Source: Clostridia bacterium
GTDB taxonomy: Bacteria; Bacillota; Clostridia; Oscillospirales; CAG-272
Reading direction: 5' to 3'
DNA length: 64,000 nucleotides
NCBI GenBank assembly: GCA_017387685.1
Contig: JAFOEU010000024.1
Span: 29,800-93,799, forward strand
Program-made: the position numbers and the translations under genes
The notes under the pieces: model-generated
Seen by the model: only the letters and a program-made list of their open reading frames with translations
The model's database searches: none
What the model was told of the DNA's origin: nothing
Shown here: in pieces, positions 1-64,000 of the stretch
How positions within the stretch are numbered: the first letter of the stretch is position 1
How the letters are laid out: each line of letters starts with the position of its first letter

Positions 1-93
1 AATATGTTCCTCGCGCTCCTTTCCGTTATGGGCGTTCTTCTTGCCGACCTTATGTACGTTATCGTTGACCCGCGCGTCAAGCTGACCAAGTAA
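1..93 (+). CDS. 3' end of an ABC transporter permease (OppB/DppB type), truncated by the window edge
   Basis: Frame 1 reads ...LLADLMYVIVDPRVKLTK*, a typical permease C-terminus. It is followed by the AGGAGG RBS of the next permease gene. Confidence 0.6.
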   Translation, partial: NMFLALLSVMGVLLADLMYVIVDPRVKLTK

Positions 94-107
94 AGGAGGT
101 AATTATC

Positions 108-1148
108 ATGTCTCAGGAAAATGAAAAAGTAGTTACCTCAAAGCCCGAGGCGACCGAGCCGCACGACAAAAACGTCAAGCTCCTCTCCCCCGGCAGAATG
201 GTCGCGCGCCGCTTCTTCCGCTCGAAGCTTTCGATGGTCGGACTTCTTATGATCGTCGGACTCTTCCTCTTCTGCTGGCTCGGACCGATCATTTACCCCG
301 TCTGGGGCGAGACACAGCAGGATTTCTCGGGCAAAACCGAGTACACCTACTCGCTCGTTACATACGAGGAAAACGGCGAGACCCACTCCTTCTATCAGAT
401 CGTTGAAACGGGCAAGGAGATCAACTCGCTCGCCGCGCCCTCGAAGGATCATATTCTCGGCACCGACAAGGACGGCCGTGACGTCTTCACCCGTCTGATG
501 TACGGCGGACGAATCTCGCTCGCAGTTTCCTTCATCGCCGTTTTCGCCATCAACGTCCTCGGCGTTGTGCTCGGCGGTATTTCGGGCTACTTCGGCGGAG
601 TTATCGACGACGTCATTATGCGTATCTGCGATATTCTGATGTGTCTGCCCGGATTCCCGATCCTTCTCATTATCTCGACTCTGCTTGACGCGGCAAACGT
701 CGCGGCAAATATGCGAATCTACTTCCTTATGGCGTTTCTGACGCTCTTCTCGTGGCCCGGAACCGCTCGACTCGTCCGCGGACAGATCCTCTTCCTCCGT
801 GAGCAGGAATATATGGTCGCGGCAGAGGCAATGGGTTATTCGACCTCGCGTAAGATCTTCAAGCATCTTATCCCGAACGTAATGCCCCAGCTCATCGTTT
901 CGATGACTCTCTCCCTCGGTAGTATGATCCTCTACGAGGCATCGCTCTCCTACCTCAATATGGGTGTTCGCGCGCCCTTTGCGGCTTGGGGCACGATGAT
1001 CAACATCGTTGCTGAGGACTCCAACATTCTCCAGAACTTCTTCAACGTCTGGGGACCTCCCGGCGTTTGCATCATCATTGCCGTTCTCGGCTTCAACTTC
1101 GTCGGCGACGGTCTGCGCGACGCGCTCGACCCCAAGCAGAGGAGGTAA
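108..1148 (+). CDS. Oligopeptide/dipeptide ABC transporter permease (OppC/DppC type)
   Basis: 346-aa multi-TM ORF with an AGGAGG RBS. It has the N-terminal OppC-like region and an EAA-type loop (EAAEAMGYSTSRKIFKHLIPN). Confidence 0.85.
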   Translation: MSQENEKVVTSKPEATEPHDKNVKLLSPGRMVARRFFRSKLSMVGLLMIVGLFLFCWLGPIIYPVWGETQQDFSGKTEYTYSLVTYEENGETHSFYQIVETGKEINSLAAPSKDHILGTDKDGRDVFTRLMYGGRISLAVSFIAVFAINVLGVVLGGISGYFGGVIDDVIMRICDILMCLPGFPILLIISTLLDAANVAANMRIYFLMAFLTLFSWPGTARLVRGQILFLREQEYMVAAEAMGYSTSRKIFKHLIPNVMPQLIVSMTLSLGSMILYEASLSYLNMGVRAPFAAWGTMINIVAEDSNILQNFFNVWGPPGVCIIIAVLGFNFVGDGLRDALDPKQRR

Positions 1149-1154
1149 CTGAAT

Positions 1155-2312
1155 ATGGCTATTAATAATATAGGAAAGAAAAAACAGAACGGACACTACC
1201 TTTCGGGTAAGGAGGTACGCGCAATCGCCAAGGCAAACGCCAAGGTAATGCGCGAGCTTGAAGCCAAAAAGTTCCGCAAATGCCCCGAGAGCGATTACCT
1301 CACCGAGATGAAGAATCCCGATAACATCCTTGAGATCGACGGACTTCACTCCTACTTCTTCACCGATCAGGGAGTTGTCAAGGCTGTAAACGGCGTTTCC
1401 TTTGAGATCCCCGCAGGCACCACCGTCGGCGTTGTCGGTGAGTCGGGATGCGGTAAATCCGTAACCAGTATGTCTGTTATGCGACTCCTTCAGGGCCCCA
1501 CGGGACAGATCGTTGACGGTCATATCCGCTTCCGCTCAAACGACGGCAAGGTCTACGATATCGCAGAGATGCCGATGTCCGAGATCCACCGAATCCGCGG
1601 CAACCAGATCTCGATGATCTTCCAGGAGCCTATGACCTCGCTCAACCCCGTTTTCACCATCGGTGAACAGCTTGATGAGGTAACCCTTATCCACATTCCC
1701 GGCGCGACCAAGGAAAGCGCGAAGGCAAAGTCCCTCGAAATGCTCGAGCTTGTCGGCATCGCCGCTCCCGAGCGAGTTTATGCATCCTTCCCCCACGAGC
1801 TTTCGGGCGGTATGCGTCAGAGAGTTATGATCTCGATGGCGCTCGCTTGCAATCCCCGTCTTATCATCGCCGACGAGCCTACAACGGCTCTCGACGTTAC
1901 CATTCAGGCGCAGATACTCGATCTTCTCCGCGATCTTAAGGAAAAGATCAACGGCTCTATTATGCTCATCACACACGACCTCGGTGTTATCGCCGAAATG
2001 GCAGACTACGTTGTCGTTATGTACGCGGGCAAGGTAATCGAGCGCGGCACGGCTTCCGAGATCTTCCACGATCCCCGCCACCCCTACACCATCGGTCTGC
2101 AGAAGTCGAAGCCGACTATGAATTCGGACTCCGACACGCTCTTCAACATCCCCGGCAACGTCCCCAACCCCGTAAATATGCCCACTCACTGCTATTTCAA
2201 GGAAAGATGCGACAAGTGCATCGCGAAGTGCTCGGGCGATTATCCCGGAATGATTCAGGTCAGCCCCACGCACTACGTTGCCTGCCACCTCTACGGAAAG
2301 GAGGAAAAATAA
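1155..2312 (+). CDS. Oligopeptide ABC transporter ATP-binding protein (OppD type)
   Basis: Walker A GESGCGKS, signature LSGGMRQR, Walker [12 protein letters not shown] and the C-terminal oligopeptide-type extension (HPYT). Confidence 0.9.
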
Positions 2313-3329
2313 ATGTCTGACGAAATCAAGACCATACTCCCTCCCGATCCCGAGGCGATACTTGAAGTCCGTAATCTTCAGAAGCGTTTCGTTCTCGCAA
2401 AGACCTTGATGGGCAAGCCCACGAAGGAGCTTGTTGCGGTCGATAACGTATCCTTTAAGCTGAAAGCGGGCGAAACGCTCGGCATCGTTGGCGAGTCGGG
2501 ATGCGGTAAAACCACACTCGGCAGAACGATCCTCCGCCTCCACCCCTCGAGCGGCGGCGAGATCTACTTCAAGGGTCAGAACATCGCTGACCTCAAGGGT
2601 CAGGAGCTGCGCGATCTGCGAACCAAGATGCAGATCATCTTCCAGGACCCCTATTCCTCCCTGCCTCCCCGTGCGACCGTCGGTGACATCCTCTCCGAGC
2701 CCGTGCTCGTTCACGGTATAGTTCCGAAGAACGAGGTCAAGGATTACGTTCTCGACCTTATGGAAAAATGCGGTCTGCGCGACTATTACTACGAGCGTTA
2801 CCCCCACGAGTTTTCGGGCGGACAGCGTCAGAGAATCTGTATCGCGCGTGCACTCTCGGTAAAACCCGAGCTCGTTATCTGTGACGAGCCCGTTTCGGCA
2901 CTTGACGTTTCGATTCAGGCGCAGATCATCAACCTGCTCAAGGAGCTTCAGCGTTCGATGAACCTGACCTACCTCTTCATCTCGCACGATCTTTCGGTCG
3001 TCAAGTTCATTTCCGACAAGGTCGGCGTTATGTACCTCGGCAAGATGATGGAGTTCGGCGCAAAAAAGGATATCTTCGACAACCCGATGCATCCATATAC
3101 GCAGGCACTCTTCTCGGCGATCCCCAACCCCGATCCCGACGTCAAGATGAAGAGAATCCACCTTGCGGGCGATATTCCCTCCCCCGCGAATCCCCCCTCG
3201 GGATGCCGCTTCCATACCCGTTGCCCTCACGCAACCGAGGAATGCGCGAAGTCCGCGCCCGAATACCGCGAGGTCGAGCCCGGTCACTTCGTAGCTTGTC
3301 ACCTCTGCAAGGGATGCTCAAATGAGTAA
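2313..3329 (+). CDS. Oligopeptide ABC transporter ATP-binding protein (OppF type)
   Basis: Walker A GESGCGKTT, signature FSGGQRQR, Walker B ICDEPVSALD and a C-terminal PSGCRFHTRCP motif. The start abuts the oppD-like stop. Confidence 0.9.
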   Translation: MSDEIKTILPPDPEAILEVRNLQKRFVLAKTLMGKPTKELVAVDNVSFKLKAGETLGIVGESGCGKTTLGRTILRLHPSSGGEIYFKGQNIADLKGQELRDLRTKMQIIFQDPYSSLPPRATVGDILSEPVLVHGIVPKNEVKDYVLDLMEKCGLRDYYYERYPHEFSGGQRQRICIARALSVKPELVICDEPVSALDVSIQAQIINLLKELQRSMNLTYLFISHDLSVVKFISDKVGVMYLGKMMEFGAKKDIFDNPMHPYTQALFSAIPNPDPDVKMKRIHLAGDIPSPANPPSGCRFHTRCPHATEECAKSAPEYREVEPGHFVACHLCKGCSNE

Positions 3330-3615
3330 GAATAAGAAAAAACGCGAAAAAGTGGTGTGGATCGACGACGGCAGAACTATAGCCGATATGTCGAACCTTC
3401 CCACGCGCGGCCTCGGCAGAAGCCTTTCGGATGCACGTCCGAAAAAGGAAATGAGCGAAACCGAAAAGCAGTTTTATAAGGCACAACCCAAATGGCGCGA
3501 ATATCTCGCAACATACTTCGCAGCCGTAAGAATGATGTTTCTCCCGATGCTTGCCGTGATCGGCATCATATCGATTGCGTTCCTCATTCTTTTCGTGCTC
3601 TCAAAACTCGCATAA
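3322..3615 (+). CDS. Small hypothetical membrane protein
   Basis: 97-aa ORF overlapping the preceding gene by 8 nt. It has a basic N-terminus, one C-terminal TM helix and a terminator directly downstream. No family recognised. Confidence 0.45.
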   Translation: MSKNKKKREKVVWIDDGRTIADMSNLPTRGLGRSLSDARPKKEMSETEKQFYKAQPKWREYLATYFAAVRMMFLPMLAVIGIISIAFLILFVLSKLA

Positions 3616-3616
3616 G

Positions 3617-3648
3617 AAAAGCCCGACTCGGTGAGTCGGGCTTTTCTT
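3617..3648 (+). terminator. Rho-independent terminator
   Basis: AAAAGCCCGACTC-GGTG-AGTCGGGCTTTTCTT: a GC-rich stem followed by a T tract. Confidence 0.8.
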
Positions 3649-3650
3649 AT

Positions 3651-3737
3651 GAGAATGATAATCTCGCTGCGCGAGAATGATAATCCGCTGTGCGGAATGA
3701 TAGTTTGCCTTCGGCAAAATGAAGGTAAATTTTCATC
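3651..3737 (+). repeat. Array of ~22-nt mini-hairpin units with a conserved AATGATAAT linker, ending in GAAGGTAAATTTTC
   Basis: AATGATAAT-CTCGC/tgc/GCGAG, AATGATAAT-CCGC/tgt/GCGG, AATGATAGT-TTGCC/ttc/GGCAA, then AATGAAGGTAAATTTTC. The same family occurs inverted at 49741-49825. Confidence 0.8.
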
Positions 3738-3794
3738 ATAATCAACAGCGGGAAAGTTTTTGAAGATTCTTAAGGAACTTCACGCTGCTGTTGT

Positions 3795-5681
3795 CTATTG
3801 TTCGAGTTTGGTCGCCTTAAACTGTCCTTCCGAAGCAAACACAAAGAGCTTTCCGTCGACTATCGTCGCTCTCGTCACTCCCTCGTCCGAAACGCGGTCA
3901 AATCTCACGTTTGCGACGGGAACCATCGCGCCGCCGTTGAAATGGACGAGAATATAATCGCCGACGTCCGCTTTTGAGGTCATAAGCCCAAAGAGATTAT
4001 CCTTCCTATTTATATAATAGGATTTGTAATCCTCCGAGAACTCAACTCCGCGGAGCTCATAGGTGCAAACTGACACGACCATTCCGTTTTTCTCCTCATA
4101 GATTTCAAGCTTGAGATGATCTCTCGTATTGCCGTAGCCGATTCCGAGCAGATAACCGCCATCAAGCTCAATGAGCGAGGTCGAGAAGCCTTCGATCACT
4201 CCCGTGTCGGTGTAGGTGATATTGCTCATATCCGAAAGGTCGAAGAAGAACACGGGGTCGGTAAAGCTGACCACTACTGCGGTACAGACGTATGCGCTGT
4301 CACCGTCGAAGCGTACCGATGCAACCTGCTCTCCCTCGGGGGCAAAACCGATGACGCTGCCGATTATCTCGAGGGTCGAAAGATCGATGCAGTAAAGATC
4401 GGCGCTGTTGTAACGCTCGACCTGAACGTAGCTATATACCTCTTTGTCAACCGTCAGATAACGTTTTCCGATGCGCTTGTGTGTCTCGGTCACAACGCGG
4501 AGAACGCCGTCCTTTTCGTCGAGCGAATACTGATCGTTAAGGAATCCGTCAACTCTGACCACGCCCTTGTTTTCAAGCGTGCCCGAGGAGTAGGAAATGG
4601 TATAAATATTGGTCTGATTGATATTTTTCGTGATGATTTCATTGTCATTCTCACCGGACTCTTCGGTATATCCGTAAAAATTACAGCCGAGGAAGATGTT
4701 GTTCTCGGAAACCGAAACGACCCAGGCATTGTCGAGCACCGCAAGGCTTCCGAGCACATCGAGGCTCTCGGCATCGAGCATCACGGCGACGGTATAGTAA
4801 GCGTTCGTGCAATCTTCGTTATAGAGAATGTCGGGCGCGGCAAGGCTCTCGCACTCGCCGTTCTTCGTGATCTGCGGCAGAAATTCGCTCTCATCCGAAA
4901 AATCGGGCTCGTTATAGATCGGCATTCCCGTGATGAGAAGGAGCTTACCGTCCTTCATACGCGAGGAGATGACGCTTCCCGAGATCTCAACGACCTCCGC
5001 CTCCTTGATGTAAGCTGCATCTGTAACATCGAGCATCACGGCGATAGTTTTGTTGTAAGCAGGGATAAGGACGGTCACCTTTGTGCAATCGGGAGACAAG
5101 AAGATCTCGCTTTCCCAACTTGCGCCTGCGTACTTGCCAATAACTTCGCGCACATTGAATTCGTCAAGCTTGCATTCGCCCTCAATCGAGTAGGAATAAA
5201 GAATCAGATTGTATGGATCAAGATAGAAAATATTCTTGTCGCTGCGCTTGAAAAGGTCGCCCTCGATCACGCCGTCATACTGATTGTCGGTGACTTCCTC
5301 ATATTTATCTACATTCAAATCCATCGATGCGTTCGGTACGGCACTTTCTCCCGTTGCAGAATCAAATACTCTACCTATCGACATGACGTACTTTTCAAAA
5401 TTGTTCGCATAACGGTAATTTGCCGGTCTGCAGGCAAGCTCTTGCACCTTGAGCATCAAGCCGTAATACTCGCTGTTCGAGTATTTTGAAAGATCTTCAA
5501 GCTCGCCCGAAAAGGGCAAGAAGAGCCAAAGGCTTAAAAATACAGCAAAAACGCTGATGCAAGCCGCTAAAACAGTCAGTTTTCTGCGTTTTACGCCCGA
5601 GGTGGGCGCGGTGGGGTCGGCTTCGCGGATGTATTTTTCGTCCACGTTACCTATTTCGCGGTAAATGTCTTTATTTTTCAT
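3795..5681 (-). CDS. Membrane-anchored beta-propeller domain protein (Beta_propel/PF09826-like), putative anti-sigma partner
   Basis: Short cytoplasmic N-terminus, one TM helix and a large extracytoplasmic domain. The C-terminal motif VRFDGDSAYVCT..FTDPVFFFDLSD..GVIEGFSTSL..GYLLGIG is typical of the family. Its start overlaps the sigma gene stop (ATGA). Confidence 0.7.
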   Translation of the reverse strand: MKNKDIYREIGNVDEKYIREADPTAPTSGVKRRKLTVLAACISVFAVFLSLWLFLPFSGELEDLSKYSNSEYYGLMLKVQELACRPANYRYANNFEKYVMSIGRVFDSATGESAVPNASMDLNVDKYEEVTDNQYDGVIEGDLFKRSDKNIFYLDPYNLILYSYSIEGECKLDEFNVREVIGKYAGASWESEIFLSPDCTKVTVLIPAYNKTIAVMLDVTDAAYIKEAEVVEISGSVISSRMKDGKLLLITGMPIYNEPDFSDESEFLPQITKNGECESLAAPDILYNEDCTNAYYTVAVMLDAESLDVLGSLAVLDNAWVVSVSENNIFLGCNFYGYTEESGENDNEIITKNINQTNIYTISYSSGTLENKGVVRVDGFLNDQYSLDEKDGVLRVVTETHKRIGKRYLTVDKEVYSYVQVERYNSADLYCIDLSTLEIIGSVIGFAPEGEQVASVRFDGDSAYVCTAVVVSFTDPVFFFDLSDMSNITYTDTGVIEGFSTSLIELDGGYLLGIGYGNTRDHLKLEIYEEKNGMVVSVCTYELRGVEFSEDYKSYYINRKDNLFGLMTSKADVGDYILVHFNGGAMVPVANVRFDRVSDEGVTRATIVDGKLFVFASEGQFKATKLEQ

Positions 5682-6229
5682 AGTTCAAATCCCTCCTTGT
5701 GTAGATGTTCCCTGAGTTTTTGCCGTGCGCGGAAAAGAAGCATCGTGACGGCACTTTCCTTAAGTCCGCGCGCCACCGCGATCTCGCGCACCGTGCAGGT
5801 GTAAAAGTATCTTTGCATAAAAACGATGCGCGTTTTCTCGTCGAGCGAGGCAAGAAATGAGTCGAGCGCCTCGCGCAGAGCAAAGCTTTCGCCCAGCTCC
5901 TCACCCGCGGGGTCGGAGAGACACTCGGAAAGCTCCTCGATCACGAGCGCGACCTCGCCGCGCTTTTGAGCCGACCTTTCCTCGATCCGATTCAGCGCGA
6001 TATTGCGCGCAATTCTGCCGACGTAGGGCTTCAGCGGATCGGGCTCGTTCGGGGGAATGCTTTGCCAGAGCTTCACATAAGTATCGTTTTCAACTTCCTC
6101 GGCGTCCTGATCGTTGCCGAGGAGACGCAGGGCGATATATCGGCAATATCTGCCGTACTTCTTCGCCACCTCGGAGATAGCACTCTCGGCGCGCGCCAAA
6201 AAGAGTTCAACTATTCGTTTGTCGTCCAT
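5678..6229 (-). CDS. ECF-type sigma-70 family RNA polymerase sigma factor
   Basis: Region 2 (DAEEVENDTYVKLW) and region 4 HTH (YTCTVREIAVARGLKESAVTMLLFRARQKL). The start is taken at MDDKRIV, which has an AAAGGAG RBS, rather than the longer ORF start at 6253. Confidence 0.8.
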   Translation of the reverse strand: MDDKRIVELFLARAESAISEVAKKYGRYCRYIALRLLGNDQDAEEVENDTYVKLWQSIPPNEPDPLKPYVGRIARNIALNRIEERSAQKRGEVALVIEELSECLSDPAGEELGESFALREALDSFLASLDEKTRIVFMQRYFYTCTVREIAVARGLKESAVTMLLFRARQKLREHLHKEGFEL

Positions 6230-6403
6230 TTTTATGCTCCTTTCTTCTGTCATAAAGGCCTTTCATCCTAAATAACAGGAAAAATGGGGAGGGTAACACT
6301 ATTTTTTATAATTTTAGCATATTTTTTGAGAAAAAGCAATATCTCGCTGTGCGAGGATCAGGCTACCGAGTCATTTTTTATCGGATAAACGATCGCTTTT
6401 CTA

Positions 6404-6432
6404 TTGACTATTCCCCGATACTATGCTATAAT
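6404..6432 (+). promoter_or_regulatory. Sigma-70 type promoter for the SBP gene
   Basis: TTGACT - 17 nt - TATAAT. Confidence 0.55.
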
Positions 6433-6466
6433 TATCTTGCCAAATATTTATCAGGAGACAAAAAAC

Positions 6467-7984
6467 ATGAAACGTACGTTATCAGCAATTATGGCTCTTC
6501 TTATGCTTCTCGGCGTCGCCGGCACCGCTATCGCTTGCAGCGATCCCACGGGCGGCGAGGATACTGCGGCAACCACTACCGCGGCAGCGGTCATTGATGG
6601 CACCGTCGCGGAAGAAACCGTCGACGACCGTTACGACGCCGACGGCTATCTTAAGGATGAGCTTGACCCCACCCTCAATTTCGGCGGCGAGACCGTCAGC
6701 ATCTTCGCGTGGGAGCACACCCTTCCCGAGTTTGACGTTGAAGAGCAGTCCGGAAACATCGTTGAGGACGCGGTTTACAACCGTAACGCAAGAACCGAGG
6801 AGAGACTCGGCGTTGAGCTTGAATTCACCCTCACCAAGGGTAACAACACCGCCTTCAAGGATTTCTGCCAGACCCTTTCCAACACTATCAGCGTAGGCGA
6901 GGGCGCGTATGACCTCATCGGTTGCTATCTGCGTTCCGCGGGCGTTCTGACGATCGAGCACATGCTCGTTGACCTTCTTGAGGTCGATCATCTTGATTTT
7001 GAAAAGCCCTGGTGGTCGGATAGCCTTCTTGAGCTCAACACCATCAACAACCGCCTCTACTTCACCTCGGGTGATATCGCTTCTACCCTCATCTATCAGA
7101 TGATGTTCATCGTTTACAACAACGATCTCGGTGAGCAGCTCAATCTCACTAACCCTCAGGCACTTGCTCTCGAGGGCAAATGGACTCAGGAGCTTCTCAT
7201 TGAAATGTCCAGGGGCGTTTACTCTGACCTTGATAACGACGGCGCGAAGTCGGAAACCGACCGCTACGGTCTCTTCTCGATCACCCATCCCCTCCTTGAT
7301 ATCTTCTATATGGGCGCAGGCATGAACTACGTTATTCCTACCGCAGAGGGCGATCTTACCCTTTCGGAGGACGTCCTCAGCGATAAGTCCTTCGCCATCA
7401 TCGACCGATTCAACGATCTCTATCACAATTCAAACGACGGATTCTTTATCAAGACGGCTTCCGCAACTCTCTACGCAGAGGGCAATTCCCTCTTCTACAA
7501 CGTATCCGGTCAGCATCTCGCGCAGCAGTTCCGTAACTCGGAGATCAATTACAGTATCCTTCCCGCGCCCAAGTTTGACGAATCGCAGGAAAATTATCGC
7601 ACTCCCGTTGCCTTCACCCACACGATGTACTGTATCCCGATTGATGCGAAGAACACCTCAAAGTCGGGCGCGGTGCTTGAGTGTATGGCTTCCGAGGCAT
7701 ACCGCACCGTTACCCCCGCGCTCTTTGAGACCGCTTTCAAATATCAGTATTCCAAGAACCCCTACGATGCGGAGCTCTTTGAGGTTATCCGTGACAACGT
7801 AGTATTCGATATCGGACGTCCCTTCTTCGATTCTATCGGCGGCGATTCCTCGAGCCCCATCCGTGTATGGAGAATGCAGATCGAGAACGGCGTCAACTCG
7901 CTCGCTTCTGCGGGTAAGGTTCAAATGAGAGGCTGGAACAGATCCTTGACGAGCCTCTCCGAAGAATTGAAGAACACTAACTAA
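6467..7984 (+). CDS. Extracellular solute-binding lipoprotein (LplA-like, ~500-aa ABC SBP family), paralog 1
   Basis: AGGAGA RBS, a lipobox signal (LLGVAGTAIAC) and a Thr/Ala-rich linker. Shares the motifs FEKPWW, SGDI and ILPAPKFDESQENY with five other ORFs in the window. Confidence 0.7.
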   Translation: MKRTLSAIMALLMLLGVAGTAIACSDPTGGEDTAATTTAAAVIDGTVAEETVDDRYDADGYLKDELDPTLNFGGETVSIFAWEHTLPEFDVEEQSGNIVEDAVYNRNARTEERLGVELEFTLTKGNNTAFKDFCQTLSNTISVGEGAYDLIGCYLRSAGVLTIEHMLVDLLEVDHLDFEKPWWSDSLLELNTINNRLYFTSGDIASTLIYQMMFIVYNNDLGEQLNLTNPQALALEGKWTQELLIEMSRGVYSDLDNDGAKSETDRYGLFSITHPLLDIFYMGAGMNYVIPTAEGDLTLSEDVLSDKSFAIIDRFNDLYHNSNDGFFIKTASATLYAEGNSLFYNVSGQHLAQQFRNSEINYSILPAPKFDESQENYRTPVAFTHTMYCIPIDAKNTSKSGAVLECMASEAYRTVTPALFETAFKYQYSKNPYDAELFEVIRDNVVFDIGRPFFDSIGGDSSSPIRVWRMQIENGVNSLASAGKVQMRGWNRSLTSLSEELKNTN

Positions 7985-8009
7985 TTATTTAATTTAAAAA
8001 CTCCTGTTT

Positions 8010-8044
8010 AAAACCCGCACGGACCAAGCCGTGCGGGTTTTGCT
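8010..8044. terminator. Bidirectional rho-independent terminator between convergent genes
   Basis: AAAACCCGCACGG-ACCAA-GCCGTGCGGGTTTT, with an A tract and a T tract on either side. Confidence 0.8.
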
Positions 8045-8051
8045 TTTCAAT

Positions 8052-10547
8052 TTATTCTGCTTCGTTGTAAAATGCGATCACGTTGTCGTTGCCTTTTCTC
8101 AAAAGGAACCATCCGCTTCCGCATGCCGATACGCCGTCATATCCTGTAACCGAATCCGAAATACGATTGAAGCTCTCGTCGATTACGAATATCTCGCCGT
8201 TTTCCTTGACAGCCGCAATACCGCCTGAGAAATAGCACGCATCATCGTACATCTTAAGAGTCTTTCCATCGTAGGAGAGGAATCCCCATTTGCCGTCCGA
8301 AGTGCTTACAAGTGCATATTTTTCTGTTTTGCCAAAGATATTATAGAAGTTTCCGCTTGCAAATTCCTTGTCATAAACTGCGGCAGAACGAGCGGGAATG
8401 ATCATCCCCTTCTCGTCAACCTTGCATTTGGCAACGTCGATCAGATAATATCCGTCCGAAAGCTTTCCGTTCTCAACGATCTTGGCGAAAATGAGAGTTC
8501 CGTAGTTTCGGTTATCATAAACGTAAGCCTTGTTGATCAGATATGAGGTTTCCATATCCTCGCTGAGGAGGAGATGATAATAATCATCCGAGGAGGAATA
8601 GATCTCGGTATCGATTATAGTATATCCTCCGGGGAAATACGACATATAATGTCCATCGCCGATCGATGCAAATATCATACTGAAATACCAAGGCTCAACG
8701 AGAGGATGCTGCTCTACGAGGTGACCTGCGGAGACGATCTTTTTACCCGTCCGATCGACCGCAAAGATCTCGCCCTCAGAGTTGATCAGAACTATTTTTC
8801 CGTTGATATACGCGCCGTGCGAGATGAGATCACCGTAATCCGCGACCTTGTTGCCTTGGCTGTCGTAAATGTGAAGGGTATAATAGTTGCGCGCCAGTCC
8901 CATATAATAAGGATCATAGGTTATGGTAACGAGCATTCCGTCGGTGTAGTGCTCGATATACTCGCCGTCATAGGTGGATTCATAGAAGGAGTCGGTTACC
9001 GATCCCGTTCTTTCGAATATTATCTTACCGGTCGAATCAATGACGTAGGAAACTGTCGTGGTCTTTACAATGTCGTACGGGGTGCCGTCGAATTCGTCAA
9101 GCCCGACACCGACGACCTCCTTCGTGCGAACGAAGCCTACTGCATAGCCCTCGGAATCGGGACAAACCAAGCCGTCAAAGGGGCCTGCAAGTACCTTGCC
9201 TGCTTTATCAATAACGTAATATCTTCCGTCGTACTTAACACCAATTGCATTGCCGTCAGACCAAGAGGTCCATTCGGGATTAACGCGATCGGGAATTATG
9301 GAAACAGTTCCGTTTCGAACGCTTGGCGCGGTCTCTGCACGGTAAAAGAGCTTGTAATCGGAATATTCGGTGATCGATCCGTCGGGCTCCGTCATTTTGA
9401 TCAGATTGCCATATTCATCATTTTCGTAGGTTATAACACCGTCGCCGTCATAATAGTTGGTGGTTTCCTTAACGAGGAAGCCGTTTTTATCGTACTCATA
9501 TTTCGTAACGGTGTTGCCATAGAAGTCGATCATCACAGACTGAGCAAGCTTGCCGTCATCCCTATAGGTATACTCTTCGGTATACGGCATATATATGCTG
9601 TTGTTTATTTCCTTTATCAGTCTGCCCTCTGAATCGTATTCGTAAAGAATATCGAATTCCGAATCCTCGTAGCTGAGCCACCTTACCTGCTTCTGAAGAA
9701 CACCGTATTCGTCGTAATAATAGCTGACAACAACGTTCTCATCCGTTCCCACCTGCCATCTTACGGTTTCATGCAGAAGGCCGCCCTGATCAGTCTCGTA
9801 AAAGTATTTTGTGATATAGGTTACTCCGCCGTTGTTGGTTTCTTTGGTTTCCGTAACGTATCCGTTTTCATTTACCGTGTGTACCGTATAAGACTTATAA
9901 ACGCCGGATGCGTTGCTGAAATTCTCCTTGCCGCAGACCCATACGAATCTGTCCAGATATTCGCTCACGTCGCGCATATCCTTGATGATGAAGAACTTTT
10001 TATAAGCATCCTCGTATTCGCCGTTATTCAAAAGCTTTATCGCTTCGTTATATATCTTTTCGGGGTCGATCGCCGAGGGATCTGCCTCGCCGCAGGTGGC
10101 ACAAGTGCCGTTTTTATAGCTGTGACCTGTAGCCTTGACCTCGCTCTGCTTTACTGTTACGGTGCCGCAGACAGAGCAATGCTTGCCCTCGGTCATACCC
10201 GCAACGGTGCAGGTGGCAGAAACCGCCTTATCAACGACCTCGGTGTGGCCGAGCGGTGCGATGGTATTGGTCTCCTTTTCACCGCAAGCGCAAATTCTTT
10301 CCTCGCTGCCCGCCTCGGTACAGGTTGCAGCCCGGGTTACGCTCGGGGATGAAAAGGAATGTGTATGAGAAGGAGCGGTGGTTTCCTCGGGAGTGTCCGT
10401 TGTTTCGGGCAGCGCCGTTGTATCGGGAGCTGTAGCTTCCACGGTCTCGGGAGGCGCGGTGGTTTCTTCTACGCCTTCATCGCAGGAGGTGAACAGCATT
10501 GCAAACGCAAGCAATGCCGCAGCGATAAGGAAAGCAATCTTTTTCAT
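8052..10547 (-). CDS. Large surface lipoprotein with Cys-rich repeats, YD/RHS-type repeats and WG (KWG) repeats
   Basis: Lipobox LFTSC and a Thr/Pro/Glu linker. The Cys-rich motif (CT..G......C..CG...GH) occurs three times. YD-type repeats include YEYDKNGFLV and YENDEYGNLI. The C-terminus carries DGKWGFLSYDGK-type WG repeats. Confidence 0.7.
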   Translation of the reverse strand: MKKIAFLIAAALLAFAMLFTSCDEGVEETTAPPETVEATAPDTTALPETTDTPEETTAPSHTHSFSSPSVTRAATCTEAGSEERICACGEKETNTIAPLGHTEVVDKAVSATCTVAGMTEGKHCSVCGTVTVKQSEVKATGHSYKNGTCATCGEADPSAIDPEKIYNEAIKLLNNGEYEDAYKKFFIIKDMRDVSEYLDRFVWVCGKENFSNASGVYKSYTVHTVNENGYVTETKETNNGGVTYITKYFYETDQGGLLHETVRWQVGTDENVVVSYYYDEYGVLQKQVRWLSYEDSEFDILYEYDSEGRLIKEINNSIYMPYTEEYTYRDDGKLAQSVMIDFYGNTVTKYEYDKNGFLVKETTNYYDGDGVITYENDEYGNLIKMTEPDGSITEYSDYKLFYRAETAPSVRNGTVSIIPDRVNPEWTSWSDGNAIGVKYDGRYYVIDKAGKVLAGPFDGLVCPDSEGYAVGFVRTKEVVGVGLDEFDGTPYDIVKTTTVSYVIDSTGKIIFERTGSVTDSFYESTYDGEYIEHYTDGMLVTITYDPYYMGLARNYYTLHIYDSQGNKVADYGDLISHGAYINGKIVLINSEGEIFAVDRTGKKIVSAGHLVEQHPLVEPWYFSMIFASIGDGHYMSYFPGGYTIIDTEIYSSSDDYYHLLLSEDMETSYLINKAYVYDNRNYGTLIFAKIVENGKLSDGYYLIDVAKCKVDEKGMIIPARSAAVYDKEFASGNFYNIFGKTEKYALVSTSDGKWGFLSYDGKTLKMYDDACYFSGGIAAVKENGEIFVIDESFNRISDSVTGYDGVSACGSGWFLLRKGNDNVIAFYNEAE

Positions 10548-10575
10548 TTATTGTTTCTCCTATAGGTTTTTCTTT

Positions 10576-10604
10576 ATTATACTCCCAAAACAGCTACATG
10601 TCAA
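10576..10604 (-). promoter_or_regulatory. Consensus sigma-70 promoter for the 831-aa lipoprotein gene
   Basis: The minus strand reads TTGACA - 17 nt - TATAAT. Confidence 0.65.
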
Positions 10605-10669
10605 GTTTTTTGGCAATATTTCACAACACTTTTACTTTTCATTTCCCCAAACAAATTGAAAGAATAATA

Positions 10670-10698
10670 TTGACTATTCTACAATTTCGTGATATACT
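10670..10698 (+). promoter_or_regulatory. Sigma-70 type promoter for the oxidoreductase gene
   Basis: TTGACT - 17 nt - TATACT. Confidence 0.5.
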
Positions 10699-10732
10699 TA
10701 ATGCAATACTATTTAAATCGGAGGACAACCCT

Positions 10733-11752
10733 ATGATCCGTGCTGCTATGATCGGCTTCGGCGGTATCGCCCAGTCGCATAAAAACTCATATCTCTCCCT
10801 TGAAAAACGCGGTATTCCCGTAAAGCTCGTCGCTATCTGCGATATCGATCCCGAGGCTTTTAACCGCCGCCTTACAATCAATATCGAAACCGGTGAATCG
10901 GGTCTCGGCGGCGATTTCCGTACTTATACCGACCTCGAGGAAATGCTCGCTAATGAACAGATCGATCTCATCGACATCTGTCTGCCCACTCCCCTGCACT
11001 GCGAATACGCGATCAAGATGCTTGAGCGCGGCTATCACGTTCAGAGTGAAAAGCCGATGGCTCTCACCGAGGAGGACTGCCGCCGCATGATCGAGGCGCG
11101 CGATCGCTCGGGAAAACAGCTTATGATCGGTCAGTGCCTGCGCTTCTACCGTCAGTATGAGTTCCTCAAGGCTTGCATCGAGGATGGCAGATACGGCAAG
11201 GTCACCGCGGCACACTTCGACCGTCTCAGCGGACCTCCCAGATGGGGCTGGAACAACTGGTATATGAAGCCCGAGCTTTCGGGCGGCGTAATCTACGACC
11301 TCCATATTCACGACTGCGATATGATCCGTTGGCTCTTTGGCGAGCCGAAGGCTTTCTCTGCAGTTGCGGCTGCTAATTTTGTAAAGCACGATACTGTTTT
11401 CGTTCAGTATTACTACGAAAACCTCCCCGTCAGCGCGGTTGCTGAATGGTCGCTCAAGGGAACAAAGTTCAACGCCGGCTATCGCGTAGGCTTTGAGAAG
11501 GCTTCCGTTATCTTTGACTCAAACGGCGTTAACGTATATTCCAAGGAAGACGGATCGGTCGAAAAGATCGAGATCGCTCCCTACGGCGGCATCGAGGCTG
11601 AGATCGAATACTTCGTCGATTGCATTGAAAAGGGCATCGCCCCCGAAAAGAATATGCCCGAATCCTCCGCACGCACCGTAGCGATCGCAAATAAGCTCCT
11701 CTACTCCGCCGACCATATGGGCGAGAGAATGGAATTCAACCCGACTATTTAA
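10733..11752 (+). CDS. Gfo/Idh/MocA family oxidoreductase
   Basis: N-terminal Rossmann motif MIRAAMIGFGGIAQSH, an EKPMA motif and a GGAGGA RBS. The longer ORF start at 10598 lacks an RBS. Confidence 0.85.
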   Translation: MIRAAMIGFGGIAQSHKNSYLSLEKRGIPVKLVAICDIDPEAFNRRLTINIETGESGLGGDFRTYTDLEEMLANEQIDLIDICLPTPLHCEYAIKMLERGYHVQSEKPMALTEEDCRRMIEARDRSGKQLMIGQCLRFYRQYEFLKACIEDGRYGKVTAAHFDRLSGPPRWGWNNWYMKPELSGGVIYDLHIHDCDMIRWLFGEPKAFSAVAAANFVKHDTVFVQYYYENLPVSAVAEWSLKGTKFNAGYRVGFEKASVIFDSNGVNVYSKEDGSVEKIEIAPYGGIEAEIEYFVDCIEKGIAPEKNMPESSARTVAIANKLLYSADHMGERMEFNPTI

Positions 11753-11757
11753 CACCC

Positions 11758-11788
11758 AAAAGCCTCCGCACCCCACGGAGGCTTTTAT
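11758..11788 (+). terminator. Rho-independent terminator
   Basis: AAAGCCTCCG-loop-CGGAGGCTTTT. Confidence 0.75.
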
Positions 11789-11805
11789 CCTAAAGGACTC
11801 TTCTT

Positions 11806-12186
11806 ATGAATAAACAAGATTTTCTTTCATATTGCCTTGAGGTCTTCGGCACGTCGCCCGATTATCCATTTGACGAGGATTTCGAGACCGCCGTACTTCG
11901 TCACGCGGACAACCGTAAGTGGTACGCGATCGTGATGCGCGTTCCGCGCCGCAAATTCGGTCTTCGGAGCGACGAGGTGATCGACGTGGTCAATCTCAAG
12001 CTGCCGACCGAAATGTTCGGCTCATTCGATGCATCCGACGGAGTCTATCCCGCGTATCATATGAATAAGCACCATTGGATCTCTGTCCTCCTCCCCGACG
12101 CGCCCGAGGATATCGTGCATTTTCTCACAAACGTCAGCTTCGAGGCAACGAGAGCAAAAAAGAAGCGTACGAAAACCGCACAATAA
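11806..12186 (+). CDS. MmcQ/YjbR family DNA-binding protein
   Basis: 126 aa. The motifs PDYPFDEDF..VLRH..NRKWYAI and HMNKHHWISV are typical of YjbR-like proteins. Confidence 0.7.
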   Translation: MNKQDFLSYCLEVFGTSPDYPFDEDFETAVLRHADNRKWYAIVMRVPRRKFGLRSDEVIDVVNLKLPTEMFGSFDASDGVYPAYHMNKHHWISVLLPDAPEDIVHFLTNVSFEATRAKKKRTKTAQ

Positions 12187-12254
12187 GTGCAGCTTTTCTT
12201 CCATATAAATATATCATCAACATAAATATATCATCAACGGAAAGGAATTTGACT

Positions 12255-13061
12255 ATGTCCTATTTGAATCCCCGAATCGCAGGCGCCGACGTGCGCGTTA
12301 TGTCCAGCAATATTCTATTTGATAAAACCCTCCCCGACCGCCTCTCTCTGATTGCAGATTATTACCGTGCGAGCGATGCAGATCTGATCGGTATGCAGGA
12401 GGTAAACCGTGTCGGAACGGCACTTTTCGACACGCTGGGCGACATCTATGCCACCGTCGCGCTCCGTCACCCCGAGGATAAGCATTGCTACACCCCCATT
12501 CTCTACCGCCGCGACCGCTTTGAGCTGATCGAGGGCGGCAGCGAGCTTTACCGCAGCCGCGGCACCGACACGAAGTCGATGGCGTGGGCTGTCGTCGCCG
12601 ACAAGCAGAGCGGCAAAAAGCTCGCAGTCATCAATTCTCACGGCTCGCTGATACTGAAATCCTACAACCTCGAAGCCACCAACGCCGTCGAGGGCGAGAT
12701 GTGGCGTGTTGACAACGTCTGCCAGATGCTTGAAAAGAAGGACGAGCTCCGCGCAAAATACGGCGCATCCCTCCCCGTTTTCGTAACGGGCGACTTCAAC
12801 GCCTACGCAAGCAGCGAATCTATTCAGAATATGAAAAAGGTTCTTCCCGACAGCGCGGAAGTCGCAACAGTCAGCGCGACCGCGGGTATCAACTCCTTCC
12901 ACCGCGTTCCCGGACAGCCCTGCCCCGAGGGCACACCGATCGACTTCATCTTCGTCACCGATGATGCGATAAAAGTCCTCGTCCACTCCATCCCCACCGA
13001 CGAAACCGCCCTCACGATCTCCGACCACTGCCCCGTCTGCGTTGATGCGAAGCTGAACTGA
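12255..13061 (+). CDS. Endonuclease/exonuclease/phosphatase (EEP) family protein
   Basis: Motifs VMSSNILF, IGMQEV, GDFN and a C-terminal SDHCPV. The start is taken at MSYLNPR, which has an RBS. The ORF track start at 12075 overlaps the previous gene. Confidence 0.75.
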   Translation: MSYLNPRIAGADVRVMSSNILFDKTLPDRLSLIADYYRASDADLIGMQEVNRVGTALFDTLGDIYATVALRHPEDKHCYTPILYRRDRFELIEGGSELYRSRGTDTKSMAWAVVADKQSGKKLAVINSHGSLILKSYNLEATNAVEGEMWRVDNVCQMLEKKDELRAKYGASLPVFVTGDFNAYASSESIQNMKKVLPDSAEVATVSATAGINSFHRVPGQPCPEGTPIDFIFVTDDAIKVLVHSIPTDETALTISDHCPVCVDAKLN

Positions 13062-13086
13062 CGTATCAAATTTACCCCACAAGCCA

Positions 13087-13128
13087 AAGCCTCGGCAAGG
13101 AAAAATCCTTGCCGAGGCTTCTATTTTA
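13087..13128 (+). terminator. Rho-independent terminator
   Basis: AAGCCTCGGCAAGG-AAAAAT-CCTTGCCGAGGCTT followed by CTATTTTA. Confidence 0.8.
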
Positions 13129-13369
13129 TAGCAACATCAATAAAAAAACATTTTTTGTCAAAGAATTCAATAAGTTTTATATTTTTTGACAAATTACACA
13201 AGAATATCTACAAATACAACTCAATTTGTAACTCGCATGTTATATAATATAGGTCTAAAAGGAACAAATATGACGTCACGTTTCTTTTTTTTGCCGCAAA
13301 ACCAAATATATCAAAACAGCGGCAGCCTCGTACAGAAAGAGGTTCGAACGTTCTGCACGAGATAATGAA

Positions 13370-13460
13370 TGAAATACATGAAAAAGGCAAACCTTTCGAA
13401 AGGGGGGACGCAAAGCTACGGGGCCTAAGGTATTAAATTACCTTTTGTCCAAAGAATAAT
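13370..13460 (+). promoter_or_regulatory. c-di-GMP-I (GEMM-I) riboswitch aptamer
   Basis: AGGCAAACCTTTCGAAAGGGGGGACGCAAAGCTACGGGGCCTAAGG matches the conserved GEMM-I core (GGCAAACC..GAAA..GGACGCAAAGC..CGG.GCCUAA, as in V. cholerae Vc2). The following AAGGTA-TTAAAT-TACCTT helix fits the P3 (third helix) position. Confidence 0.7.
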
Positions 13461-13469
13461 TTAATACTA

Positions 13470-13500
13470 TGGCAGCCCGGCTGCCAGTGTTTTGTTCTCT
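13470..13500 (+). terminator. Candidate riboswitch expression-platform terminator
   Basis: TGGCAGC-CCG-GCTGCCA followed by GTGTTTTGTTCTCTTTT, about 30 nt before the RBS of the adhesin gene. Confidence 0.5.
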
Positions 13501-13528
13501 TTTAAATATTCAAAGGAGAATAACAAAC

Positions 13529-16500
13529 ATGGCAAAACAAATTTTCAAAAAGGGTTTGTGTGCTCTGCTCGCCGCTCTTATGTGCGTAGGTGCTGCTCTG
13601 CCTGCATTGGCAGAAACCGTATGGCAGGGTGACGATGCAAAGATTAACATCGCAGCCGGAGAGGATCCCTACGTGTATGCAATCGCGCAGGATCCCGAAA
13701 ACAATCGCTGGTACTACGAAACCAGTAACCACACCGTCAAGAAAGAAGTAACCGGCGGCGGAGCTATACACATCTTCCCCATAGTTGACACAACTAAGGT
13801 TACCGGTGACTGGACTCCCGACGGCATTTACAACTGGGGCGTAAGCAACTACGACGTTATGTACTGCTGTGATGCTGTTACCGGCACGGATAACGAAGCT
13901 TACTATAAGCGCGTAAACCTTGAGGACAGCGAGTACGTTTCCGAAACCGATGCAAAGAGACTTCGTGCTATCGTAGAAAACGCTTATCCTTACGTTTCTG
14001 TTGAAGCAGCGAAGGCAGCGCTTAAGGAAGCAGGCTTTGCACAGGCTGAAGAGCTTGACCGCTCTGAGCTTATTGCTGCAACTCAGGCTGCTATCTGGAC
14101 TATTGCTAACCCTGACAGCGGTGATTCCTATCGCTACAACAAGACTGCAACAACCGCTCAGAAGCTTACTTGGGGCGGCTATATGCACGAGTTTGCAGAC
14201 GAGATCACTAATTTCACAGATAGCAAGACCTCGGCAAAGTACCTCTCCAATCCCAACGGTGTTGGCACGCGTGTCAACGCTCTCATTGACTTCTATCTTG
14301 CAATGGAAGGCGCTGAGGCAGAGGACGGTCAGATCGTTATCACCAATCTTGACGTTTCCAACTCCAAGATTGCAAAGTCTGATAATCTTTATGCAGTAGA
14401 GATCAACGTATCTCTCAACCACGGCGCAGATGATAACGATAATATCACCCTTAACGTTTACGTTGACGGTGTGATCACTAACATATCCGTTAATGTAACC
14501 AACGAAACCAACTATAAAGTAAATCTGAATGCAAAGGCAAACTCTACCATCAAGGTAGTTGTTTCCGGTACTCAGAATCTTGAGCGCGGCGTATATTTCT
14601 ATATTCCCGAGCCTAAGGATATCAACGGCGACGGTATCGCTACCTCCCGTGAGGTTTCTCAGAACCTTATCGGTCTTGCAGCAGGTGAAACCCCTGTTTA
14701 CGCAGAGGAAACCGTAACCCTTCGTAAGATCGACAAGACCGCTGACAATTTCGATGGTGAATTTGTTGACGTTACTCTCGAGGTAACCGGCAACGTTGAG
14801 TATAACCCCGGTGGCAAGCTCCCCGTAGATATCATCTATATTCTCGGTAGATTCCTCTCTCTGGAAGACATTCTTGCAGACACAATGATTCAGGCGCTGA
14901 CCGAGACCTTCCGTGAGCTGATCAACGACGGAGTTCCCGTAAACTTCGGTATCGTTCCCTTCTCCTCTACCAAGTATCCCGTAATGCCCCTCACTCCCCT
15001 TACAACTGAAGCAGATCTCGAGGCTCTTCCCGCGACCATCGCTACTGCTATTGCGGAAGCAGGCAACGTTTACGACGGTGTAAACATGGAGAACGCGCTC
15101 CTCACCGCAACCGAGATGTTCAGCGCATCCGAGCTTGGTCAGGCAGGTCGTACCGACCGTCAGCACCTCGTAATGATCGCTTCCGGTCATACATACTACT
15201 TCAACAGCGGCGATAACAATGAGTATATCTCTACTGTTCCCGTAAGCTTCAAGAATGGCAACGTAGATACCAACGAGGTATTCTATATGGAAAAGGCTTG
15301 GATGCGTGCGCGTAACAACAGCACCAACTCCTATCCCGTTCCCAAGGCTATCTCCGAGTACTACAAGGCAAACGCTGATAAGTATGAAAGCGAGTGGGAT
15401 TGCTACTGGAGCCTTATCGATGCGTGGTCAAAGGCAGATATTGCTGCAGGCGACACCGTCGTATACGAGGCAACAACCCGCGAAGCAGGTGATTTCATTA
15501 ATTGGATGAACTCCGGTAAGTATTCCTCCAACACCTCCACCTTCTCTTATTCCGGTAACGGTGCGGTTGTTTCCAATCTCGGCAACAACAAGATCGAGGA
15601 CGTACTTGAATTCGATATGACCAGCAGCGCTGAAAGAGGCGTTGTGCACGGCGTATCCGGTCCTAACCCCTTCATCGATGAGTCCGCAGCTCACGCAATC
15701 AGCTACGAGCGCGCTATGTGGGAAGCTTACACCTTCATCCAGGAGAATATTTCCGGCAAGGGCATCAGCTTCTATCCTGTATATGCTCCTCTCCGAATCA
15801 ACGGTACAGCATCTAACGGTTCTCATTATGACTATACCTGGACCACTAACTACATCGGTCATTGCTTTATGAACATGCTTGCAGGCGGCGAGGCAATCTT
15901 CTTCGATGCCAACAACGTAACCTTCTTTGACGATATCAAGGCTGAGATCATCGAGGGAAGCACCACCGCATCCGGCGAACCTGTTGTTCCCTTCGTAGAG
16001 GACTTTATCGGCGTTGACTTCGACTTCACCGGCGAAAAGATCGTTCTTACATTCAACGGTGTTGCTTATACCACTAACGTGATCGCAACCGCAGAGGGCG
16101 CAACCGCTTCTTATGCATTCGTTGGCGAGAACGGTAAGGTTGGCTTCACCATGGATTACTTCAAGGGTGAGACTCCTGCAGAAGAGCGCTTCGTTTGGTA
16201 CTTCTACAAGTCCGTTGGCGCAGAGGATACCGTAGCTCTTACTTATCAGCTCAAGCTGGTAAACAGAAACGAGACTCCCGGCAAGTGCTTTATCGCATAC
16301 ACCAACGAGTCCGCTACTCTTTATCCCAACGGTGACAGAGATTACGGTCAGGAATTCCCCAAGCCCTTCGTTGAGTACTGCAACCCCATCAAGACTCCTC
16401 CCACGATCTCCTTCAATTCCGGCGAAGCTTCTAACATCAGCTTTATGCTGGTCAACAAGGCAACCGGAAAGGTTACCTTCGTTAAGAAGATCGATATCGG

Positions 16501-16900
16501 TAGCGAGACCTCCTTCGTGATCCCCACTGAGGAAGGCTACGTTTCTGCAGTATTTGTAAAGCAGTCCACCTCCGGTATGTTCTGGGCATCTGAAGAGCTT
16601 GATAAGGCAACTCAGAACGCAGTTATCGCTTGTCTGAAGGCTAACAATCCTTCTTACAAGGGACATTGGGACGAGTTCTTCTTCGGCGCAGGCGACTGCA
16701 CTTGGGAGTTCAAGAAGAACAAATCGATTACCTACACCTTCACCGGCGATATTGTAGTTACCGACTCCGACAAAGAGCCCGCTGAAGAAATCGTTGATAC
16801 ACCCGCAGTTGAGGAAGAAACCACTTCCAATAAAAACAACGGCAACAACGGCAACGGTAACAACAAGAATAAGGACAAAAACAAAAACAAGAACAAATAA
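13529..16900 (+). CDS. Secreted thioester-domain (TQXA / Cys-Gln thioester) surface adhesin with a VWA-like domain and an Asn/Lys-rich tail
   Basis: AAAGGAGA RBS and a signal peptide ending ALPALA. Thioester domain motifs are YCCD (13862-13873), NAYPY and TQAAIW (14081-14098). A central VWA-like region (DIIYILGRF...LVMIASGHTYYF) follows. The C-terminus NKNNGNNGNGNNKNKDKNKNKNK has no LPXTG. Confidence 0.75.
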   Translation: MAKQIFKKGLCALLAALMCVGAALPALAETVWQGDDAKINIAAGEDPYVYAIAQDPENNRWYYETSNHTVKKEVTGGGAIHIFPIVDTTKVTGDWTPDGIYNWGVSNYDVMYCCDAVTGTDNEAYYKRVNLEDSEYVSETDAKRLRAIVENAYPYVSVEAAKAALKEAGFAQAEELDRSELIAATQAAIWTIANPDSGDSYRYNKTATTAQKLTWGGYMHEFADEITNFTDSKTSAKYLSNPNGVGTRVNALIDFYLAMEGAEAEDGQIVITNLDVSNSKIAKSDNLYAVEINVSLNHGADDNDNITLNVYVDGVITNISVNVTNETNYKVNLNAKANSTIKVVVSGTQNLERGVYFYIPEPKDINGDGIATSREVSQNLIGLAAGETPVYAEETVTLRKIDKTADNFDGEFVDVTLEVTGNVEYNPGGKLPVDIIYILGRFLSLEDILADTMIQALTETFRELINDGVPVNFGIVPFSSTKYPVMPLTPLTTEADLEALPATIATAIAEAGNVYDGVNMENALLTATEMFSASELGQAGRTDRQHLVMIASGHTYYFNSGDNNEYISTVPVSFKNGNVDTNEVFYMEKAWMRARNNSTNSYPVPKAISEYYKANADKYESEWDCYWSLIDAWSKADIAAGDTVVYEATTREAGDFINWMNSGKYSSNTSTFSYSGNGAVVSNLGNNKIEDVLEFDMTSSAERGVVHGVSGPNPFIDESAAHAISYERAMWEAYTFIQENISGKGISFYPVYAPLRINGTASNGSHYDYTWTTNYIGHCFMNMLAGGEAIFFDANNVTFFDDIKAEIIEGSTTASGEPVVPFVEDFIGVDFDFTGEKIVLTFNGVAYTTNVIATAEGATASYAFVGENGKVGFTMDYFKGETPAEERFVWYFYKSVGAEDTVALTYQLKLVNRNETPGKCFIAYTNESATLYPNGDRDYGQEFPKPFVEYCNPIKTPPTISFNSGEASNISFMLVNKATGKVTFVKKIDIGSETSFVIPTEEGYVSAVFVKQSTSGMFWASEELDKATQNAVIACLKANNPSYKGHWDEFFFGAGDCTWEFKKNKSITYTFTGDIVVTDSDKEPAEEIVDTPAVEEETTSNKNNGNNGNGNNKNKDKNKNKNK

Positions 16901-16951
16901 CTTATATTTTTAATTTAAGTTACTTCCGCTATAAAAGCGGATCGCCTATGC

Positions 16952-16986
16952 AAAAAACAAGCAAGGCGAAAAGCCTTGCTTGTTTC
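16952..16986 (+). terminator. Terminator-like hairpin after the adhesin gene
   Basis: AACAAGCAAGGC-GAAAA-GCCTTGCTTGTTT. Confidence 0.6.
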
Positions 16987-16995
16987 AAGCACAAA

Positions 16996-17036
16996 CAAAA
17001 AGCACAATGGACCTCGGTCCATTGTGCTTTTTGTTT
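16996..17036. terminator. Bidirectional rho-independent terminator
   Basis: AAAAAGCACAATGGAC-loop-GTCCATTGTGCTTTTTGTTT, a perfect 16-bp stem flanked by A and T tracts. Confidence 0.8.
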
Positions 17037-17171
17037 AAAACGACAGGAATCAAGAACCTACATTTGCGCGCTTTATTGGGTGTAATAGTATGATTCGGCG
17101 GTCGCGCGCAAATGATTGCTGTTGCTAAAGCAACAGCAAGAGCTTCGAGTCCGCGGGCAGTTCGGGCAAAT

Positions 17172-17203
17172 ATAAAGGGGATGGCTCTGCCATCCCCTTT
17201 ATA
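17172..17203 (-). terminator. Rho-independent terminator downstream of tRNA-Pro
   Basis: AAAGGGGATGGC-loop-GCCATCCCCTTT with a T-rich tail on the minus strand. Confidence 0.7.
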
Positions 17204-17205
17204 TT

Positions 17206-17281
17206 TGGTCGAAGTGACAGGACTCGAACCTGCAGCATCGTGCTCCCAAAGCACGCGCGCTACCAATTGCGCCACACCTCG
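17206..17281 (-). tRNA. tRNA-Pro (anticodon UGG), CCA encoded
   Basis: The reverse complement reads CGAGGTG-TG-GCGCAATTGGTAGCGC-G-CGTGC-TTTGGGA-GCACG-ATGCT-GCAGG-TTCGAGT-CCTGT-CACTTCG-A-CCA. This is a full cloverleaf with anticodon loop T-T-TGG-G-A. Confidence 0.88.
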
Positions 17282-17541
17282 ATATTTATTTGGTAGTAAA
17301 CACACGAAAAGATCATTTCGTGCGTTGCGCGCTACCGTTTCGGGACAGCCGAAATGCTTGCGCACTCACCTCGATTTGCATTCATTTTTTCGTACCTATA
17401 TATTATACCACGAAATCGCCTCGTTGTCTACATTTTTTTGTAAAAACCTGCGATTTTTTCTTCATTTATTTTTACATACGTCGCCGGCTTCGCGTTTCTT
17501 TTCAATTCACAACTGTACGCGCAATATTTCATAAATTTCCC

Positions 17542-17570
17542 TTGACTTTTTCCTTAATTTATGTTATATT
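17542..17570 (+). promoter_or_regulatory. Sigma-70 type promoter for rbfA-nrnA
   Basis: TTGACT - 17 nt - TATATT. Confidence 0.5.
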
Positions 17571-17634
17571 ATAATAGTAATAATATGCTCTCTTATTAGT
17601 TTTTAAAATTAGTTTTATATAAAAGGAAAAAATC

Positions 17635-18054
17635 ATGGCAAATTACAGACGCGGCAGGATCAACGATGAGGTCCGCAAAGCTCTCTCGGAAATTCTTCGA
17701 GAGGTCAAGGATCCCAGAGTCAGCTCCGCCTTTATCAGCATCACGGGTGCAGACGTTACACCCGACCTTAAATTCGCAAAGATCTACTACTCCCTCCTCG
17801 GTGCGGACGGCAACGCCGAAAAGGAAAAGAAGGTTGCCGAGGGACTAAAATCAAGCAACGGATACATCCGCCGTGCACTCGCGCGTGCGGTCGATCTTCG
17901 TCAGACTCCCGAGCTGACCTTCATCCTCGACCGCTCGGGCGCGAACGGTGCACACATCTCTTCTCTCCTCCACAAGGTTGAAACAGACAGCGCAGAAAGA
18001 GCCGCAAGGCTCGGCATCACCACCGAAAAATCCGACGAAGAAGGTGACGAGTAA
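17635..18054 (+). CDS. rbfA: Ribosome-binding factor A
   Basis: MANYRRGRINDEVRKALSEILRE.KDPRV...ITGADVTPDLKFAKIYYS is the RbfA signature region. Confidence 0.9.
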   Translation: MANYRRGRINDEVRKALSEILREVKDPRVSSAFISITGADVTPDLKFAKIYYSLLGADGNAEKEKKVAEGLKSSNGYIRRALARAVDLRQTPELTFILDRSGANGAHISSLLHKVETDSAERAARLGITTEKSDEEGDE

Positions 18055-19058
18055 TGCGCAATCTGACCTTCAAGGCCGCTTGCCGAAATCTCTACGAGCT
18101 TTCAAGACGCGGCAAGCTTGCGCTCCTCGTTCACGCACGTCCCGACGGCGACTGCATCGGTTCAGCTTACGCCACCGCGGTGCTCCTTGAAGCTATCGGT
18201 TGCCGCGCACACGTCGTTTGTGCCGATCCACTCCCCGCACGTCTGCGTTTCATCGCGGAGAACGCAAAACAGGACGGCAGCATAACGCTCGACACGATTC
18301 CCGAGGAATTTCAGCCCGGCAAGGTTACCGCGGTCGCGCTTGACATCGCGGCATCCACGCAGCTCGGATGTCTTGAGGGCAAGTACGACATTGCACTTTC
18401 CTTCGACCATCACGCGCGTTCGACCGCTTTTTCAGACCGTTATCTTTCCGCCGACGCCTCCGCGACCGGTGAGATCGTCTGGCGCATCGCACGCGAATGG
18501 ATGAGAATGGGCTATATCGACGCGATCCCCGAGGGTGTCGCGCCCGCGATTTATGCCGCTATCAGCTCGGATACGGGCTGTTTCCGTTACTCAAACGTAA
18601 CTCCTGCAACCCACCGCACTGCGGCACAGCTCATCGCACTGATCCCCTCGCACGCGGACATCGACCGTCTTCTCTTCGAAACCAAAACGCCCGGCAGACT
18701 CGCGGCGGAAAAAGCGGCGCTTGACCTGCTCACATTTGCGGCAAGCGGAAAGATCGCGGTTTGCTCGATCTCGCTTGAACAGATCTCGGAGCACAACCTT
18801 GCGGGCGAGGATCTCGACGCACTGATAGATATTGCCCGTTCGGTTGCGGGAGTTGAGATCGCGTTTTCGATCCGCGAGGAAGCGAAAAATCATTTCCGCA
18901 TTTCTGCGCGCTCCAATTCGACGGCGGACGTTTCCGCGCTTTGCGCCCACTTTGGCGGCGGAGGACACGTTAAGGCGGCAGGATGCACGATTTCAGCCAG
19001 CACGATCGAGAGTGCGCGCGAGCTTCTTATCGAGCGCGCCGAGAAGCTGATTTCCTGA
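18054..19058 (+). CDS. nrnA: DHH/DHHA1 family phosphoesterase (NrnA-like oligoribonuclease/pAp phosphatase)
   Basis: Motifs HARPDGDCIGS, FDHH and a C-terminal GGGGH. The position after rbfA is conserved in Firmicutes. Confidence 0.8.
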   Translation: MRNLTFKAACRNLYELSRRGKLALLVHARPDGDCIGSAYATAVLLEAIGCRAHVVCADPLPARLRFIAENAKQDGSITLDTIPEEFQPGKVTAVALDIAASTQLGCLEGKYDIALSFDHHARSTAFSDRYLSADASATGEIVWRIAREWMRMGYIDAIPEGVAPAIYAAISSDTGCFRYSNVTPATHRTAAQLIALIPSHADIDRLLFETKTPGRLAAEKAALDLLTFAASGKIAVCSISLEQISEHNLAGEDLDALIDIARSVAGVEIAFSIREEAKNHFRISARSNSTADVSALCAHFGGGGHVKAAGCTISASTIESARELLIERAEKLIS

Positions 19059-19124
19059 AAACGAAATTTTTCGGCACGGTTCACGTTTTTTACTTATAAT
19101 ATGTTCCGTTTTTGGAATTTTTTC

Positions 19125-19166
19125 AGTATTCGCATCGTTTTGCACGGTGCGAATACTTTTATTTTT
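19125..19166 (+). terminator. Rho-independent terminator of rbfA-nrnA
   Basis: AGTATTCGCA-loop-TGCGAATACT followed by TTTATTTTT. Confidence 0.65.
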
Positions 19167-19197
19167 CCGATTTTGGAATTTTTCTTTGTAAAAGTAC

Positions 19198-19226
19198 TTG
19201 ACAAACGCGCGAAATGGGTGTATAAT
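19198..19226 (+). promoter_or_regulatory. Consensus sigma-70 promoter for recA
   Basis: TTGACA - 17 nt - TATAAT. Confidence 0.7.
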
Positions 19227-19271
19227 GTAATAAAATAATTCCAAATTTCGTTTTATAAGAGGTAAATAAAA

Positions 19272-20369
19272 ATGGCAACTAAGAAGAATGCGGCGACAAT
19301 GCCCGCTGACGGCGACGCAAAAAAGAAGGCTCTGCAGACGGCTATCTCGCAGATCGAGCGTGATTTTGGCTCGGGCGCGGTAATGCGCCTCGGAGAGAAT
19401 GCGCATATGGAGGTTCAGGCGGTTCACACGGGCTCGATTTCGCTTGATATGGCACTCGGAATCGGCGGACTCCCCAAGGGACGTATCGTTGAGATCTACG
19501 GTCCCGAGTCCTCGGGTAAGACCACCGTTGCGCTTCACGTTGTAGCCGAGGTTCAGAAGACCGGCGGTGAGGCGGCATTCATTGACGCAGAGCACGCGCT
19601 CGATCCCGTCTACGCCAAGGCTCTCGGCGTTGACATTGACAATCTTCTCGTTTCCCAGCCCGATTGCGGCGAGGATGCGCTTGAGATCACCGAATCCCTC
19701 GTCCGTTCGGGCGCGGTTGACATCGTCGTTATCGACTCTGTTGCGGCTCTCGTTCCCCGTCAGGAGCTTGAGGGCGATATGGGTTCGTCTCAGGTCGGCG
19801 TTCAGGCAAGACTTATGTCGCAGGCTATGCGTAAGCTTTCGGCGGCTATCTCGAAGTCCAACTGCCTCGTTATCTTCATCAACCAGCTCCGCGAAAAGGT
19901 CGGAGTTATGTACGGCAACCCCGAGGTCACCACGGGCGGTCGTGCACTTAAATTCTATGCATCTGTCAGAATCGACGTCCGCAAATCCGAGCAGCTCAAG
20001 AACGGCAATGATATCTACGGAAACCGCGTAAAATGCAAGGTCGTTAAGAACAAGGTAGCGCCTCCCTTTAAGAGTGCGGAATTCGACATTCTTTACGGCA
20101 AGGGCATTTCGCGTGCGAGCGAGATCGTTGATATGGGTGTAGCTCTCGAGGTAATCCAGAAGAGCGGCTCGTGGTTCTCCTACAATGGCGAGAGAATCGG
20201 TCAGGGACGCGAAAACGCAAGAAAGACCATCGAGGCAGATCCCGCACTCTTTGCAGAGATTGAGGCAAAGATCCGTTCCCTCGCAGATAAGCTTTCAGAT
20301 GAAGACGGAGGCGATTTCGAGCTCGACGATGACGATCTCGATATCGATCTTCTCGGCGATCTTGAATGA
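19272..20369 (+). CDS. recA: Recombinase RecA
   Basis: Walker [10 protein letters not shown], the motifs [10 protein letters not shown] and [12 protein letters not shown]-like, and an acidic C-terminal tail. Confidence 0.97.
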
Positions 20370-20992
20370 TTAAAATAACCTCACTCCGCGCCTCGGACGG
20401 GGGCGGAGCTTACCGAGTTGACGTAAAGCGTGAGGATGCGGCGAAAGCGGAATGCTTCTACATCCTCGCCGCACATCAACGAGAATATGAATTTGCAAAA
20501 GGTGAGTACCCCGACGGGGCTTATGAGGTCCTTCGTCGGCTTGACGGCGTCTGCCGCGGAGTAAGATCGGGCAGACGAATACTCGGCTACGGTGCAAATT
20601 CCCGATCGGCACTGCGAATGAAGCTGATCGGCAAGGGTATCGCACCCGATCACGCAGACGAAGCAGTTGAAATACTCATAGCCGAATCGGGGCTTTCCGA
20701 ATCGAGCGATGCACAGCGTCTTTGCGAATTACAGATCGCCAAAAACGTCGGCGCGAGACGCATACTGTCTTATCTGCGCGGCAGAGGCTACGGAGATGAG
20801 GCACTCGCAGAGGTCAGGGAATATCTCGCCGATATTGATTTCGTCCCGATCTGCCACCGTGCAATAATGAAGAAATACGGCGGCATACCGAGCGATCTTG
20901 ACGTTAGAAAAAAATGCATTGATTATCTGTTGCGCCAAGGCTTTTCTTACAATGAGATCAAAAAAGCCTTTGACGCAAATTACGGTGAATAA
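20366..20992 (+). CDS. recX: RecX family regulatory protein
   Basis: Overlaps the recA stop by 4 nt. A 208-aa helical-repeat protein with the typical RecX position and repeat pattern ([24 protein letters not shown]). Confidence 0.7.
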
Positions 20993-20994
20993 TT

Positions 20995-23145
20995 ATGCCT
21001 AAAGCAACAAAAGGAGGAGCGATCACACTCTCCTCTCCAGTAACGGTTCTTTCAGGAGTAGGCCCCGCAAAGGCGGCATCTTATGCAAAAGCAGGCATTG
21101 AAACACTCGAAGACCTGCTTTTGCACGTCCCGCGCGCCTACGAAAACAGAGGTGATATCCGCAAGCTTTCGGATGCGCGGACGGATGGAGGAAAAACTGC
21201 GGTCGTGCTGACCGTTGCAACAACTCCCCAAGCGGCAAAGCTTCGCGGCGGACTCACTATCCTTAAATTCCGTGCTTTTGACCAAAGCGGCAGCGCGGAA
21301 ATTCTCTTCTTTAATATGCCATTCTTGCGCCAGATCTTTACTGTAGGATCCGAGTGGCGCTTTTTCGGCGTTGTTGAGGCAACGCCGGTGCGTGGCGGGA
21401 TGAAGTATAAGATGTCCTCGCCCGCTTACGAGCCCTATGCGGAGGGCGCACTCCCCGATTTCAGCGCTGTCTATCCCCTTTCGGAGGGCTTAACACAGAA
21501 AAATCTTTTCGTTCACGTTTCAGAGGCTATGCGGCTCTGCACTTCTCTGCCCGACGTACTCCCCGATGAAATCAGGCGCAAGCGCAGTCTTTGCACAATG
21601 GCTTATGCAATTCGCAATATTCACAATCCCGAAAGCTACACCGCACTCGCGGCGGCAAAGCGGCGCTTGATCTACGATGAATTCTTTCTTTTCTCGCTTT
21701 CGATGTCGATGCAAGGGAAGAAAAAACGCGTCTCAAACGCTTTTCCGCTGACGAAGCAGAATATCTCTCCCCTACTTTCAGAGTTTCCCTACGAGCTTAC
21801 GGGAGCGCAGAAGCGTGCCGTTAAGGATATCGCCACCGATCTTAAGAGTGAAACGCCGATGCGCCGAATGCTGATAGGTGACGTCGGATGCGGTAAGACT
21901 ATCGTCGCGGCGGCAGCAATACTGATCGCTGTGCTAAGCGGCAGACAAGCCGCACTTATGGCACCCACCGAAATACTCGCGCGGCAGCATTACGAGGATC
22001 TTTCCGAGCTTTTCGGCAAAATCGGAATTAAATGCGAACTTCTCATCGGCGCAACACCTGCAAAGGAGAAGCGCAGAATCTATGCTGCACTATCGGCAGA
22101 ACATCCTGATGCCCGTGTCCCGATTGTTATCGGAACTCACGCACTTTTGTCAGACGGAGTCCAATTTGCGGCACTTTCGCTCGTTGTAACCGACGAACAG
22201 CACCGTTTCGGTGTCAATCAGCGAGCCGCGCTGACCGAAAAATCCGAGGGCGTTCATTTGCTTTCGATGTCGGCAACGCCGATTCCCCGTTCGCTTGCGC
22301 TTGTGATGTACGGCGACACGGACATTTCACGCATTGATGAAATGCCTCCCGGCAGACAGCGAGTTGATACCTTCGTAGTTGACGAAAATTATCGGCAAAG
22401 GCTTATTGCATTTATCAGAAAAACCGTCAGCGAAGGCGGTCAGGTATACGTTGTTTGTCCCTCAATCGAGGAATCCGATAAGCAGGACGATTGCGGGGTT
22501 TCACTTTACGATATAGGTGATGCGGGTTTCACTAAAAAACCGCCCCTCAAGGCGGCGATCAAATATGCAGATGAATTAAGCGAAGCGCTCCCCGAATTAA
22601 CGGTCGCATTCTTACACGGTAAGCTGAAGAGCGAGCAAAAGGATGCAATTATGACATCATTTGAGTGCGGAGAAATAAACGTTCTCGTTTCGACGACCGT
22701 AATCGAGGTCGGCGTCAACGTGCCGAACGCGTCGCTTATGATAGTCGAAAATGCCGAGCGATTCGGACTTTCACAGCTTCATCAGCTTCGCGGACGAGTC
22801 GGGCGCGGAAAGAGAAAATCTTACTGCATCCTCGTTTCCGACGATCCCGCCGAAACTGCGAAGAAGCGTTTGACCGTTATGAAGGATAACTACGACGGTT
22901 TTTCGATAGCGGAGGCAGATCTTGCGGCGCGAGGTCCGGGTGATTTTCTCGCTTCAAATTCGAACGAGATCAGACAAAGCGGCGGACTCAAATTCAAATT
23001 TGCCGATCTTTGCGGCGATGCGTCGATCCTCGCACACGCGACAGAGGATGCAAATTTCATTCTCAATCAAAATCCAACACTTGACGAATATCCCGCGCTT
23101 TCAGATGCCGTATCAAAGCTCGGCGCGGGCACAAATGCAGATTAA
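20995..23145 (+). CDS. recG: ATP-dependent DNA helicase RecG
   Basis: N-terminal wedge domain, LTGAQKRA, Walker A GDVGCGKT, DEQHRFG, the helicase C motifs and QLHQLRGRVGRG. Confidence 0.93.
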   Translation: MPKATKGGAITLSSPVTVLSGVGPAKAASYAKAGIETLEDLLLHVPRAYENRGDIRKLSDARTDGGKTAVVLTVATTPQAAKLRGGLTILKFRAFDQSGSAEILFFNMPFLRQIFTVGSEWRFFGVVEATPVRGGMKYKMSSPAYEPYAEGALPDFSAVYPLSEGLTQKNLFVHVSEAMRLCTSLPDVLPDEIRRKRSLCTMAYAIRNIHNPESYTALAAAKRRLIYDEFFLFSLSMSMQGKKKRVSNAFPLTKQNISPLLSEFPYELTGAQKRAVKDIATDLKSETPMRRMLIGDVGCGKTIVAAAAILIAVLSGRQAALMAPTEILARQHYEDLSELFGKIGIKCELLIGATPAKEKRRIYAALSAEHPDARVPIVIGTHALLSDGVQFAALSLVVTDEQHRFGVNQRAALTEKSEGVHLLSMSATPIPRSLALVMYGDTDISRIDEMPPGRQRVDTFVVDENYRQRLIAFIRKTVSEGGQVYVVCPSIEESDKQDDCGVSLYDIGDAGFTKKPPLKAAIKYADELSEALPELTVAFLHGKLKSEQKDAIMTSFECGEINVLVSTTVIEVGVNVPNASLMIVENAERFGLSQLHQLRGRVGRGKRKSYCILVSDDPAETAKKRLTVMKDNYDGFSIAEADLAARGPGDFLASNSNEIRQSGGLKFKFADLCGDASILAHATEDANFILNQNPTLDEYPALSDAVSKLGAGTNAD

Positions 23146-23157
23146 GAGGTAAAAAAG

Positions 23158-23766
23158 ATGAATAAGAATCGTGGAATTATAGTACTCGATCCCGGACACG
23201 GGCAATTTGGCAACAAACACACCACTCGCGACGGATTTTACGAAGGCACGCAGAATTACATTCTTGCCTCCTTCCTCAAAGCCGAGCTTGAGGCGATCGG
23301 ATTCGACGTAAGAATGACGCGCGAGCGTGTTGAGGATGATATGGGCCTCGTCGAGCGTGGAGCTATGGCGGGCAACCTCGGTGCGGTAATGTTTCTTTCG
23401 ATCCACTCGAACGCACCGGGCGGAAATCCCGGTGAGGATCGTTATGCTAAAATTCGCGGCGCGGAGACATTCTATTCCGTCAGCGACTGCGAAGGCAACG
23501 CCCCCATCGCACGCGACCTGACCGACGCCGTTGTCCGCACAATGCAGACCGAGGACCGCGGCATAAAGACCCGCCGCTACCCCGACAACGAATCGGTAGA
23601 CTACTACGGTGTCCTCCGCTCCGCCGCCGCATCGGGATGCAAGCGCGCTTTCCTCATCGAACACGGCTTCCACACCAATCCCGAAGATTCGGCGTTTTTG
23701 CAGAATTCGGATTGTCTTGCAAAGCTTGCTAAGGCTGAGGCTGAGGTTATTGATAAGTGGTTTTGA
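23158..23766 (+). CDS. N-acetylmuramoyl-L-alanine amidase (Amidase_3 family)
   Basis: The motifs LDPGHG, LSIHSNA and LIEHGFHTNPED are typical Zn-amidase motifs. Confidence 0.8.
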   Translation: MNKNRGIIVLDPGHGQFGNKHTTRDGFYEGTQNYILASFLKAELEAIGFDVRMTRERVEDDMGLVERGAMAGNLGAVMFLSIHSNAPGGNPGEDRYAKIRGAETFYSVSDCEGNAPIARDLTDAVVRTMQTEDRGIKTRRYPDNESVDYYGVLRSAAASGCKRAFLIEHGFHTNPEDSAFLQNSDCLAKLAKAEAEVIDKWF

Positions 23767-23960
23767 TTAGTTACTAGTTGCTAGTTACTAGTTGCTAGTT
23801 GAAGGTAAATTTTCGCGGAGCGAAAATTTTCATCTATAAATCTATTATAAAAAACTCGGATATAGGAGCCAAAGTCCCCTATATCCGAGTTTTATTTGAT
23901 TTTCGAGCAAAGTGAGAAAATCTTCCTTTAACTAGTAACCAGCAACTAGTAACTAGTAAC
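23767..23960. repeat. Composite palindromic intergenic element (CTAG heptamer arrays + GAAGG + hairpins + central bidirectional terminator)
   Basis: (TTRCTAG)x5-GAAGG-TAAATTTTCGC/gga/GCGAAAATTTT on the left. The centre is AAAAAACTCGGATAT[..]ATATCCGAGTTTT (23849-23896). The right arm is GATTTTCGAGC..GAGAAAATC-TTCCTTT-(AACTAGY)x4. It starts immediately after the amidase stop codon. Confidence 0.85.
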
Positions 23961-24005
23961 TTTACAAACTAATGTCCAACATATGCGCAGAATTCTTCCC
24001 GCTCG

Positions 24006-24926
24006 TCACGACAAAGAATCCACATACTTACAAGCCGCCAAAGCCGCGCAAGCACCATCGGAGGTTGCAGTTGAGATCTGGCGGATGCCCTTTTTGCGGC
24101 AGTCGCCCGCGGCGAAAACTCCCGCGCATCCCATATCACCGTCATCGCTTGCAATAAGGTATCCATAGGGATCGATGGGCGCGATGTCCTTGAAGATCTC
24201 GGTTGCGGGAGCCATACCGACAGCAAGGAAGATTCCGTCGACCTTCATCTTGGTAAGATCGCCCGTTTCCGTATTCTTAACGATAATTCCCGTCAGCTCG
24301 CCGCCCTCGGAAACGTATTCTTCAACGACGGTATTATAGATTATTTCTACGTTATCCATTGATTTGAGCTCTGCCGCTGTGCTTGCCTCGCAGGTCAGGT
24401 CGGGGAGGTTCTGAATGATGGTCAGCTTCTTGACCACCTTTGCGAGCAGGAGTGCTTCAACTGCAGCGCTGTTTCCGCCACCGATGACCGCTACTTCTCC
24501 ACCCGTATAGAACGCGCCGTCACAAACGGCACAGAAGGAGATTCCGTGTCCCACAAGCTCTTCTTCACCTTCGAGACCAAGACGGCGGTGGTGTGAGCCG
24601 ACCGCGATGATAACACTCTTTGCCTCAAAATCGCCGTCGGGCGTGGTGAGGGTATAATATTTTTCATCTTCATTGAACGAAATTGCGGTAACCTCCGCGC
24701 ATTCGATCTCCGCGCCGAGTCCGAGCGCCTGCTCGACCATTTTATCGGCAAGCTCGTTGCCCGAGATCTCGGAAAATCCGGGGTAATTCTCGATCTTGGG
24801 TGAGAAGGTCATCTGTCCGCCGAATGTAGACTTTTCAATAACGGTTACGCTTTTGCCTGCACGCACTGCGTAAATTGCCGCGGTAAGTCCCGCAGGACCC
24901 GCTCCGATTATAATAATATCTTTCAT
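24006..24926 (-). CDS. trxB: Thioredoxin-disulfide reductase
   Basis: FAD motif IIIGAGPAGLTAA, redox-active CAVCDG and an NADPH motif GGGNSA. The start is taken at MKDIII, which has a GAGGAAG RBS. Confidence 0.92.
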   Translation of the reverse strand: MKDIIIIGAGPAGLTAAIYAVRAGKSVTVIEKSTFGGQMTFSPKIENYPGFSEISGNELADKMVEQALGLGAEIECAEVTAISFNEDEKYYTLTTPDGDFEAKSVIIAVGSHHRRLGLEGEEELVGHGISFCAVCDGAFYTGGEVAVIGGGNSAAVEALLLAKVVKKLTIIQNLPDLTCEASTAAELKSMDNVEIIYNTVVEEYVSEGGELTGIIVKNTETGDLTKMKVDGIFLAVGMAPATEIFKDIAPIDPYGYLIASDDGDMGCAGVFAAGDCRKKGIRQISTATSDGACAALAACKYVDSLS

Positions 24927-24948
24927 TGCTTCCTCTTTTAATAAAAAC

Positions 24949-24975
24949 AAGATTTTCGCGACAGCGAAAATTTCC
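24949..24975. repeat. Solo AAATTTTCGC..GCGAAAATT family hairpin between nrdD and trxB
   Basis: AAGATTTTCGC-GACA-GCGAAAATTTCC. On the minus strand it is followed by TTGTTTTTATT. Confidence 0.6.
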
Positions 24976-25033
24976 TATTCACTAACAACTACAATCGGGC
25001 AGACCCATTTTATATGAGTCTGCCCTGATGTCT

Positions 25034-27424
25034 TTATGCCTGAGCGGTAGTCTTAATAAATTCCTTGACACCCGCGATATCGGCAAACGCGGTGAAGTCC
25101 TCGCCGACGATATAGAGCAGAGTGGGAGCCTGACGGGTTCCGTACTTCTTCGCGAAGTCGGGATCGTCCTCAAAGTAAACCTTTTCGAACTCGATTCCCG
25201 CCTTTTCAAGGAGAGATGCCGCAATCTTGCACTTGGGGCAGGTCTTGGTTGCGAAGAGAACTACGCGGCCGTCCTCGTAAACAGCGTCAGCGGCGGGAGC
25301 GGATACGCTCTGCTTGCTGATGTTGCCGTGTCCGCGCTCTTCGAAGTGGAGCATGGACTGCTCGGGATCGTACTCAACTCTTTCTCTGTACTCCTGAGAC
25401 TTACCGTCGTTCCAGTTCTGAACGGGGCGGTAGTAGCCGGTGATACGGCTATAAACCTCGGTAACCTTACCGCACTTGGGGCAGGAGAAGTGCTCGCCCG
25501 CGATATATCCGTGCTCGGAGCATACCGAGTAGGTGGGAGAAAGGGTGTAGTAGGGGAGCTTATAATTCTCCGCGATCTTGCGGATGAGAGAAGCCGCCGC
25601 CTTCCAGTCGGGAAGCTTTTCGCCGAGGAAGGTGTGGAATACCGTACCCGAGGTATAGAGAGTCTGGAGCTCGTCCTGAATATCGAGGGCGGCAAAGACG
25701 TCGTCGGTATAGCTTACGGGAAGGTGGCTGGAGTTGGTGTAATAGGGAGTTTCGCCCTGAGAAGCGGTAATAATATCGGGATATCTCTTCTTGTCGTGCT
25801 TTGCAAGACGGAAGGAGGTGGACTCTGCGGGGGTAGCCTCGAGGTTGTAGAGGTCACCGTACATTTCCTGATAGTCGGAAAGTCTCTCGCGCATATGATT
25901 GAGAACGTCCTGAGTGAACTTCTGCGCCTTCTTATCGGTGAGATCCTTCTTGATCCAGCCGGCGTTGAGGCAGCACTCGTTCATACCGACAAGACCGATG
26001 GTGGAGAAATGGTTATTGAAGGTGCCGAGATAGCGCTTGGTGTAGGGGTAAAGACCCTCATCAAGAAGCTTGGTGATAACGTTTCTCTTGATCTTGAGCG
26101 AGCGAGCCGCTACGTCCATAAGTCTGTCGAGCTTACGGTAGAAGTCCTCCTCGTTCTCGGCGGTGTAGCCGAGACGGGGCATATTGATGGTAACAACGCC
26201 AACGGAACCCGTGCTCTCGCCGCTTCCGAAGTAACCGCCCGACTTCTTGCGAAGCTCGCGGAGGTCAAGACGCAGACGGCAGCACATCGAACGAACGTCG
26301 CTCGGCTCCATATCGCTGTTGATATAGTTTGAGAAATAAGGAATGCCGTACTTCGAGGTCATCTCGAAGAGGAGGCGGTTGTTTTCGGTATCAGACCAGT
26401 CGAAATCGCGGGTGATCGAATAGGTGGGGATGGGATACTGGAAGCCTCTGCCGTTGACGTCGCCCTCGATCATGATCTCGATGAACGCCTTGTTGACCAT
26501 ATCCATCTCAGCCTTACAGTCACCGTAGGTAAAGTTCTGCTCCTTGCCACCGACGATCGCGGGCTTGTCGATCATATCGGGAGGGCATACCCAGTCGAGG
26601 GTAATGTTCGAGAAGGGCGCCTGAGTACCCCAACGTGAGGGTGTATTTACGCCGTAAACGAAGGACTCGATGCACTTCTTGACCTGATCGTAGGTAAGGT
26701 TATCGGTCTTTACGAAGGGAGCGAGATAGGTATCGAAGGAGGAGAACGCCTGCGCGCCTGCCCACTCGTTCTGCATGATACCGAGGAAGTTGACCATCTG
26801 GTTGCAGAGGGTAGCAAGGTGCTTTGCGGGTGCGGACGAGATCTTACCGGTGATGCCGCCAAGGCCGTCCTCGATAAGCTGACGGAGCGACCAACCTGCA
26901 CAGTAGCCGGTGAGCATCGAAAGGTCGTGAAGGTGGAGATCTGCGTTCTGATGCGCCTGAGCGATCTCATCGTCGTAGATCTCGGAGAGCCAATAGTTAG
27001 CGGTGATCGCGCCCGAGTTGGAAAGGATAAGTCCGCCGACGGAGTAAGTGACGGTGGAGTTCTCCTTAACTCTCCAGTCGGTGCTCTTAACGTAGGAGTC
27101 AACGAGCGCCTTATAGTCAAGGATGGTGGACTTCATATTACGGAGCTTCTCGCGCTGACGGCGGTAGAGGATGTAAGCCTTTGCAACATCCTCGTAGCCC
27201 GCCTGAGCGAGGACGGACTCAACGCTGTCCTGAATGTCCTCAACCGCGATCTTGTCGCCGTTTACCTTCGGCTCGAAGTGGGAGGTGACGCGGAGAGCGA
27301 TAAGGTCTATCACGTCGGGATTATATTTTCTGTCGCATGCCTCGAATGCAAGCGTTATCGCCTTAGATATCTTCGAAATGTCAAATTCGGTGGTTTTGCC
27401 GTTTCTTTTAACTACCTGATACAT
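25034..27424 (-). CDS. nrdD: Anaerobic ribonucleoside-triphosphate reductase (class III) with a fused C-terminal glutaredoxin/NrdH-like domain
   Basis: N-terminal ATP-cone, SMCCRLRLD, a Zn ribbon CPKCG and the glycyl-radical motif RITGYYRPV (25430-25447). An extra ~100 aa follows, containing LFATKTCPKCK (CPKC at 25229-25240) and RQAPTLLY in a thioredoxin-fold pattern. Confidence 0.93.
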   Translation of the reverse strand: MYQVVKRNGKTTEFDISKISKAITLAFEACDRKYNPDVIDLIALRVTSHFEPKVNGDKIAVEDIQDSVESVLAQAGYEDVAKAYILYRRQREKLRNMKSTILDYKALVDSYVKSTDWRVKENSTVTYSVGGLILSNSGAITANYWLSEIYDDEIAQAHQNADLHLHDLSMLTGYCAGWSLRQLIEDGLGGITGKISSAPAKHLATLCNQMVNFLGIMQNEWAGAQAFSSFDTYLAPFVKTDNLTYDQVKKCIESFVYGVNTPSRWGTQAPFSNITLDWVCPPDMIDKPAIVGGKEQNFTYGDCKAEMDMVNKAFIEIMIEGDVNGRGFQYPIPTYSITRDFDWSDTENNRLLFEMTSKYGIPYFSNYINSDMEPSDVRSMCCRLRLDLRELRKKSGGYFGSGESTGSVGVVTINMPRLGYTAENEEDFYRKLDRLMDVAARSLKIKRNVITKLLDEGLYPYTKRYLGTFNNHFSTIGLVGMNECCLNAGWIKKDLTDKKAQKFTQDVLNHMRERLSDYQEMYGDLYNLEATPAESTSFRLAKHDKKRYPDIITASQGETPYYTNSSHLPVSYTDDVFAALDIQDELQTLYTSGTVFHTFLGEKLPDWKAAASLIRKIAENYKLPYYTLSPTYSVCSEHGYIAGEHFSCPKCGKVTEVYSRITGYYRPVQNWNDGKSQEYRERVEYDPEQSMLHFEERGHGNISKQSVSAPAADAVYEDGRVVLFATKTCPKCKIAASLLEKAGIEFEKVYFEDDPDFAKKYGTRQAPTLLYIVGEDFTAFADIAGVKEFIKTTAQA

Positions 27425-27448
27425 ACTTGTGTTCCTTTCTTGTTTTTA

Positions 27449-27569
27449 AATCTATATATAGTGTGTTTGTGCGCTGGCGAGTTATATTATACTATATATT
27501 GGGGTTTTTGTCAATACCCTATAACAAGATATTGTGCCGATTCTAAAAAATCGGCACAATATATAGTTA
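27449..27569 (-). promoter_or_regulatory. Putative NrdR operator region (several NrdR-box-like AT-rich palindromes) and nrdD promoter
   Basis: ACACTATATATAGATT (minus strand, 27449-27464) matches the NrdR box consensus acaCwAtATaTwGtgt at 14/16. ATACTATATATTGGGG (27489-27504) matches 13/16. AACTATATATTGTG (minus strand, 27554-27569) matches the core 12/12. A weaker ACAAGATATTGTG lies at 27524-27536, about 32 bp from the last box. TATAAT is present on the minus strand. Confidence 0.5.
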
Positions 27570-27604
27570 ATATTCCGTTTTTTTGGTTACTTTCACCAAT
27601 AGCT

Positions 27605-28303
27605 TCAATCAACGCCGCGAATTTCGACCAATCCGACCGAATCTCTTACGATATCGGCAAAAGCTTCGATTTCATGTCTGTCGAATCCGTGAAGTCCGCC
27701 GTAGAGGACAGCGCCCGAATCGACGAAATTCTGAAGATAATAAGCCTTTGCGCCGCGGATGAATTTAGCGATTCCGCGCATGGAATCGGCATCGTGAAGC
27801 TCGCGGACGAGGGTGGTGCGTAGCTCGTAGTCGATGCCCGAGAGCATAATGAAGGAGAGCGACGCGCGGATGAGCTCAACGTCGAAATTGCGGACACCGA
27901 CCGTCTGCGCGTATTTTTCGGGGGAATTTTTGATATCCATCGCGACCTTGTCGCAAAGTCCCTCGGAAATTATGCTTGCAAGCCGTTCGGGGTGGGTTCC
28001 GTTAGTGTCAAGCTTGATCTTATAGTCACCGATATCGCGGATCTTGCGAAGGAAATCCTCAAGATCGGGCTGGAGAAGTGGCTCGCCGCCGCTGACAGCA
28101 ATGCCGTCGAGTATTCCCTTACGCTTTTTCAGATGCTCGAGCACCTCCTCGACGGTATATCCCTCTGTGCCTCTCGGATCGAGGACGAGCGGGGAGTTAT
28201 GGCAGAAAGGACAGCGAAGGTCGCATCCGCCCGTAAAAACGGTGCAGGCGGTGAGTCCCGGGTAGTCAAGGAGAGTCACTTTATTAAAGCCTTGAATGTT
28301 CAT
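27605..28303 (-). CDS. nrdG: Anaerobic ribonucleotide reductase activating protein (radical SAM)
   Basis: The CDLRCPFCHN cluster motif, GGEPLLQ, a size of 232 aa and its position next to nrdD. Confidence 0.88.
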   Translation of the reverse strand: MNIQGFNKVTLLDYPGLTACTVFTGGCDLRCPFCHNSPLVLDPRGTEGYTVEEVLEHLKKRKGILDGIAVSGGEPLLQPDLEDFLRKIRDIGDYKIKLDTNGTHPERLASIISEGLCDKVAMDIKNSPEKYAQTVGVRNFDVELIRASLSFIMLSGIDYELRTTLVRELHDADSMRGIAKFIRGAKAYYLQNFVDSGAVLYGGLHGFDRHEIEAFADIVRDSVGLVEIRGVD

Positions 28304-28311
28304 TTTTCACC

Positions 28312-30129
28312 TCAATTGTATTCAGCGAGGAAGGTTCTCGCTTTATAGAAGGCTCTGCCGTCGAAGGTGTAGGTCTTGGCGGTAGCTTTGCTGCCTTCAA
28401 AGCTGAAGAGCTTGAAGCGGTCGGTGTCGTGGTCGGCGTAGACCTTGGTTGCAACAGTAAGCGCGGCGGTGCCGTCGGGGAAGGAGCAGATACACTTAAC
28501 GCTCGAGGTGCTGATCTGTGCCGAGCCCGCGTAGTTCTTATCGATCTTACCCGTGGTCTTATCAAAGATGCCGACGAAGCTGCCGCCGACCCAGACACGG
28601 TCGTCATCTCCGCAGATCGCAGAAAAATCGTGGCCGCCCTTCATATCATTACATCCGTAGGATGCGATCTTGGTCATCGTGGGAGCGGCGGAATCGTTTC
28701 CGATCTCATATGCAACGATATCGGAGTATCCCATCGCCCAAAGGATCTCGCGCGTTTCATCCCAAAGGACGGCATGTGCGCCGCGCAAGAGCTTTTCAGC
28801 GTATCTCTGATCCTTTTTATTCTCTGCAGAATAAACTCGGATAAATCCCTTCTCCTCCGCACTTCCGCCCGAGGATGCGATCGCAACCATACCGTTCGGG
28901 AGATACTCGCTCGAATGAGGTGAGGTTCCGCCGAGCTCCGCCTCCCAGAGGCATTCCGCGGCAGGATAGGAGGCTACTCCGCAGTAGCCCGAGGACGAGT
29001 TGAAGAGTATTATATAAGTGCCCCATTTTTCGCTGTAGCGCAGGCGAGCTTCATCGACGCGGTGACCGTAGCCCGTAAGTGAAAAGCCCTTTGAGGTCTG
29101 CGGAACGAATTCGTATTTGAGCACGGGATCAGCCGCCGAAATATCGTAAACCGCGATGCTTGCGTTTTTCTGATCGGCAAGAGCTATCGGCTTTGCACCG
29201 AAATCTGCGAGTGTGGGATAGGATGCACGCTCGAATTTGATGGTTTTTGCCTCGCCGAGGGTAAGCGCGACCTCGGTTTGTCCCTTCGGGAAAAGTCCTT
29301 CAATAAGATCGCGTGCCGCGCGGACGACAAGTCCGCCCTCGCCGCAGAGGATCACGTTACCGTTTTTCACACCAAAGACGTACTCGGAATCAGCCGCAGT
29401 TACGTCCGCGGCTCTTCCTATAAGAATTTTTTTGCCGTTCGGAGCTTTGGAGAGCTTTACGGTCGAAAGCTTTTTGCCCGTTTTGCCAAGGATGCTGTTA
29501 GTGATCAGCTCTGCCGCGTAATTTTCGTCGGCATCTGCGCTGTCGGGGATAACGAGCGTATAGGCTTCGATCGGTTCGCCGTTGAGCAGACAGCTTGTTA
29601 CAGCGTACTGTCCCGCGGAAAGATAGGAAAGATCGGACGCGATCTCGCCGCCCTGCAGGCAGAATTCAAGAAAATGTGAGATTGCCTTCACCGTCGACTC
29701 GTCATCACCGCCGATGATGGCAAGACGGCGACTTTCGGGGAAATACTTGATTGCAAAATCGTTAGCAAGAAGAGTTTCCTTCAGCTCGATACTCTCGGGG
29801 CGGTTGGTGTCGCCGATGAGAATTTCAAGTGCCTCTGCGGGAAGCTCGCCCGCATTTTTATTGTACCAATCGTCGCCGATGGTCAAGCCTCCCGCAACCG
29901 ATTCAAGTGTCTTTTTGAACTCGACCGCCGCCGAAACTATCGACCCCGATGCATCTTCCGAGCGAATGACCTTATAGCCCGCCAGAGAAATACTGCTCGG
30001 TGCTTTGGTGATTTCCGAGGTAGGAAGCTCCTCCTGCGGCATAGTCACTATCGGATCGAGAACGTCACCCGAGCAGGACGAAAGCAAAAGCATTATACTA
30101 ACAAGTAAGGTTATAATTCTTTTTTTCAT
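28312..30129 (-). CDS. Hypothetical lipoprotein with a predicted beta-propeller-like C-terminal half
   Basis: GGAGGA RBS and lipobox LLLSSC. There are two N-terminal alpha/beta-like repeats (..ILIGDTNRPE.. / ..ILIGRAADV..). The Gly/Trp/Asp-rich C-terminal half ends in FYKARTF. No family confidently recognised. Confidence 0.55.
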   Translation of the reverse strand: MKKRIITLLVSIMLLLSSCSGDVLDPIVTMPQEELPTSEITKAPSSISLAGYKVIRSEDASGSIVSAAVEFKKTLESVAGGLTIGDDWYNKNAGELPAEALEILIGDTNRPESIELKETLLANDFAIKYFPESRRLAIIGGDDESTVKAISHFLEFCLQGGEIASDLSYLSAGQYAVTSCLLNGEPIEAYTLVIPDSADADENYAAELITNSILGKTGKKLSTVKLSKAPNGKKILIGRAADVTAADSEYVFGVKNGNVILCGEGGLVVRAARDLIEGLFPKGQTEVALTLGEAKTIKFERASYPTLADFGAKPIALADQKNASIAVYDISAADPVLKYEFVPQTSKGFSLTGYGHRVDEARLRYSEKWGTYIILFNSSSGYCGVASYPAAECLWEAELGGTSPHSSEYLPNGMVAIASSGGSAEEKGFIRVYSAENKKDQRYAEKLLRGAHAVLWDETREILWAMGYSDIVAYEIGNDSAAPTMTKIASYGCNDMKGGHDFSAICGDDDRVWVGGSFVGIFDKTTGKIDKNYAGSAQISTSSVKCICSFPDGTAALTVATKVYADHDTDRFKLFSFEGSKATAKTYTFDGRAFYKARTFLAEYN

Positions 30130-30270
30130 TTTATAGTCCTCCATACCATAACATTTTACAATTTTTCGTGCAAAAAGTCAAGTCTAAAATAAAAATTTTC
30201 GCGTTTCCTCTTGCGGTCGGCGCGGAAAAGTGGTACAATTATTACATATTAATATTTGGAGGTCTCCGAT

Positions 30271-31101
30271 ATGATCTATGAAACCATCGCTCTCTGGGAT
30301 AAGCATCCCGAGGCTACACTTACATCCTACTGCATCACAAGCACTGCCGAGCTCAAGCTCTCGCCCCGCCGCGCCGTTGTCATTTGTCCCGGCGGAGGAT
30401 ATCATTTTCTCTCCGACCGCGAGGCTGAGCCGATAGTTTTCAAGTTCCTCTCGGCGGGATTTAACGTATTCCTTCTCCGTTACAGCATCAAGCCGAACGC
30501 TCACAGCTACGCACCCCTGATCGAGGCGGGTATGGCGATCAAGTACGTCCGCGAGAATGCGGAAAAGTACAATACCGATCCGAACTACGTCTTCATCGGC
30601 GGCTTCTCTGCCGGCGGACACCTTGCCGCAAGCGCGGGTACCCTTTGGAACATTAAGCCCGTCCGCGAGGCACTCGGCATCGAATCGGGCGAAGCTCCTG
30701 AGGGAATCAACCGCCCGACCGGTACAATTCTCTCCTACCCCGTAATTTCGGGCGGCGACAAGGCGCACAAGGGCTCGATCAAGAACGTTTCGGGATGCGA
30801 TCCGCTGACCGATGAGGCAATCGAGGCATTCTCCCTCGAGCTTCACGTTGACGAAACCACATCGCCCGCCTTCATCTGGCACACATTCACTGACAAGACG
30901 GTTCCCGTTGAGAATTCCCTTCTCTACGCCTCTGCACTCACCGAGCACAAGGTTCCCTTTGAGCTTCACATTTATCCCGAGGGCAAGCACGGTCTCGCGC
31001 TCTGCAACGAGATCACCTGGTCGCAGAATCCCGACAGCATCGTTCCCCACTGCGAGGGTTGGATAGACCTCGCGATCAAGTGGGCTTCGGAGCTTAAATA
31101 A
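30271..31101 (+). CDS. Alpha/beta hydrolase (esterase/lipase-like)
   Basis: Oxyanion motif PGGGY, nucleophile elbow GGFSAGGHLA and a C-terminal HIYPEGKHG. The start is ATG 30271, preceded by a GGAGG RBS. Confidence 0.8.
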   Translation: MIYETIALWDKHPEATLTSYCITSTAELKLSPRRAVVICPGGGYHFLSDREAEPIVFKFLSAGFNVFLLRYSIKPNAHSYAPLIEAGMAIKYVRENAEKYNTDPNYVFIGGFSAGGHLAASAGTLWNIKPVREALGIESGEAPEGINRPTGTILSYPVISGGDKAHKGSIKNVSGCDPLTDEAIEAFSLELHVDETTSPAFIWHTFTDKTVPVENSLLYASALTEHKVPFELHIYPEGKHGLALCNEITWSQNPDSIVPHCEGWIDLAIKWASELK

Positions 31102-31538
31102 TGCCTAAAAAGCATCCGCGGCTCGCCTTTTGGCTGACGGTCATCCCCGCCGTGATCGGCTCGGCACTTGCAGTCTACCACCTTATCGTGGTTGCTCTGA
31201 CCGTAGCCGATCCCGCTTACACCCCGATGCTCGGCGGTTTCACGGGCGGAATTTACCTCGTTTTCGACTATTTTGCGATGTCGCTGCCCATCTGCATCCT
31301 GCTCTTTGCCGCGCTGCTTCTCAATCTTATTTGGTCGCGCGCGTTGTCGAGGAGTTGGAACTGCACCGCACTCGCATCCTGCGCCGTGTTTCTGATCTGC
31401 GGGATAGCGATCATCATCAATAATACAACCGCACCGCTTGCAGTTTCGCTGAACCTCGCCGCACGCGCGATCGCGGAGGCGGTGACGGCGGTTACGCTCG
31501 TTCACAGCTTAACCTCAAATAAAAAGAAAAACGGCTGA
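31101..31538 (+). CDS. Hypothetical membrane protein
   Basis: 145 aa with about four TM helices. Start and stop overlap the preceding gene (ATAATG). Confidence 0.5.
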   Translation: MPKKHPRLAFWLTVIPAVIGSALAVYHLIVVALTVADPAYTPMLGGFTGGIYLVFDYFAMSLPICILLFAALLLNLIWSRALSRSWNCTALASCAVFLICGIAIIINNTTAPLAVSLNLAARAIAEAVTAVTLVHSLTSNKKKNG

Positions 31539-31557
31539 AAAAGCCGTTTTTCTTTTT
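31521..31557. terminator. Bidirectional rho-independent terminator
   Basis: AAAAAGAAAAACGGC-TGAAAA-AGCCGTTTTTCTTTTT, shared by convergent genes. Confidence 0.8.
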
Positions 31558-32818
31558 ATTCTTCAACAAGCTCGATATCCGCACCGAGTGCACGAAGCTT
31601 GCCTACGATATCGTCATATCCGCGCTCGATCTTTTCGACACCGTATATCACGGTCTCGCCCTCTGCGGTCAATCCCGCGATGATGAGCGCCGCGCCCGCG
31701 CGGAGGTCGGTTGCGGTGACTTCTGTGCCGCTTAGCACGGGAACGCCGTATATAGTCGCGCGGTTGCCGTCAACGGCAATGTCCGCTCCCATCTTGCAGA
31801 GCTCCTCTACGTACTGAAATCTTTTTTCCCATACGCTTTCGGTCACGACCGAGGTGCCGTTTGCGGTTGCAAGAAGTGCCGAGAACTGAGGATGCATATC
31901 CGTGGGAAATCCGGGGTAGAAATAGGTCTTTACGTTCGCGCTTCCGAGGGGACCGTAGCGGGATACCGTGATAATATCCTCGTACATCTCAACGTCCACG
32001 TTCATTTCGAGCAGCTTGGCGGTTACGGTCTCAACATGCTTCGGGATAACACCGCGAATACCGACTCTGCCTCCCGCCGCCGCTGCAGCCGCCATATAAG
32101 TTCCCGCCTCGATCATATCGGGAAGGATGGTGTAGTTACAGCCGTGAAGCTCGGGAACGCCCTGAATCTTGATTACCGACGTGCCCGCGCCCGTAATTCG
32201 CGCGCCGCACATATTGAGGAAGTTCGCCACGTCGACGATGTGGGGCTCGCGCGCCGCGTTGTCGATGGTGGTCTTGCCGTTTGCCAAAGCCGCGGCAAGC
32301 ATTACGTTGATCGTCGCGCCGACAGAGGCGATATCGAGATATACCGCCGCACCGTAAAGACCGCCGTGCTCGGCTTTTAATATATTGTATGTATCGTCAT
32401 TCTGATATTTCGCACCGAGAGCAACGAAGCCCTTGATATGCTGATCGATCGGTCTCGAGCCGAAATCGCAACCGCCCGACGAGCCTACGCAAGCTTCGCC
32501 AAAGCGTCCAAGCTCAGCGCCGAGGAGATAGGTAGAGCCGCGAAGCTTCGAGACGAGCTCCTTCGGCGACGTGCCGTTCTGAAAATTCTTCGTATCGATC
32601 GCAACGGCGTTATTGCCGAGTCTTTCAACGGTTGCCCCCATCTTTTCAAGAATCTCAAGCGACAGCTCAACGTCGCTTACGGGAGGAAGATTTTCAACGA
32701 CGCATCGCTCACCGACGAGAATGCTCGCAAAAATTATCGGAAGAGCGGCATTTTTCATACCGCTTATATTTACGTTTCCGTACAGCGACTTACCGCCGCG
32801 CACAATTATTTTCTTCAT
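31556..32818 (-). CDS. murA: UDP-N-acetylglucosamine 1-carboxyvinyltransferase
   Basis: 420 aa. The N-terminus has ...GGKSLYGNVNISGMKNAALPI, and other motifs include GCDFGSRPID and LRAGAALIIAGL. Confidence 0.95.
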   Translation of the reverse strand: MKKIIVRGGKSLYGNVNISGMKNAALPIIFASILVGERCVVENLPPVSDVELSLEILEKMGATVERLGNNAVAIDTKNFQNGTSPKELVSKLRGSTYLLGAELGRFGEACVGSSGGCDFGSRPIDQHIKGFVALGAKYQNDDTYNILKAEHGGLYGAAVYLDIASVGATINVMLAAALANGKTTIDNAAREPHIVDVANFLNMCGARITGAGTSVIKIQGVPELHGCNYTILPDMIEAGTYMAAAAAAGGRVGIRGVIPKHVETVTAKLLEMNVDVEMYEDIITVSRYGPLGSANVKTYFYPGFPTDMHPQFSALLATANGTSVVTESVWEKRFQYVEELCKMGADIAVDGNRATIYGVPVLSGTEVTATDLRAGAALIIAGLTAEGETVIYGVEKIERGYDDIVGKLRALGADIELVEE

Positions 32819-32916
32819 ATATCAAAACCCCAAAAGTTATATAATCATACATAGTATATTATATCATATAAAATAGAAAAAAGGAAGATAATTAATAAAA
32901 ATTTTCAAAAAAACTT

Positions 32917-34068
32917 TTATTTACCTATTATATAAGCAACGGCAAGGTCAACGACCATTCCATAGCTCTTGGTTCCCGGTGTACCTTGAATGGTCAGATA
33001 GGCGTTGTTCACCGCACCTGTGACGTTCGCGGCGACGTTTTCACGGTATTTGGCAAAGAACGTGCTATACGCGGTCATTTCCTTGCGCGCGACCGGTGAA
33101 AGTCTTGAACGAACCTTGGTATACGCCTCGCGATCCGCCGAATAAAGCGCGTTTGAAACGTATTCATAAAGATTGAGATATCCGCTGTAACGAATATATT
33201 CGTCATCCGATGCCGTGCATACCAAAAAAGCAACAAAATTCGCCTCATCCTCGCGGGCAATACCGCGCTGATGCGCCATTTCGTGCGCGGCGGTGTAGGG
33301 GAGGGTGTAGTCGGGGAAATTAGTATTGATATTTGCCTCTCCCGTGAAATAGGTGTAAACGCCCGAAATATGAGTATAAGTCCAAGGCTCGGAGAGCATT
33401 ACGGGCTTTATCCTCGAGGGGAAGCGCGAAATGAAGCTGTACTCATCCGATACCTTATCGTATGCCCGAAGCAGCTCCAGACTCAGCGTATCGTAGCCGT
33501 ATGGCATAACTGTCGAGCCATCCTTACGGACACCGAGGGAATGGGCGTATTTATTGATCTCATCGACGAGATAGTCGGCGGTCTCGCGCAGCTCTTCAGC
33601 GCTGACCTCTCGGCGATCGAGCTCGAGCAGCTTATCGACGCTGCTTGTGTGATATCCTGCACCGAAATTCAGCGCAAATGTGGTAAAAAACAGAGAGGCT
33701 ACCGAGAGAATGATAACGAGAAAGCGACCGACGTCAAGCCAGTTTTTCGTATAATACTTATCTGCGTATATAACTATAAAAATAAAAATGATCGGCGCAA
33801 AAACAATGAGCGCTTCTCCAAGAGAGCAAGGCAGGATCATCGTGACGAATGCAAACGCACCGCGAAGGAAAGCCGCAGGATAGCGGTTATAGAAATTCGC
33901 AAAATCCTCGAAGAAAATATATGCCAGCATCACTAAAAGTGCGAATGCCGCAATGGCAAAAAGAACCCACGAAAAAATAGGAATCCCGTGCCACTCACGA
34001 GCCCTCTTGCCTTCGTTCGCTTCTTTTACCTCTTCGGTAGTATTTATATTTTCGTTATTATTCATCAT
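32917..34068 (-). CDS. DUF3810-like membrane metalloprotease-like protein
   Basis: N-terminal TM helices and a C-terminal domain with HEMAHQRG (HExxH). The start is taken at MMNNNEN (GGAG RBS) and overlaps the upstream gene end by 11 nt. Confidence 0.65.
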   Translation of the reverse strand: MMNNNENINTTEEVKEANEGKRAREWHGIPIFSWVLFAIAAFALLVMLAYIFFEDFANFYNRYPAAFLRGAFAFVTMILPCSLGEALIVFAPIIFIFIVIYADKYYTKNWLDVGRFLVIILSVASLFFTTFALNFGAGYHTSSVDKLLELDRREVSAEELRETADYLVDEINKYAHSLGVRKDGSTVMPYGYDTLSLELLRAYDKVSDEYSFISRFPSRIKPVMLSEPWTYTHISGVYTYFTGEANINTNFPDYTLPYTAAHEMAHQRGIAREDEANFVAFLVCTASDDEYIRYSGYLNLYEYVSNALYSADREAYTKVRSRLSPVARKEMTAYSTFFAKYRENVAANVTGAVNNAYLTIQGTPGTKSYGMVVDLAVAYIIGK

Positions 34069-34999
34069 CTGAGCTCCATATAAGTTTTTCGCATAGCGAA
34101 AGGAAATCATCCGGCAGCGGTGCGCTGACTGTGATGCTTCTGCCGTCCGCAGGGTGAGGGAACGTCATTCTTGCGGCATGAAGCGCGTGGCGGTCGATCA
34201 GCTCGCTACGCTCACCGTAAAGAAAATCTCCAACAAGGGGACAGCCGATATACGCCATATGCACGCGGATCTGATGCGTTCTGCCCGTCAGCGGGCGGAG
34301 AACGACGAGTGAGTGCTTGCCGTCCTTTGAAACGGCAACTGTATTGTATTCAGTCCGCGCCACTCTTCCCTCTTCAGAAACCGTTCGCATAAGTATGCCA
34401 ACATCGGCACGGGCAATGGGCGCGTCAACGATACCCTTCATCGGCTCGGGTGTACCGCAAACAACGGCAATATAGGTCTTTTTGATCTCGCCGTTCTTCA
34501 TCTTTGTAAAAAGTCTGCCCGCCGCGATCCGATCGTTTGCTGTCAGCACGATGCCGCTTGTGTCGCCGTCAAGGCGGTTAACGGGGCGGAAAACGAAGGG
34601 CTCACCCTTGACCGAGGCAAGAAATGCGAGCGCATTGGCAAGAGTATCGTCGAGATGCCCGTGGGAGGGGTGTGTCGGCATATGAGGCGGCTTATTACAG
34701 ACGGTAACTTGCGCGTCGCGGTAGAGCATTTTGATCGGGAGCTTGCGCGGAATTACTGTTTCGGATGCATCTGCGGCTCTGTCCTCAACGGCAAGCTCAA
34801 CGACGTCGCCCGCGTGCAGAACGCGGCGGACCGTGACCTCCTCGCCGTTAACCTTAATGCCACCCTCGCGGAATTTCAGCGATTTAATTGTACGGGATGA
34901 AAGCTTTTCTCTGCCCTTGAGCAGGGTGAGCAAGGTGATTCCGTCCTCGGATGCCGTTACGGTTTTTTTCACAGCGCAGTCTCCTTTATTTTTTGTCAT
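34058..34999 (-). CDS. RluA family pseudouridine synthase (RluD-like, with N-terminal S4 domain)
   Basis: S4-like N-terminus (KVNGEEVTVRRVLHAGDVV), the catalytic motif HRLDGDTSG as its variant NRLDGDTSG, and GRTHQIRVHMA. Confidence 0.88.
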   Translation of the reverse strand: MTKNKGDCAVKKTVTASEDGITLLTLLKGREKLSSRTIKSLKFREGGIKVNGEEVTVRRVLHAGDVVELAVEDRAADASETVIPRKLPIKMLYRDAQVTVCNKPPHMPTHPSHGHLDDTLANALAFLASVKGEPFVFRPVNRLDGDTSGIVLTANDRIAAGRLFTKMKNGEIKKTYIAVVCGTPEPMKGIVDAPIARADVGILMRTVSEEGRVARTEYNTVAVSKDGKHSLVVLRPLTGRTHQIRVHMAYIGCPLVGDFLYGERSELIDRHALHAARMTFPHPADGRSITVSAPLPDDFLSLCEKLIWSSDDE

Positions 35000-35036
35000 C
35001 CTATATTATATTATACCAATACTATCAGTATTTTAC

Positions 35037-35081
35037 TAAAATGTAACAAAATTTCCGCCGCTCTGCAATAGAGCGGCGGAA
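35037..35081 (-). terminator. Rho-independent terminator ending the vanY-like/SBP transcription unit
   Basis: The minus strand reads TTCCGCCGCTCT-ATTGC-AGAGCGGCGGAA followed by ATTTTGTTACATTTT. Confidence 0.75.
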
Positions 35082-35094
35082 TGGATAAATTCGA

Positions 35095-36612
35095 TTATTT
35101 TTCCAGGGCGAGCAAGTCTTCGAGCAGCTTGGGAAGGAGAACTTTTTCCACTCTTACCGAGATCTTCTTCATCATTGAAGCAACGGTATTTCTGCCGTTC
35201 TTTATCATATCTCTGGGAGTCTGATGTACCGACTCGATATTCTTGGTGTAAAGCACGCCCGCGTCGACCTTGATGTTTTCGTAGATCATATCGAGCATTC
35301 TCCATGAATCGCTATCCTCGAGATATCTTCCCTTAAGCGCGACCTCGTAGTAGGTGGGCACTACGCTCTTGTAGCTCTCAAGAGCCATTGCCTCAAGAAC
35401 TGCACCAACCATCTGAACTCTTTCGGGATCTCTCGCAAGAACCGAGGTGATACCGATGGAGGTGAACTGATCGTGGAGGAAGGTATAATATTTATCCTGA
35501 TTTTCATCATATTTCGGCATGGGAATGATACCGTATTCATTCTCCATAGTGATGAACTGTTCGGTCTCAACCGAGCCGAGACGAAGGGTTACCGTACCGA
35601 CGTTGCCTGCAGCAAAGAGATTGGACATAGCGGTCTGCTTGCCGTCATCTCCCGAGGAATCGTCAAACCAAGCGTTGGAGTCGTGGAAAAGCACGATAAG
35701 CTTATCTACCACGTTGCTCATCTTTTCAACGTCAAGGCTGTAAACGAGAAGATTATCCGCATCCTTGCCGAGAATTGTCAAATCACAGCTCGACCAATAG
35801 GGGTCGATATAGCTGAGAGTGGATGATGCAAAGCCTACGGTATCGCCCTCGGTGACTGTACCGGAGCCGTCGGCATCCTTAAAGAGATCCTTCGAAAGCT
35901 GAATCTGATAGTCAAGTGTCCATTTTCCATCGTCAACAACGTCATAAAGACTTTCGTACTGAGCGGACTCGAGCAGATTCTTGTTGTAGAAGGTGATAAA
36001 CATCAAGCGGTAAAGCGAAAGCGAAAGAGCTCCCGTTGCCAGATACTGCGAATCACCTATCGATGCGCTCTCGTTGTAGCCCTGAGACCAATAAATGGCA
36101 TCAAGATCAAGATATTCACACTCGGTGAGATCGAGAAATACGTTCTCGCCCGTGTACATAATCGTCGAATAAGTACTGTTCGCAATAACGTCAAAGTAAG
36201 CCTCACCGTTGTTAGCGGCGTTTCTGAACTCTGTTGAAACAACGTAAGCGTCGCCGGGGAGCTTGATGTTTTCAATAACAACTCCGAGGTCATTCATTAC
36301 CTTTTCGTTTCTTTTGTAGATCGCGTCATTTACCATCGAGCCGTTCTGATCCTCAACGGAAAGCTCGTCATTGACAAATGAGCTGTCGCGGCTGATGAAG
36401 GTCACGGTCTCACCGCCGAAGTTAAGACCTTCGGGGAGGGTTGCGCTGTGAAGCTCGGTGTCTGCGGGAGCGGTATCCACCACGTCGGAGGGAACTTCGG
36501 TAGATACGCCGGGAGCGGTAGTTTCCTCAACATCCTGCGTTTCGGCACAGGAAATCATTACGGGAAGCAGCATAAGAGCCGCAAGGAGGAGCGATAGAAT
36601 TCTTTTAGTCAT
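35095..36612 (-). CDS. Extracellular solute-binding lipoprotein (LplA-like SBP family), paralog 2
   Basis: Lipobox VMISC. Shares with the other paralogs the block LNFGGETVTF, the motif IIPMPKYDENQDKY and a ~505-aa length. The start is taken at ATG 36612. Confidence 0.7.
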   Translation of the reverse strand: MTKRILSLLLAALMLLPVMISCAETQDVEETTAPGVSTEVPSDVVDTAPADTELHSATLPEGLNFGGETVTFISRDSSFVNDELSVEDQNGSMVNDAIYKRNEKVMNDLGVVIENIKLPGDAYVVSTEFRNAANNGEAYFDVIANSTYSTIMYTGENVFLDLTECEYLDLDAIYWSQGYNESASIGDSQYLATGALSLSLYRLMFITFYNKNLLESAQYESLYDVVDDGKWTLDYQIQLSKDLFKDADGSGTVTEGDTVGFASSTLSYIDPYWSSCDLTILGKDADNLLVYSLDVEKMSNVVDKLIVLFHDSNAWFDDSSGDDGKQTAMSNLFAAGNVGTVTLRLGSVETEQFITMENEYGIIPMPKYDENQDKYYTFLHDQFTSIGITSVLARDPERVQMVGAVLEAMALESYKSVVPTYYEVALKGRYLEDSDSWRMLDMIYENIKVDAGVLYTKNIESVHQTPRDMIKNGRNTVASMMKKISVRVEKVLLPKLLEDLLALEK

Positions 36613-36655
36613 AGCTATAGTTCCTTTCAACGCTTATTTTATTTTTCCGTCAAGA

Positions 36656-38176
36656 TCACGGAAGCTTTCCAAGCTTTTTATTGATCGCGGTGAGCTTATT
36701 TGCGTAAATATCGGAGTATCTTACGTTGCCGAGTGCGGCATCGCTTGCTGCTTCGTATGTTGCCGCGGCAAGGCCGTCGTAGTAACCTGCAAATACGCGC
36801 TCAAATCCGATCACAGCCTTTTGCGAGAGAATCTTTGACAATGTAAGACATGAGGAATTATCGCGAAGATATTTCTCTATCGAGGTATTAAGGAACGCAT
36901 CCCTTATCCAATCTCCCGAGGCAGCGTTGAAGCCCTCAAGCCAGATGCTCGTTTGCTCAAGCTTGGTAGCAGTTACGGGCAGGCATATCGCGGGATGATC
37001 GTCGCCAACTGCTCCGAGCCCTTGCTCAGAGGGCAGAGGGAGGAGCCCCCATTCGGTCTTTTCATCGTAGAGATCGGTAATCTCCCAAAGAGTGCCGAGA
37101 TAGAAGGGGATCTCTCCGCCCTTGAATCGGTCGAGGGCAGACAATTCGGAATCGGTGGGCTTATAGGCTTGAATTTTTGATACACTCTCAAGGATCAGGT
37201 CGAGCCTCAGCATATCTTCTGTGGAAATATCGAGCTTTGGTATGCCGGAGGCATCCTTTTTTATATAATCAATGCCGGAAAGCTTCACAGCAATGTCGCC
37301 GAGTGAGGCAGAGAGAGTTACACCGATGTCAGAAGCACGCGAGGGGATCTCCTTTGCCGCCAGGGCTATGCTTTCCCAAGTGAGCGCGCCTGAATCAGCT
37401 TCAGCATAGAGCCTTGCCGCGCCCTCCTTACCGAGCATCGTGCGATTGAAATAGAGAACGTAAAGATACTCGGGAGCATCAGTACCCGCGCCAATATCGG
37501 CGTATCGCGAGGAACCAATGTTTCCGCTATCAGATCCACCGGTTTTAGAATAAAACGGAAGAGATCTCATATCCTTGATAATTCCCTTTGACATAAACCT
37601 GCCAACCCTGTTTGCGGGAATGATGATCAGATCGAGATAGACCTCAGCGTTATCGCCCGCCTGAAGAGCAAGAAGCAGATCATCGTAGATCTTTTCGCTG
37701 TCAACGCTCTCGTAGATCGTTCGGATATCAACCCCAAACCTTTCGTAGAGCATCGCGTTGCGCTGAGATCTTGCCTTGTAAAGCGGTGAATCCTCATCGC
37801 AGAAAATAACGTCTGTGGTATTACTTGCTGCTGCAATTATCAGATCGAAATCCGAGATTCCTACGGGATCGTCGATCGCCTCCAGCCTTTCCTCTGCCTC
37901 CCCCATGCGGTCGGGGAAATCTACGGGATCAATGGGACGCGCGGTCGCGGGTGTCTCCGTGGTCTCCTCGACGGGCGGCTCGGTCTGCGGAGTCGTTTCC
38001 TCAGGTGAGGTGGTAGCTTCGGACTCGGGGGTAGCGGTCGTTGCTTCCGAGGATGCACCGGGACGATTATTGATAATTATCATACCGCAGCCCGAGAGAG
38101 TGCTAAGCAGCAGCGCCGATAAAAGCAACAGTGCAACACACGCGATCGGGCGCGGAATCATTTTGTTTATTTTCAT
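36656..38176 (-). CDS. Divergent SBP-like lipoprotein, paralog 3
   Basis: Lipobox LSGC and a Thr/Glu/Pro linker. It has the same length and overall block order as the SBP paralogs (..RNAMLYERFGVDI.., ..WGLLPLPSEQG..) but is much more divergent. Confidence 0.5.
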   Translation of the reverse strand: MKINKMIPRPIACVALLLLSALLLSTLSGCGMIIINNRPGASSEATTATPESEATTSPEETTPQTEPPVEETTETPATARPIDPVDFPDRMGEAEERLEAIDDPVGISDFDLIIAAASNTTDVIFCDEDSPLYKARSQRNAMLYERFGVDIRTIYESVDSEKIYDDLLLALQAGDNAEVYLDLIIIPANRVGRFMSKGIIKDMRSLPFYSKTGGSDSGNIGSSRYADIGAGTDAPEYLYVLYFNRTMLGKEGAARLYAEADSGALTWESIALAAKEIPSRASDIGVTLSASLGDIAVKLSGIDYIKKDASGIPKLDISTEDMLRLDLILESVSKIQAYKPTDSELSALDRFKGGEIPFYLGTLWEITDLYDEKTEWGLLPLPSEQGLGAVGDDHPAICLPVTATKLEQTSIWLEGFNAASGDWIRDAFLNTSIEKYLRDNSSCLTLSKILSQKAVIGFERVFAGYYDGLAAATYEAASDAALGNVRYSDIYANKLTAINKKLGKLP

Positions 38177-38196
38177 TTGAATAAAGGGGAGGTGCG

Positions 38197-39708
38197 TCAG
38201 TTAAGGGTAACGGTTACGATATATCCGCTGAAATTATTACCCGAAACGGTATATGCGGTAGGATCCGTGGGTACGGGAAGAGTAGTCGAGGTGCCGTTCT
38301 CTGCGGGAACAAAGTAGATCTCGTAATTTTTGCCCTCCACATCGTTTATAAAGAGGTGGGAGCCCTCATAGGTGAAGCTCTCAAGCCAAGCAAGGTATTC
38401 CTCGAGGCAGAGATTGTTTGCAGTCATATAATATGCGTGCGGAACGCCGACGTATCTGTAATGCCAGCGGTCAGAGGTGATATAGGTGATATTGTCCTTA
38501 TCGGGTGCAAATCTGCGGACGTATCCGTATTTATACGCATTTGCCGAGATCCAGGAATAGATCGTCTGGCAATTCTGATTTGGTTCGTCGAAGTTGTAGG
38601 TTACACCCTTCTCTCTATCCCAGATCTGGAGGTCAACACCGAGACCGGTATGGTGCTCGCTGTATCCGGGAAGCGCTGCGGTGGTGGGATATCTATCCGC
38701 AAGGCCCTGCTGAACCTCGTAGCTGCGGTAACCCGTTCCCATCTTGAGCCAGTTAAGACCCGTTTCTGTATAAAGAGCGTTTGCAAGCGCAAGGATATTG
38801 CGGGTTGCGGTGGCATCAAGCTGCATCGAGGTATCGTCAAAGTAGTTGCAGCGGTAGTTGTTTGCAACGTACTCGTTATATACCGTCAGCAGTCTTGCCT
38901 CGGACGCGGGGAAATGATATGCATACTGCGCGTTTACGAGAATGAGGGCGCCTGTGTAGAGATTCGTATTACTCATCTCAATGGTAGTGTAGCCAAGCGC
39001 GGGGGGCTCGGTTACAGGGGGCTCGGTCACCTCGACCTTCACCTCGGTAGTAACCTCGGGAGGAGTCGTGGTATCGACGGGTACCTCTGCGGCATTCGTT
39101 CCCGAGAAGGGAGCCTTGAGGTGAACGGGATTGCCGTTCTTATCGGTAACTGTCAGCTCGTTGAGTGCCCAGAGAGCATCAAAATCCGAGGTCAGAAGAA
39201 TTCTGACCGCGGTAGCGTTAAGTGTAACAGAGCCAACGGTATAGGTTTTTTCTGCAGCGGCATTGCCGAACACACCGATCGTGATCCAATCGCCGCCCGA
39301 AAGAAGCTGTACCTCACAGCCGCGAATATAATAATCGGGATGTGTCGATGCAACTATAACCTCTCCAACGTCAGCCAAGGCATCAAACTCACAGCTGAAA
39401 TAGGAGCCCGCGCTCTGATTTGCAAAGGAGAGCATATAGCTTTCGGAATTTCCGTCGATGGCGTGGGAAAGCGAATGCTCCGTGCCTACCGAGGGCTCAG
39501 CGGTGCTCTCGGAGTCAGGTCCATCCGTTGTTGAGCCGGCGGAGCCGACGAGATCAACGACCACAAGGGCGATGGCGGCAATTAGAGCAAGAATAAGGAG
39601 AGAAAGCAGGATAATGAACACGAGCTTGCTCGATCCACCGCGTCTTCCTCTATTTGATTTGTGCGAATAATTGTACTTTTGGGTATCTGATTTCTTACCG
39701 TTGTTCAT
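38197..39708 (-). CDS. Membrane-anchored D-alanyl-D-alanine carboxypeptidase (VanY/M15B family) with a discoidin (F5/8 type C)-like domain
   Basis: Basic N-terminus plus a TM helix. The middle beta-sandwich region (AIDGN..., NELTV) resembles F5/8 type C. The C-terminus carries GYRSYEVQ and SEHHTGLGVD, the VanY Zn-peptidase motifs. Confidence 0.75.
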   Translation of the reverse strand: MNNGKKSDTQKYNYSHKSNRGRRGGSSKLVFIILLSLLILALIAAIALVVVDLVGSAGSTTDGPDSESTAEPSVGTEHSLSHAIDGNSESYMLSFANQSAGSYFSCEFDALADVGEVIVASTHPDYYIRGCEVQLLSGGDWITIGVFGNAAAEKTYTVGSVTLNATAVRILLTSDFDALWALNELTVTDKNGNPVHLKAPFSGTNAAEVPVDTTTPPEVTTEVKVEVTEPPVTEPPALGYTTIEMSNTNLYTGALILVNAQYAYHFPASEARLLTVYNEYVANNYRCNYFDDTSMQLDATATRNILALANALYTETGLNWLKMGTGYRSYEVQQGLADRYPTTAALPGYSEHHTGLGVDLQIWDREKGVTYNFDEPNQNCQTIYSWISANAYKYGYVRRFAPDKDNITYITSDRWHYRYVGVPHAYYMTANNLCLEEYLAWLESFTYEGSHLFINDVEGKNYEIYFVPAENGTSTTLPVPTDPTAYTVSGNNFSGYIVTVTLN

Positions 39709-39857
39709 TGCGGTCTCCTTTCAGAGAATTAGCTGTAAATAGACGGAGAGAAGGGGTACGGTCACGGGGTGCTCCCGAAAACTTTCATTTATCGATTGCA
39801 AAGACTCATTCCCCTTCTCTCGAAGTGAATATTAATTTGGGTTAGGGTTAGATTGAA

Positions 39858-41996
39858 TTATTTAGCATCTCTGATGGAGAAGTCCATTCTGCCCTTCTTA
39901 TCAAGGCCGATGTACTTAACCTTTACAGCGTCTCCAACCTTGATGCCTGCATCCTCAACCTTGTTGATTCTGCGCTCGCAGATCTTGGAGATGTGAACCA
40001 TAGCTTCCTTGCCGGGAGCGTACTCAACGAAGCATCCAACGTCCTCATTGGGCTTATCCTTGCTTGCAAGGATCTTAACTACAGTTGCGGGGTAAACGGA
40101 GCCTACCTCGGGCTCGAAGCAGATAGCGTCGATGATAGCCTTAGCTGCATCAGCGGAAGCGCGGTTAACTGCTGCGATATAAACGGTGCCGTCATCCTCG
40201 ATGTCGATCTTTGCGCCGGTATCAGCGGTGATCTTCTGAATTACAGAACCGCCCTTACCGATAACCTCACGGATCTTATCGGGATCGATCTTAACGGTCA
40301 TCATCTTGGGAGCGTACTCGTTAACTTCTGCTCTGGGAGCGTCGATAGCCTTGAGAATTACGTTGTCGATGATGTAGTCACGGCCTGCGTGAGTGGACTC
40401 GAGAGCCTCCTTGATGATCGCGGGGGTAAGACCGTCGATCTTGAGGTCCATCTGGATGGAGGTGATACCCTTGTGAGTACCTGCTACCTTGAAGTCCATA
40501 TCGCCGTAGAAGTCCTCAACGCCCTGAATGTCGATCATGGTCATCCATCTTTCACCCTCGGTGATAAGACCGCAGGAGATACCTGCAACGGGAGCCTTGA
40601 TCGGAACGCCTGCGTCCATAAGTGCGAGAGTAGAACCGCAAACGGATGCCTGAGAGGTCGAACCGTTGGAGGAAACTACCTCGGAAACAAGACGGATAGC
40701 GTAGGGGAACTCCTCGGGGGAAGGAAGAACGGGAACGAGCGAACGCTCAGCGAGCGCGCCGTGACCGATCTCGCGACGGCCGGGAGTACGGGAGGGCTTA
40801 GCCTCACCGGTCGAGAAGCCGGGCATATTGTAGTGGTGCATATATCTCTTTTCGGTCTCGTTGTCGATACCGTCGAGCATCTGAACCTCAGCGAGAGTGC
40901 CGAGAGTTGCGAAGGTGATAACCTGAGTCTGACCTCTGGTGAACATACCCGAGCCGTGAACTCTGGGGAACATACCAACCTCTGCTGCAAGAGGTCTGAT
41001 CTCGTTCATTGCACGGCCGTCAACACGCTTGCCATCCTCGAGGAGCCAGCGGCGAACGACCTTCTTCTGCATCTTATAAACGAGCTCGGGCATCTGAACG
41101 CCGAGATCGGGATACTCCTCGGAGAACTTCTCGATGATAGCATCGGTGATCGGAACCATTCTTGCATCGCGGACGTTCTTGTCATCGGTATCGAGAGCGT
41201 TCATAAGATCCTTCTCGCAGAATGCGAAAATCTTGTCGAACATATCGTGATCGAGCTCGCCGGAGGGATACTCGAACTTGGGCTTGCCGATCTCGTCAAC
41301 GATAGCGTCAACGAAGTCGAGGAAGCGCTTGATCTCCTCGTGTGCGAGCATAATTGCGTCGTACATAACGTCATCGGGAACTTCGTTTGCGCCTGCCTCG
41401 ATCATAACGACCTTTTCGCGGGAAGCGGCAACGGTGAGCTCAAGGTCGGAGACCTTTCTCTCTGCCTCGGTGGGGTTGATTACGAGCTTGCCGTCAACAA
41501 GACCGATGTGGAGTCCGCCGAGCGGGCCGTTCCACGGGATATCGGAGATGGAAAGAGCGATCGAGGAGCCGATCATTGCAACAACCTCGGGCTCGCAGTC
41601 GTTGTCAACGGACATAACGGTGAGGGTGAGAGCTACGTCGTTACGAAGGTCCTTGGGGAAAAGAGGACGAACGGGACGGTCGATAACGCGGGAAGTGAGA
41701 ACTGCCTTTTCGCTGGGCTTGCCTTCTCTCTTGAGGTAACCGCCGGGAATCTTACCCGCGGAATACATTCTCTCCTCAAGGTCTACCGAGAGGGGAAGGA
41801 AGTCGATGCCCTCGCGGGGCTTCTCGGATGCGGTCGCGGTGCAAAGAACGGAAGTCTCACCGTATCTTACAAGGCACGCGCCGTTTGCAAGGCCTGCAAG
41901 CTTGCCGGTCTCAACGACAAGGGGACGGCCTGCGAGTGTGTAGTGGAACACTCTGTGCTGGTCAAAGACCTTAGCGGAACTTTTGATCTCGTACAT
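39858..41996 (-). CDS. pnp: Polyribonucleotide nucleotidyltransferase (PNPase)
   Basis: Two RNase PH domains, a KH domain (IGKGGSVIQKI) and an S1 domain (GSVYPATVVKI...). The start is taken at MYEIKSS, which has a GGAGG RBS. The ORF track start at 42062 is an upstream extension. Confidence 0.95.
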   Translation of the reverse strand: MYEIKSSAKVFDQHRVFHYTLAGRPLVVETGKLAGLANGACLVRYGETSVLCTATASEKPREGIDFLPLSVDLEERMYSAGKIPGGYLKREGKPSEKAVLTSRVIDRPVRPLFPKDLRNDVALTLTVMSVDNDCEPEVVAMIGSSIALSISDIPWNGPLGGLHIGLVDGKLVINPTEAERKVSDLELTVAASREKVVMIEAGANEVPDDVMYDAIMLAHEEIKRFLDFVDAIVDEIGKPKFEYPSGELDHDMFDKIFAFCEKDLMNALDTDDKNVRDARMVPITDAIIEKFSEEYPDLGVQMPELVYKMQKKVVRRWLLEDGKRVDGRAMNEIRPLAAEVGMFPRVHGSGMFTRGQTQVITFATLGTLAEVQMLDGIDNETEKRYMHHYNMPGFSTGEAKPSRTPGRREIGHGALAERSLVPVLPSPEEFPYAIRLVSEVVSSNGSTSQASVCGSTLALMDAGVPIKAPVAGISCGLITEGERWMTMIDIQGVEDFYGDMDFKVAGTHKGITSIQMDLKIDGLTPAIIKEALESTHAGRDYIIDNVILKAIDAPRAEVNEYAPKMMTVKIDPDKIREVIGKGGSVIQKITADTGAKIDIEDDGTVYIAAVNRASADAAKAIIDAICFEPEVGSVYPATVVKILASKDKPNEDVGCFVEYAPGKEAMVHISKICERRINKVEDAGIKVGDAVKVKYIGLDKKGRMDFSIRDAK

Positions 41997-42042
41997 AATT
42001 TTGTACCTCCAAAATATTTTATATTCATCCGCTTTCGGTTTA

Positions 42043-42088
42043 GCACTTAACATTACGCGCAATCTTTCTTGTGCGCAATGTTAACTGC
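42043..42088 (-). promoter_or_regulatory. Long hairpin in the pnp 5' leader
   Basis: The minus strand reads GCAGTTAACATTGCGCA-CAAGAAAGAT-TGCGCGTAATGTTAAGTGC, a stem of about 14 bp roughly 50 nt upstream of the pnp start. Confidence 0.45.
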
Positions 42089-42124
42089 TAATCCACAGCG
42101 GACGTTAGTTTTTTAATTAAAATT

Positions 42125-42185
42125 GAAATCCGCTCAGGCGGATTTCTACCTTCAACTAGCAACTAGTAACTAGCAACTAGCAACT
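42125..42185. repeat. Half copy of the composite element (hairpin + CCTTC + CTAG heptamers) between rpsO and pnp
   Basis: GAAATCCGC-TCAG-GCGGATTTC, then TACCTTC, then (AACTAGY)x4. Confidence 0.8.
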
Positions 42186-42186
42186 T

Positions 42187-42242
42187 AAAAATACATTTGG
42201 GGCAAGGGGCGGCACGTCAAGCGCGACCGTCCTTCTTGCCCC
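42187..42242 (-). terminator. rpsO terminator hairpin
   Basis: The minus strand reads GGGGCAAGAAGG....CCCCTTGCCCC followed by AAATGTATTTTT. Confidence 0.6.
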
Positions 42243-42249
42243 ATCCGTA

Positions 42250-42513
42250 TTACTTTCTGATGTCGAGTCTTGCGATGATCGAACGGTAACGCTCGATATC
42301 GTTGTTCATCAGATACTTGAGAAGATTTCTTCTGCGACCAACCATCTTAAGGAGTCCGCGACGGCTGTGGTTGTCGTGGGTGTTAGCCTTGAGATGCTCG
42401 TTGAGAGAATTGATTCTGTGGGTAAGAATCGCGATCTGTACCTCGGGGGATCCGGTATCGCCTTCGCAAGTTGCGTACTCGGCGATGATTGCCTGCTTTT
42501 CAGCCTTAGTCAT
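42250..42513 (-). CDS. rpsO: 30S ribosomal protein S15
   Basis: 87 aa with [37 protein letters not shown]. Confidence 0.96.
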
Positions 42514-42620
42514 TGTTTTTCACCTCATGAAAAATATTTTTATGCGCGGGCACAGCGATCGGTGGGTGAAGTGCACTTTGTGCCTTTATCCGAAAACCGA
42601 GCCGGCGTCATTCGAGAAGA

Positions 42621-42649
42621 ATTATACCACAATTACAAAGAAAAGTAAA
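42621..42649 (-). promoter_or_regulatory. Sigma-70 promoter for rpsO (extended -10)
   Basis: The minus strand reads TTTACT - 17 nt (ending TGG) - TATAAT. It is followed by a ~100-nt leader containing GGCACA...TGTGCC pairing. Confidence 0.55.
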
Positions 42650-42796
42650 GAGCTTTCTTTGAAGTTTTAGAATCCGTTCACAATTTTTTATCTTTTATTA
42701 TTATATTAATGACAATTACGGTGTTTCAATAACAATGCTTACAATACTTGCGGAAAATAATTCGCCAAAAACAATAATTCAAGTTACAATGAACAC

Positions 42797-42825
42797 TTGA
42801 CAGCTTACCGAAATTATGGTAAAAT
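42797..42825 (+). promoter_or_regulatory. Sigma-70 promoter for the SBP paralog 4 gene
   Basis: TTGACA - 17 nt - TAAAAT. Confidence 0.55.
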
Positions 42826-42855
42826 AAGCTGTAAAATTTTATTAAGGAGAAAATC

Positions 42856-44409
42856 ATGAAATTCACAAAGCTTGTTTCTCTGTTCTGTGCGCTCGTTATG
42901 CTTCTCTCCCTCTTTGCGGCTTGCGCAGAGACGGGCAGTACCGACGAGACCACCGCAGATACCGCCGCTTCGACCGAGCCCTCGGCACAAGAGCCCGAGG
43001 TTACCAAGGATCCCAATTACGATGATAACGGATACCTCAAATCAAAGCTTCCCGAAGACCTCAATTACAATGGCGAAGAGGTCAGCATCCTCGTTTGGGA
43101 GGACGTTGAGCGTCCCGAGTTTGAAGTTCTTGAGAGCGAGACCGGCCTCGACCTCGTCGTTGACGCGATCTACGAGAGAAATCTGGCTACCGAGGCAAAG
43201 CTCGGAGTTAAGCTCGTATGGCATGAGCAGCCCGGCGACTCGAACGATCTCAAGGCTTTCGTTGGCTACGTTCAGAACAGCCACTCCTCCGGCGTTTTCT
43301 ACGACGTAATAGCAACCTACTCGAGAACTGCCGCTTCCCTCTCGGCAAACGGACTTCTCACCGACCTCAACACCGTTGATAACTCTTACCTCAATTTCGA
43401 TATGCCCTGGTGGCCCGAGGCTATGCTCGAGACCTGCTCTATCAAGGACTCCCTCTTCTTCGTTTCGGGCGACGTTTCGACCAACCTCCTCCATATGATG
43501 TACGCTATCTACTACAATATGGATATGCTCAAGAACCTCGGTCTTGAGGATCCGATTCCCATGGTTGAAAGCAAGACCTGGACGATCGATAAGCTCATCG
43601 AGATGACCGCGGAAACCTATCAGGACGCAGACCAGACGGGCGGCGCGAGTGACGACGATATCTTCGGCTTCACCTCCAACTACTTCCACCTCGAGGCATT
43701 CTACTCGGGTTCGGGCATGATGCTTCTTGAGCCCGATACTGACGGCAAGGTGCTCAAGATCTCCGACGACTACCTCAGCCAGAAGACCATCGACCTCGTT
43801 GACAAGCTCGGCGCTTGGTTCAAGCAGGGCGATACCTACATCAACCCTCCCGGAGGAAGCCTTAAGAACGACCTCGTATTCGCAGAGGGAAGAGCTCTCT
43901 TCACCCAGAACCGCGTTTACATTGCAGACGCGCGTTACGGCGGCGGCAAGCTCCGTCAGGCTGACTGGGAATACGGCATCCTTCCCAACCCTCTCTACGA
44001 TGAGGCTCAGGAGGACTACATCACCCTGCTCGGCAACCCCTTCACCCTTTGGTGCATTATGGCCGGCGCAACAAATCCCTCTATGAGCACCGCAGTTATC
44101 GAGTGCATGGGCTCCGAGGGCTACCGCAAGACCTCTCCCGCTCTCTTTGAGAACAATATGAAGTACCGCTACACTCCCGACTCTGCTAACAAGGGCGACG
44201 GTGCACTTATGTTCGACATCATCCGCGAAAACATCTCCTTCGACCTCGGCAGAATGTTCGCGGCTGAGATGAACTACATCAGCGAAAAGCCTCTCCGCGC
44301 GGCTCTCGACGGTCTGTCCTGGGCAACCGCAGGTAAGCAGCAGGCAAACGCGCTCAAGAAGAACCTTGCGGATCTGAACAAGGGTCTGGCAAAGGCGCTG
44401 GGAGAGTAA
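42856..44409 (+). CDS. Extracellular solute-binding lipoprotein (LplA-like SBP family), paralog 4
   Basis: AAGGAGA RBS and lipobox LFAAC. Motifs include FDMPWWPEAM, FFVSGDVSTN and GILPNPLYDEAQEDY. It is closely related to paralog 5. Confidence 0.72.
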   Translation: MKFTKLVSLFCALVMLLSLFAACAETGSTDETTADTAASTEPSAQEPEVTKDPNYDDNGYLKSKLPEDLNYNGEEVSILVWEDVERPEFEVLESETGLDLVVDAIYERNLATEAKLGVKLVWHEQPGDSNDLKAFVGYVQNSHSSGVFYDVIATYSRTAASLSANGLLTDLNTVDNSYLNFDMPWWPEAMLETCSIKDSLFFVSGDVSTNLLHMMYAIYYNMDMLKNLGLEDPIPMVESKTWTIDKLIEMTAETYQDADQTGGASDDDIFGFTSNYFHLEAFYSGSGMMLLEPDTDGKVLKISDDYLSQKTIDLVDKLGAWFKQGDTYINPPGGSLKNDLVFAEGRALFTQNRVYIADARYGGGKLRQADWEYGILPNPLYDEAQEDYITLLGNPFTLWCIMAGATNPSMSTAVIECMGSEGYRKTSPALFENNMKYRYTPDSANKGDGALMFDIIRENISFDLGRMFAAEMNYISEKPLRAALDGLSWATAGKQQANALKKNLADLNKGLAKALGE

Positions 44410-44690
44410 GTAAGAGGGCAGAGGGCAGAGAGCAGAGGGCAGAGGTAAGGTAAATTTTCGCTGAAGCGAAAATTATTCTTATGATAATTTTGTGCTCTGC
44501 TGATAAAGCCTTATACCCTTGAAGCTCTTTACTGTGCTGAATATAATATAGAATCCCGGATATCTTGAAGCTTTTCTGATATTCGGGATTTTATTTTGCT
44601 CATTATATTATCCCGCCGAAGCATCCGCTCATCTCCGCGTGACATAATTGCAGCACTAATAATTGTCGCCCACGGCGAAAATTATCCTTC
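44410..44690. repeat. Variant composite element: GAGGGCA heptamers in place of CTAG heptamers
   Basis: GTAA-(GAGGGCA/GAGAGCA)x4-GAGGTAAGG-TAAATTTTCGC/tgaa/GCGAAAATTA on the left. The central hairpin is ATCCCGGATATC..GATATTCGGGATTTTATTTT (44551-44597). The right arm is AATTGTCGCC/cac/GGCGAAAATT-ATCCTTC. It starts right at the SBP stop codon. Confidence 0.75.
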
Positions 44691-44737
44691 ATTTTACAGT
44701 TTGCCTCCTACATTCCCTAAAATTTACCGATTTTCAC

Positions 44738-44766
44738 TTGATTGTTAACAAATAATATGATAAAAT
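44738..44766 (+). promoter_or_regulatory. Sigma-70 type promoter for the SBP paralog 5 gene
   Basis: TTGATT - 17 nt - TAAAAT. Confidence 0.5.
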
Positions 44767-44797
44767 TGTTTTAAACTTATCTTTTAAGGAGGATATT

Positions 44798-46354
44798 ATG
44801 AAACTTTACGCAAGAATCATCGCGCTTATTTGCGCAGTTATGATGCTGGTTCCCGCGCTCGCCTCTTGTGCTAACACAAACAGCGGCGATGCAGAAACCA
44901 CCGCTCCCGCGCAGACCGAAGCGAATCCCACAGAAACTACCCCCGAGGTAGACCTCAACCTTGACGATCAGGGCTTCTGGAAAGACGATCTTCCCGATTC
45001 CATCGACTATCAGGATGAGACCGTTACCATTCTCTACTGGTCAGACGTTGAACGTCCCGAGTTTGAGATCACCGAGGAAGAGGCTGACGGCGATATGGTC
45101 AAGGAGGCTATCTACCGCCGTAACATCGCGACAGAAGAGCGCCTCGGCATCACCTATGAGTGGATCGGAACCGACGGTGACTCCGGCGACCGTGCAAAAT
45201 TCACCAACTACGTTCGTAACGCTTTCTCCGGCGGTACATACTACGACATCATTGCTACATACTCCAGAACCGCAGGTATGCTTCTTACCGAAGGCCTCAT
45301 TCAGGATCTCAACGCAATTGAGGACAGCTACATCAACGTAGATCAGCCCTGGTGGCCTAAGTCCATGGTAAATACCTGCTCGATCGACGAATCTCTCTTC
45401 TTCGTTTCGGGTGATATCTCGACCAACGTGCTCCACTTTATGTATGCGATCTACTACAACATGGAGCTTCTCTCCAACCTCAACCTTGAGGATCCCGTAG
45501 CGTACGTTGACAACGGCACCTGGACCATCGACAAGCTCATCGAGTACACCTCCAAGCTTTACATCGACCTTGACCAGGACGGCGGAACCTCCGTTGGTGA
45601 CCAGTACGGCTTCTGCACCACCTACTTCCACCTTGACGCACTCTACACCGGCTCCAATATGATGCTTCTCGTTCCCGGTGACGATAACCATCTCGCAATC
45701 TCCGAGGACTTCTTCGGTCAGAAGACCATCGACCTCGTTGACAAGCTCGGCTCTTGGTTCAAGACAGGCGACACCTACGTCAATCCCTCCGGAGGAGGCC
45801 TTGACTACGACGCTCCCTTCGAGGAGGGCAACGCTCTCTTCTGTCTCAACCGTGTATATATGGCTGACAATCAGTACGGCGGCGGCTCCGCCCCCCTCCG
45901 TAACGCCGATTGGGAATACGGTATCCTTCCCGTTCCGAAGTACGATGAAACTCAGGAAAACTACATCACCGTCGTTGGTAACCCCTTCACTCTCTGGTGT
46001 GTAATGCAGAACGCTAAGGACGCTCAGATGAGCACCGCAGTTATCGAGTGCATGGCTTCCGAGGCTTACCGCAAGACCTCTCCCATGATCTTCGAGAACA
46101 ACATGAAGTACCGCTACACTCCCGACCTTGCAGGTAAGGGTGATTCCGCGCGTATGTTCGATATTGTTCGTGAGTCCATCGCATTCGACCTTGGCAGAAT
46201 CTTCTCCGACATCCTCAGCTTTATGAGTGAAATGCCCTCCAAGACCGCTGCTACCTCCTCCAGCTGGGCTTCTATGAAGGCACAGTACGACAGAACTCTC
46301 AAGAGATCGATGTCCGACCTCAACAAGAGTCTTGACGAGGTTCTTGACAAATAA
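44798..46354 (+). CDS. Extracellular solute-binding lipoprotein (LplA-like SBP family), paralog 5
   Basis: AAGGAGG RBS and lipobox ALASC. Motifs include VDQPWWPKSM, FFVSGDISTN and GILPVPKYDETQENY. Confidence 0.72.
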   Translation: MKLYARIIALICAVMMLVPALASCANTNSGDAETTAPAQTEANPTETTPEVDLNLDDQGFWKDDLPDSIDYQDETVTILYWSDVERPEFEITEEEADGDMVKEAIYRRNIATEERLGITYEWIGTDGDSGDRAKFTNYVRNAFSGGTYYDIIATYSRTAGMLLTEGLIQDLNAIEDSYINVDQPWWPKSMVNTCSIDESLFFVSGDISTNVLHFMYAIYYNMELLSNLNLEDPVAYVDNGTWTIDKLIEYTSKLYIDLDQDGGTSVGDQYGFCTTYFHLDALYTGSNMMLLVPGDDNHLAISEDFFGQKTIDLVDKLGSWFKTGDTYVNPSGGGLDYDAPFEEGNALFCLNRVYMADNQYGGGSAPLRNADWEYGILPVPKYDETQENYITVVGNPFTLWCVMQNAKDAQMSTAVIECMASEAYRKTSPMIFENNMKYRYTPDLAGKGDSARMFDIVRESIAFDLGRIFSDILSFMSEMPSKTAATSSSWASMKAQYDRTLKRSMSDLNKSLDEVLDK

Positions 46355-46418
46355 TTAAACCTATCCGACCGCGCCCGCCCAAGAGCGGTGCGCGGTCGAT
46401 CTTATAGGAGATATAAAA

Positions 46419-47330
46419 ATGAGACTTGCAACATCAACCTGCATCTTCCCCGCACACCGTCAGGGTGGGCGCACACCTCTTGAAGAATCAATTAAAATGT
46501 GTCACGAATGCGGCTTCCGCGTCATCGACCTCAACTGGGGCGGCGCGGGAGGACTCGGCGCAAAGAGCGAGCTTGCGGGCGACGATTGGGAGAGAAATAT
46601 CGACTCCCTCGGCAACCTTGCGGCAAAGCTCGGCATCGAGTTTTCGCAGTCACACATGCCTTTCGATTCCAACCTTTACCGCCCCGAGCAAAAGCTTTCG
46701 GACGAATACCGCGTATGGTTTGCCGAGGCAAGCCGCCGCTGTATCGTTGCATCGGGCAAGCTCGGCGTTCGCTGGGTAGTCACCCACGCGCAGACCGCGA
46801 CCGAGTGCGATGAGATGTCATTTGACGAAAATATGCGCGCGAATATCCACTACTACACTCCCCTTCTTGAACTTGCCAAAAAAGAGGGCACGGGAATCGC
46901 CATTGAAAATATGGCGGAGTTCAATCCGGGAAAGACCAAGCACCGCTTCACTGCCGCGCTTGATGAGCAGATCGCTATCATCGACGCGATGGGCGATCCC
47001 ATTTCCTGCCGTGCTTGTTGGGACTTCGGTCACGCCGAGCTCGTTTACCGCGATCAGGTAAAGCCTCTGCGCAAGCTCGGACACCGTCTCGCTGCAACCC
47101 ACGTTCAGGAATGTGACGGACGTGAGGACGATCACTATCTCCCCTTTGTCCGCGGAAACACAAACTGGGAAGAGATCATGCCCCTTCTCAAAGAGATCGG
47201 CTACGACGGCGACTTCACCTACGAGGTACACGGATTCTACTCCAAGATCCCCGATGACCTGCGAATCGAAGCAGGAAAGCTTGGATATAAGGTGGGAATG
47301 TATTTGATGGAGATGTATGATAAAGCGTGA
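46419..47330 (+). CDS. Sugar phosphate isomerase/epimerase (xylose isomerase-like TIM barrel)
   Basis: 303 aa with an AGGAGA RBS. The metal-ligand pattern is typical (IAIENM.., WDFGHA.., THVQE) for AP_endonuc_2 family proteins. Confidence 0.78.
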   Translation: MRLATSTCIFPAHRQGGRTPLEESIKMCHECGFRVIDLNWGGAGGLGAKSELAGDDWERNIDSLGNLAAKLGIEFSQSHMPFDSNLYRPEQKLSDEYRVWFAEASRRCIVASGKLGVRWVVTHAQTATECDEMSFDENMRANIHYYTPLLELAKKEGTGIAIENMAEFNPGKTKHRFTAALDEQIAIIDAMGDPISCRACWDFGHAELVYRDQVKPLRKLGHRLAATHVQECDGREDDHYLPFVRGNTNWEEIMPLLKEIGYDGDFTYEVHGFYSKIPDDLRIEAGKLGYKVGMYLMEMYDKA

Positions 47331-47337
47331 GAAGAAA

Positions 47338-47621
47338 GTTACTAGTTGCTAGTTGCTAGTTACTAGTTGAAGGAAGATTTTCTCGCTTTGCTCGAAAATC
47401 AGAGTCTACTATAATTTAATTTAGTGTTGATAATTATTCATTCAGTTATATAATTCAACACTTAAAAGAAAAAACTCGGATATTACGAGGCTTCGCCTCG
47501 ATATCCGAGTTTTTTGCTTTGAACGGAATCCGATCCGCGCAGCATATTATTATTGATATAAAATTTTCGCTCCGCGAAAATTTACCTTTTACTAGCAACT
47601 AGCAACTAGTAACTAGCAACT
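47338..47621. repeat. Composite palindromic intergenic element (best-preserved copy)
   Basis: (TTRCTAG)x4-GAAGG-AAGATTTTCTCG..CTCGAAAATC on the left, then an AT-rich hairpin at 47423-47461. The centre is AAAAAACTCGGATAT-TACGAGGC/ttc/GCCTCG-ATATCCGAGTTTTTT (47469-47515). The right arm is AAAATTTTCGC/tcc/GCGAAAATTT-ACCTTTT-(ACTAGYA)x4. The last unit overlaps the stop codon of the GDPD gene. Confidence 0.88.
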
Positions 47622-48403
47622 TACTTTCTAAGTCCCTTCTTCGCAAGATATTCCTGCGCCTTGGGGAGATTATTCGTGGTGAGGTTCACGCAGCGCGCGT
47701 TGATGGCGTTGTCCATCTGTTCCTCGGTGGTGCCGGAGAGGAAGAGGACGAGTCCCTTGCCCTCAACGAAATCCGCACCGTCGAGTGTCTTCTTTACGCT
47801 CTCGGGATCGGTCTTTGAGCCCGGGAGGGATACGCCGTAGAGGCGGTCGTAGATCGACTCGTCAAGACGCTTCATCGAATAGGGCATAAAGGAGAGAGTC
47901 TTGAACTCGGGGTAGTAATCCTGAAGATATTTGAGGGTGGGGCAGTCGCCGGCTTCAATAACGGTGCGCTCGACAAGATCGTACTTGCGGAGCATTTCGA
48001 CCACGATATCAACGCACTGCGGGCGGAAATCCTTGATCTCGACGATGTGGAGAGGCTTATAATCGTAGCTTACGAAAAGATCGAGCGTTTCCTCGAGAGT
48101 GGGGACGCGGCAGCCCTTGAACTGCTCGCCGAACTTGATGCCGGCGTCGAGCTGTTTGATCTCCTCAAGAGTCATAAAGCTGATCGCGCCGAAGCCGTCG
48201 GTGGTGCGCTCGACGGTCTGGTCGTGCATAATTACGGGCACGTTATCGCGGCTGAGGTGAACGTCATATTCAAGAACGTCACAGCCGCCGTCAAGTGCCG
48301 CGCGGAAGGACTCGAGTGTATTTTCGGGGAACAGATCCTTGATACCTCTGTGCGCGGTGATCTGGATATTCTGTCTTGTTGCATCTTCCCATCTGATAGC
48401 CAT
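47621..48403 (-). CDS. Glycerophosphodiester phosphodiesterase family protein
   Basis: AHRG..FPENTLESF..A...G.D.LEYDVHLS.D..PV.MHD.T..RTT.G is the GDPD catalytic signature. Confidence 0.85.
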   Translation of the reverse strand: MAIRWEDATRQNIQITAHRGIKDLFPENTLESFRAALDGGCDVLEYDVHLSRDNVPVIMHDQTVERTTDGFGAISFMTLEEIKQLDAGIKFGEQFKGCRVPTLEETLDLFVSYDYKPLHIVEIKDFRPQCVDIVVEMLRKYDLVERTVIEAGDCPTLKYLQDYYPEFKTLSFMPYSMKRLDESIYDRLYGVSLPGSKTDPESVKKTLDGADFVEGKGLVLFLSGTTEEQMDNAINARCVNLTTNNLPKAQEYLAKKGLRK

Positions 48404-48520
48404 AAGAAAATTTCCTTTCTACTTGTAATTTGTAGGAATTTGTGGTAAAATATTATTGTAATTTCTGAAAATCGGGGCTCGCACCGAATCTTATAACGAG
48501 TCAAAGAATTGAGGACAAAA

Positions 48521-48928
48521 ATGAAAACTTTTACGCTTGACGCGAATATAATGAATCTTGAGAGTGCGCGCGACGCGGATATGATCTGCTTTGTGCCGAC
48601 GGAGGAGTCGCTTCTTCCCTGCCGTGCGGCTTGGAGGGGCGTGCTGATCGATGCGCTTCGCCGCGATGTGCCTGTGACGGCGATAGTCAAGGGCTTTGAC
48701 GGTGCGCTGATGCCCGAACAGTACGATGCGATTTGCGAGTCGCTTTCCTACGTCAGCTTCATCTTCACCGACTCGCGCTCGGCTGAGCTTTTTCTCAAAG
48801 AGCCGACCTTTGATGCGGAGGAGATTCTCCGCAAGATACACAAGCGTTTCGGAGTCTGTTCTGTCATTCTGACCGACGAAGGACTCGCCTTTGACGGAGA
48901 AAAAATCACGAACTTTACGGAGGAATAA
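48521..48928 (+). CDS. Hypothetical protein
   Basis: 135-aa ORF with a GAGGA RBS, tightly followed by the next gene. No family recognised. Confidence 0.4.
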   Translation: MKTFTLDANIMNLESARDADMICFVPTEESLLPCRAAWRGVLIDALRRDVPVTAIVKGFDGALMPEQYDAICESLSYVSFIFTDSRSAELFLKEPTFDAEEILRKIHKRFGVCSVILTDEGLAFDGEKITNFTEE

Positions 48929-48930
48929 TT

Positions 48931-49440
48931 ATGTTTAAGAAAATCGATCCCACCGAGCTTGAAAGCATGAACGCCTTCCGCGCCGTCGGCAAGGAATGGT
49001 TTCTCATCACCGCCGAGGCGGACGGTGTCCGCAACGCCATGACGGCGTCCTGGGGCTTTCTCGGCAACCTTTGGAACAAAAACGCGGCGGTCTGCTTTGT
49101 CCGTCCGCAGAGATTCACCCACACGCTGACCGAAAAGACCGACCGCGTGAGCCTTTGCTTCTTCGGTGACGGCTACCGCACGGAGCTCGGCAAGATCTTC
49201 GGCAGAATGAGCGGCAAGGATCTTGACAAAGCCGCAGAAGCGGGCTTCCACTACACCTACCTCGACGGTGTTCCCGCATTTGAGGAGGCAGGGCTCGTTC
49301 TCGTTTGCCGCAAGATGTATACGGATAAGATAAAGCACGAAAACTTTATCGATCACGAAGCCGACGAAAAGTGCTATCCCGCGAAGGACTATCACACGGT
49401 TTATGTGTGTGAGGTTGAGGCGGCGTATTTGAATATGTAA
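48931..49440 (+). CDS. Flavin reductase family protein (FMN-binding split barrel)
   Basis: GGAGGA RBS. The pattern F..VGKEWFLITA......NAMTASWG..G.LW......CFVRPQR.T is typical of the family. Confidence 0.72.
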   Translation: MFKKIDPTELESMNAFRAVGKEWFLITAEADGVRNAMTASWGFLGNLWNKNAAVCFVRPQRFTHTLTEKTDRVSLCFFGDGYRTELGKIFGRMSGKDLDKAAEAGFHYTYLDGVPAFEEAGLVLVCRKMYTDKIKHENFIDHEADEKCYPAKDYHTVYVCEVEAAYLNM

Positions 49441-49825
49441 TGATTAAGGTAAATTTCCGCCGAAAGGCGGAAATTTTCTTTTTATTTTATTTGGCGCGCC
49501 CTTCGGGCGCGGGGGGACATAGCACAATCCTTCCCTACATTCGGGAAGGATTGACTATGTCCAAAATCGAGAAGCAAAGCTTCACGATTTTGAAGCGCGG
49601 TGGCGAGACCTGAAGGTCTCGCATTAAATCGAGACGCTGTCTCGAGCTCTGCAACCTTTTAAAAAAGGTTGACCAAAAATTTCCGCGGGAGTTATTTTTA
49701 AAAATCGAAAATTTCCGAGCCACGCGAGGAAATTAACCTTCATTTTGCCGAAGGCAAATTATCACTCTCGCAAAGCGAGATTATCACTCCGCCGAAGGCG
49801 GATTATCATTCGCGCGAAGCGCGAC
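49441..49825. repeat. 385-bp non-coding region made of at least 12 consecutive hairpins, ending in a 22-nt mini-hairpin unit array
   Basis: AAATTTCCGCC/gaaa/GGCGGAAATTT plus a T tract serves as the terminator of the + gene. Further hairpins are GGCGCGCCC/ttc/GGGCGCG, a long stem at 49516-49561, AAAATCGAGAAGC/aaa/GCTTCACGATTTT, GCGAGACC/tgaa/GGTCTCGC, TCGAGAC/gctg/TCTCGA and CAACCTTTT/AAAAGGTTG. The array at 49745-49823 then has four hairpins separated by ATTATCAYT. Confidence 0.8.
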
Positions 49826-51100
49826 TTACAGATTAAAGGCTACTTCGATCTCTCTGATCTCCTCGGGGCTGATCGGTACGATTGTGCCGTTCATTGCAGC
49901 GATATCGCAGAGGGATTCTGCGCCGAACTCGAGTACCTCGAGGCGGTCGTATGCGTTGAGAAGCGATGTGCCGCCGACGATCACGCAGTCGTTTTCAACG
50001 ATTGCGATGGGCGACTTGATGCTGATAGAATCAACGATCTTTTCGGGTGCGTTTTCGATAGTTCCGAAGGGATGGCGGACGGTGTTACGAAGGCAGATAT
50101 ATCCCTCGGGGATGAGATGTGAGTTGAACTCCGCATCGGTGACTGCGAACGCCATAATGTAGGGTGCGCGTGCGAACGCAATGCTATCGATATCGTCGCG
50201 TGCGGCGAAGATCTCGCCCGCGATCTTTGCGAAATCAGAGGGCACCTTGCCCGCCTCGCAACGGTCGCCCTCAACGCGAACGTGCATATCGGGGGTGAGG
50301 TTGAGAAGATCCTCGTCATCGGGAGTGATGATGAAGCCGCCCTCTACCTTCTTTGCGAACGCGCCGACGCCCATCGTGAATATCTTATTGCGGCAGCAGC
50401 GCGCACACATTGCGCTCATTTCCTCACGGATAGCGGTCTCGTTATCTGCGCCGAGAGTTGCCTCGTATGTCTTGGGAGAATTCTTTACTGCAAGCTGATC
50501 TGCGGTGAGCTCCTTGGCTTCCTTTTTGAGCATTGCGGCAGCAACGCCGGTTCTTGCCGCGTAATCGAGCGCTTCGAACATCATAAATGCGCGCTCAAGG
50601 CTTTCTGCGCCGAGAACTACGCCGTGGTTTTCAAGCAGAACGGTGTCGCATCCCTCTGCAAACTTCTCCGCGATCTTGTCGCCGAGCTTCTTCGAGCCGG
50701 GGAGGGCGTACTTTGCGATTGCGATCTTACCGCAAAGCTTCGAAACGCCGGGCATAATATCGAGCTTCGGGAGCATTCTCTCAAGGCTGTATGCAACGAG
50801 TGCCGCAGGATGCGCGTGGAAAACTGCCTTGAGGTCGGGGCGGGAGCGAAGGACTGCGAGGTGGAAGGGGTACTCGGTCGAAGGGCGGTGCTTACCGTGA
50901 ACAACGCCGTCGGGGGTCACCCACATAATATCGTCAGCGGTGAGATGAGCCTTGTCAACGCCCGAGGGGGATATCCACATAACGCCGTCGTCGTCCATTA
51001 TGGAAAGGTTGCCGCCCGAGGTGGTGGTGAGCTTGTTGGTGTAAAGTCTTGTCATTATGTAGGCAATCTTTTCAGCCGATGTCATATTGAGCAATTTCAT
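49826..51100 (-). CDS. Class II aldolase/adducin family protein, tandem two-domain form
   Basis: The N-terminal domain has TSGGNLS, ISPSG and HAHP motifs. The second ~200-aa half has the same fold pattern but lacks the His cluster. Confidence 0.75.
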   Translation of the reverse strand: MKLLNMTSAEKIAYIMTRLYTNKLTTTSGGNLSIMDDDGVMWISPSGVDKAHLTADDIMWVTPDGVVHGKHRPSTEYPFHLAVLRSRPDLKAVFHAHPAALVAYSLERMLPKLDIMPGVSKLCGKIAIAKYALPGSKKLGDKIAEKFAEGCDTVLLENHGVVLGAESLERAFMMFEALDYAARTGVAAAMLKKEAKELTADQLAVKNSPKTYEATLGADNETAIREEMSAMCARCCRNKIFTMGVGAFAKKVEGGFIITPDDEDLLNLTPDMHVRVEGDRCEAGKVPSDFAKIAGEIFAARDDIDSIAFARAPYIMAFAVTDAEFNSHLIPEGYICLRNTVRHPFGTIENAPEKIVDSISIKSPIAIVENDCVIVGGTSLLNAYDRLEVLEFGAESLCDIAAMNGTIVPISPEEIREIEVAFNL

Positions 51101-51185
51101 TTGGATTTCTCCTTAATAAATAATATATAATAGAATTATATCACATCTTTGCCGTCATTTCAAGAGGTGGAGGATTGTTTTATGA

Positions 51186-51222
51186 AAAAACCGCTTCATC
51201 GCGATTGATGAAGCGGTGTTCT
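51186..51222 (-). terminator. Rho-independent terminator after the GH-like gene
   Basis: The minus strand reads ACCGCTTCATCA-ATCGC-GATGAAGCGGT followed by TTTTTTC. Confidence 0.75.
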
Positions 51223-51223
51223 T

Positions 51224-52666
51224 TTATACTTTTTCAATCCTATAAAGCACAAACGCGTAATTTTCAAGTGAGAAAACATGCTTGAAAACTCCGTCTGCAC
51301 CGACCTTGCGGATGACTTCGCCGGTCTGCTCGAGCGTTTTGCCGTCGCAAGCGGGACAAGTCACGCAATTGTTATGCTTGGCATCGCAAAGGTGACCCTT
51401 GATGACGTATTCGCCCGCAGGCAGACCCTCGATCTCAAGCTCGCCGATGTCGGGCTCGCCCGAAGGGTTGACGGCAAGAACGAAGATTTCCTTTTCGTCC
51501 TCTGCGGCAACGGCGCAATATTCGAGATCGCGCGCGGAGTTTTCCGATACGCTGACGCCAAGGCGGTCGCCCGCGATGCTGTGAAGCATCTTTATCGCAA
51601 CACCGTTCGGTGTCATCGCGTAGCTGCCGTCCTCGCAAAGCAGGAACTGCGTGTAGGATATCTGCAGATTCGGGTTGTGGAAGGTGCACCAGGGGAAGGG
51701 ATAAAGCTCGGGCTCATCCTCGCATCCGAGCGCGAGGAGATAGGTGATCAGCCCCGCGGCGTTGTAGATCGAGTCGCCGTCGATGCCCGTGGTCTTTGCT
51801 CTGCCGAGCTCGTTGAGGAAGACCTTGCGCTTCGGCAGACCGAAATCAGCAAGCATTTCGTTGTGCAGCTTCAGAATATGACGTAGCTTGTTCACGCCCG
51901 AAAGGCGCGCGACCTCATAATTCTTCTTCATAATGAGATTCGCCGTCGCGCCGGTGTCGTAGTGGTGATAGGAATAGAAATCCATCTCAACGCCCGACGC
52001 TTTGAGTCCCGCGACGATATCGCGCATCATGCCCCAGACCGTGATCGGATGCGCCGCGGCAAATCCGCCGAGCTCGAGGGGGAGATCATAATTATGCTTT
52101 TCATTGAGCCTCTTGACCGCGCGGTGGGCGCAGAGGTAGATATTTACGTATTCCTCGGCGGTAAGCAGACCAAAGGAACGAATATCGACCTCGTTACAGC
52201 ACTCGATATAGCGGATGTTCGGTGCAAGCTCTTTACAATATTCGACAGCCTTCTCGAATATACTTTCATATTCGTCAAATGTAATCACGCCGTCGGACAC
52301 TTCGCGCTCGAGCCTGCGGACGTTGAGCAGAAGCTCGTCCGCCTCTTTTGCGTGAGAAGTAAGATAGGCTTTGAATCGCGTTCCCGACGGTGCGGGGACG
52401 ATGTTTTTCCAATCGTAGGGGTAATGCAGTTCTTCGGCAGGATAACGCGCCACGCCGATGTCGTAGTCGGGATAAAATTCATTTGTTCTGTAATCCCAAT
52501 ACTCGTCAAGGGTGATCCAAACGCGCATTATCTCGGCTCTGCCGATCTCTTTTGCCATATAAGCGGGGAAATCCTCGGGCGGCGAATAACGCAAGGTACT
52601 GTTCTGCCACTTCGTGGGATCAATGTATCTGCCAAGTTTTTCGGAACGGTTGACTTTGATTTTCAT
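51224..52666 (-). CDS. Glycoside hydrolase-like TIM-barrel protein (GH39/GH5-clan-like)
   Basis: 480 aa and cytoplasmic, with no signal peptide. Candidate acid/base and nucleophile motifs are IECCNEVD and FLNELG. The family assignment is tentative. Confidence 0.5.
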   Translation of the reverse strand: MKIKVNRSEKLGRYIDPTKWQNSTLRYSPPEDFPAYMAKEIGRAEIMRVWITLDEYWDYRTNEFYPDYDIGVARYPAEELHYPYDWKNIVPAPSGTRFKAYLTSHAKEADELLLNVRRLEREVSDGVITFDEYESIFEKAVEYCKELAPNIRYIECCNEVDIRSFGLLTAEEYVNIYLCAHRAVKRLNEKHNYDLPLELGGFAAAHPITVWGMMRDIVAGLKASGVEMDFYSYHHYDTGATANLIMKKNYEVARLSGVNKLRHILKLHNEMLADFGLPKRKVFLNELGRAKTTGIDGDSIYNAAGLITYLLALGCEDEPELYPFPWCTFHNPNLQISYTQFLLCEDGSYAMTPNGVAIKMLHSIAGDRLGVSVSENSARDLEYCAVAAEDEKEIFVLAVNPSGEPDIGELEIEGLPAGEYVIKGHLCDAKHNNCVTCPACDGKTLEQTGEVIRKVGADGVFKHVFSLENYAFVLYRIEKV

Positions 52667-52714
52667 TGTTAGATCCTTTCTCATTTATAAGTACATATTG
52701 ATTTTGCTTGCGGT

Positions 52715-53053
52715 AACCCGAAGTTGCGCGGGCTTCTTCCACCGCTTCCGCGGTCCCCCTCCCTCCCGGAGAGAGGCTAAGGAGCATCTGCAGACTCCTA
52801 TGGATATTCAGACGAATATTATTCAGATATATAGTTTTGTATAGCAAATAGGAATATTTTTATTAAAATAATTATGCACTCGTAATGGCGCACTATCTTT
52901 TAATAAAGTATTCCTCTATTGACCTAAACAAAATTAAAGATGATAACAAAGTACGGTGCAGAAAAGAACGAGTTTGCACTAACCCAGCCTCCCTCCGGGA
53001 GGGAGGGAGGGGGACCACGGAAGTGGTGGAAGGAGCCCGCGCAACTTCGGATT
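52715..53053. repeat. Long GC-rich inverted repeat (about 64/68 bp arms) flanking a ~205-bp AT-rich core
   Basis: The left arm is CCGAAGTTGCGCGGGCTTCTTCCACCGCTTCCGCGGTCCCCCTCCCTCCCGGAGAGAGGCT. The reverse complement of the right arm is CCGAAGTTGCGCGGGCTCCTTCCACCACTTCCGTGGTCCCCCTCCCTCCCTCCCGGAGGGAGGCT. Confidence 0.85.
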
Positions 53054-53090
53054 TTTTGCAATTTGTATCCAGTGATATATCAGATAATCA

Positions 53091-53378
53091 TTATGCCTTC
53101 TTCCGTAAAACCCAAGAGCCGTCACGTTTTTCCGCGCATTCACCGCGCTTCAAATCAGCAAATTTTGCGGCTGATTTATCGATTTCAAGCATCTCCGCCA
53201 ATGAAACTATTCTTGCTTCATCCTCGGTATGATTTTTGCCGCACAGAAATTGCCAACATCCGTCTTCGTCGTGGGAAATATACGCTATCGGCTCGTTGTC
53301 ATTCAAGATATGGCAACATGTGAAGCACATTGTATTCGGTGCGTCGGGGAACGGGAACTTCCTTTTAAACAGCTTCAT
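53091..53378 (-). CDS. Small DUF2185-like protein
   Basis: 95 aa. It has the pattern C..CCHIL......I.YISHDEDGCWQFLCG, resembling DUF2185. Its stop abuts the SDR gene unit. Confidence 0.45.
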   Translation of the reverse strand: MKLFKRKFPFPDAPNTMCFTCCHILNDNEPIAYISHDEDGCWQFLCGKNHTEDEARIVSLAEMLEIDKSAAKFADLKRGECAEKRDGSWVLRKKA

Positions 53379-53379
53379 A

Positions 53380-54153
53380 TCACTTAATTATCGGATAAAG
53401 CTGAACCGTATTTCCTCCGTCGACTACGAGCTCCGCGCCTGTGGTGTTGCGGGCGTGCTCGGCGAAGTACCAGACGGCATCGGCGATGTCTGCACCGTCG
53501 GCAACGTCGCCGATGGGGGTGAAGCGCGAGGGGACGTCGCGGTAGAAATCGGGATTTTTCTCCCAACGGTCGGTTCTGATCATGCCGGGGAGGACGGCGT
53601 TGACACGGATATTATACTTTCCGAGGTCAATCGCAAGCGCGCGCATCAGTCCGAGCTGACCGCCCTTTGATGCGACGTAGGCAACGCGGTCGGGGATGGC
53701 GCGGTAGGCGGTATTTGAGTTAATAAACACGATATTTCCGCCGCCCGCATCCCGCATTATTGCCGCCGCGTGCTCACAAAGGCTGTAATTCCAGACGACG
53801 TTGGTGTTGATGACCTTCATTATATCGGTGATGGGACTTTCAAATATCTTCTGACCGAGTCCCTGATCTGCGGCGTTGAGCACAAGAGTTTCGATGAAGA
53901 TGCCCTTTTCGAAAAGGAATTTGAACATTTCCTCAACTCCGCGCTCGTTGACGGTGCGCTCGTCGATGAGCGAGTCGATCGCGTAGCCAATGATATTTAC
54001 ATTCGGGAATTTTGCGCGATAGCACTTCTCTGCCTCGGCAACCTTTTCGGGATCTCTGCCCGTAAAAACGACGTTTTTGCCCTCGGAGGCGAATTTTTCA
54101 ACTATTGCGACGCCCGTGTTGATCGTCGCGCCGGTGATAAGTACACTTCTCAT
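53380..54153 (-). CDS. SDR family oxidoreductase
   Basis: TGATINTGVA (TGxxxGxG), NAA and YVASKGG (YxxxK) motifs. Confidence 0.88.
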   Translation of the reverse strand: MRSVLITGATINTGVAIVEKFASEGKNVVFTGRDPEKVAEAEKCYRAKFPNVNIIGYAIDSLIDERTVNERGVEEMFKFLFEKGIFIETLVLNAADQGLGQKIFESPITDIMKVINTNVVWNYSLCEHAAAIMRDAGGGNIVFINSNTAYRAIPDRVAYVASKGGQLGLMRALAIDLGKYNIRVNAVLPGMIRTDRWEKNPDFYRDVPSRFTPIGDVADGADIADAVWYFAEHARNTTGAELVVDGGNTVQLYPIIK

Positions 54154-54163
54154 AGTCCACCTC

Positions 54164-55324
54164 TTAAAAATAAAATGCGGTCTCGGGCGGACGGATGTCG
54201 GTCAGCGCGCCCGTGTAGTGGCGGAGAGTGTGGGGCTGATATGGATGCTTTAGGCATTCTTCCTCGTTGATCTCAATTCCGAGACCGGGCTTATCGGGGA
54301 TAGTGATGTATCCGTCGGCATATTCGAGCGATTCGTTTGTAACGTCAGCTCTCCAAGTAACGTCGCTATACATAATTTCAAGGATAGAGAAATTGGGACA
54401 GCAAGCCGCGAGCTGGAGGGTTGCGGCGTTTGCAACGGGACCCGAGGGGTTATGCGGTGCGAAGGGGATATAATAGGTCTCCGCCATCGCCGCGATCTTT
54501 TTGAGCTCCATAATTCCGCCCGCGTGGCTGACGTCGGGCTGAATATAGTCTGCGGCGCGCATTTCAAAGAGATCCTTGAAATCCTTGAGGCAGTAAAGCC
54601 GCTCACCCGCGGAAATTGCAACGGGGGATTTATCGCGAACCGCCTTGAGCGCTTCAAGGTTATCGGGCGGCGTGGGTTCTTCGAAGAACATCGGCTTGAA
54701 TTCCTCGATCAGCTTTGCGATCTTGATGCCCGTGGGCACGTTGAAGCGTCCGTGACCCTCAATAAGAAGGTCGACCGAGTCGCCAACCGCCTCGCGGACT
54801 GCCGCGATATTGCGCAGAGCTGTGTCGAGATCCTTGTTGGAAATTTCAAGATAGCTCTTGCCGAAGGGATCCCACTTCATTGCCGTCACGCCGCGTTTAA
54901 CTGCGATCTTTGCCTTTTCGGCAAATTCCTCGGGCGTTTTTGCGCCCGCGAACCAACCGTTGACATAGATACGGCACTTTTCGTTGACCTTGCCGCCGAG
55001 AAGCTGATAAACGGGAACGCCGAGCGACTTGCCGAGGATATCCCACAGTGCCATCTCGACAGCCGAAAGTGCGCTCATCAGCACGGGTCCGCCGCGCCAA
55101 TATGCATCGCGGTAGATATCGTGGAAGTGCTTCTCGATCGTGCGCGGATCTTTGCCGACGAGGTATTCCTTGATATGCTCGACCGCGCCGATAAGCGCCT
55201 TTTCCTTATATTCAAGCGTCGCCTCGCCCACGCCGTCGATACCCTCGTCGGTATAGACCTTGACGAACATCCAATTCGTGCGGAAGCAATCGACCGCAAA
55301 AGTTTTAACGTCAATAACCTTCAT
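54164..55324 (-). CDS. Enolase-superfamily dehydratase (mandelate racemase/muconate lactonizing family, galactonate-dehydratase-like)
   Basis: The N-terminal capping domain (WMFVKVYTDEGIDGVGEA) resembles DgoD. Metal-ligand regions are DLLIEGHG, FFEEP, QPDVSHAGG and APHNP. Confidence 0.85.
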   Translation of the reverse strand: MKVIDVKTFAVDCFRTNWMFVKVYTDEGIDGVGEATLEYKEKALIGAVEHIKEYLVGKDPRTIEKHFHDIYRDAYWRGGPVLMSALSAVEMALWDILGKSLGVPVYQLLGGKVNEKCRIYVNGWFAGAKTPEEFAEKAKIAVKRGVTAMKWDPFGKSYLEISNKDLDTALRNIAAVREAVGDSVDLLIEGHGRFNVPTGIKIAKLIEEFKPMFFEEPTPPDNLEALKAVRDKSPVAISAGERLYCLKDFKDLFEMRAADYIQPDVSHAGGIMELKKIAAMAETYYIPFAPHNPSGPVANAATLQLAACCPNFSILEIMYSDVTWRADVTNESLEYADGYITIPDKPGLGIEINEEECLKHPYQPHTLRHYTGALTDIRPPETAFYF

Positions 55325-55326
55325 TT

Positions 55327-56019
55327 TTATACCTCTATCTCTTCCCAGATGGTGGGAATTACTTTATTTTTGCAGGGGAAATCCTTCGGGTCAAGCGAAT
55401 CGAACATTCCAAAATGGAGCGGAACGACCGTCATTGCGCGCGTTTTCTTGGCAAATCGCGCGGCATCCGTCATATTCATATTGTTGCCGACGCCGTTGAT
55501 GGGCAAGAAAAGCACGTCGATATTGCGCCCCGTGTCGGGGAGGCTATCGAAGATTCTGCTGTTATAGAGCGTATCGCCCGTGACGTAATAGACCTTATTT
55601 TCGACGGTGTCCTCGATGACAACGCCGATCGCGTAGGGGTCGCTGTGTGCGGCGCGGACGGCGGTGAAGATAAATCCCTCAAGCGTAACGCTCGTGAATT
55701 TATCAAAAAGGATATAATTCTGACCGCAAAGGTCGCCCATAGCCTTCGCGCGGACGGAGGTGGGGCCGAGGACGGACATCGTTTTTTTCGATTTCTTGAA
55801 GAAAACGGGCGCGGTTTCGGGATCGTAGTGGTCGATATGGTCGTGGGTGAAGATCATAATATCGGGGTCGATATCAAAAAACTTTTCGTTGACGGGCGAG
55901 CGGCGGTAGTTCGCGGGCTGAACTTTTTCTACGTAATTGGACATATACGGGTCGATTATTATCGAAACGCCGCCGCGTTCGAAGAGGAGGCCTGCTTGTC
56001 CGAGCCAAGTTATTTTCAT
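55327..56019 (-). CDS. MBL-fold metallo-hydrolase
   Basis: KITWLGQAGLLFE and the HDHIDH (HxHxDH) motif. Confidence 0.8.
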   Translation of the reverse strand: MKITWLGQAGLLFERGGVSIIIDPYMSNYVEKVQPANYRRSPVNEKFFDIDPDIMIFTHDHIDHYDPETAPVFFKKSKKTMSVLGPTSVRAKAMGDLCGQNYILFDKFTSVTLEGFIFTAVRAAHSDPYAIGVVIEDTVENKVYYVTGDTLYNSRIFDSLPDTGRNIDVLFLPINGVGNNMNMTDAARFAKKTRAMTVVPLHFGMFDSLDPKDFPCKNKVIPTIWEEIEV

Positions 56020-56044
56020 ATTATTTGTACTCCTGTTTTTTGTA

Positions 56045-56197
56045 TCAAGTTGCTAGTTACTAGTTGCTAGTTACTAGTTAATGGTGAATTTTCTCACTGC
56101 GTTCGAAAATTTTCCATTTCAATTAAATTGAAAATTTTCGCTTGCGAAAATTCTCCTTCAACTAGCAACTAGCGTCTAGCAACTAGCAACTAGCAAC
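56045..56197. repeat. Composite palindromic element (compact copy without the CTCGGATAT terminator module)
   Basis: (TTRCTAG)x4-TTAATGG-TGAATTTTCTCAC..TTCGAAAATTTT on the left. The centre is TTTCAATT/AATTGAAA. The right arm is AAATTTTCGC/ttg/CGAAAATT-CTCCTTC-(AACTAGC)x5-6 and ends 8 nt before the GH gene stop. Confidence 0.85.
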
Positions 56198-56204
56198 TAA
56201 ATTC

Positions 56205-57629
56205 TTACTTCATCAAAATCGCAATCGGCGAGTCGAGGAGGGGGATATTTTTCAGTCTTACGATATCCTCGCCTGCATCCTCGATCATATCCTCGCGAAG
56301 GGTGTAGAGGGTACCGTCGCGGAGGTCGCAGAGGCGGATGTCCTCGGGGCGCTGTCCGCAGATGGCGAAGGAAATCGTGCCCTCGTAGGTGGTGGTCAGG
56401 ACGGGTGTTGCGTTCCAATAAACGAGCGCGTGGCTACCGTCATCGAGCTCGAAGCCGTAGATCTTTGCCTGCTCGTCCTCCTCGGTCGCATTGATGCGGC
56501 GCGAGGGATTATATGCGCGGTAATAGGGGATATTCGCGCGCTTGACGTTGCCGCGGAAGAGGGTGGCAAGGGTCTGAAGCGCGTAGTAAGAGGGCTTGGG
56601 AGTATACTCGCCCGTTGCGATGCCGTCCCCGTCAAAATCAGCACCCAGAACTCCGAAATATCCGTAATCGAGATAGCTCGATTTGTCGCCGACAACACCG
56701 TGAAGCGCCTCGATCATATCCATAGTTGAAAAATAGGAGGTAAACTCAACGCCGCACCAAAGATCGGTGACGAGCGTGCGGAGCAGTATCTTCATCTGCT
56801 TTGCGGGCGTCCAGGCAAATCCCTTGACCGCGCCGTTGCCGTCGCTTCTCGACTGTGCGCCGCCCTCGCCCTGAATGAGTCCGATATTAGGATTATACAT
56901 ATCGACGAGCGAACGGAGAGCGCGGATGACGTCCTCTCTCTGCCAATCGGCGGCAGAATAGAGGTGGAATGATATATAATCGATATAATCGCCGAGTCCT
57001 GCGCGGAGGGCGGTGTTTACGAAATAGGGCGCGCGAGTATGAGCGAGGGCAAATCCGACGACCTTGGCATCGGGATCAACAGCCTTAATAGCTTTTGACG
57101 TGTCGATGGCGAACTGCGCGTACTCGCGGGCGTTCTGCGTCATATCGTAGTCGGCTTTTGTTTCCTCAAAATAATGCTTCCAGCCGAGCTCGGGCTCGTT
57201 CCAGATCTCCCAAAGCTTGATTCTGCCCTTGAAATGCTTTGTGATCGCTGTGACGTAGTTCACCCAACCGCGGCGCGCATCCTCTCCCATCGGCGGGCAC
57301 TTGACCGCGCCGAAGATCCTGCCCGCGAAATCGGTGTAGAGCGGATTGCCATAGCAAAGGCAGATCCAGGGCTCCATGCCGCGCGTGAGGAGGTTATCAA
57401 CGATCTTATCGAGCCAAGCGAAGTCGTAAACTCCGCGCTCGCGCTCGGTTTTGAGCCAGCCCGACTGAATTCGCACCTTCTTGACGCCGAGCGCGGCAAC
57501 CTTGTCGTATGCCTTTTCGGGATCGAAAACGTCGCGGTCGAGCTTTTCAAAGCCGATGCCTATTTTTGAATATTCAATTTCATTCGACGAAAGGTGCTCG
57601 AGGGCACCGATCTTTTTAAGTCTTTCCAT
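56205..57629 (-). CDS. Glycoside hydrolase (clan GH-A TIM barrel, GH39/GH5-like)
   Basis: 474 aa with no signal peptide. The motifs EIWNEPE (acid/base) and IQGEGG (candidate nucleophile) and a GGAGGA RBS are present. Confidence 0.6.
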   Translation of the reverse strand: MERLKKIGALEHLSSNEIEYSKIGIGFEKLDRDVFDPEKAYDKVAALGVKKVRIQSGWLKTERERGVYDFAWLDKIVDNLLTRGMEPWICLCYGNPLYTDFAGRIFGAVKCPPMGEDARRGWVNYVTAITKHFKGRIKLWEIWNEPELGWKHYFEETKADYDMTQNAREYAQFAIDTSKAIKAVDPDAKVVGFALAHTRAPYFVNTALRAGLGDYIDYISFHLYSAADWQREDVIRALRSLVDMYNPNIGLIQGEGGAQSRSDGNGAVKGFAWTPAKQMKILLRTLVTDLWCGVEFTSYFSTMDMIEALHGVVGDKSSYLDYGYFGVLGADFDGDGIATGEYTPKPSYYALQTLATLFRGNVKRANIPYYRAYNPSRRINATEEDEQAKIYGFELDDGSHALVYWNATPVLTTTYEGTISFAICGQRPEDIRLCDLRDGTLYTLREDMIEDAGEDIVRLKNIPLLDSPIAILMK

Positions 57630-57784
57630 AATATCCTCCGAAATTTTAAAAATACTGTTTACTTTTTTACCGTTATCTGATATAATATAAATTAATGTAT
57701 TTTAATTATATCACGATATATCGGCTTTGAAAAGGCAAAATATACTCTTATTTTATCACAATCTTACGGTATAGGAGAAATTAT

Positions 57785-58603
57785 ATGCTTACTCCCGAAA
57801 AAGATATAAGCTGTGGAGTTTTCGACAGCTCGCTACTGCGAAAAAAACAAACGAAAAGCAACCCGCGTACGGTTATCTCTTACGAGCTCGAAATATTTCT
57901 CGAGGACGGCGGGGTCAGCTATATGAATGATGAACAACGCGAAGTGCGCCGCGGGATGCTTCTCTGCGCCAAGCCGGGTGCCGTTCGACGGAGCGACTTC
58001 CCCGTCAAGTGCGGATATATAAGGATAACAAACGAATGCGCACGGCGCGAGGGGCTTGAAGGGCTTTTGTCCTCCCTTCCATCCTATACTTATATAGAAG
58101 ACCGCGCCGAGGCAGACGAGGTGATCGCGCTTTTCTCAAAGCTCGAGCGGCGGCTTTTTTCAAAAAGCGAGGATAGCCTCACCGCCCTGCGTGCGAGCGC
58201 GCTTTTTCTTGACATTCTCTACCGTTTACATAAAATATGTGACAAAGAATACGATTCAAAAAATTCAGAGCCCATCGGCGATCCGCTTCACGCGGCGCGC
58301 GAATTTATCCTTGAGCATTTTTCGGAAAGCTGCTCGCTTGACCGCATAGCGCACGAGGTAAATCTTTCGCCCAACTATCTGCACACCGCCTTCAAGGAAG
58401 CCTTCGGCGAAACTCCATACGCTTACGTCACCCGCAAGCGAATAGAAAAAGCCAAAAGACTCATCGCGGCGGGGCGCGAGTCGATGCTGACCATCGCGCT
58501 TGAAACCGGCTTCTGCTCACAATCGCACTTCAACAAGGTCTTCAAGGCGCACACAGGCATGACTCCGAAGGAGTACCGCAACAGTATCGTTGATATATAC
58601 TGA
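57785..58603 (+). CDS. AraC family transcriptional regulator
   Basis: The C-terminal double HTH (LDRIAHEVNLSPNYLHTAFKEAFGETPYAYVTRKRIEKAKRLI....IALETGFCSQSHFNKVFKAHTGMTPKEYR) is typical. Confidence 0.88.
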   Translation: MLTPEKDISCGVFDSSLLRKKQTKSNPRTVISYELEIFLEDGGVSYMNDEQREVRRGMLLCAKPGAVRRSDFPVKCGYIRITNECARREGLEGLLSSLPSYTYIEDRAEADEVIALFSKLERRLFSKSEDSLTALRASALFLDILYRLHKICDKEYDSKNSEPIGDPLHAAREFILEHFSESCSLDRIAHEVNLSPNYLHTAFKEAFGETPYAYVTRKRIEKAKRLIAAGRESMLTIALETGFCSQSHFNKVFKAHTGMTPKEYRNSIVDIY

Positions 58604-58636
58604 AAGTTCGATCGCCGTTTTCGCAAAATAATAATT

Positions 58637-58664
58637 GGGGCAGATCCAAGCTTGGATCTGCCCC
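58637..58664. terminator. Bidirectional terminator (perfect 14-bp palindrome)
   Basis: GGGGCAGATCCAAG/CTTGGATCTGCCCC flanked by AT-rich tracts, between convergent genes. Confidence 0.7.
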
Positions 58665-58672
58665 ATATTTAA

Positions 58673-60172
58673 TTATTTAAGATTATCAAATCCTGCGTTA
58701 ATGTCTGTAATTTTTCTGTTGAGATTTTTCTCAAACGCCTTCTGCTGAGAAATGTAAGAGCCTGCGGTATTACCGTTGACTGCGTTACGGAAGATGCTGT
58801 AGGACATCTTATCGAGCTGAGTGGTGAAAAGTCTTGCGATATCGATCTCAACACCGTCGCGGATGAGGTCGAACATGAAGGAGTCATCACTCTGATCTGC
58901 GTATCTCATCTTCATAGACTCCTCGAAGAGTGCGGGAGTTACGTTGAGATAGCTCTGATATGCCATAAGCTCGATAGTTGCAGCTGCAGCCTCGGGATTG
59001 TTTGCAGCTGTCGAAAGCATATACATGGTGTAGCCAAAGCCGAGGCAAGTGCGGTAATGATCCTGATCCTTATCGTACTTCGGAATGGGAAGGATACCGA
59101 AGTTGAAGTCGATATCGGTAAGGCTTCTGGTGATGATGTAAGGACGGTCAACGATGAGGAGGGCGTTGCCCGCTGCAAAGATGGGCTCGCTCTTCTTGAT
59201 ATAAGCGTTGCCGGAAACGTGAAGGAGGTTGCAAAGCTTTTCGAGCAAGTCAACTGTCTTCTGAGAGAAGAGGTCGGGGGACAGAACGAGGTCACCGTCG
59301 GAATTTACGTCAACGGTGGTAAGACCCGAGCCTGCATAGAAGGGGTCGAAATGCACGTTGGTAACAACTGCACCGTAGCGGTCGCCCTCGGAAGCGACAT
59401 TATCGCCATCCTGCTCGAGATATACGCTGTCAGTAAACTCAATGAACTTATCGAGAGTCCACTCACCGTTATATGCGAGCTCGTAGAGTGCATCCGCGCC
59501 AATATTGTGAATATTGGTAAGCATATCCTTGTTAAACATAACGAGGTACATCATATGGATGAAGTTTGTGGAAATATCACCCGATGCAAAATAAATACCG
59601 TCGCGGATGGTAGCCTTGGAAATAAGGCTCTTGGGCCACCAGGGCTTGTCAAATTCCATAATTTCATAATCAGTAAGATTCTGAGTTACGCCGCGAGTCA
59701 TAAGGGTTGCACCCGTCATAGAGTAGCCGCAGAAGAGATCGTGCGCATCCGCGCCCGCCTGAGTGCTGTTAACGCATACGTTGACGAATGAGCCCATATC
59801 GGAGTTATCGCCGGGAGTTCCGGTGAACTCAAGCTCAACGCCGAACTGCTCCTGAATCTTTGCGTTTCTTCTGTAGATCGCATCATTAACGGCTTCACCC
59901 GTCTGTGCATCAGCGAAGAACTCGAGGTTCGGAACGTCGTCCCAATAGAGGATCTTGACAGTAGTGCCGTCAAATCTGAGATCCTCGGGAATGTCGCTCT
60001 TTGCGAAAAGGGTTTCCTCTGCGGTAGTTTCCGCCGCGCCGCTGTCGGGAGCTTCGGTTGCCGCAGGCGCTGTTGTCTCGCCCGTCGAGCCGGTTTCGGC
60101 GCAGGAAAGAACCATAGGAAGCGTCATCGCGAGAATAAGGATCGCGACGATGATGCGGGAAATGTTTTTCAT
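58673..60172 (-). CDS. Extracellular solute-binding lipoprotein (LplA-like SBP family), paralog 6
   Basis: Lipobox MVLSC. Motifs include FDKPWWPKSL, FASGDISTN and GILPIPKYDKDQDHY. ATG 60172 is preferred over GTG 60175. Confidence 0.7.
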   Translation of the reverse strand: MKNISRIIVAILILAMTLPMVLSCAETGSTGETTAPAATEAPDSGAAETTAEETLFAKSDIPEDLRFDGTTVKILYWDDVPNLEFFADAQTGEAVNDAIYRRNAKIQEQFGVELEFTGTPGDNSDMGSFVNVCVNSTQAGADAHDLFCGYSMTGATLMTRGVTQNLTDYEIMEFDKPWWPKSLISKATIRDGIYFASGDISTNFIHMMYLVMFNKDMLTNIHNIGADALYELAYNGEWTLDKFIEFTDSVYLEQDGDNVASEGDRYGAVVTNVHFDPFYAGSGLTTVDVNSDGDLVLSPDLFSQKTVDLLEKLCNLLHVSGNAYIKKSEPIFAAGNALLIVDRPYIITRSLTDIDFNFGILPIPKYDKDQDHYRTCLGFGYTMYMLSTAANNPEAAAATIELMAYQSYLNVTPALFEESMKMRYADQSDDSFMFDLIRDGVEIDIARLFTTQLDKMSYSIFRNAVNGNTAGSYISQQKAFEKNLNRKITDINAGFDNLK

Positions 60173-60188
60173 CACATTTTTCTCCTTT

Positions 60189-62771
60189 TTATTTTTTAAA
60201 TTTTCTTTTCTTGGTTATCAGAGCCGCCGCGGGAAGAGCTGCGGCAAGAGGTGCGGCGGCAAATGAAGAGCAGCCCGAGGTCTTTACCTCTTCACTTTCG
60301 GGAATCAGCTCACTTTCGACGGGGGCGGGGGTTGCCTTGGCGGTAAAGCTGTATTTAAATCTTCCGCCGGGTGCGACGTCGCCCGAGGTATAGAAATCGA
60401 GGATATCGCCCGAGAAGCGGGTATAAATATACTTATCCGTGTTCTCCGTTGCCTGATCGCCCTCGTCGTGGACGTTATCGGTCACGGCGAAATTGACGGT
60501 GAACTCCTCCCCCTCGATACCGAGGGAAGATTTCGGGATCTCGACCTGAAGGTATCTTCCCTGCACCGAGTAAGCGATATCCGCGACCGCTTCGCTTTCG
60601 TAGCCGTTGCCCGTGAAGCATTCGAGGACTGCGATGCTCTCGCTCTTCGGCGTTGTCTTATTAATAACGTAATTGAAGGACTCCCATCCACCCTCTCTGC
60701 CATCGACTTCGAGGTAGATATTCATCCAGAGGGGATCGGTATAGGGTGAGATATTCTCCGCGCACTCGACGAGGATGTAAATATTCTTATCATCCCTTGC
60801 CATCTGCGCGCCGATGATATCGTTTCTGCCCGAATAGTCGCGGTAGGTCAGCTCGCCGTAGCCCTTTGCCTCTCGGTCACCGGTGTTGCCGATGTAGGAT
60901 GCATAGTAGGGAGCGACACTCTGCCACTGCGCCGTACCCGCGGTGATATCGATGCTCTGCTTTTCGCTCGCCTCGGGGATCGGGCGCACGCCCTTATACT
61001 GTCTTACGAAATTGACGAACTGATAGTAATAAGCGTCGCCGAGGACTCCGCGCGATGGCTCGATATCGCGGCTGTTTTCGGCATTGTACTGATCGGGGAA
61101 TGCGTTTTTCACGCCCTGCCATTCCTCGTATCTGCCCGCGATCCACTCGTTATAGCCCGTGACAAAGATGACCTTTGGATCGGCCTCGAGCGCGTAACCA
61201 AACTGCTCGGCGAAGTTCGCGCCCTTGAGGACTGCATTTTCGCTCGTGTCGTAGCCCTTTGAGGTATAGGTTCTGCCCGTGTTGTTCGGACCGTTCATTG
61301 CAGAGAGCTGATGGGTAACGAAATTATGATTCTGCGAAACGCCGACCGAGATCTGCTCGACTATTCCGGCTTTCTCATTATCGTAATTCAAATAATACTT
61401 TGCCTGCGGATAGACCGAGAGCCAGCCCCAATCTCTATACTCGGGGAATTTGTTTATGTAACCTGGGTAGTTATTTCTGAAGGTAAAGAAGGATCTGATC
61501 TCGCTCTGCAAGCCGTCGTTTTTATCGAGCTTACTCTGATGCGCCATCAGCATCGGCTTGCCGTCAAACCAGAACCAGAGTGAGGAATATTTACCGTCGC
61601 GGTAAATATCTGTGTAAAGCATCTTCATCTGCGCCACGGCATCGTCGGTTGCCGCGAAGGGGAGCATGAAGGAGACCTTGGGGACGGTCACGCCGTCCTT
61701 CTGCGCCTGTCCCCAAGTTTCAAAGAGCGGGATATAGCTGTCGCGCCATGTATACTGACCGTTGGTGTTATCCGTGAACACGGTATCGACGAGAGCGTTC
61801 GCGAGCATTTCCGACTGACGGCGGAGCACCCACTCATCGTTTGTGCGGTAATAGCCGTATATCGGCTCGTCCCAGAAATGGTTGTAATATCCCACGGGCC
61901 AGCCGCTGTAATTGTAATCGTGAATTATATCGTCGATGTTGACACCCTTTGCAGCCTCGGCATCGAGAAACTGCTGTACGTTGAAGGCGTTTGCATTGCC
62001 CTGCGAGGCATGCCAAGTCCAATAAAAGAGCGCAAGTATCTTATCATTGCGCGGGTTGCCGACTTCGGAGTTGGTCAGAGCCTTTCTGCCGAGCGAATCG
62101 GTGAACACCCACGTGTCGGGCATAACGTCGTTTTTGTGATAAAGACTATCCTTCGGCAGAGAGTGCGCAGAAAGATCGGTCTTATCCGACAAGTCCTGCT
62201 CATAAACGGGAGCTTCGCCGTAAACAGGCTCCGCACTTTCACATTCTTCAAAAATTTCCTTTTCGTTGCCTTCAACTTCAAGTGTCATAAACATATCTCC
62301 CTTGCTTTCAACTCCGTCGGTGTAGCGGTAGCCGAGGCTGACAGAATTGTCACCCGCGCACCAGCATCCGACCGTGCCAGAGGTCTTTTCGATAGCGAAA
62401 AAGTATTCGCCCGCGGGCTGTTTATCAAAATAGAGCCAATTTGTCGCGTTATCCTGAAGTGCTGTGAATTCCTTCGTTGCAAAGGGCTCTGACTCCACGG
62501 TCGCGTTGTAGCTTCCCTTCCACTCGTAAGCCGAGATGTAAGCCGAATATTTTCCGCTGACCGACCACGTCGGCATAGAAAATCCGACACCCGATACGGG
62601 CACCTTGAGCTTGACTCGCATACCCATAACGCCGATTCCCTCGCTGATCTGTATCGCACCCGTTTGCACGGAATACGCCTTGATCTGCTCTGCGGCGGCA
62701 GGCAGAGCTCCGAGCGGGAGCATTGAAAGTGCCAACAGAAGCAGGGCTGCCTTTAAAAATCTTCTTTTCAT
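60189..62771 (-). CDS. Secreted multidomain glycoside-hydrolase-like protein with a C-terminal Cys-containing hydrophobic/basic tail
   Basis: It has a signal peptide (..LPAAAE), an N-terminal beta-sandwich-like region and a central region with LFYWTWH / HFWDEPIYGYY motifs, reminiscent of TIM-barrel glycosidases. The tail is SGCSSFAAAPLAAALPAAALITKKRKFKK*. The catalytic family is not assigned. Confidence 0.55.
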   Translation of the reverse strand: MKRRFLKAALLLLALSMLPLGALPAAAEQIKAYSVQTGAIQISEGIGVMGMRVKLKVPVSGVGFSMPTWSVSGKYSAYISAYEWKGSYNATVESEPFATKEFTALQDNATNWLYFDKQPAGEYFFAIEKTSGTVGCWCAGDNSVSLGYRYTDGVESKGDMFMTLEVEGNEKEIFEECESAEPVYGEAPVYEQDLSDKTDLSAHSLPKDSLYHKNDVMPDTWVFTDSLGRKALTNSEVGNPRNDKILALFYWTWHASQGNANAFNVQQFLDAEAAKGVNIDDIIHDYNYSGWPVGYYNHFWDEPIYGYYRTNDEWVLRRQSEMLANALVDTVFTDNTNGQYTWRDSYIPLFETWGQAQKDGVTVPKVSFMLPFAATDDAVAQMKMLYTDIYRDGKYSSLWFWFDGKPMLMAHQSKLDKNDGLQSEIRSFFTFRNNYPGYINKFPEYRDWGWLSVYPQAKYYLNYDNEKAGIVEQISVGVSQNHNFVTHQLSAMNGPNNTGRTYTSKGYDTSENAVLKGANFAEQFGYALEADPKVIFVTGYNEWIAGRYEEWQGVKNAFPDQYNAENSRDIEPSRGVLGDAYYYQFVNFVRQYKGVRPIPEASEKQSIDITAGTAQWQSVAPYYASYIGNTGDREAKGYGELTYRDYSGRNDIIGAQMARDDKNIYILVECAENISPYTDPLWMNIYLEVDGREGGWESFNYVINKTTPKSESIAVLECFTGNGYESEAVADIAYSVQGRYLQVEIPKSSLGIEGEEFTVNFAVTDNVHDEGDQATENTDKYIYTRFSGDILDFYTSGDVAPGGRFKYSFTAKATPAPVESELIPESEEVKTSGCSSFAAAPLAAALPAAALITKKRKFKK

Positions 62772-63553
62772 CCAAACACCTCGTAAGCCGCGACCACGCG
62801 GAGCATATCGCGGTCGAAATTCTGCCTGCCGTAGGCATCGAGGAATCTGTCTTCGTACTCGTTGGTTTTAAGATTGTACCAAAGCGTCCACACGCCCCAG
62901 AAAAGGTCGATATGACGGTCGCCGACACCGCCGTTTCCGACGTCGATGAAGGCGGAAAATTTCCAATTATCAAGCATCACGTTGGGCAGACAGTAGTCGC
63001 CGTGGATGAGGGTATCGTTTTTGAGCGCGGAGCCATATTTCTTTATGACCGCCATCGCTTCCTCTGCCGACGCGTAGCCGAAGGAATCGGGGAATGAATC
63101 CTTATCGTAATTGCCGGTACGGTAGTTTTCAAAGGCAAGCACCGTATAGGATTCTATCCTGTTTTGCACGGGGCAATCCCGGAAATCGTGCTGATGCAAG
63201 CCATAAAGGAGCTCGGCGTAAAGATCGCAGAGACGCTTCGGATCGGAGAGGTAGAGCTGATCGGTGCAATCCTCACCGTGCACGCGGGCGGTGAGCATAA
63301 AATCGCGATCGGTCTGCTCGAATGCGAGCAGCTTCGCGCCGAGACCGAGAGAACCGAAATATCCCGTCATCCGCGCCTCCGCTTCAAGCTCGCCGCGCTT
63401 CATGCTTTTGAGAAAATATCCGTCATCTTTATCAATAAACAGCACCTCAGCGCCGCTGGCGCATCGGCTGTCGTAAATATCCGCCCCCGAGAGCAAAGGG
63501 CGAAGCCGTTCGGGATAATTTTCAATATTTACTATCACGGGAACCTTTTGCAT
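62768..63553 (-). CDS. Aminoglycoside 3'-phosphotransferase-like kinase (APH family)
   Basis: HGDYCLPNVMLD...FIDVGNGGVGDRHIDL is the APH(3') catalytic and Brenner-motif region. The start is at MQKVPV, which has a GAGGG RBS. The stop overlaps the next gene start (ATGA). Confidence 0.78.
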   Translation of the reverse strand: MQKVPVIVNIENYPERLRPLLSGADIYDSRCASGAEVLFIDKDDGYFLKSMKRGELEAEARMTGYFGSLGLGAKLLAFEQTDRDFMLTARVHGEDCTDQLYLSDPKRLCDLYAELLYGLHQHDFRDCPVQNRIESYTVLAFENYRTGNYDKDSFPDSFGYASAEEAMAVIKKYGSALKNDTLIHGDYCLPNVMLDNWKFSAFIDVGNGGVGDRHIDLFWGVWTLWYNLKTNEYEDRFLDAYGRQNFDRDMLRVVAAYEVFG

Positions 63554-63682
63554 TTCATCGCCCTCTCTTATACATAGGTAGTTTAATTTTATCACATTAT
63601 TAAGTAAAAGTCAACAACAAAAATACAGCACGGCGAAAATTTCCGATTCTTATTATAAAGCTCGGTACGCTTGTCTTATCTG

Positions 63683-64000
63683 CAATACAGACTCCGATCT
63701 CCTCATCCACCACTGCCGTGGTCCCCCTTCCCCGCTGGGGAAGGCTTGTTTAGCAAGCGCGAACATTAGTGACAGCGATATAGTTGCGCGAAAATGCTTG
63801 CAAAATGCCAGAGAATTATATTACTCGTCTTATAACTTACTTTAAAATATCATGACAAGAGTTTCTCGTTTTCACAAACAATTTCCTATGGTGAAACCGA
63901 TTAACGATATTTAGAAACATCAAGCGAGACTATAAATAAGCCTTCCCCAGCGGGGAAGGTGGCAGCCGAAGGCTGACGGATGAGGAGATCGGAGTCTGTA
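63683..64000. repeat. Second long inverted-repeat element (62-63 bp arms, ~190-bp AT-rich core), reaching the window edge
   Basis: The left arm is TACAGACTCCGATCTCCTCATCC-ACCACTGCCGTGGTCC-CCTTCCCCGCTGGGGAAGGCTT. The reverse complement of the right arm is TACAGACTCCGATCTCCTCATCC-GTCAGCCTTCGGCTGCCA-CCTTCCCCGCTGGGGAAGGCTT. Confidence 0.8.

What the first reader, a model, noticed from the sequence alone, without database searches (positions are those of the whole stretch)
47338..47621. Modular palindromic intergenic element: all-frame-stop CTAG heptamer arrays bracketing a bidirectional terminator (family type copy)
The whole 284-bp gap between two convergent genes is one imperfect palindrome built of modules. 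The order is (TTRCTAG)x4, GAAGG, a GATTTTC..GAAAATC hairpin, an AT-rich hairpin and a strong hairpin AAAAAACTCGGATAT[inner CGAGGC/ttc/GCCTCG]ATATCCGAGTTTTTT. Then come AAATTTTCGC/tcc/GCGAAAATTT, CCTTTT and (ACTAGYA)x4. The outer arrays start within 0-8 nt of the flanking stop codons. A 7-nt period containing CTAG puts a TAG in all three frames, and because CTAG is palindromic this holds on both strands. The same grammar recurs at 23767-23960 and 56045-56197. A half copy lies at 42125-42185, and copies with swapped spacer modules lie at 44410-44690, 3651-3737 and 49441-49825. The junction GAAGG(T/A)AA(A)TTTTC is conserved in all of them. I do not recognise this as REP/BIME, ERIC, BOX, RUP, CRISPR or any named repeat family. 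It looks like a dedicated translation and transcription insulator, or a non-autonomous mobile cassette that targets gene 3' ends.
Basis: seen in the sequence. Interest (0 to 1): 0.72.

Follow-up and report, generated by a model that had tools for sequence, protein, structure and literature searches.

The report
Selfish palindromic cassette with heptamer arms
The gap between two converging genes is filled by a dispersed, palindrome-shaped DNA cassette whose arms each carry about five 7-base repeats. It is the gene-less form of a widespread, poorly understood cassette that normally carries a small "intervening-sequence protein" gene, which ties together two old puzzles of bacterial genomes.

Summary
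Window 47337-47621 is a 285-bp palindrome with a ~4.6-unit TTRCTAG array at each end, an AAGG junction, small hairpins and a central bidirectional terminator. All 28 CTAG tetramers of the 64-kb window lie in such arrays.

The dispersed unit is the ~64-nt arm (array, AAGG, hairpin). It is multicopy in the source gut metagenomes. Relatives lack the elements at three orthologous sites.

In relatives the array slot holds other heptamers (AGAGGGC, AGTGCRG, TGCAAAA), several without stop codons. The all-frame-stop property is therefore incidental, and the "dedicated insulator" reading is not supported.

The same arms, down to both hairpins, flank PF05635 genes (23S-rRNA intervening-sequence protein, S23p, Avd-like) in related rumen Clostridia. 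In 10 plasmid-borne PF05635 genes chosen by protein similarity alone, 9 (TRF) to 10 (by eye) have period-7/8 arrays at both ends, mostly inverted.

The element is therefore a gene-less, MITE-like relative of IVS-type cassettes, here carrying a terminator as cargo. How it moves is unknown. RNase III cutting of the paired arms is inferred from published IVS work. Verdict: new variant of a known kind. The general link between heptamer repeats and PF05635 appears undescribed.

The parts
46419..47330 (+). Left flanking gene (AP_endonuc_2 / xylose-isomerase-like TIM barrel). Its stop TGA is at 47328-47330, 6 nt before the element.
47337..47369 (+). Left outer array, (AGTTRCT) x4.7, terminus 5'-AGT.
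47365..47375 (+). Junction AGTTGAAGGAA. It is conserved as AGTT(G/A)A(A/G)GG in all arms, including those of PF05635 cassettes.
47376..47400 (+). Hairpin B: 7-bp stem GATTTTC/GAAAATC with the conserved 11-nt loop TCGCTTTGCTC. The same hairpin stands in the left arm of the PF05635 cassette in L295.
47424..47461 (.). AT-rich hairpin, an insertion relative to copy c23. It holds a sigma-70-like TTGATA-16-TATAAT match.
47469..47515 (.). Cargo: bidirectional intrinsic terminator, A6 - stem of about 21 pairs with inner CGAGGC/GCCTCG - T6. The outer stem is shared with c23 (23851-23893).
47561..47583 (.). Hairpin A, AAATTTTCGC-TCC-GCGAAAATTT. Across 20 arms, 8 of its 9 pairs show compensatory changes.
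47584..47590 (-). Junction ACCTTTT, the complement of the AAGG junction.
47591..47621 (-). Right outer array, (AGTTRCT) x4.4 read on the minus strand. Its last base is the first A of the stop codon of the right gene.
47621..48403 (-). Right flanking gene (glycerophosphodiester phosphodiesterase, GDPD).
23768..23961 (-). Sister copy c23: the same element in the opposite orientation (76% identity over 219 columns), between the amidase and thioredoxin-reductase-like genes.
56048..56199 (.). Short copy c56 without a terminator, between two co-oriented genes. A relative's contig joins 56041 to 56205, i.e. lacks it.
42123..42185 (-). Single arm c42 in the rpsO-pnp gap. At this site L244 has a PF05635 cassette, and a related strain has a GCAAAAT-type array that appears in an RNA contig.
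44410..44690 (.). Copy c44. The left arm has (AGAGGGC) x4.7 in place of CTAG heptamers, there is its own terminator-like hairpin, and the right arm has no array.
3651..3737 (+). Arm whose outer module is three 22-nt hairpin repeats (sub-threshold Gut-1 RNA hit), followed by GAAGGTAAATTTTC.
49441..49825 (.). Composite copy c49 with the same three-hairpin outer module abutting the aldolase stop codon. The orthologous gap in relative L243 is 21 nt.

Best explanation
The element is a gene-less, MITE-like member of a family of selfish palindromic cassettes of the "intervening sequence" (IVS) type.

A full cassette has this order: an outer array of about five heptamers starting with AGT, an AGTTRARGG junction, hairpin B, a PF05635 gene (S23p / 23S-rRNA intervening-sequence protein, Avd-like), hairpin A, the complementary CCTT junction, and the inverted array. 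In window 47337-47621 the gene is replaced by an AT-rich hairpin and a bidirectional intrinsic terminator.

Shown here by computation:
- the anatomy;
- that the ~64-nt arm is the dispersed multicopy unit;
- presence/absence at orthologous sites;
- arm homology with gene-carrying cassettes;
- structural conservation of hairpin A.

Inferred:
- The copy reached this gap by insertion or cassette replacement.
- It persists because, placed between convergent genes, it does no harm and supplies the terminator for both transcripts.
- Where both arms are transcribed together (for example c56 inside an operon), the arrays and junctions pair into a dsRNA stem of about 35-40 bp that RNase III cuts, as published for IVSs in 23S rRNA. 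That would make the insert tolerable.

TAG in all frames on both strands is a side effect of one heptamer variant. It may lower the cost of landing next to an ORF, but it is not the conserved feature. The mobilising activity is unknown.
For: Anatomy and terminator.

Arm as the repeat unit: in four gut metagenomes, depth over 47337-47400 and 47556-47637 is 10-30x that of the flanking genes, and 6-10x at >=95% identity in the source samples. Loose ends start exactly at 47336/7 and 47621-3.

Whole-element copies at unrelated loci: c47 versus c23.

Presence/absence: L243 (GDPD 89% identical) has a 91-nt gap with an unrelated plain terminator where the window has c47, and a 21-nt gap where the window has the 385-nt c49. 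An X10 contig joins 56041 to 56205, skipping c56.

Same slot, other heptamers, near-constant 4.3-4.9 units.

Gene-carrying cassettes with the same arms:
- L295 has array - AGTTGAGG - TGAATTTTCTCGCTTTGCGAGAAAATTT - PF05635 ORF - ATATTTTTCGCCTTGCGAAAAG - CTACCATAA - array.
- L263, L273, L305, L311 and L244 are similar.

Hairpin A: 97.8% of cells paired, 8 of 9 pairs with compensatory change, 0 of 500 shuffles as high.

Generality:
- PF05635 ORFs directly abut CTAG-heptamer arrays in Saccharibacteria, Acidobacteriota, Planctomycetota and Chryseobacterium loci.
- Ten plasmid PF05635 genes were chosen by tblastn alone. Nine (TRF) to ten (by eye) have period-7/8 arrays at both ends, one of them inside 23S rRNA.
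- Overall, 15 of 23 IVP ORFs have arrays at both ends against 8 of 147 control ORFs (Fisher p=1e-10). In 13 of the 15 pairs the arrays are reverse complements.

Published: the Coxiella IVS has a 28-bp terminal inverted-repeat stem, an S23p ORF and tandem heptamers (GACAGAT) of variable number. RNase III cuts at the first repeat, and IVSs are regarded as selfish or possibly mobile (PMC4990558).
Against: - No target-site duplication and no recognisable transposase or recombinase were found. PF05635 is not a known enzyme.
- No PF05635 gene lies in the 64-kb window. I did not find a PF05635 cassette with CTAG arrays in this particular clade; the Clostridia cassettes I saw use AGTGCRG, AATGCTR or TGCAAAA units.
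- The relatives used for presence/absence are 75-89% identical in protein or about 85% in DNA. Deletion or ordinary intergenic turnover cannot be excluded, and the c56 empty site rests on one Logan contig.
- In c47 an efficient central terminator would keep the two arrays in separate transcripts, so the RNase III step cannot apply to this copy as it stands.
- The two arms of one element can carry non-complementary heptamers (L244 3134-3270, L295), so stem formation by the arrays is not universal.
- One plasmid cassette (L285) has direct, not inverted, arrays.
- The plasmid sample is dominated by cyanobacteria.
Confidence: 0.6

Rival explanations
1. A host-evolved dedicated insulator. The CTAG heptamer arrays exist to stop ribosomes in every frame on both strands, and the hairpins exist to stop RNA polymerase, so that convergent genes are fully isolated.
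For: The arithmetic holds: a 7-nt period with CTAG gives TAG in all frames on both strands. Arrays begin 0-8 nt from stop codons at c47, c23 (left), c44 and c56 (right). The central hairpin is a good bidirectional terminator.
Against: Equivalent arms carry heptamers with no stop codon on either strand (AGAGGGC in this window; AGTGCRG and GGACAGY in relatives). Arms also occur upstream of start codons (c56 left, L104, L115) and after terminators (c42, L129, L145). Close relatives manage without the element at the same gene pairs. The same arms flank a selfish-looking gene inside operons.
Confidence: 0.08
2. A REP/BIME- or REPIN-like family mobilised by a RAYT (IS200/IS605-type Y1 transposase) acting on the single-stranded hairpins. 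Under this reading the heptamer arrays are passengers.
For: High copy number, short imperfect palindromes with a conserved 5' motif (AAGG) next to the hairpin, inverted pairs and singlets, no target duplication, and a preference for 3' ends of genes.
Against: No RAYT or Y1 transposase was found among the window's genes or in the relatives' loci. There is no GTAG-type tetranucleotide. The array is part of the sharply bounded repeat unit. The only gene found between such arms is PF05635.
Confidence: 0.1
3. Ordinary slipped-strand heptanucleotide repeats (LSSR/STRR) that arise in place next to ordinary terminators and hairpins. Nothing moves, and the similarity between loci comes from convergent sequence constraints.
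For: Heptanucleotide repeats are known to be over-represented in many bacterial intergenic regions and have been ascribed to polymerase slippage (Mrazek 2007 as cited in PMC4679880 and PMC4692102). CTAG heptamer arrays occur in many phyla.
Against: Array length is nearly fixed at 4.3-4.9 units and is joined in register to the same junction and hairpins. c47 and c23 are alignable over their whole length, including the terminator stem. The arm has sharp multicopy boundaries.
Confidence: 0.07
4. The arrays are binding sites on RNA (or single-stranded DNA) for a ring-shaped protein that reads one short motif per subunit. They would regulate termination or mRNA decay of the adjacent genes. The model is HutP, which binds UAG-N4-UAG-N4-UAG, or TRAP; the candidate reader here is the PF05635 pentamer.
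For: (UUGCUAG)n is exactly UAG at a 7-nt period (the HutP motif is from my own knowledge, not tested here). About 5 units per array matches a pentamer: the PDB 2rld entry has 5 chains, and S23p of X. campestris is a homopentamer according to PMC4990558. The array at the rpsO site is present in a metatranscriptome contig. Closely related PF05635 proteins have the same or related heptamers.
Against: There are no binding data. The heptamers differ widely and one type (GCAAAAT) has no NAG triplet. No HutP/TRAP or PF05635 gene lies in the window. In other phyla arrays have 3-20 units. The same CTAGCAA unit stands next to PF05635 proteins only 20-38% identical.
Confidence: 0.15

Closest known systems
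Intervening sequences (IVS) of bacterial 23S rRNA genes with or without an S23p / PF05635 ORF (Leptospira, Coxiella, Salmonella, Brucella, Xanthomonas)
   Same: Terminal inverted repeats form a long stem around a small cargo. Both ORF-containing and ORF-less forms exist. Tandem heptamers sit in the stem region (Coxiella GACAGAT, copy number variable). The distribution is sporadic and IVSs are regarded as selfish. One plasmid example fetched here (L294, Azospirillum) sits in 23S rRNA and has inverted heptamer arrays.
   Different: The window copies lie between protein-coding genes, not in rRNA helices 25/45. They are present at roughly one arm per 8 kb. They carry an intrinsic terminator as cargo. 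They have a fixed arm grammar: about 5 heptamers, an AAGG junction and hairpin A or B. RNase III processing is untested here.
Heptanucleotide long simple sequence repeats: cyanobacterial STRR, TAACTGA repeats of Beggiatoaceae/Cyanobacteria/Bacteroidetes, GGGAATC repeats of Xanthomonas
   Same: Intergenic tandem 7-mers of a few to tens of copies, next to start or stop codons. Some occur as inverted pairs between convergent genes. TAACTGA also gives stops in all three frames. Function is unknown and the phylogenetic distribution is patchy.
   Different: Those reports treat the arrays as free-standing repeats. Here each array is the outer module of a bounded composite arm, and it is linked to PF05635 cassettes. 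None of the papers I could search makes that link.
REP/BIME and REPIN elements with RAYT transposases
   Same: Very abundant short palindromic units, as singlets and inverted doublets, in mosaic arrangements with variable linkers. They sit at 3' ends and between convergent genes, and they have no target duplication.
   Different: No RAYT gene and no GTAG motif. There is an outer tandem array. The associated gene is a four-helix-bundle protein, not a Y1 transposase.
Bacterial MITE-like structured repeats (Correia/NEMIS of Neisseria, BOX and RUP of pneumococcus, ERIC)
   Same: They are 100-300 bp, modular, with inverted ends, and fold into long hairpins in transcripts. Correia elements are cut by RNase III (from my own knowledge). 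They are ORF-less derivatives that outnumber any gene-carrying form.
   Different: No TA or other target duplication. The termini are tandem heptamers rather than unique inverted repeats. No sequence similarity. The gene-carrying form encodes no known transposase.
Gut-1 RNA motif (Rfam RF01706; Weinberg et al. 2010, human gut metagenome only)
   Same: The sister arms at 3653-3730 (+) and 49732-49811 (-) match the whole 77-nt model: three tandem hairpins with UNCG-type loops separated by UGAAAU-like linkers, in the sense of the upstream gene.
   Different: The scores are 34-35 bits against a gathering score of 50, and the linker is UGAUAAU. In the window the motif is not a free-standing sRNA gene but the outer module of an arm, followed by the GAAGG junction. 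It is not part of c47 itself.

Membership tests
IVS-type cassette (23S rRNA intervening sequence / PF05635 element) | Terminal inverted repeats that pair into a long stem enclosing the element | tested here: met
   Arrays plus junctions pair over about 35-40 bp. Whole-element folds are -110/-114 kcal/mol for c47 and similar for c23, c56, L136, L213 and L241.
IVS-type cassette (23S rRNA intervening sequence / PF05635 element) | Encodes an S23p / PF05635 four-helix-bundle protein (ORF-less IVSs also exist) | tested here: not met
   There is no PF05635 ORF in c47 or anywhere in the window. Cassettes with the same arms in relatives do encode it, with Pfam E-values of 1e-24 to 1e-43.
IVS-type cassette (23S rRNA intervening sequence / PF05635 element) | Inserted in helix 25 or 45 of 23S rRNA | tested here: not met
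   c47 lies between two protein-coding genes. No rRNA lies in the window.
IVS-type cassette (23S rRNA intervening sequence / PF05635 element) | Excised or cut at the stem by RNase III | not testable with these tools
   Only assembled contigs of metatranscriptomes were available, and they do not show RNA ends.
IVS-type cassette (23S rRNA intervening sequence / PF05635 element) | Tandem heptamers in the terminal stem region (described for Coxiella) | tested here: met
   This is general for PF05635 genes sampled here.
Heptanucleotide LSSR / STRR | Tandem direct repeats of a 7-nt unit, intergenic, longer than chance | tested here: met
   TRF finds 4.4-5.9 copies. The pattern occurs 19 times against 0.01 expected.
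REP/BIME/REPIN | Cognate RAYT (Y1 transposase) gene and a conserved GTAG-type tetranucleotide 5' of a 20-40-nt palindrome | tested here: inconclusive
   No Y1_Tnp was found among about 40 window proteins or in the called genes of L243-L245, but the whole genome was not available. The motif next to the palindrome is AAGG, not GTAG.
MITE (non-autonomous DNA transposon) | Terminal inverted repeats plus target-site duplication, and a related autonomous element encoding a transposase | tested here: not met
   Inverted ends are present. There are no direct repeats at the boundaries of 26 arms (my reading). The related gene-carrying element encodes PF05635, not a transposase.
Bidirectional intrinsic terminator | G+C-containing stem-loop preceded by an A run and followed by a T run, so that both strands read hairpin plus U tract | tested here: met
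   47469-47515 is A6, a stem of about 21 pairs, then T6. It is in the MFE and centroid folds of both sense halves. Actual termination is not testable here.
Gut-1 RNA (RF01706) | Score at or above the Rfam gathering threshold | tested here: not met
   c47 gives no hit. The sister arms at 3653-3730 and 49732-49811 score 34-35 bits against 50.
HutP-type antiterminator site | UAG-N4 triplet repeats together with a HutP gene and a target terminator | not tested
   The RNA pattern fits (UAG every 7 nt). No HutP gene was looked for outside the window, and other heptamers in the same slot lack UAG.
CRISPR array | Repeats of 23-50 nt separated by unique spacers | tested here: not met
   The repeats are contiguous 7-nt units without spacers.

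The most novel reading that the evidence does not exclude
PF05635 "intervening-sequence" proteins and heptamer arrays form one pan-bacterial kind of mobile cassette. The homopentameric protein would read about five heptamers, one per subunit, at each end. The cassette would neutralise itself in transcripts through RNase III cutting of the paired arrays. Its gene-less derivatives and decayed ends would be the source of much of the long-unexplained excess of heptanucleotide repeats (STRR, TAACTGA and similar) in cyanobacteria, Bacteroidota, planctomycetes, acidobacteria and gut Clostridia. Given the homology of PF05635 to the DGR accessory protein Avd, mobility might pass through an RNA or cDNA intermediate.
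Probability: 0.3. Interest if true: 0.85.

Novelty: new variant of a known kind. Interest (0 to 1): 0.68.

Why it matters
Three loose ends of bacterial genomics have stood apart for 20-35 years:
- why heptanucleotide tandem repeats are over-represented in many genomes;
- what the very numerous PF05635 "four helix bundle / S23p" genes do;
- how the intervening sequences of rRNA genes spread.

The element studied here shows a fixed grammar: about five heptamers, a junction, a hairpin, cargo, and the mirror image. The gene-carrying and gene-less forms share this grammar. In every PF05635 context sampled here the gene is bracketed by such arrays.

That turns a vague association into testable hypotheses. 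One is protein-array binding. Another is RNase III self-removal. A third is insertion polymorphism.

For annotation, these cassettes supply terminators. They split operons such as pyrF-pyrE and the cas operons. They also break short-read assemblies of gut Clostridia at every arm.

Tried and rejected
- Rfam at gathering thresholds finds nothing in the element. At E<=1 the only hits on c56 are meaningless plant miRNA-precursor hits, which merely reflect a long hairpin. The Gut-1 hits are on other arms.
- A scan of IMG/VR viral contigs with the junction pattern gave 17 hits, none with an array, so the family is not phage-borne in that collection.
- The metagenome scan returned mostly chance matches. 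Only about 14 of 120 loci were true arms.
- A literature search for the exact array strings found only unrelated primers and constructs.
- I looked for target-site duplications at 26 arm boundaries and found none. TAAGT, a stop codon fused to the AGT terminus, recurs but is not general.
- The idea that the two arrays must be complementary was dropped after L244 3134-3270 and L295 showed arms with different heptamers.
- The idea that NAG triplets are the common denominator of the heptamers failed on GCAAAAT.
- The idea that GAAGG is a Shine-Dalgarno remnant of the lost ORF is possible but unproven. In L295 the junction and hairpin B both precede the ORF and its own ribosome-binding site.
I therefore could not check whether the window's own organism has a PF05635 gene with CTAG arrays.
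That placement rests on MAG titles and source names.
Full report
**1.

Window 47331-47620 is the whole gap between two convergent genes. On the left is a xylose-isomerase-like TIM-barrel gene (46419..47330, +). On the right is a glycerophosphodiester phosphodiesterase gene (47621..48403, -).

Tandem Repeats Finder reports period-7 arrays at 47337-47369 (4.7 units) and 47591-47621 (4.4 units, inverted). It reports the same kind of arrays at 23768-23801/23929-23961, 42153-42185 and 56048-56080/56159-56199. It also reports an AGAGGGC array at 44413-44445.

- CTAGYWRCTAG occurs 19 times against 0.01 expected.
- The junction GAAGGWAAWTTTTC, with up to one mismatch, occurs 7 times against 0.13 expected.
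- All 28 CTAG tetranucleotides of the 64-kb window lie in these arrays. There is none elsewhere, against about 250 expected from base composition.

The gap folds as one palindrome, about -110 kcal/mol on either strand. Its centre (47469-47515) is A6, a stem of about 21 pairs, then T6, which makes it an intrinsic terminator on both strands. The two sense halves fold with z-scores of -5.9 and -6.3.

**2. The repeat unit is the arm, and whole elements are copied**

c47 read forward aligns end to end with c23 read backward: 219 aligned columns at 76% identity. The order of modules is the same in both: array, GAAGG, hairpin B (GATTTTC/11-nt loop/GAAAATC), terminator with the shared outer stem AAAACTCGGATAT, hairpin A (AAATTTTCGC-loop-GCGAAAATTT), CCTT, array. 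c47 has two extra insertions.

I laid contigs of ruminant and other gut metagenomes on the locus.
- Depth over 47337-47400 and 47556-47637 is 10-30 times that of the flanking genes. It is 6-10 times at >=95% identity in the two samples that hold this genome.
- Unmatched continuations start exactly at 47336/7 and 47621-3.
- Some contigs join the left arm directly to the right arm.

The same pattern is seen at c56. The ~64-nt arm (array, AAGG junction, hairpin) is therefore the dispersed unit, and the interior is variable cargo.

The window holds 7 CTAG arms, one AGAGGGC arm and two arms with a different outer module, roughly one arm per 8 kb.

The surrounding genes are ordinary housekeeping genes of a Clostridia bacterium (recA, recX, recG, nrdD, pnp, rpsO, rbfA, ABC transporters). 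No transposase is among them. MAG titles and source names place the organism among uncultured "Eubacteriales"/Clostridia of herbivore gut.

**3. Presence/absence at orthologous sites**

A contig from a relative (L243; its GDPD is 89% identical) keeps the same gene order.
- Where the window has c47, it has a 91-nt gap with an unrelated plain terminator.
- Where the window has the 385-nt composite c49, it has a 21-nt gap.

One contig of a bovine gut metagenome joins window 56041 directly to 56205. It thus lacks the 163 nt that hold c56, leaving the upstream stop codon about 25 nt from the downstream start.

L243 and L244 have no CTAG at all in 12 and 20 kb. These relatives are not strains of the same species, so deletion cannot be excluded. 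Even so, the elements are clearly gained or lost as units.

No direct repeats flank the 26 arm boundaries I read. The outer terminus is always 5'-AGT.

**4. All-frame stops are not the conserved feature**

At equivalent slots (outer array, then (T/G)AAGG, then the AAATTTTC-type hairpin) relatives carry other heptamers:
- AGAGGGC in this window;
- AGTGCRG and TCAGCGG in L244;
- GGACAGY in L104;
- GCAAAAT/TGCAAAA in a related strain at the very rpsO-pnp site where the window has arm c42.

These arrays are almost always 4.3-4.9 units long. Several of these units have no stop codon on either strand.

Three arms face start codons. By my reading of the flanks, 17 of 20 classifiable arms face a stop codon or a terminator (binomial p=0.0013). 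That bias is what purifying selection on a terminator-carrying insert would also produce.

Decayed units are mostly CCAG/CTGG. This fits a genome-wide pressure against CTAG and suggests that intact arrays are young or maintained.

The array at the rpsO site is joined to rpsO in a metatranscriptome contig, so at least that arm is transcribed.

**5. What the arms belong to**

In L244, the rpsO-pnp gap holds a 114-aa ORF between inverted AGTGCGG arrays. It is PF05635 (23S rRNA intervening-sequence protein, E=1e-27). It is 1e-37 to PDB 2rld, an entry with five chains.

Its close homologues are very numerous in gut metagenomes; at least 7971 proteins score E<=1e-10. In many species of this clade they sit between pyrF and pyrE, or after ychF.

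Their flanks have the window's grammar. Locus L295 reads:
- stop codon of pyrF;
- AGTGCAG array;
- AGTTGAGG;
- TGAATTTTCTCGCTTTGCGAGAAAATTT, which is hairpin B with the same loop as in c47;
- the PF05635 ORF;
- ATATTTTTCGCCTTGCGAAAAG, which is hairpin A;
- CTACCATAA;
- TTTTGCA array.

L263, L273, L305 and L311 have array, AGTTAAG/AGTTAGG, ORF, hairpin A, TACCTTAA/TACCATAA, inverted array. Alignments place arrays, junctions and hairpins of ORF-less and ORF-carrying arms in register.

Across 20 arms, hairpin A keeps 97.8% of cells paired, and 8 of its 9 pairs show changes on both sides. None of 500 shuffles reaches this, and slid controls pair at 31-63%.

c47 is thus the gene-less counterpart of a PF05635 cassette, with an AT-rich hairpin and a terminator in the place of the gene.

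**6. The link is general**

In those loci PF05635 ORFs directly abut the arrays in:
- a Saccharibacteria MAG;
- an Acidobacteriaceae MAG (both sides);
- a Thermoguttaceae MAG (both sides);
- five Chryseobacterium genomes.

As a sample not chosen by repeats, I took ten PF05635 genes found on plasmids by tblastn alone. They come from Nostoc, Calothrix, Anabaena, Pseudanabaena, Picosynechococcus, Stanieria, Riemerella, Gemmatirosa and Azospirillum.
- Nine (TRF thresholds) to ten (by eye) have arrays of period 7, or period 8 in two cases, at both ends.
- In eight of the ten loci these are the only such arrays of three or more copies in 4.3 kb.
- One gene lies inside a 23S rRNA gene.
- Others split cas6-cas4 and cas10-cmr3.

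Over all 23 PF05635 ORFs, 15 have arrays at both ends against 8 of 147 control ORFs (Fisher p=1e-10). In 13 of the 15 pairs the two arrays are reverse complements.

Closely related proteins have the same heptamer, as expected for inheritance of whole cassettes. Yet CTAGCAA also stands next to proteins only 20-38% identical.

**7. Comparison with what is known**

Intervening sequences of 23S rRNA genes are described as selfish, possibly once-mobile elements. They have terminal inverted repeats, they exist with or without an S23p ORF, and RNase III cuts them out of the precursor.

For Coxiella the authors report a 28-bp terminal stem. They also report three tandem GACAGAT heptamers, whose number varies between strains, and an RNase III cut at the first repeat. 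S23p of Xanthomonas is a homopentamer (PMC4990558). PF05635 is homologous to the DGR accessory protein Avd (PMC10053308).

Heptanucleotide repeats are separately known as over-represented and unexplained. Examples are Mrazek 2007 as cited in the papers read, STRR, TAACTGA and GGGAATC. The literature already notes inverted pairs between convergent genes, and stops in three frames for TAACTGA (PMC4679880 and PMC4692102).

I found no paper in the searchable library that connects the two beyond the Coxiella remark.

The alternative outer module of two sister arms is three 22-nt hairpins with UNCG-type loops, in the sense of the upstream gene. It gives full-length but sub-threshold matches to the Gut-1 RNA motif of Weinberg 2010.

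**8. Most likely mechanism, and its limits**

Shown by computation:
- the anatomy;
- the multicopy arm;
- gain or loss as a unit;
- homology with PF05635 cassettes;
- structural conservation of hairpin A;
- a canonical bidirectional terminator at the centre.

Inferred:
- c47 arrived by insertion or cassette replacement.
- It persists because between convergent genes it is harmless and now terminates both transcripts.
- Where both arms are co-transcribed (c56, or cassettes inside operons) the arrays and junctions pair and RNase III cuts them, as in rRNA IVSs.

Unknown: what moves the elements, why the period is 7, and why this clade keeps about 4.6 units. A pentameric PF05635 reading one heptamer per subunit is an attractive but untested idea.

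Points against the model:
- no enzyme has been found;
- no PF05635 gene lies in the window;
- no CTAG-armed PF05635 cassette was found in this clade;
- some elements have non-complementary arms;
- one cassette (L285) has direct arrays.

**9. Verdict**

The finding is real and non-random. The "insulator" reading is not supported as the reason the element exists. The "non-autonomous mobile cassette" reading is supported and can be made more precise: a gene-less, terminator-carrying variant of IVS-type PF05635 cassettes, in an uncultured rumen Clostridia lineage.

Novelty: new variant of a known kind. The general bracketing of PF05635 genes by inverted heptamer arrays appears to be undescribed and is worth a proper census.

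Noticed in passing
window 13376-13488 (+): A c-di-GMP-I riboswitch (67 bits, gathering score 35) lies immediately upstream of a 1143-aa thioester-domain (TED) surface protein gene at 13469..16900.
   Followed up: no
window 52707-53060: A palindrome of about 350 nt between two minus-strand genes. Its GC-rich arms of about 75 nt include CCTCCCTCCGGGAGGGAGGG, and its centre is AT-rich. Rfam's permissive search scores it as a plant miRNA precursor, which only means it is a long hairpin. It has no heptamer arrays.
   Followed up: no
window 3653-3730 (+) and 49732-49811 (-): Three tandem 22-nt hairpins with UNCG-type loops occupy the place of the heptamer array in two arms. They give full-length, sub-threshold hits (34-35 bits against 50) to the Gut-1 RNA motif, so far known only from human gut metagenomes. 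Both are in the sense of the upstream gene.
   Followed up: partly
window 49555-49680; L104 1258-1390: A multi-hairpin module of about 130 nt inside composite element c49 is 89% identical to a stretch at an unrelated locus of another MAG, with a compensatory change in one stem. It is another dispersed structured module of this clade.
   Followed up: partly
whole window: CTAG is absent outside the arrays. GGCC (35 against 198 expected), CCGG (121 against 350) and CATG (58 against 149) are also strongly depleted, suggesting restriction-modification or repair pressure. Decayed array units are mostly CCAG/CTGG.
   Followed up: partly
L285, L288 (cas6-cas4), L289 (cas10-cmr3), L263/L273/L295/L305/L311 (pyrF-pyrE), L294 (23S rRNA): PF05635 cassettes sit inside operons: type I-D and III-B CRISPR-cas loci on cyanobacterial plasmids, the pyr operon of many rumen Clostridia, and a 23S rRNA gene on an Azospirillum plasmid.
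   Followed up: partly
L275 vs L273: The same pyrF-pyrE cassette occurs with a 31-nt deletion that removes half of hairpin A, the junction and part of the right array. It is an example of arm decay.
   Followed up: no
window 47427-47454 (+): A sigma-70-like TTGATA-16-TATAAT match (11 of 12) lies inside the AT-rich hairpin of c47 and points at the terminator. It may be chance, since 1.1 such matches are expected in the region.
   Followed up: no
window 42030-42120 and 42199-42238: There is a long leader hairpin upstream of pnp, and the rpsO terminator hairpin. The single arm c42 sits between them, so rpsO read-through transcripts carry the arm into the pnp leader.
   Followed up: partly
window 16955-17036 and 17167-17207: Three strong hairpins (13-20 bp stems) bracket the tRNA-Pro(TGG) gene at 17206-17281 (-).
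   Followed up: no

Follow-up and report, generated by a model that had tools for sequence, protein, structure and literature searches.

The interval upstream of a glycosidase-like (GH) gene in a Clostridia genome raises the question of what kind of element is formed by a long inverted repeat with GC-rich arms and an AT-rich core. The initial annotation left three options, namely an invertible promoter segment, a MITE-like insertion, and a long-stem structured RNA. We analyzed the locus in the window, i.e., the whole stretch of 64,000 nucleotides, and in related genomes.

Architecture and neighborhood of the element

The inverted repeat described in the initial annotation is genuine. A repeat search placed its arms at 52715-52767 and 53001-53053 (53 nt, 92% complementary), and a second register at 52757-52778 and 52986-53007 (95%), shifted by a 4-nt GGGA indel, accounts for the previously given arm length of about 65 nt. 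The hairpin with compensated differences is also present as described, reading ACCGC-TTCC-GCGGT at 52741-52754 and, on the plus strand, ACCAC-GGAA-GTGGT at 53014-53027. The core is indeed AT-rich, with a GC content of 0.25-0.26, compared with about 0.5 for the flanks and 0.50 for the genome. The 22-mer CCACCACTTCCGTGGTCCCCCT occurs three times in the window at 3 or fewer mismatches (expected 0.00), and the whole 339 nt, core included, make an imperfect palindrome that is 70% identical to its own reverse complement. Alignment with full-length members of the family described below widened the limits of the element to about 52680-53082 (Table 1). More precisely, homology to a full-length copy begins at CTCATTT, about position 52680 in a pairwise alignment, and the same 44 nt of proximal linker are present at the orthologous copies in three relatives (G029, G034, and G036). 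The element overlaps the ribosome-binding site of the GH gene and begins about 9 nt past the stop codon of a 95-aa gene. The two halves of the core are of distinct types, P and Q, and in the window copy the Q-type half is on the right side.

Table 1. Positions, in window coordinates, of the element, its parts, and the neighboring features
Feature	Position	Strand	Evidence and remarks
GH-like gene, 480 aa, directly downstream of the element	51224..52666	-	ORF; weak Glyco_hydro_39 match (E 5e-4), under cut-off
Ribosome-binding site of the GH gene, GAGAAAGG	52675..52682	-	read from sequence; overlaps the last element bases
Proximal outer linker, homologue of the 'short-side' linker of full-length copies, CTCATTTA..TTGCTTGCGGTAACC	52680..52714	.	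family and pairwise alignment
Left arm, outer-stem segment AACCCGAAGTTGCGCGGGCTTCTTCC	52715..52740	.	inverted repeat; conserved in all family copies
Left arm, mini-hairpin hp1, ACCGC-TTCC-GCGGT	52741..52754	.	read from sequence; family-wide pairing
Left arm, palindromic hairpin hp2, CCTCCCTCC-C-GGAGAGAGG	52758..52776	.	repeat search
AT-rich core, diverged palindrome	52777..52987	.	GC 0.25; half-core alignments and consensus
Core, P-type half, local hairpin GATATTCAGACGAATAT	about 52803-52819	.	half-core alignment
Core, internal inverted repeats	52847-52863 and 52902-52920	.	repeat search
Core, apex TGCACTCGTAATGG	about 52874-52893	.	half-core consensus
Right arm, hp2, CCTCCCTCC-G-GGAGGGAGG, then the 4-nt GGGA duplication	52988..53006	.	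repeat search
Right arm, hp1, ACCAC-GGAA-GTGGT	53014..53027	.	allele differs from the left arm; internally compensated
Right arm, outer-stem segment GGAAGGAGCCCGCGCAACTTCGGATT	53028..53053	.	inverted repeat
Distal outer linker, truncated homologue of the 'long-side' linker TTGCAATTTGTATCCAGTGATATATCA	53054..53082	.	family and pairwise alignment
95-aa Cys-rich gene ('DUF2185-like' in the initial annotation)	53091..53378	-	ORF; weak Imm33/PF09951 match (E 0.0023), under cut-off
Family-2 copy: outer stem TACAGACTCCGATCTCCTCATCC, hp1, hp2 CCTTCCCC..GGGGAAGG, AT core	63686-64000	.	hp1 module in common with the window element

Both strands of the window element are predicted to fold strongly (-184 and -182 kcal/mol, z = -17 and -14 relative to shuffles). 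The T-run that follows the large hairpin (53052-57, U6) lies on the plus strand only, which is not the direction of the operon, and the window copy lacks the outer stem of the canonical copies. Two ORFs start in the core (52885-53232 and 52940-53323), both on the plus strand. The one of 115 aa, called as a gene in public data, was rejected as it crosses a repeat arm and is antisense to a conserved gene. Profiles for Resolvase, Phage_integrase, Y1_Tnp, and DUF559 had no match on the contig of the window (C11), in agreement with the earlier statement that the window encodes no recombinase or transposase.

The GH gene has orthologues in about 30 Clostridia MAGs. In four other species it is directly coupled to an SDR gene, with neither the 95-aa gene nor the element, and in the element-free species this coupling is translational. 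The 95-aa gene is kept in G034, G036, and a goat MAG. The element itself is orthologous in the genome under study (G000) and in G029, G034, and G036, and the goat MAG has a slippage-type remnant of it at this locus. The element parts a sugar-acid operon, the last gene of which is the 95-aa gene, from the GH gene. Since it split a formerly coupled SDR-GH pair, it has probably changed the expression of the glycosidase. That the window copy acts as a terminator is doubtful, given that no U-run follows the hairpin toward the operon and that the outer stem is missing. Transcription of the GH gene must pass through the element or start from it, which leaves room for a promoter role. Exact look-ups of the proteins returned no database record for the 95-aa protein and, for the GH proteins of three sister species, only the MAG of each one.

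A dispersed family at the 3' ends of genes

The window element belongs to a family of palindromic, mosaic, non-coding repeats restricted to the genus, of which it is an old copy that has been slightly truncated. A search of the genome identified four full copies of this family, the others being 73-81% identical to the one in the window, and at least 10 copies of a sister family (family 2). Canonical copies have about 450 nt (units range from 340 to 450 nt, the family as a whole being of roughly 400 bases). They have an outer stem GGGGCTGGCTCATT, which a linker joins to an arm formed by a chain of small GC hairpins; next come a quasi-palindromic AT-rich core of ~212 nt and the mirror image of these parts. 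Families 1 and 2, as well as others, have the hp1 and hp2 modules in common, with swaps among them. Matches to the family were found in 22 of the 36 other genomes of the genus, against 1 of 24 genomes from the other families of the order. The genus is one of ruminant-gut Clostridia, in which the family is dispersed and its copy number variable: relatives have between 0 and about 20 copies, with about 20 distinct sites in G036, 7 in G034, and 9 in G002. Some of these copies are recent. Two of them, C48a and C48b, are 95% identical over 451 nt, and C48b is missing from G029 despite flanks that are 94% and 84% identical, which reveals a recent gain. In JGI metagenomes, a 24-mer specific to the window locus had 0 matches, and the hp2-hp1 motif was found in 23 contigs, mostly in other mosaic families with shared hairpin modules. 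The element had no match in plasmid and phage collections.

The copies are strongly associated with the ends of genes. Among 33 copies, 31 are placed at the 3' end of a gene. The flanking genes are convergent for 16 copies, tandem for 15, and divergent for only 2 (P = 0.005 for 2 or fewer divergent). The comparison of filled and empty sites shows what was there before. In at least six such comparisons the element stands exactly at the position of a simple terminator hairpin in the relative. For example, the C48b site reads GAAG[CACGGCGTAATGCCGTG]CTTCGGTTTTT in G029 and GAAG[element]CTTCGGTTTTT in G000. The terminator was also replaced at C48a, and G000 has the empty allele at four further clear sites (L039, L047, L051, and L042). 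Two more sites are consistent with replacement, one with a single aligned junction (L049) and one where G000 has a hairpin array (L044). The element occupies the place of the hairpin between an A-tract and a T-tract, both of which are kept. Hence, of the insertion signs named in the initial annotation, the empty sites were found and the target-site duplications were not: none is present in the filled/empty pairs examined, where remnants of the stem and of the A/T tracts flank the element in inverted rather than direct order, and the element replaces terminator hairpins.

Canonical copies have the form of an intrinsic terminator, with an outer stem and a T-tract inherited from the terminator they replaced. 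One canonical copy has a predicted fold of -248 kcal/mol (z = -26), in which the base stem is followed by a U-run. A transcribed copy would form a giant hairpin that may retain a terminator or insulator function.

Association with DUF559 nuclease genes

Both intact DUF559 genes of the genome adjoin an element. The gene on contig C43 is about 60 nt from a family-1 copy, the stop codon of the gene on C97 touches a family-2 copy, and a DUF559 pseudogene on C106 lies between two arms. In G029, a DUF559 gene abuts the distal end of the orthologue of the window element. The encoded proteins, of 119-125 aa, match Pfam DUF559 at E 1e-28, and their nearest solved structure is 3hrl, also a DUF559 protein.

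The association extends beyond this genome. Within the genus, arms and DUF559 occur together in 20 genomes, arms alone in 4, a DUF559 fragment alone in 1, and neither in 13 (Fisher P = 5e-6, a value that is not corrected for phylogeny and the genomes are kin). An arm-type hairpin is found within 200 nt of 15 of 30 DUF559 genes, for a background of 1 per 70 kb. The nuclease clades match the repeat families (d1 is paired with family 1, d2 with family 2), and the arrangement of gene and arm is repeated in two other families of the order. In G059, which is outside the genus, DUF559 is present without family-1 matches and a family-2-type arm follows the gene. The link is nevertheless correlational, and the arrow could be reversed, with a selfish nuclease gene landing beside repeats. 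To our knowledge, no transposition or repeat-maintenance activity has been described for DUF559, and we know of no activity of the small Clostridial DUF559 proteins.

Weighing the explanations

Do the hairpins act at the level of RNA? In all 56 arms compared, the two bases of the polymorphic hp1 pair form a Watson-Crick match within their arm. Variants of its stem and loop are many, the pairing is always kept, and paired insertions lengthen the stems without breaking it. The two arms of an element carry the same hp1 allele in 16 of 28 cases, for a fraction of 0.52 expected if arms were independent, and the long pairing between arms is not maintained (15/28 and 16/28). The covariation thus supports small local hairpins and not a long inter-arm stem, so that of the long-stem RNA put forward in the initial annotation there remains a possible consequence at the transcript level, the stem itself having no covariation in its favor. 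One could still see the element as primarily an RNA, i.e., a giant hairpin acting in cis as a terminator, an mRNA stabilizer, an RNase III site between cistrons, or the carrier of a small RNA at its apex, which RNA-level selection would keep and whose dispersal would be secondary. The extreme folding energy of both strands fits with this, as do the location immediately behind stop codons, the retention of A/T tracts in the manner of bidirectional terminators, the hairpin loops that are often UUCG- or GNRA-like, and the conservation of the core, which is highest in the apex and internal inverted repeats, behind which a T-run lies. However, the folding has no strand asymmetry, the long pairing between arms is lost as often as stated above, and both the recent acquisition of sites and the association with a nuclease gene are properties of DNA. 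Searches against Rfam 15 gave no family either: the element had nothing at the gathering score (spurious matches resembling miRNA precursors reached 66 bits for a gathering score of 230), the 23 motif-bearing JGI contigs nothing relevant, and the whole window only a c-di-GMP-I riboswitch and a tRNA at the gathering score, with no Gut-1 match. The asymmetry of G:U versus A:C pairs between strands has no power as a test for RNA here, because the element is palindromic and both orientations occur. We regard a primarily RNA element as very unlikely.

The core, on the other hand, did invert in the course of evolution, once at the window locus. There its orientation differs between orthologous copies of sister species: the half adjoining the GH gene is P in G000 and G029 and Q in G036, and in G034 both sides are Q. 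With respect to the asymmetric outer linkers, cores fall into two orientation classes (7 vs 5), which indicates recurrent inversions; G036 has cores about 95% identical in opposite orientations within one genome, and the cores of family 2 flip in the same way relative to their asymmetric arms. A trans-acting site-specific recombinase might then act on the arms, the orientation of the core setting the expression of the adjacent gene, here the GH gene, through a promoter or terminator asymmetry of P and Q, and the family would be a regulon of switches, as known for Mpi (Bacteroides) and RecV (C. difficile). The conserved asymmetry of the halves, Q carrying a conserved TATAATTTTGCATAC block that contains TATAAT, would suit such a switch, and so would the contact of the element with the GH ribosome-binding site and the 7 serine and 6 tyrosine recombinases of the genome, one of them small (184 aa). 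Yet none of these 13 genes is within 5 kb of any copy, the arms (65-110 nt) far exceed the length of known recombinase sites, and a promoter switch would have nothing to drive at the 16 copies between convergent gene ends. A consensus scan for sigma-70-like promoters found 0 in a canonical copy and 2 in the C11 copy, with 1.6 expected in each, and the TATAAT of the Q half, as read from the consensus, is 19-20 nt from the -35 element. At two further orthologous loci the copies are collinear, in 4 species at one and in 2 at the other, and strain assemblies, two of the C11 locus (ENA, identical to the window) and three of C48b, are all in the window orientation. Hybrid and Q/Q cores indicate exchange driven by homology and not fixed crossover sites. 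The initial annotation had taken many dispersed copies with target-site duplications as an argument against inversion; the dispersed copies exist (4 here, up to about 20 in relatives), without duplications. Hence, the inversion foreseen by the invertible-promoter idea took place between orthologous copies, but a promoter function is not supported for the family, considering the convergent contexts, the lack of a sigma-70-like promoter in the canonical copy, and the absence of an adjacent invertase. A family of recombinase-driven switches appears quite unlikely, and it is improbable that the element serves the glycosidase gene as a dedicated on/off promoter switch. The simplest view of the core flips is that they arise incidentally, when the long inverted arms recombine or a template switch occurs between them, and are not a programmed switch.

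The explanation that we favor, with a probability of about 60%, is that of a palindromic, non-autonomous repeat of REP/MITE-like kind that DUF559 may service. The MITE-like insertion was the closest of the initial options, and its dispersed copies were found, without the target-site duplications. A classical MITE would be the deletion derivative of an unseen IS, mobilized by the DDE or HUH transposase of the latter through the terminal inverted repeats, and the adjacency to DUF559 would be incidental. Like typical MITEs, the elements are small, do not code for proteins, end in inverted repeats, and are dispersed in many copies; their presence or absence is polymorphic and their distribution patchy, with bursts such as that of G036. 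MAGs, this one being only 85% complete, usually lose IS copies. However, no junction pair has a target-site duplication, the flanks being inverted and not direct, and the replacement of a target hairpin is unlike the outcome of cut-and-paste insertion. Neither a profile search for Y1 transposases (PF01797, absent from the 85%-complete genome) nor a self-comparison of the genome for long repeats identified a transposase or IS with matching ends, there is no match in the plasmid or phage collections, and DUF559 genes are adjacent far more often than by chance. We thus find a classical MITE unlikely.

In the favored explanation, the elements would be non-autonomous DNA that is spread or maintained in trans, with the DUF559 nuclease filling the role that RAYT transposases have for REP/REPIN elements; it may cut hairpin or cruciform DNA, after which repair would copy the element in. 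A more specific version, which we put forward only tentatively, is a REPIN/RAYT-like partnership between the GC-hairpin arms and DUF559, where the nuclease would cut extruded hairpins or cruciforms and repair would install the element. Its targets would be ordinary terminator hairpins as well as the arms of its own repeats. Repair templated by the element via the flanking A/T tracts would swap a terminator hairpin for a 450-nt element, a sort of structure-targeted homing. The same cutting between long arms could flip the core. The P/Q asymmetry and the well-conserved apex are not accounted for by a purely selfish repeat.

The closest known systems are the REP, BIME, and REPIN elements, found mainly in Proteobacteria. 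Like the repeats described here, they are extragenic, at gene 3' ends and between convergent genes, and are made of small GC-rich imperfect palindromes arranged in mosaics and inverted pairs, in which compensatory changes keep the hairpins. They also lack target-site duplications and have a small nuclease gene, in single or low copy, that is flanked by cognate repeats, with clades matching families. In contrast, the gene is here a Vsr-fold PD-(D/E)XK nuclease, DUF559, and not a Y1 HUH transposase, none of which was found; the unit is much larger (340-450 nt), with a conserved 212-nt AT-rich core; the copies are in the tens and not in the hundreds; and the hosts are Clostridia. The long-hairpin MITEs, such as Correia/NEMIS of Neisseria, RUP and BOX of pneumococcus, and ERIC, are similarly non-coding, dispersed, and intergenic, with terminal inverted repeats, and are often co-transcribed, and they can serve as terminators, promoters, or RNase III substrates. 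Yet their insertion duplicates the target site (TA in the case of Correia), and they have links to IS transposases, whereas the elements described here make no duplication, replace the target hairpin, and are three to four times larger. Invertons (fimS, the Mpi-dependent promoters of Bacteroides, and the RecV switches of C. difficile) also have inverted repeats around a ~200-bp segment upstream of a gene, both orientations among related genomes, and related repeats at several loci. However, their repeats are of 10-45 bp, with the promoter inside, upstream of the regulated gene, and an identified invertase, whereas here the arms have 65-110 nt, the canonical copy has no detectable promoter, half of the copies are bordered by gene ends on both sides, and there is no linked invertase.

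IS1397 and ISKpn1 enter the loops of REP sequences, and class C group II introns land after terminators. They share with the elements a preference for intrinsic-terminator or palindromic landing sites but leave the hairpin in place, whereas here the hairpin has disappeared and a new stem comes with the element. As for the nuclease, one member of the Vsr/DUF559 group within the PD-(D/E)XK superfamily is a homing endonuclease of mobile DNA, the group I intron-associated I-Bth0305I (Vsr fold, EDxHD; PMC3424549), and the proteins neighboring the repeats are of the same Pfam DUF559 group as Vsr-like proteins such as VsrA of Caulobacter (PMC12907096). Unlike I-Bth0305I, they are in no intron or intein context, and homing copies DNA into a homologous empty allele, whereas the elements enter unrelated terminators. 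Other candidates were set aside on their general features: a retron ncRNA (no reverse transcriptase, many copies), an integron attC site (size), and, for the core, a small ORF or type I toxin (no conserved ORF).

The elements show the precise replacement of a terminator hairpin by a much larger palindrome without target-site duplication. Together with their tight, clade-matched association with a Vsr-fold nuclease, this provides a testable candidate mechanism for REP-like repeat propagation in Firmicutes, where a RAYT-type partner is missing. If the partnership were true, it would be a previously undescribed route for the spread of non-coding DNA in bacteria and would provide a first function for stand-alone DUF559 proteins. 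There are also practical consequences. Pipelines that search for inverted repeats are likely to score such elements as invertons, although most of those described here lie between gene ends and have no detectable promoter. The elements generate spurious ORFs in annotations, as in the public assemblies where the 115-aa gene spans the window core. Finally, they break short-read assemblies: copies are found at contig ends, and Logan contigs break within arms, including those retrieved by exact look-up of the GH and SDR proteins, which end inside the arms.

Dispersal and anatomy of the repeat

The sequence upstream of the glycosidase-like (GH) gene is one copy of a non-coding palindromic repeat that is dispersed and has been active recently. 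The initial annotation had described inverted GC-rich arms of ~65 bp, and a repeat search recovered them in two registers, one of 53 nt with 92% complementarity and a second one, at 95%, that is offset because the right arm carries a 4-nt GGGA duplication; together they give arms of ~65 nt, in agreement with the earlier figure. The compensated mini-hairpins reported at that stage were confirmed, as was the AT-richness of the core (GC of 0.25-0.26, versus ~0.5 in the surroundings and 0.50 genome-wide). The palindrome is imperfect and takes in the core, the entire element having 70% identity to its own reverse complement, and the folding energies of the two strands are -184 and -182 kcal/mol (z = -17 and -14 relative to shuffled sequence). 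Homology to other copies extends further outwards than the bounds first proposed, so that the element and the GH ribosome-binding site overlap; at its other end the element starts ~9 nt past the stop codon (53091) of a gene encoding a 95-aa Imm33-like protein. The window has three occurrences of a 22-mer of the arm, against an expectation of zero. The public annotation has a 115-aa gene here (positions 3922-4269 of the extracted locus L066), which starts in the core, crosses the right arm and is antisense to the 95-aa gene, which is conserved; the repeat has almost certainly created a spurious ORF here.

Features of the window that bear on the repeat, with the Rfam matches at gathering score
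Feature	Window position	Strand	Remark
c-di-GMP-I riboswitch	13376-13488	+	Rfam, 67 bits
tRNA	17209-17281	-	Rfam
Tandem hairpin array	49441-49825
Ribosome-binding site, GH gene	52675-52682
Element, extent of homology	~52680 to ~53082
Arms, main register	52715-52767 / 53001-53053
Left mini-hairpin	52741-52754		ACCGC-TTCC-GCGGT
Arms, offset register	52757-52778 / 52986-53007
115-aa call	52885-53232	+	public annotation
Right mini-hairpin	53014-53027		ACCAC/GTGGT
Simple terminator GGGGCAGATCCAAGCTTGGATCTGCCCC	58605-58737		C11:88404-88536
Family-2 copy	63686-64000		runs past window end; C11:93430-93836
Third arm 22-mer	63707

A search for other copies, as the initial annotation had proposed, identified four full ones in the genome under study (G000; 2.58 Mb, 85% complete), located on contigs C11 (the window copy; the window is C11:29800-93799), C43 and C48 (two copies, C48a and C48b). 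Identity of the C11 copy to the other three is 73-81%, and both core and arms are conserved. Matches were found in 22 of 36 other genomes of the genus, and in only 1 of 24 that represent other families of the order. The orthologous loci belong to an uncultured Clostridia/Eubacteriales lineage of yak, goat, sheep and deer guts. The repeat occupies between 0 and ~20 distinct places per genome (~20 in G036, 9 in G002, 7 in G034), often lies at the end of a contig, and its arms are where Logan contigs of the same strain break off.

From the outside inwards, a canonical copy consists of an outer stem GGGGCTGGCTCATT, a linker whose length differs by ~45 nt between its short and its long side, an arm composed of the segment GAAGTTGCGCGGGCTCC, a hairpin hp1 (ACCRC-loop-GYGGT) and a palindromic hairpin hp2 (CCTCCCTCC-GGAGGGAGG), and a core of ~212 nt made of two diverged halves. 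The P half contains a local hairpin (GATATTC-AGC-GAATATC), the Q half the block TATAATTTTGCATAC, and the two halves are separated by the internal repeat AAGGAATATTTTATT and the apex TTTGCACTCGTAATAGAG. The C11 copy has lost its outer stems as well as the extra linker. For copy C48b the folding energy is -248 kcal/mol (z = -26), and a U-run follows the base stem.

A sister family (family 2), with at least 10 copies in G000, has the same design with a different outer stem (TACAGACTCCGATCTCCTCATCC) and core. Its homology reaches further out, into linkers ATTTTATTAAAAAA..TACGCTTGTCTTTTCTGCAG and an extra hairpin module GAAAATTTTCGCC-TTC-GGCGAAAATT, and the two arms of an element can differ in their hp1 module. 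We also observed tandem arrays of 22-24-nt units in the window, in G000 (C1:25180-25529) and in genome G029 (L145, G029:C28, ~2400-2480). The units share a constant linker (GATGATATAC or ATTATCAC) and a TTCG/GAAG loop, with a stem that varies but is self-complementary; there are five units in G029 versus one in G000, and one site has such an array in G000 where genome G034 has a family-1 element.

The small hairpins are conserved. The fourth pair of hp1 is polymorphic and yet Watson-Crick within its own arm in all 56 arms of 28 elements. The two arms carry the same hp1 allele in 16 of the 28 elements, for an expected fraction of 0.52 if arms were independent, and the arms are complementary at the polymorphic dinucleotide of their outer-stem segment in 15 of 28. 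Stems lengthened by insertions are still paired (ACCGTCG/CGACGGT, ACCACAC/GTGTGGT, ACCGAC/GTCGGT), and the 61 distinct stem strings listed (182 matches) include a single mismatch. The structure that is preserved is the string of small hairpins, formed in single-stranded DNA or RNA, rather than a perfect long duplex.

Replacement of resident terminator hairpins

Among the 33 copies with both flanking genes called, 16 are convergent, 15 tandem and 2 divergent. Under random placement among intergenic classes, two or fewer divergent copies have a probability of 0.005, a value to be read knowing that some of the copies are not independent. Many have their short-linker side within ~10 nt of a stop codon.

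Comparisons of filled and empty sites show what the element replaces. Copy C48b, 95% identical to C48a, is absent from G029, where the flanks are 94% and 84% identical. The empty site is an ordinary terminator, ...GCTTGAAG followed by CACGGCGTAATGCCGTG and CTTCGGTTTTTATCC; in G000 the same outer sequences enclose GGGCTGGCTCATT...AATGAGCCAGCCC, with an exact junction. The C48a site in G029 is likewise a terminator (GCGGATGTCT..AGACATCCGTTTATT). Four more clear sites are empty in G000 and filled in a relative (L039, L047, L051, L042), and two others are consistent with the pattern: L049, with a single junction aligned, and L044, where G000 has a terminator and a hairpin array. In every clear case the element stands in place of a unique GC hairpin that had an A-tract on one side and a T-tract on the other, and both tracts are retained. 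At the simple terminator listed in the table, genome G004 (L061) has a family-1-like element of its own subtype. Loss was observed in a goat MAG that keeps the synteny of the 95-aa and GH genes, all that is left at the site being ...GCCGAAG|GAGCCCGCGCAAC..., the product that slippage between the basal GAAG repeats of the palindrome would give.

The MITE-like insertion first suggested holds as regards the many dispersed copies and the empty sites in relatives; it does not as regards the mode of insertion, since no target-site duplication was found at the clear filled/empty pairs and a terminator hairpin was replaced. As RNA, the element may act as a terminator or insulator hairpin. An Rfam search of the element, which had also been proposed to be a long-stem structured RNA, gave only miRNA-precursor-like matches far below threshold; related modules gave nothing, and the only matches at gathering score in the window are those in the table.

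Core inversion and the history of the GH locus

The element at the GH locus is orthologous in G000, G029, G034 and G036, with both junctions in common. In four other species (L091, L093, L094, L096), which have neither the 95-aa gene nor the element, the SDR gene is directly and translationally coupled to GH (GGAGTAAATTATG). The repeat and the 95-aa gene together make up a lineage-specific insertion between SDR and GH, and the element may uncouple GH from the sugar-acid genes that lie before it. A family-2 arm precedes GH in another two species. The G029 locus has exchanged its distal flank (L016/L169, G029:C36), with a DUF559 nuclease gene and a 163-aa gene instead of the SDR and 95-aa genes. 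This DUF559 gene adjoins the element and has 82% DNA identity to the region of the DUF559 gene on C43, and the element has a distal linker of the C43 type, which suggests that two copies of the element recombined and so rearranged the locus.

The core flips now and then. The P half lies beside GH in G000 and G029, the Q half in G036, and G034 has Q-type sequence on both sides, so the core was flipped in place, and a conversion took place as well. Relative to the short and long linkers, the core has one orientation in 7 copies and the other in 5; two loci of G036 (L058 and L059) have opposite-orientation cores that are ~95% identical by eye, and family-2 cores flip likewise relative to arms with different hp1 modules. 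These flips, and the conserved asymmetry of P and Q, would be accounted for if the core were an invertible promoter segment, as initially proposed. We consider this unlikely. It leaves unexplained the positions of the copies, their very long arms and the missing promoter: the canonical copy has no sigma-70-like site (1.6 expected), the C11 copy has 2 (1.6 expected), and the best -35-like hexamer for the TATAAT of the Q half is 19-20 nt away. Rapid switching is also disfavoured by the collinearity of the C43 locus in four species and of C48a in two, by assemblies that all have the window's orientation (two of the C11 locus, three of C48b), and by hybrid cores, among them the C11 type (P-proximal, Q-distal left half), which suggest that the position of exchange varies. 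Recombinase genes were searched for in the genome and none lies near any copy.

Association with DUF559 nuclease genes

The element is tightly associated with genes of the small Vsr-fold nuclease DUF559. Three of the four hits in G000 adjoin repeats: on C43, a 119-aa gene starts ~60 nt from the family-1 copy; on C97, the stop codon of a 125-aa gene touches the linker of a family-2 copy; and on C106 (L201, 880-1320), a pseudogene lies between two outward-facing family-2 arms. The latter is degenerate (start MIYKYDKAL, premature stop, internal deletion) and is followed by tandem partial arms. The fourth hit is a fragment on C83. The frame around the pseudogene, hp2-hp1-GGAGG...CCTCC-hp1-hp2, surrounds an intact gene in G048, and has only a 35-45-nt spacer in three JGI contigs (L187, L188, L193). 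Among 38 genomes of the genus, 20 have DUF559 and arms, 4 arms only, 1 a DUF559 fragment only, and 13 neither (Fisher P = 5e-6, a statistic that ignores kinship). An hp2-type hairpin lies less than 200 nt from 15 of 30 DUF559 genes, for a background of one per 70 kb, and some GC hairpin arm directly follows the stop codon in ~22 of the 30 (by inspection). Two DUF559 protein clades pair with the two repeat families, and genomes from two further families of the order (G048, G059) show the same arrangement, as does, by eye, JGI contig L175.

DUF559 is placed in the Vsr group of PD-(D/E)XK nucleases, a group that counts the homing endonuclease of a group I intron among its members (PMC3424549), and a Vsr-like action was proposed for a Caulobacter DUF559 protein (PMC12907096). 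The nearest solved structure to the protein is 3hrl. In G000, Y1 transposase is absent and no IS with matching ends was seen; plasmid and phage collections gave no match to the element. By analogy with RAYT and REP/REPIN, the family would be non-autonomous and serviced in trans, with DUF559 as the best candidate. REP/BIME/REPIN and hairpin-forming MITEs are nearest in kind, and the family is therefore not categorically new. To our knowledge, and in the literature searched, the large conserved core, the replacement of terminator hairpins without target-site duplication and a Vsr-fold nuclease partner are undescribed.

Finally, five pairs of small G000 contigs (C76/C10, C71/C22, C67/C6, C75/C104, C89/C109) have common segments of 0.9-1.5 kb with 89-95% identity. 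Some bear large serine or tyrosine recombinase genes, and the bin has probably collapsed strain variants or mobile elements here.
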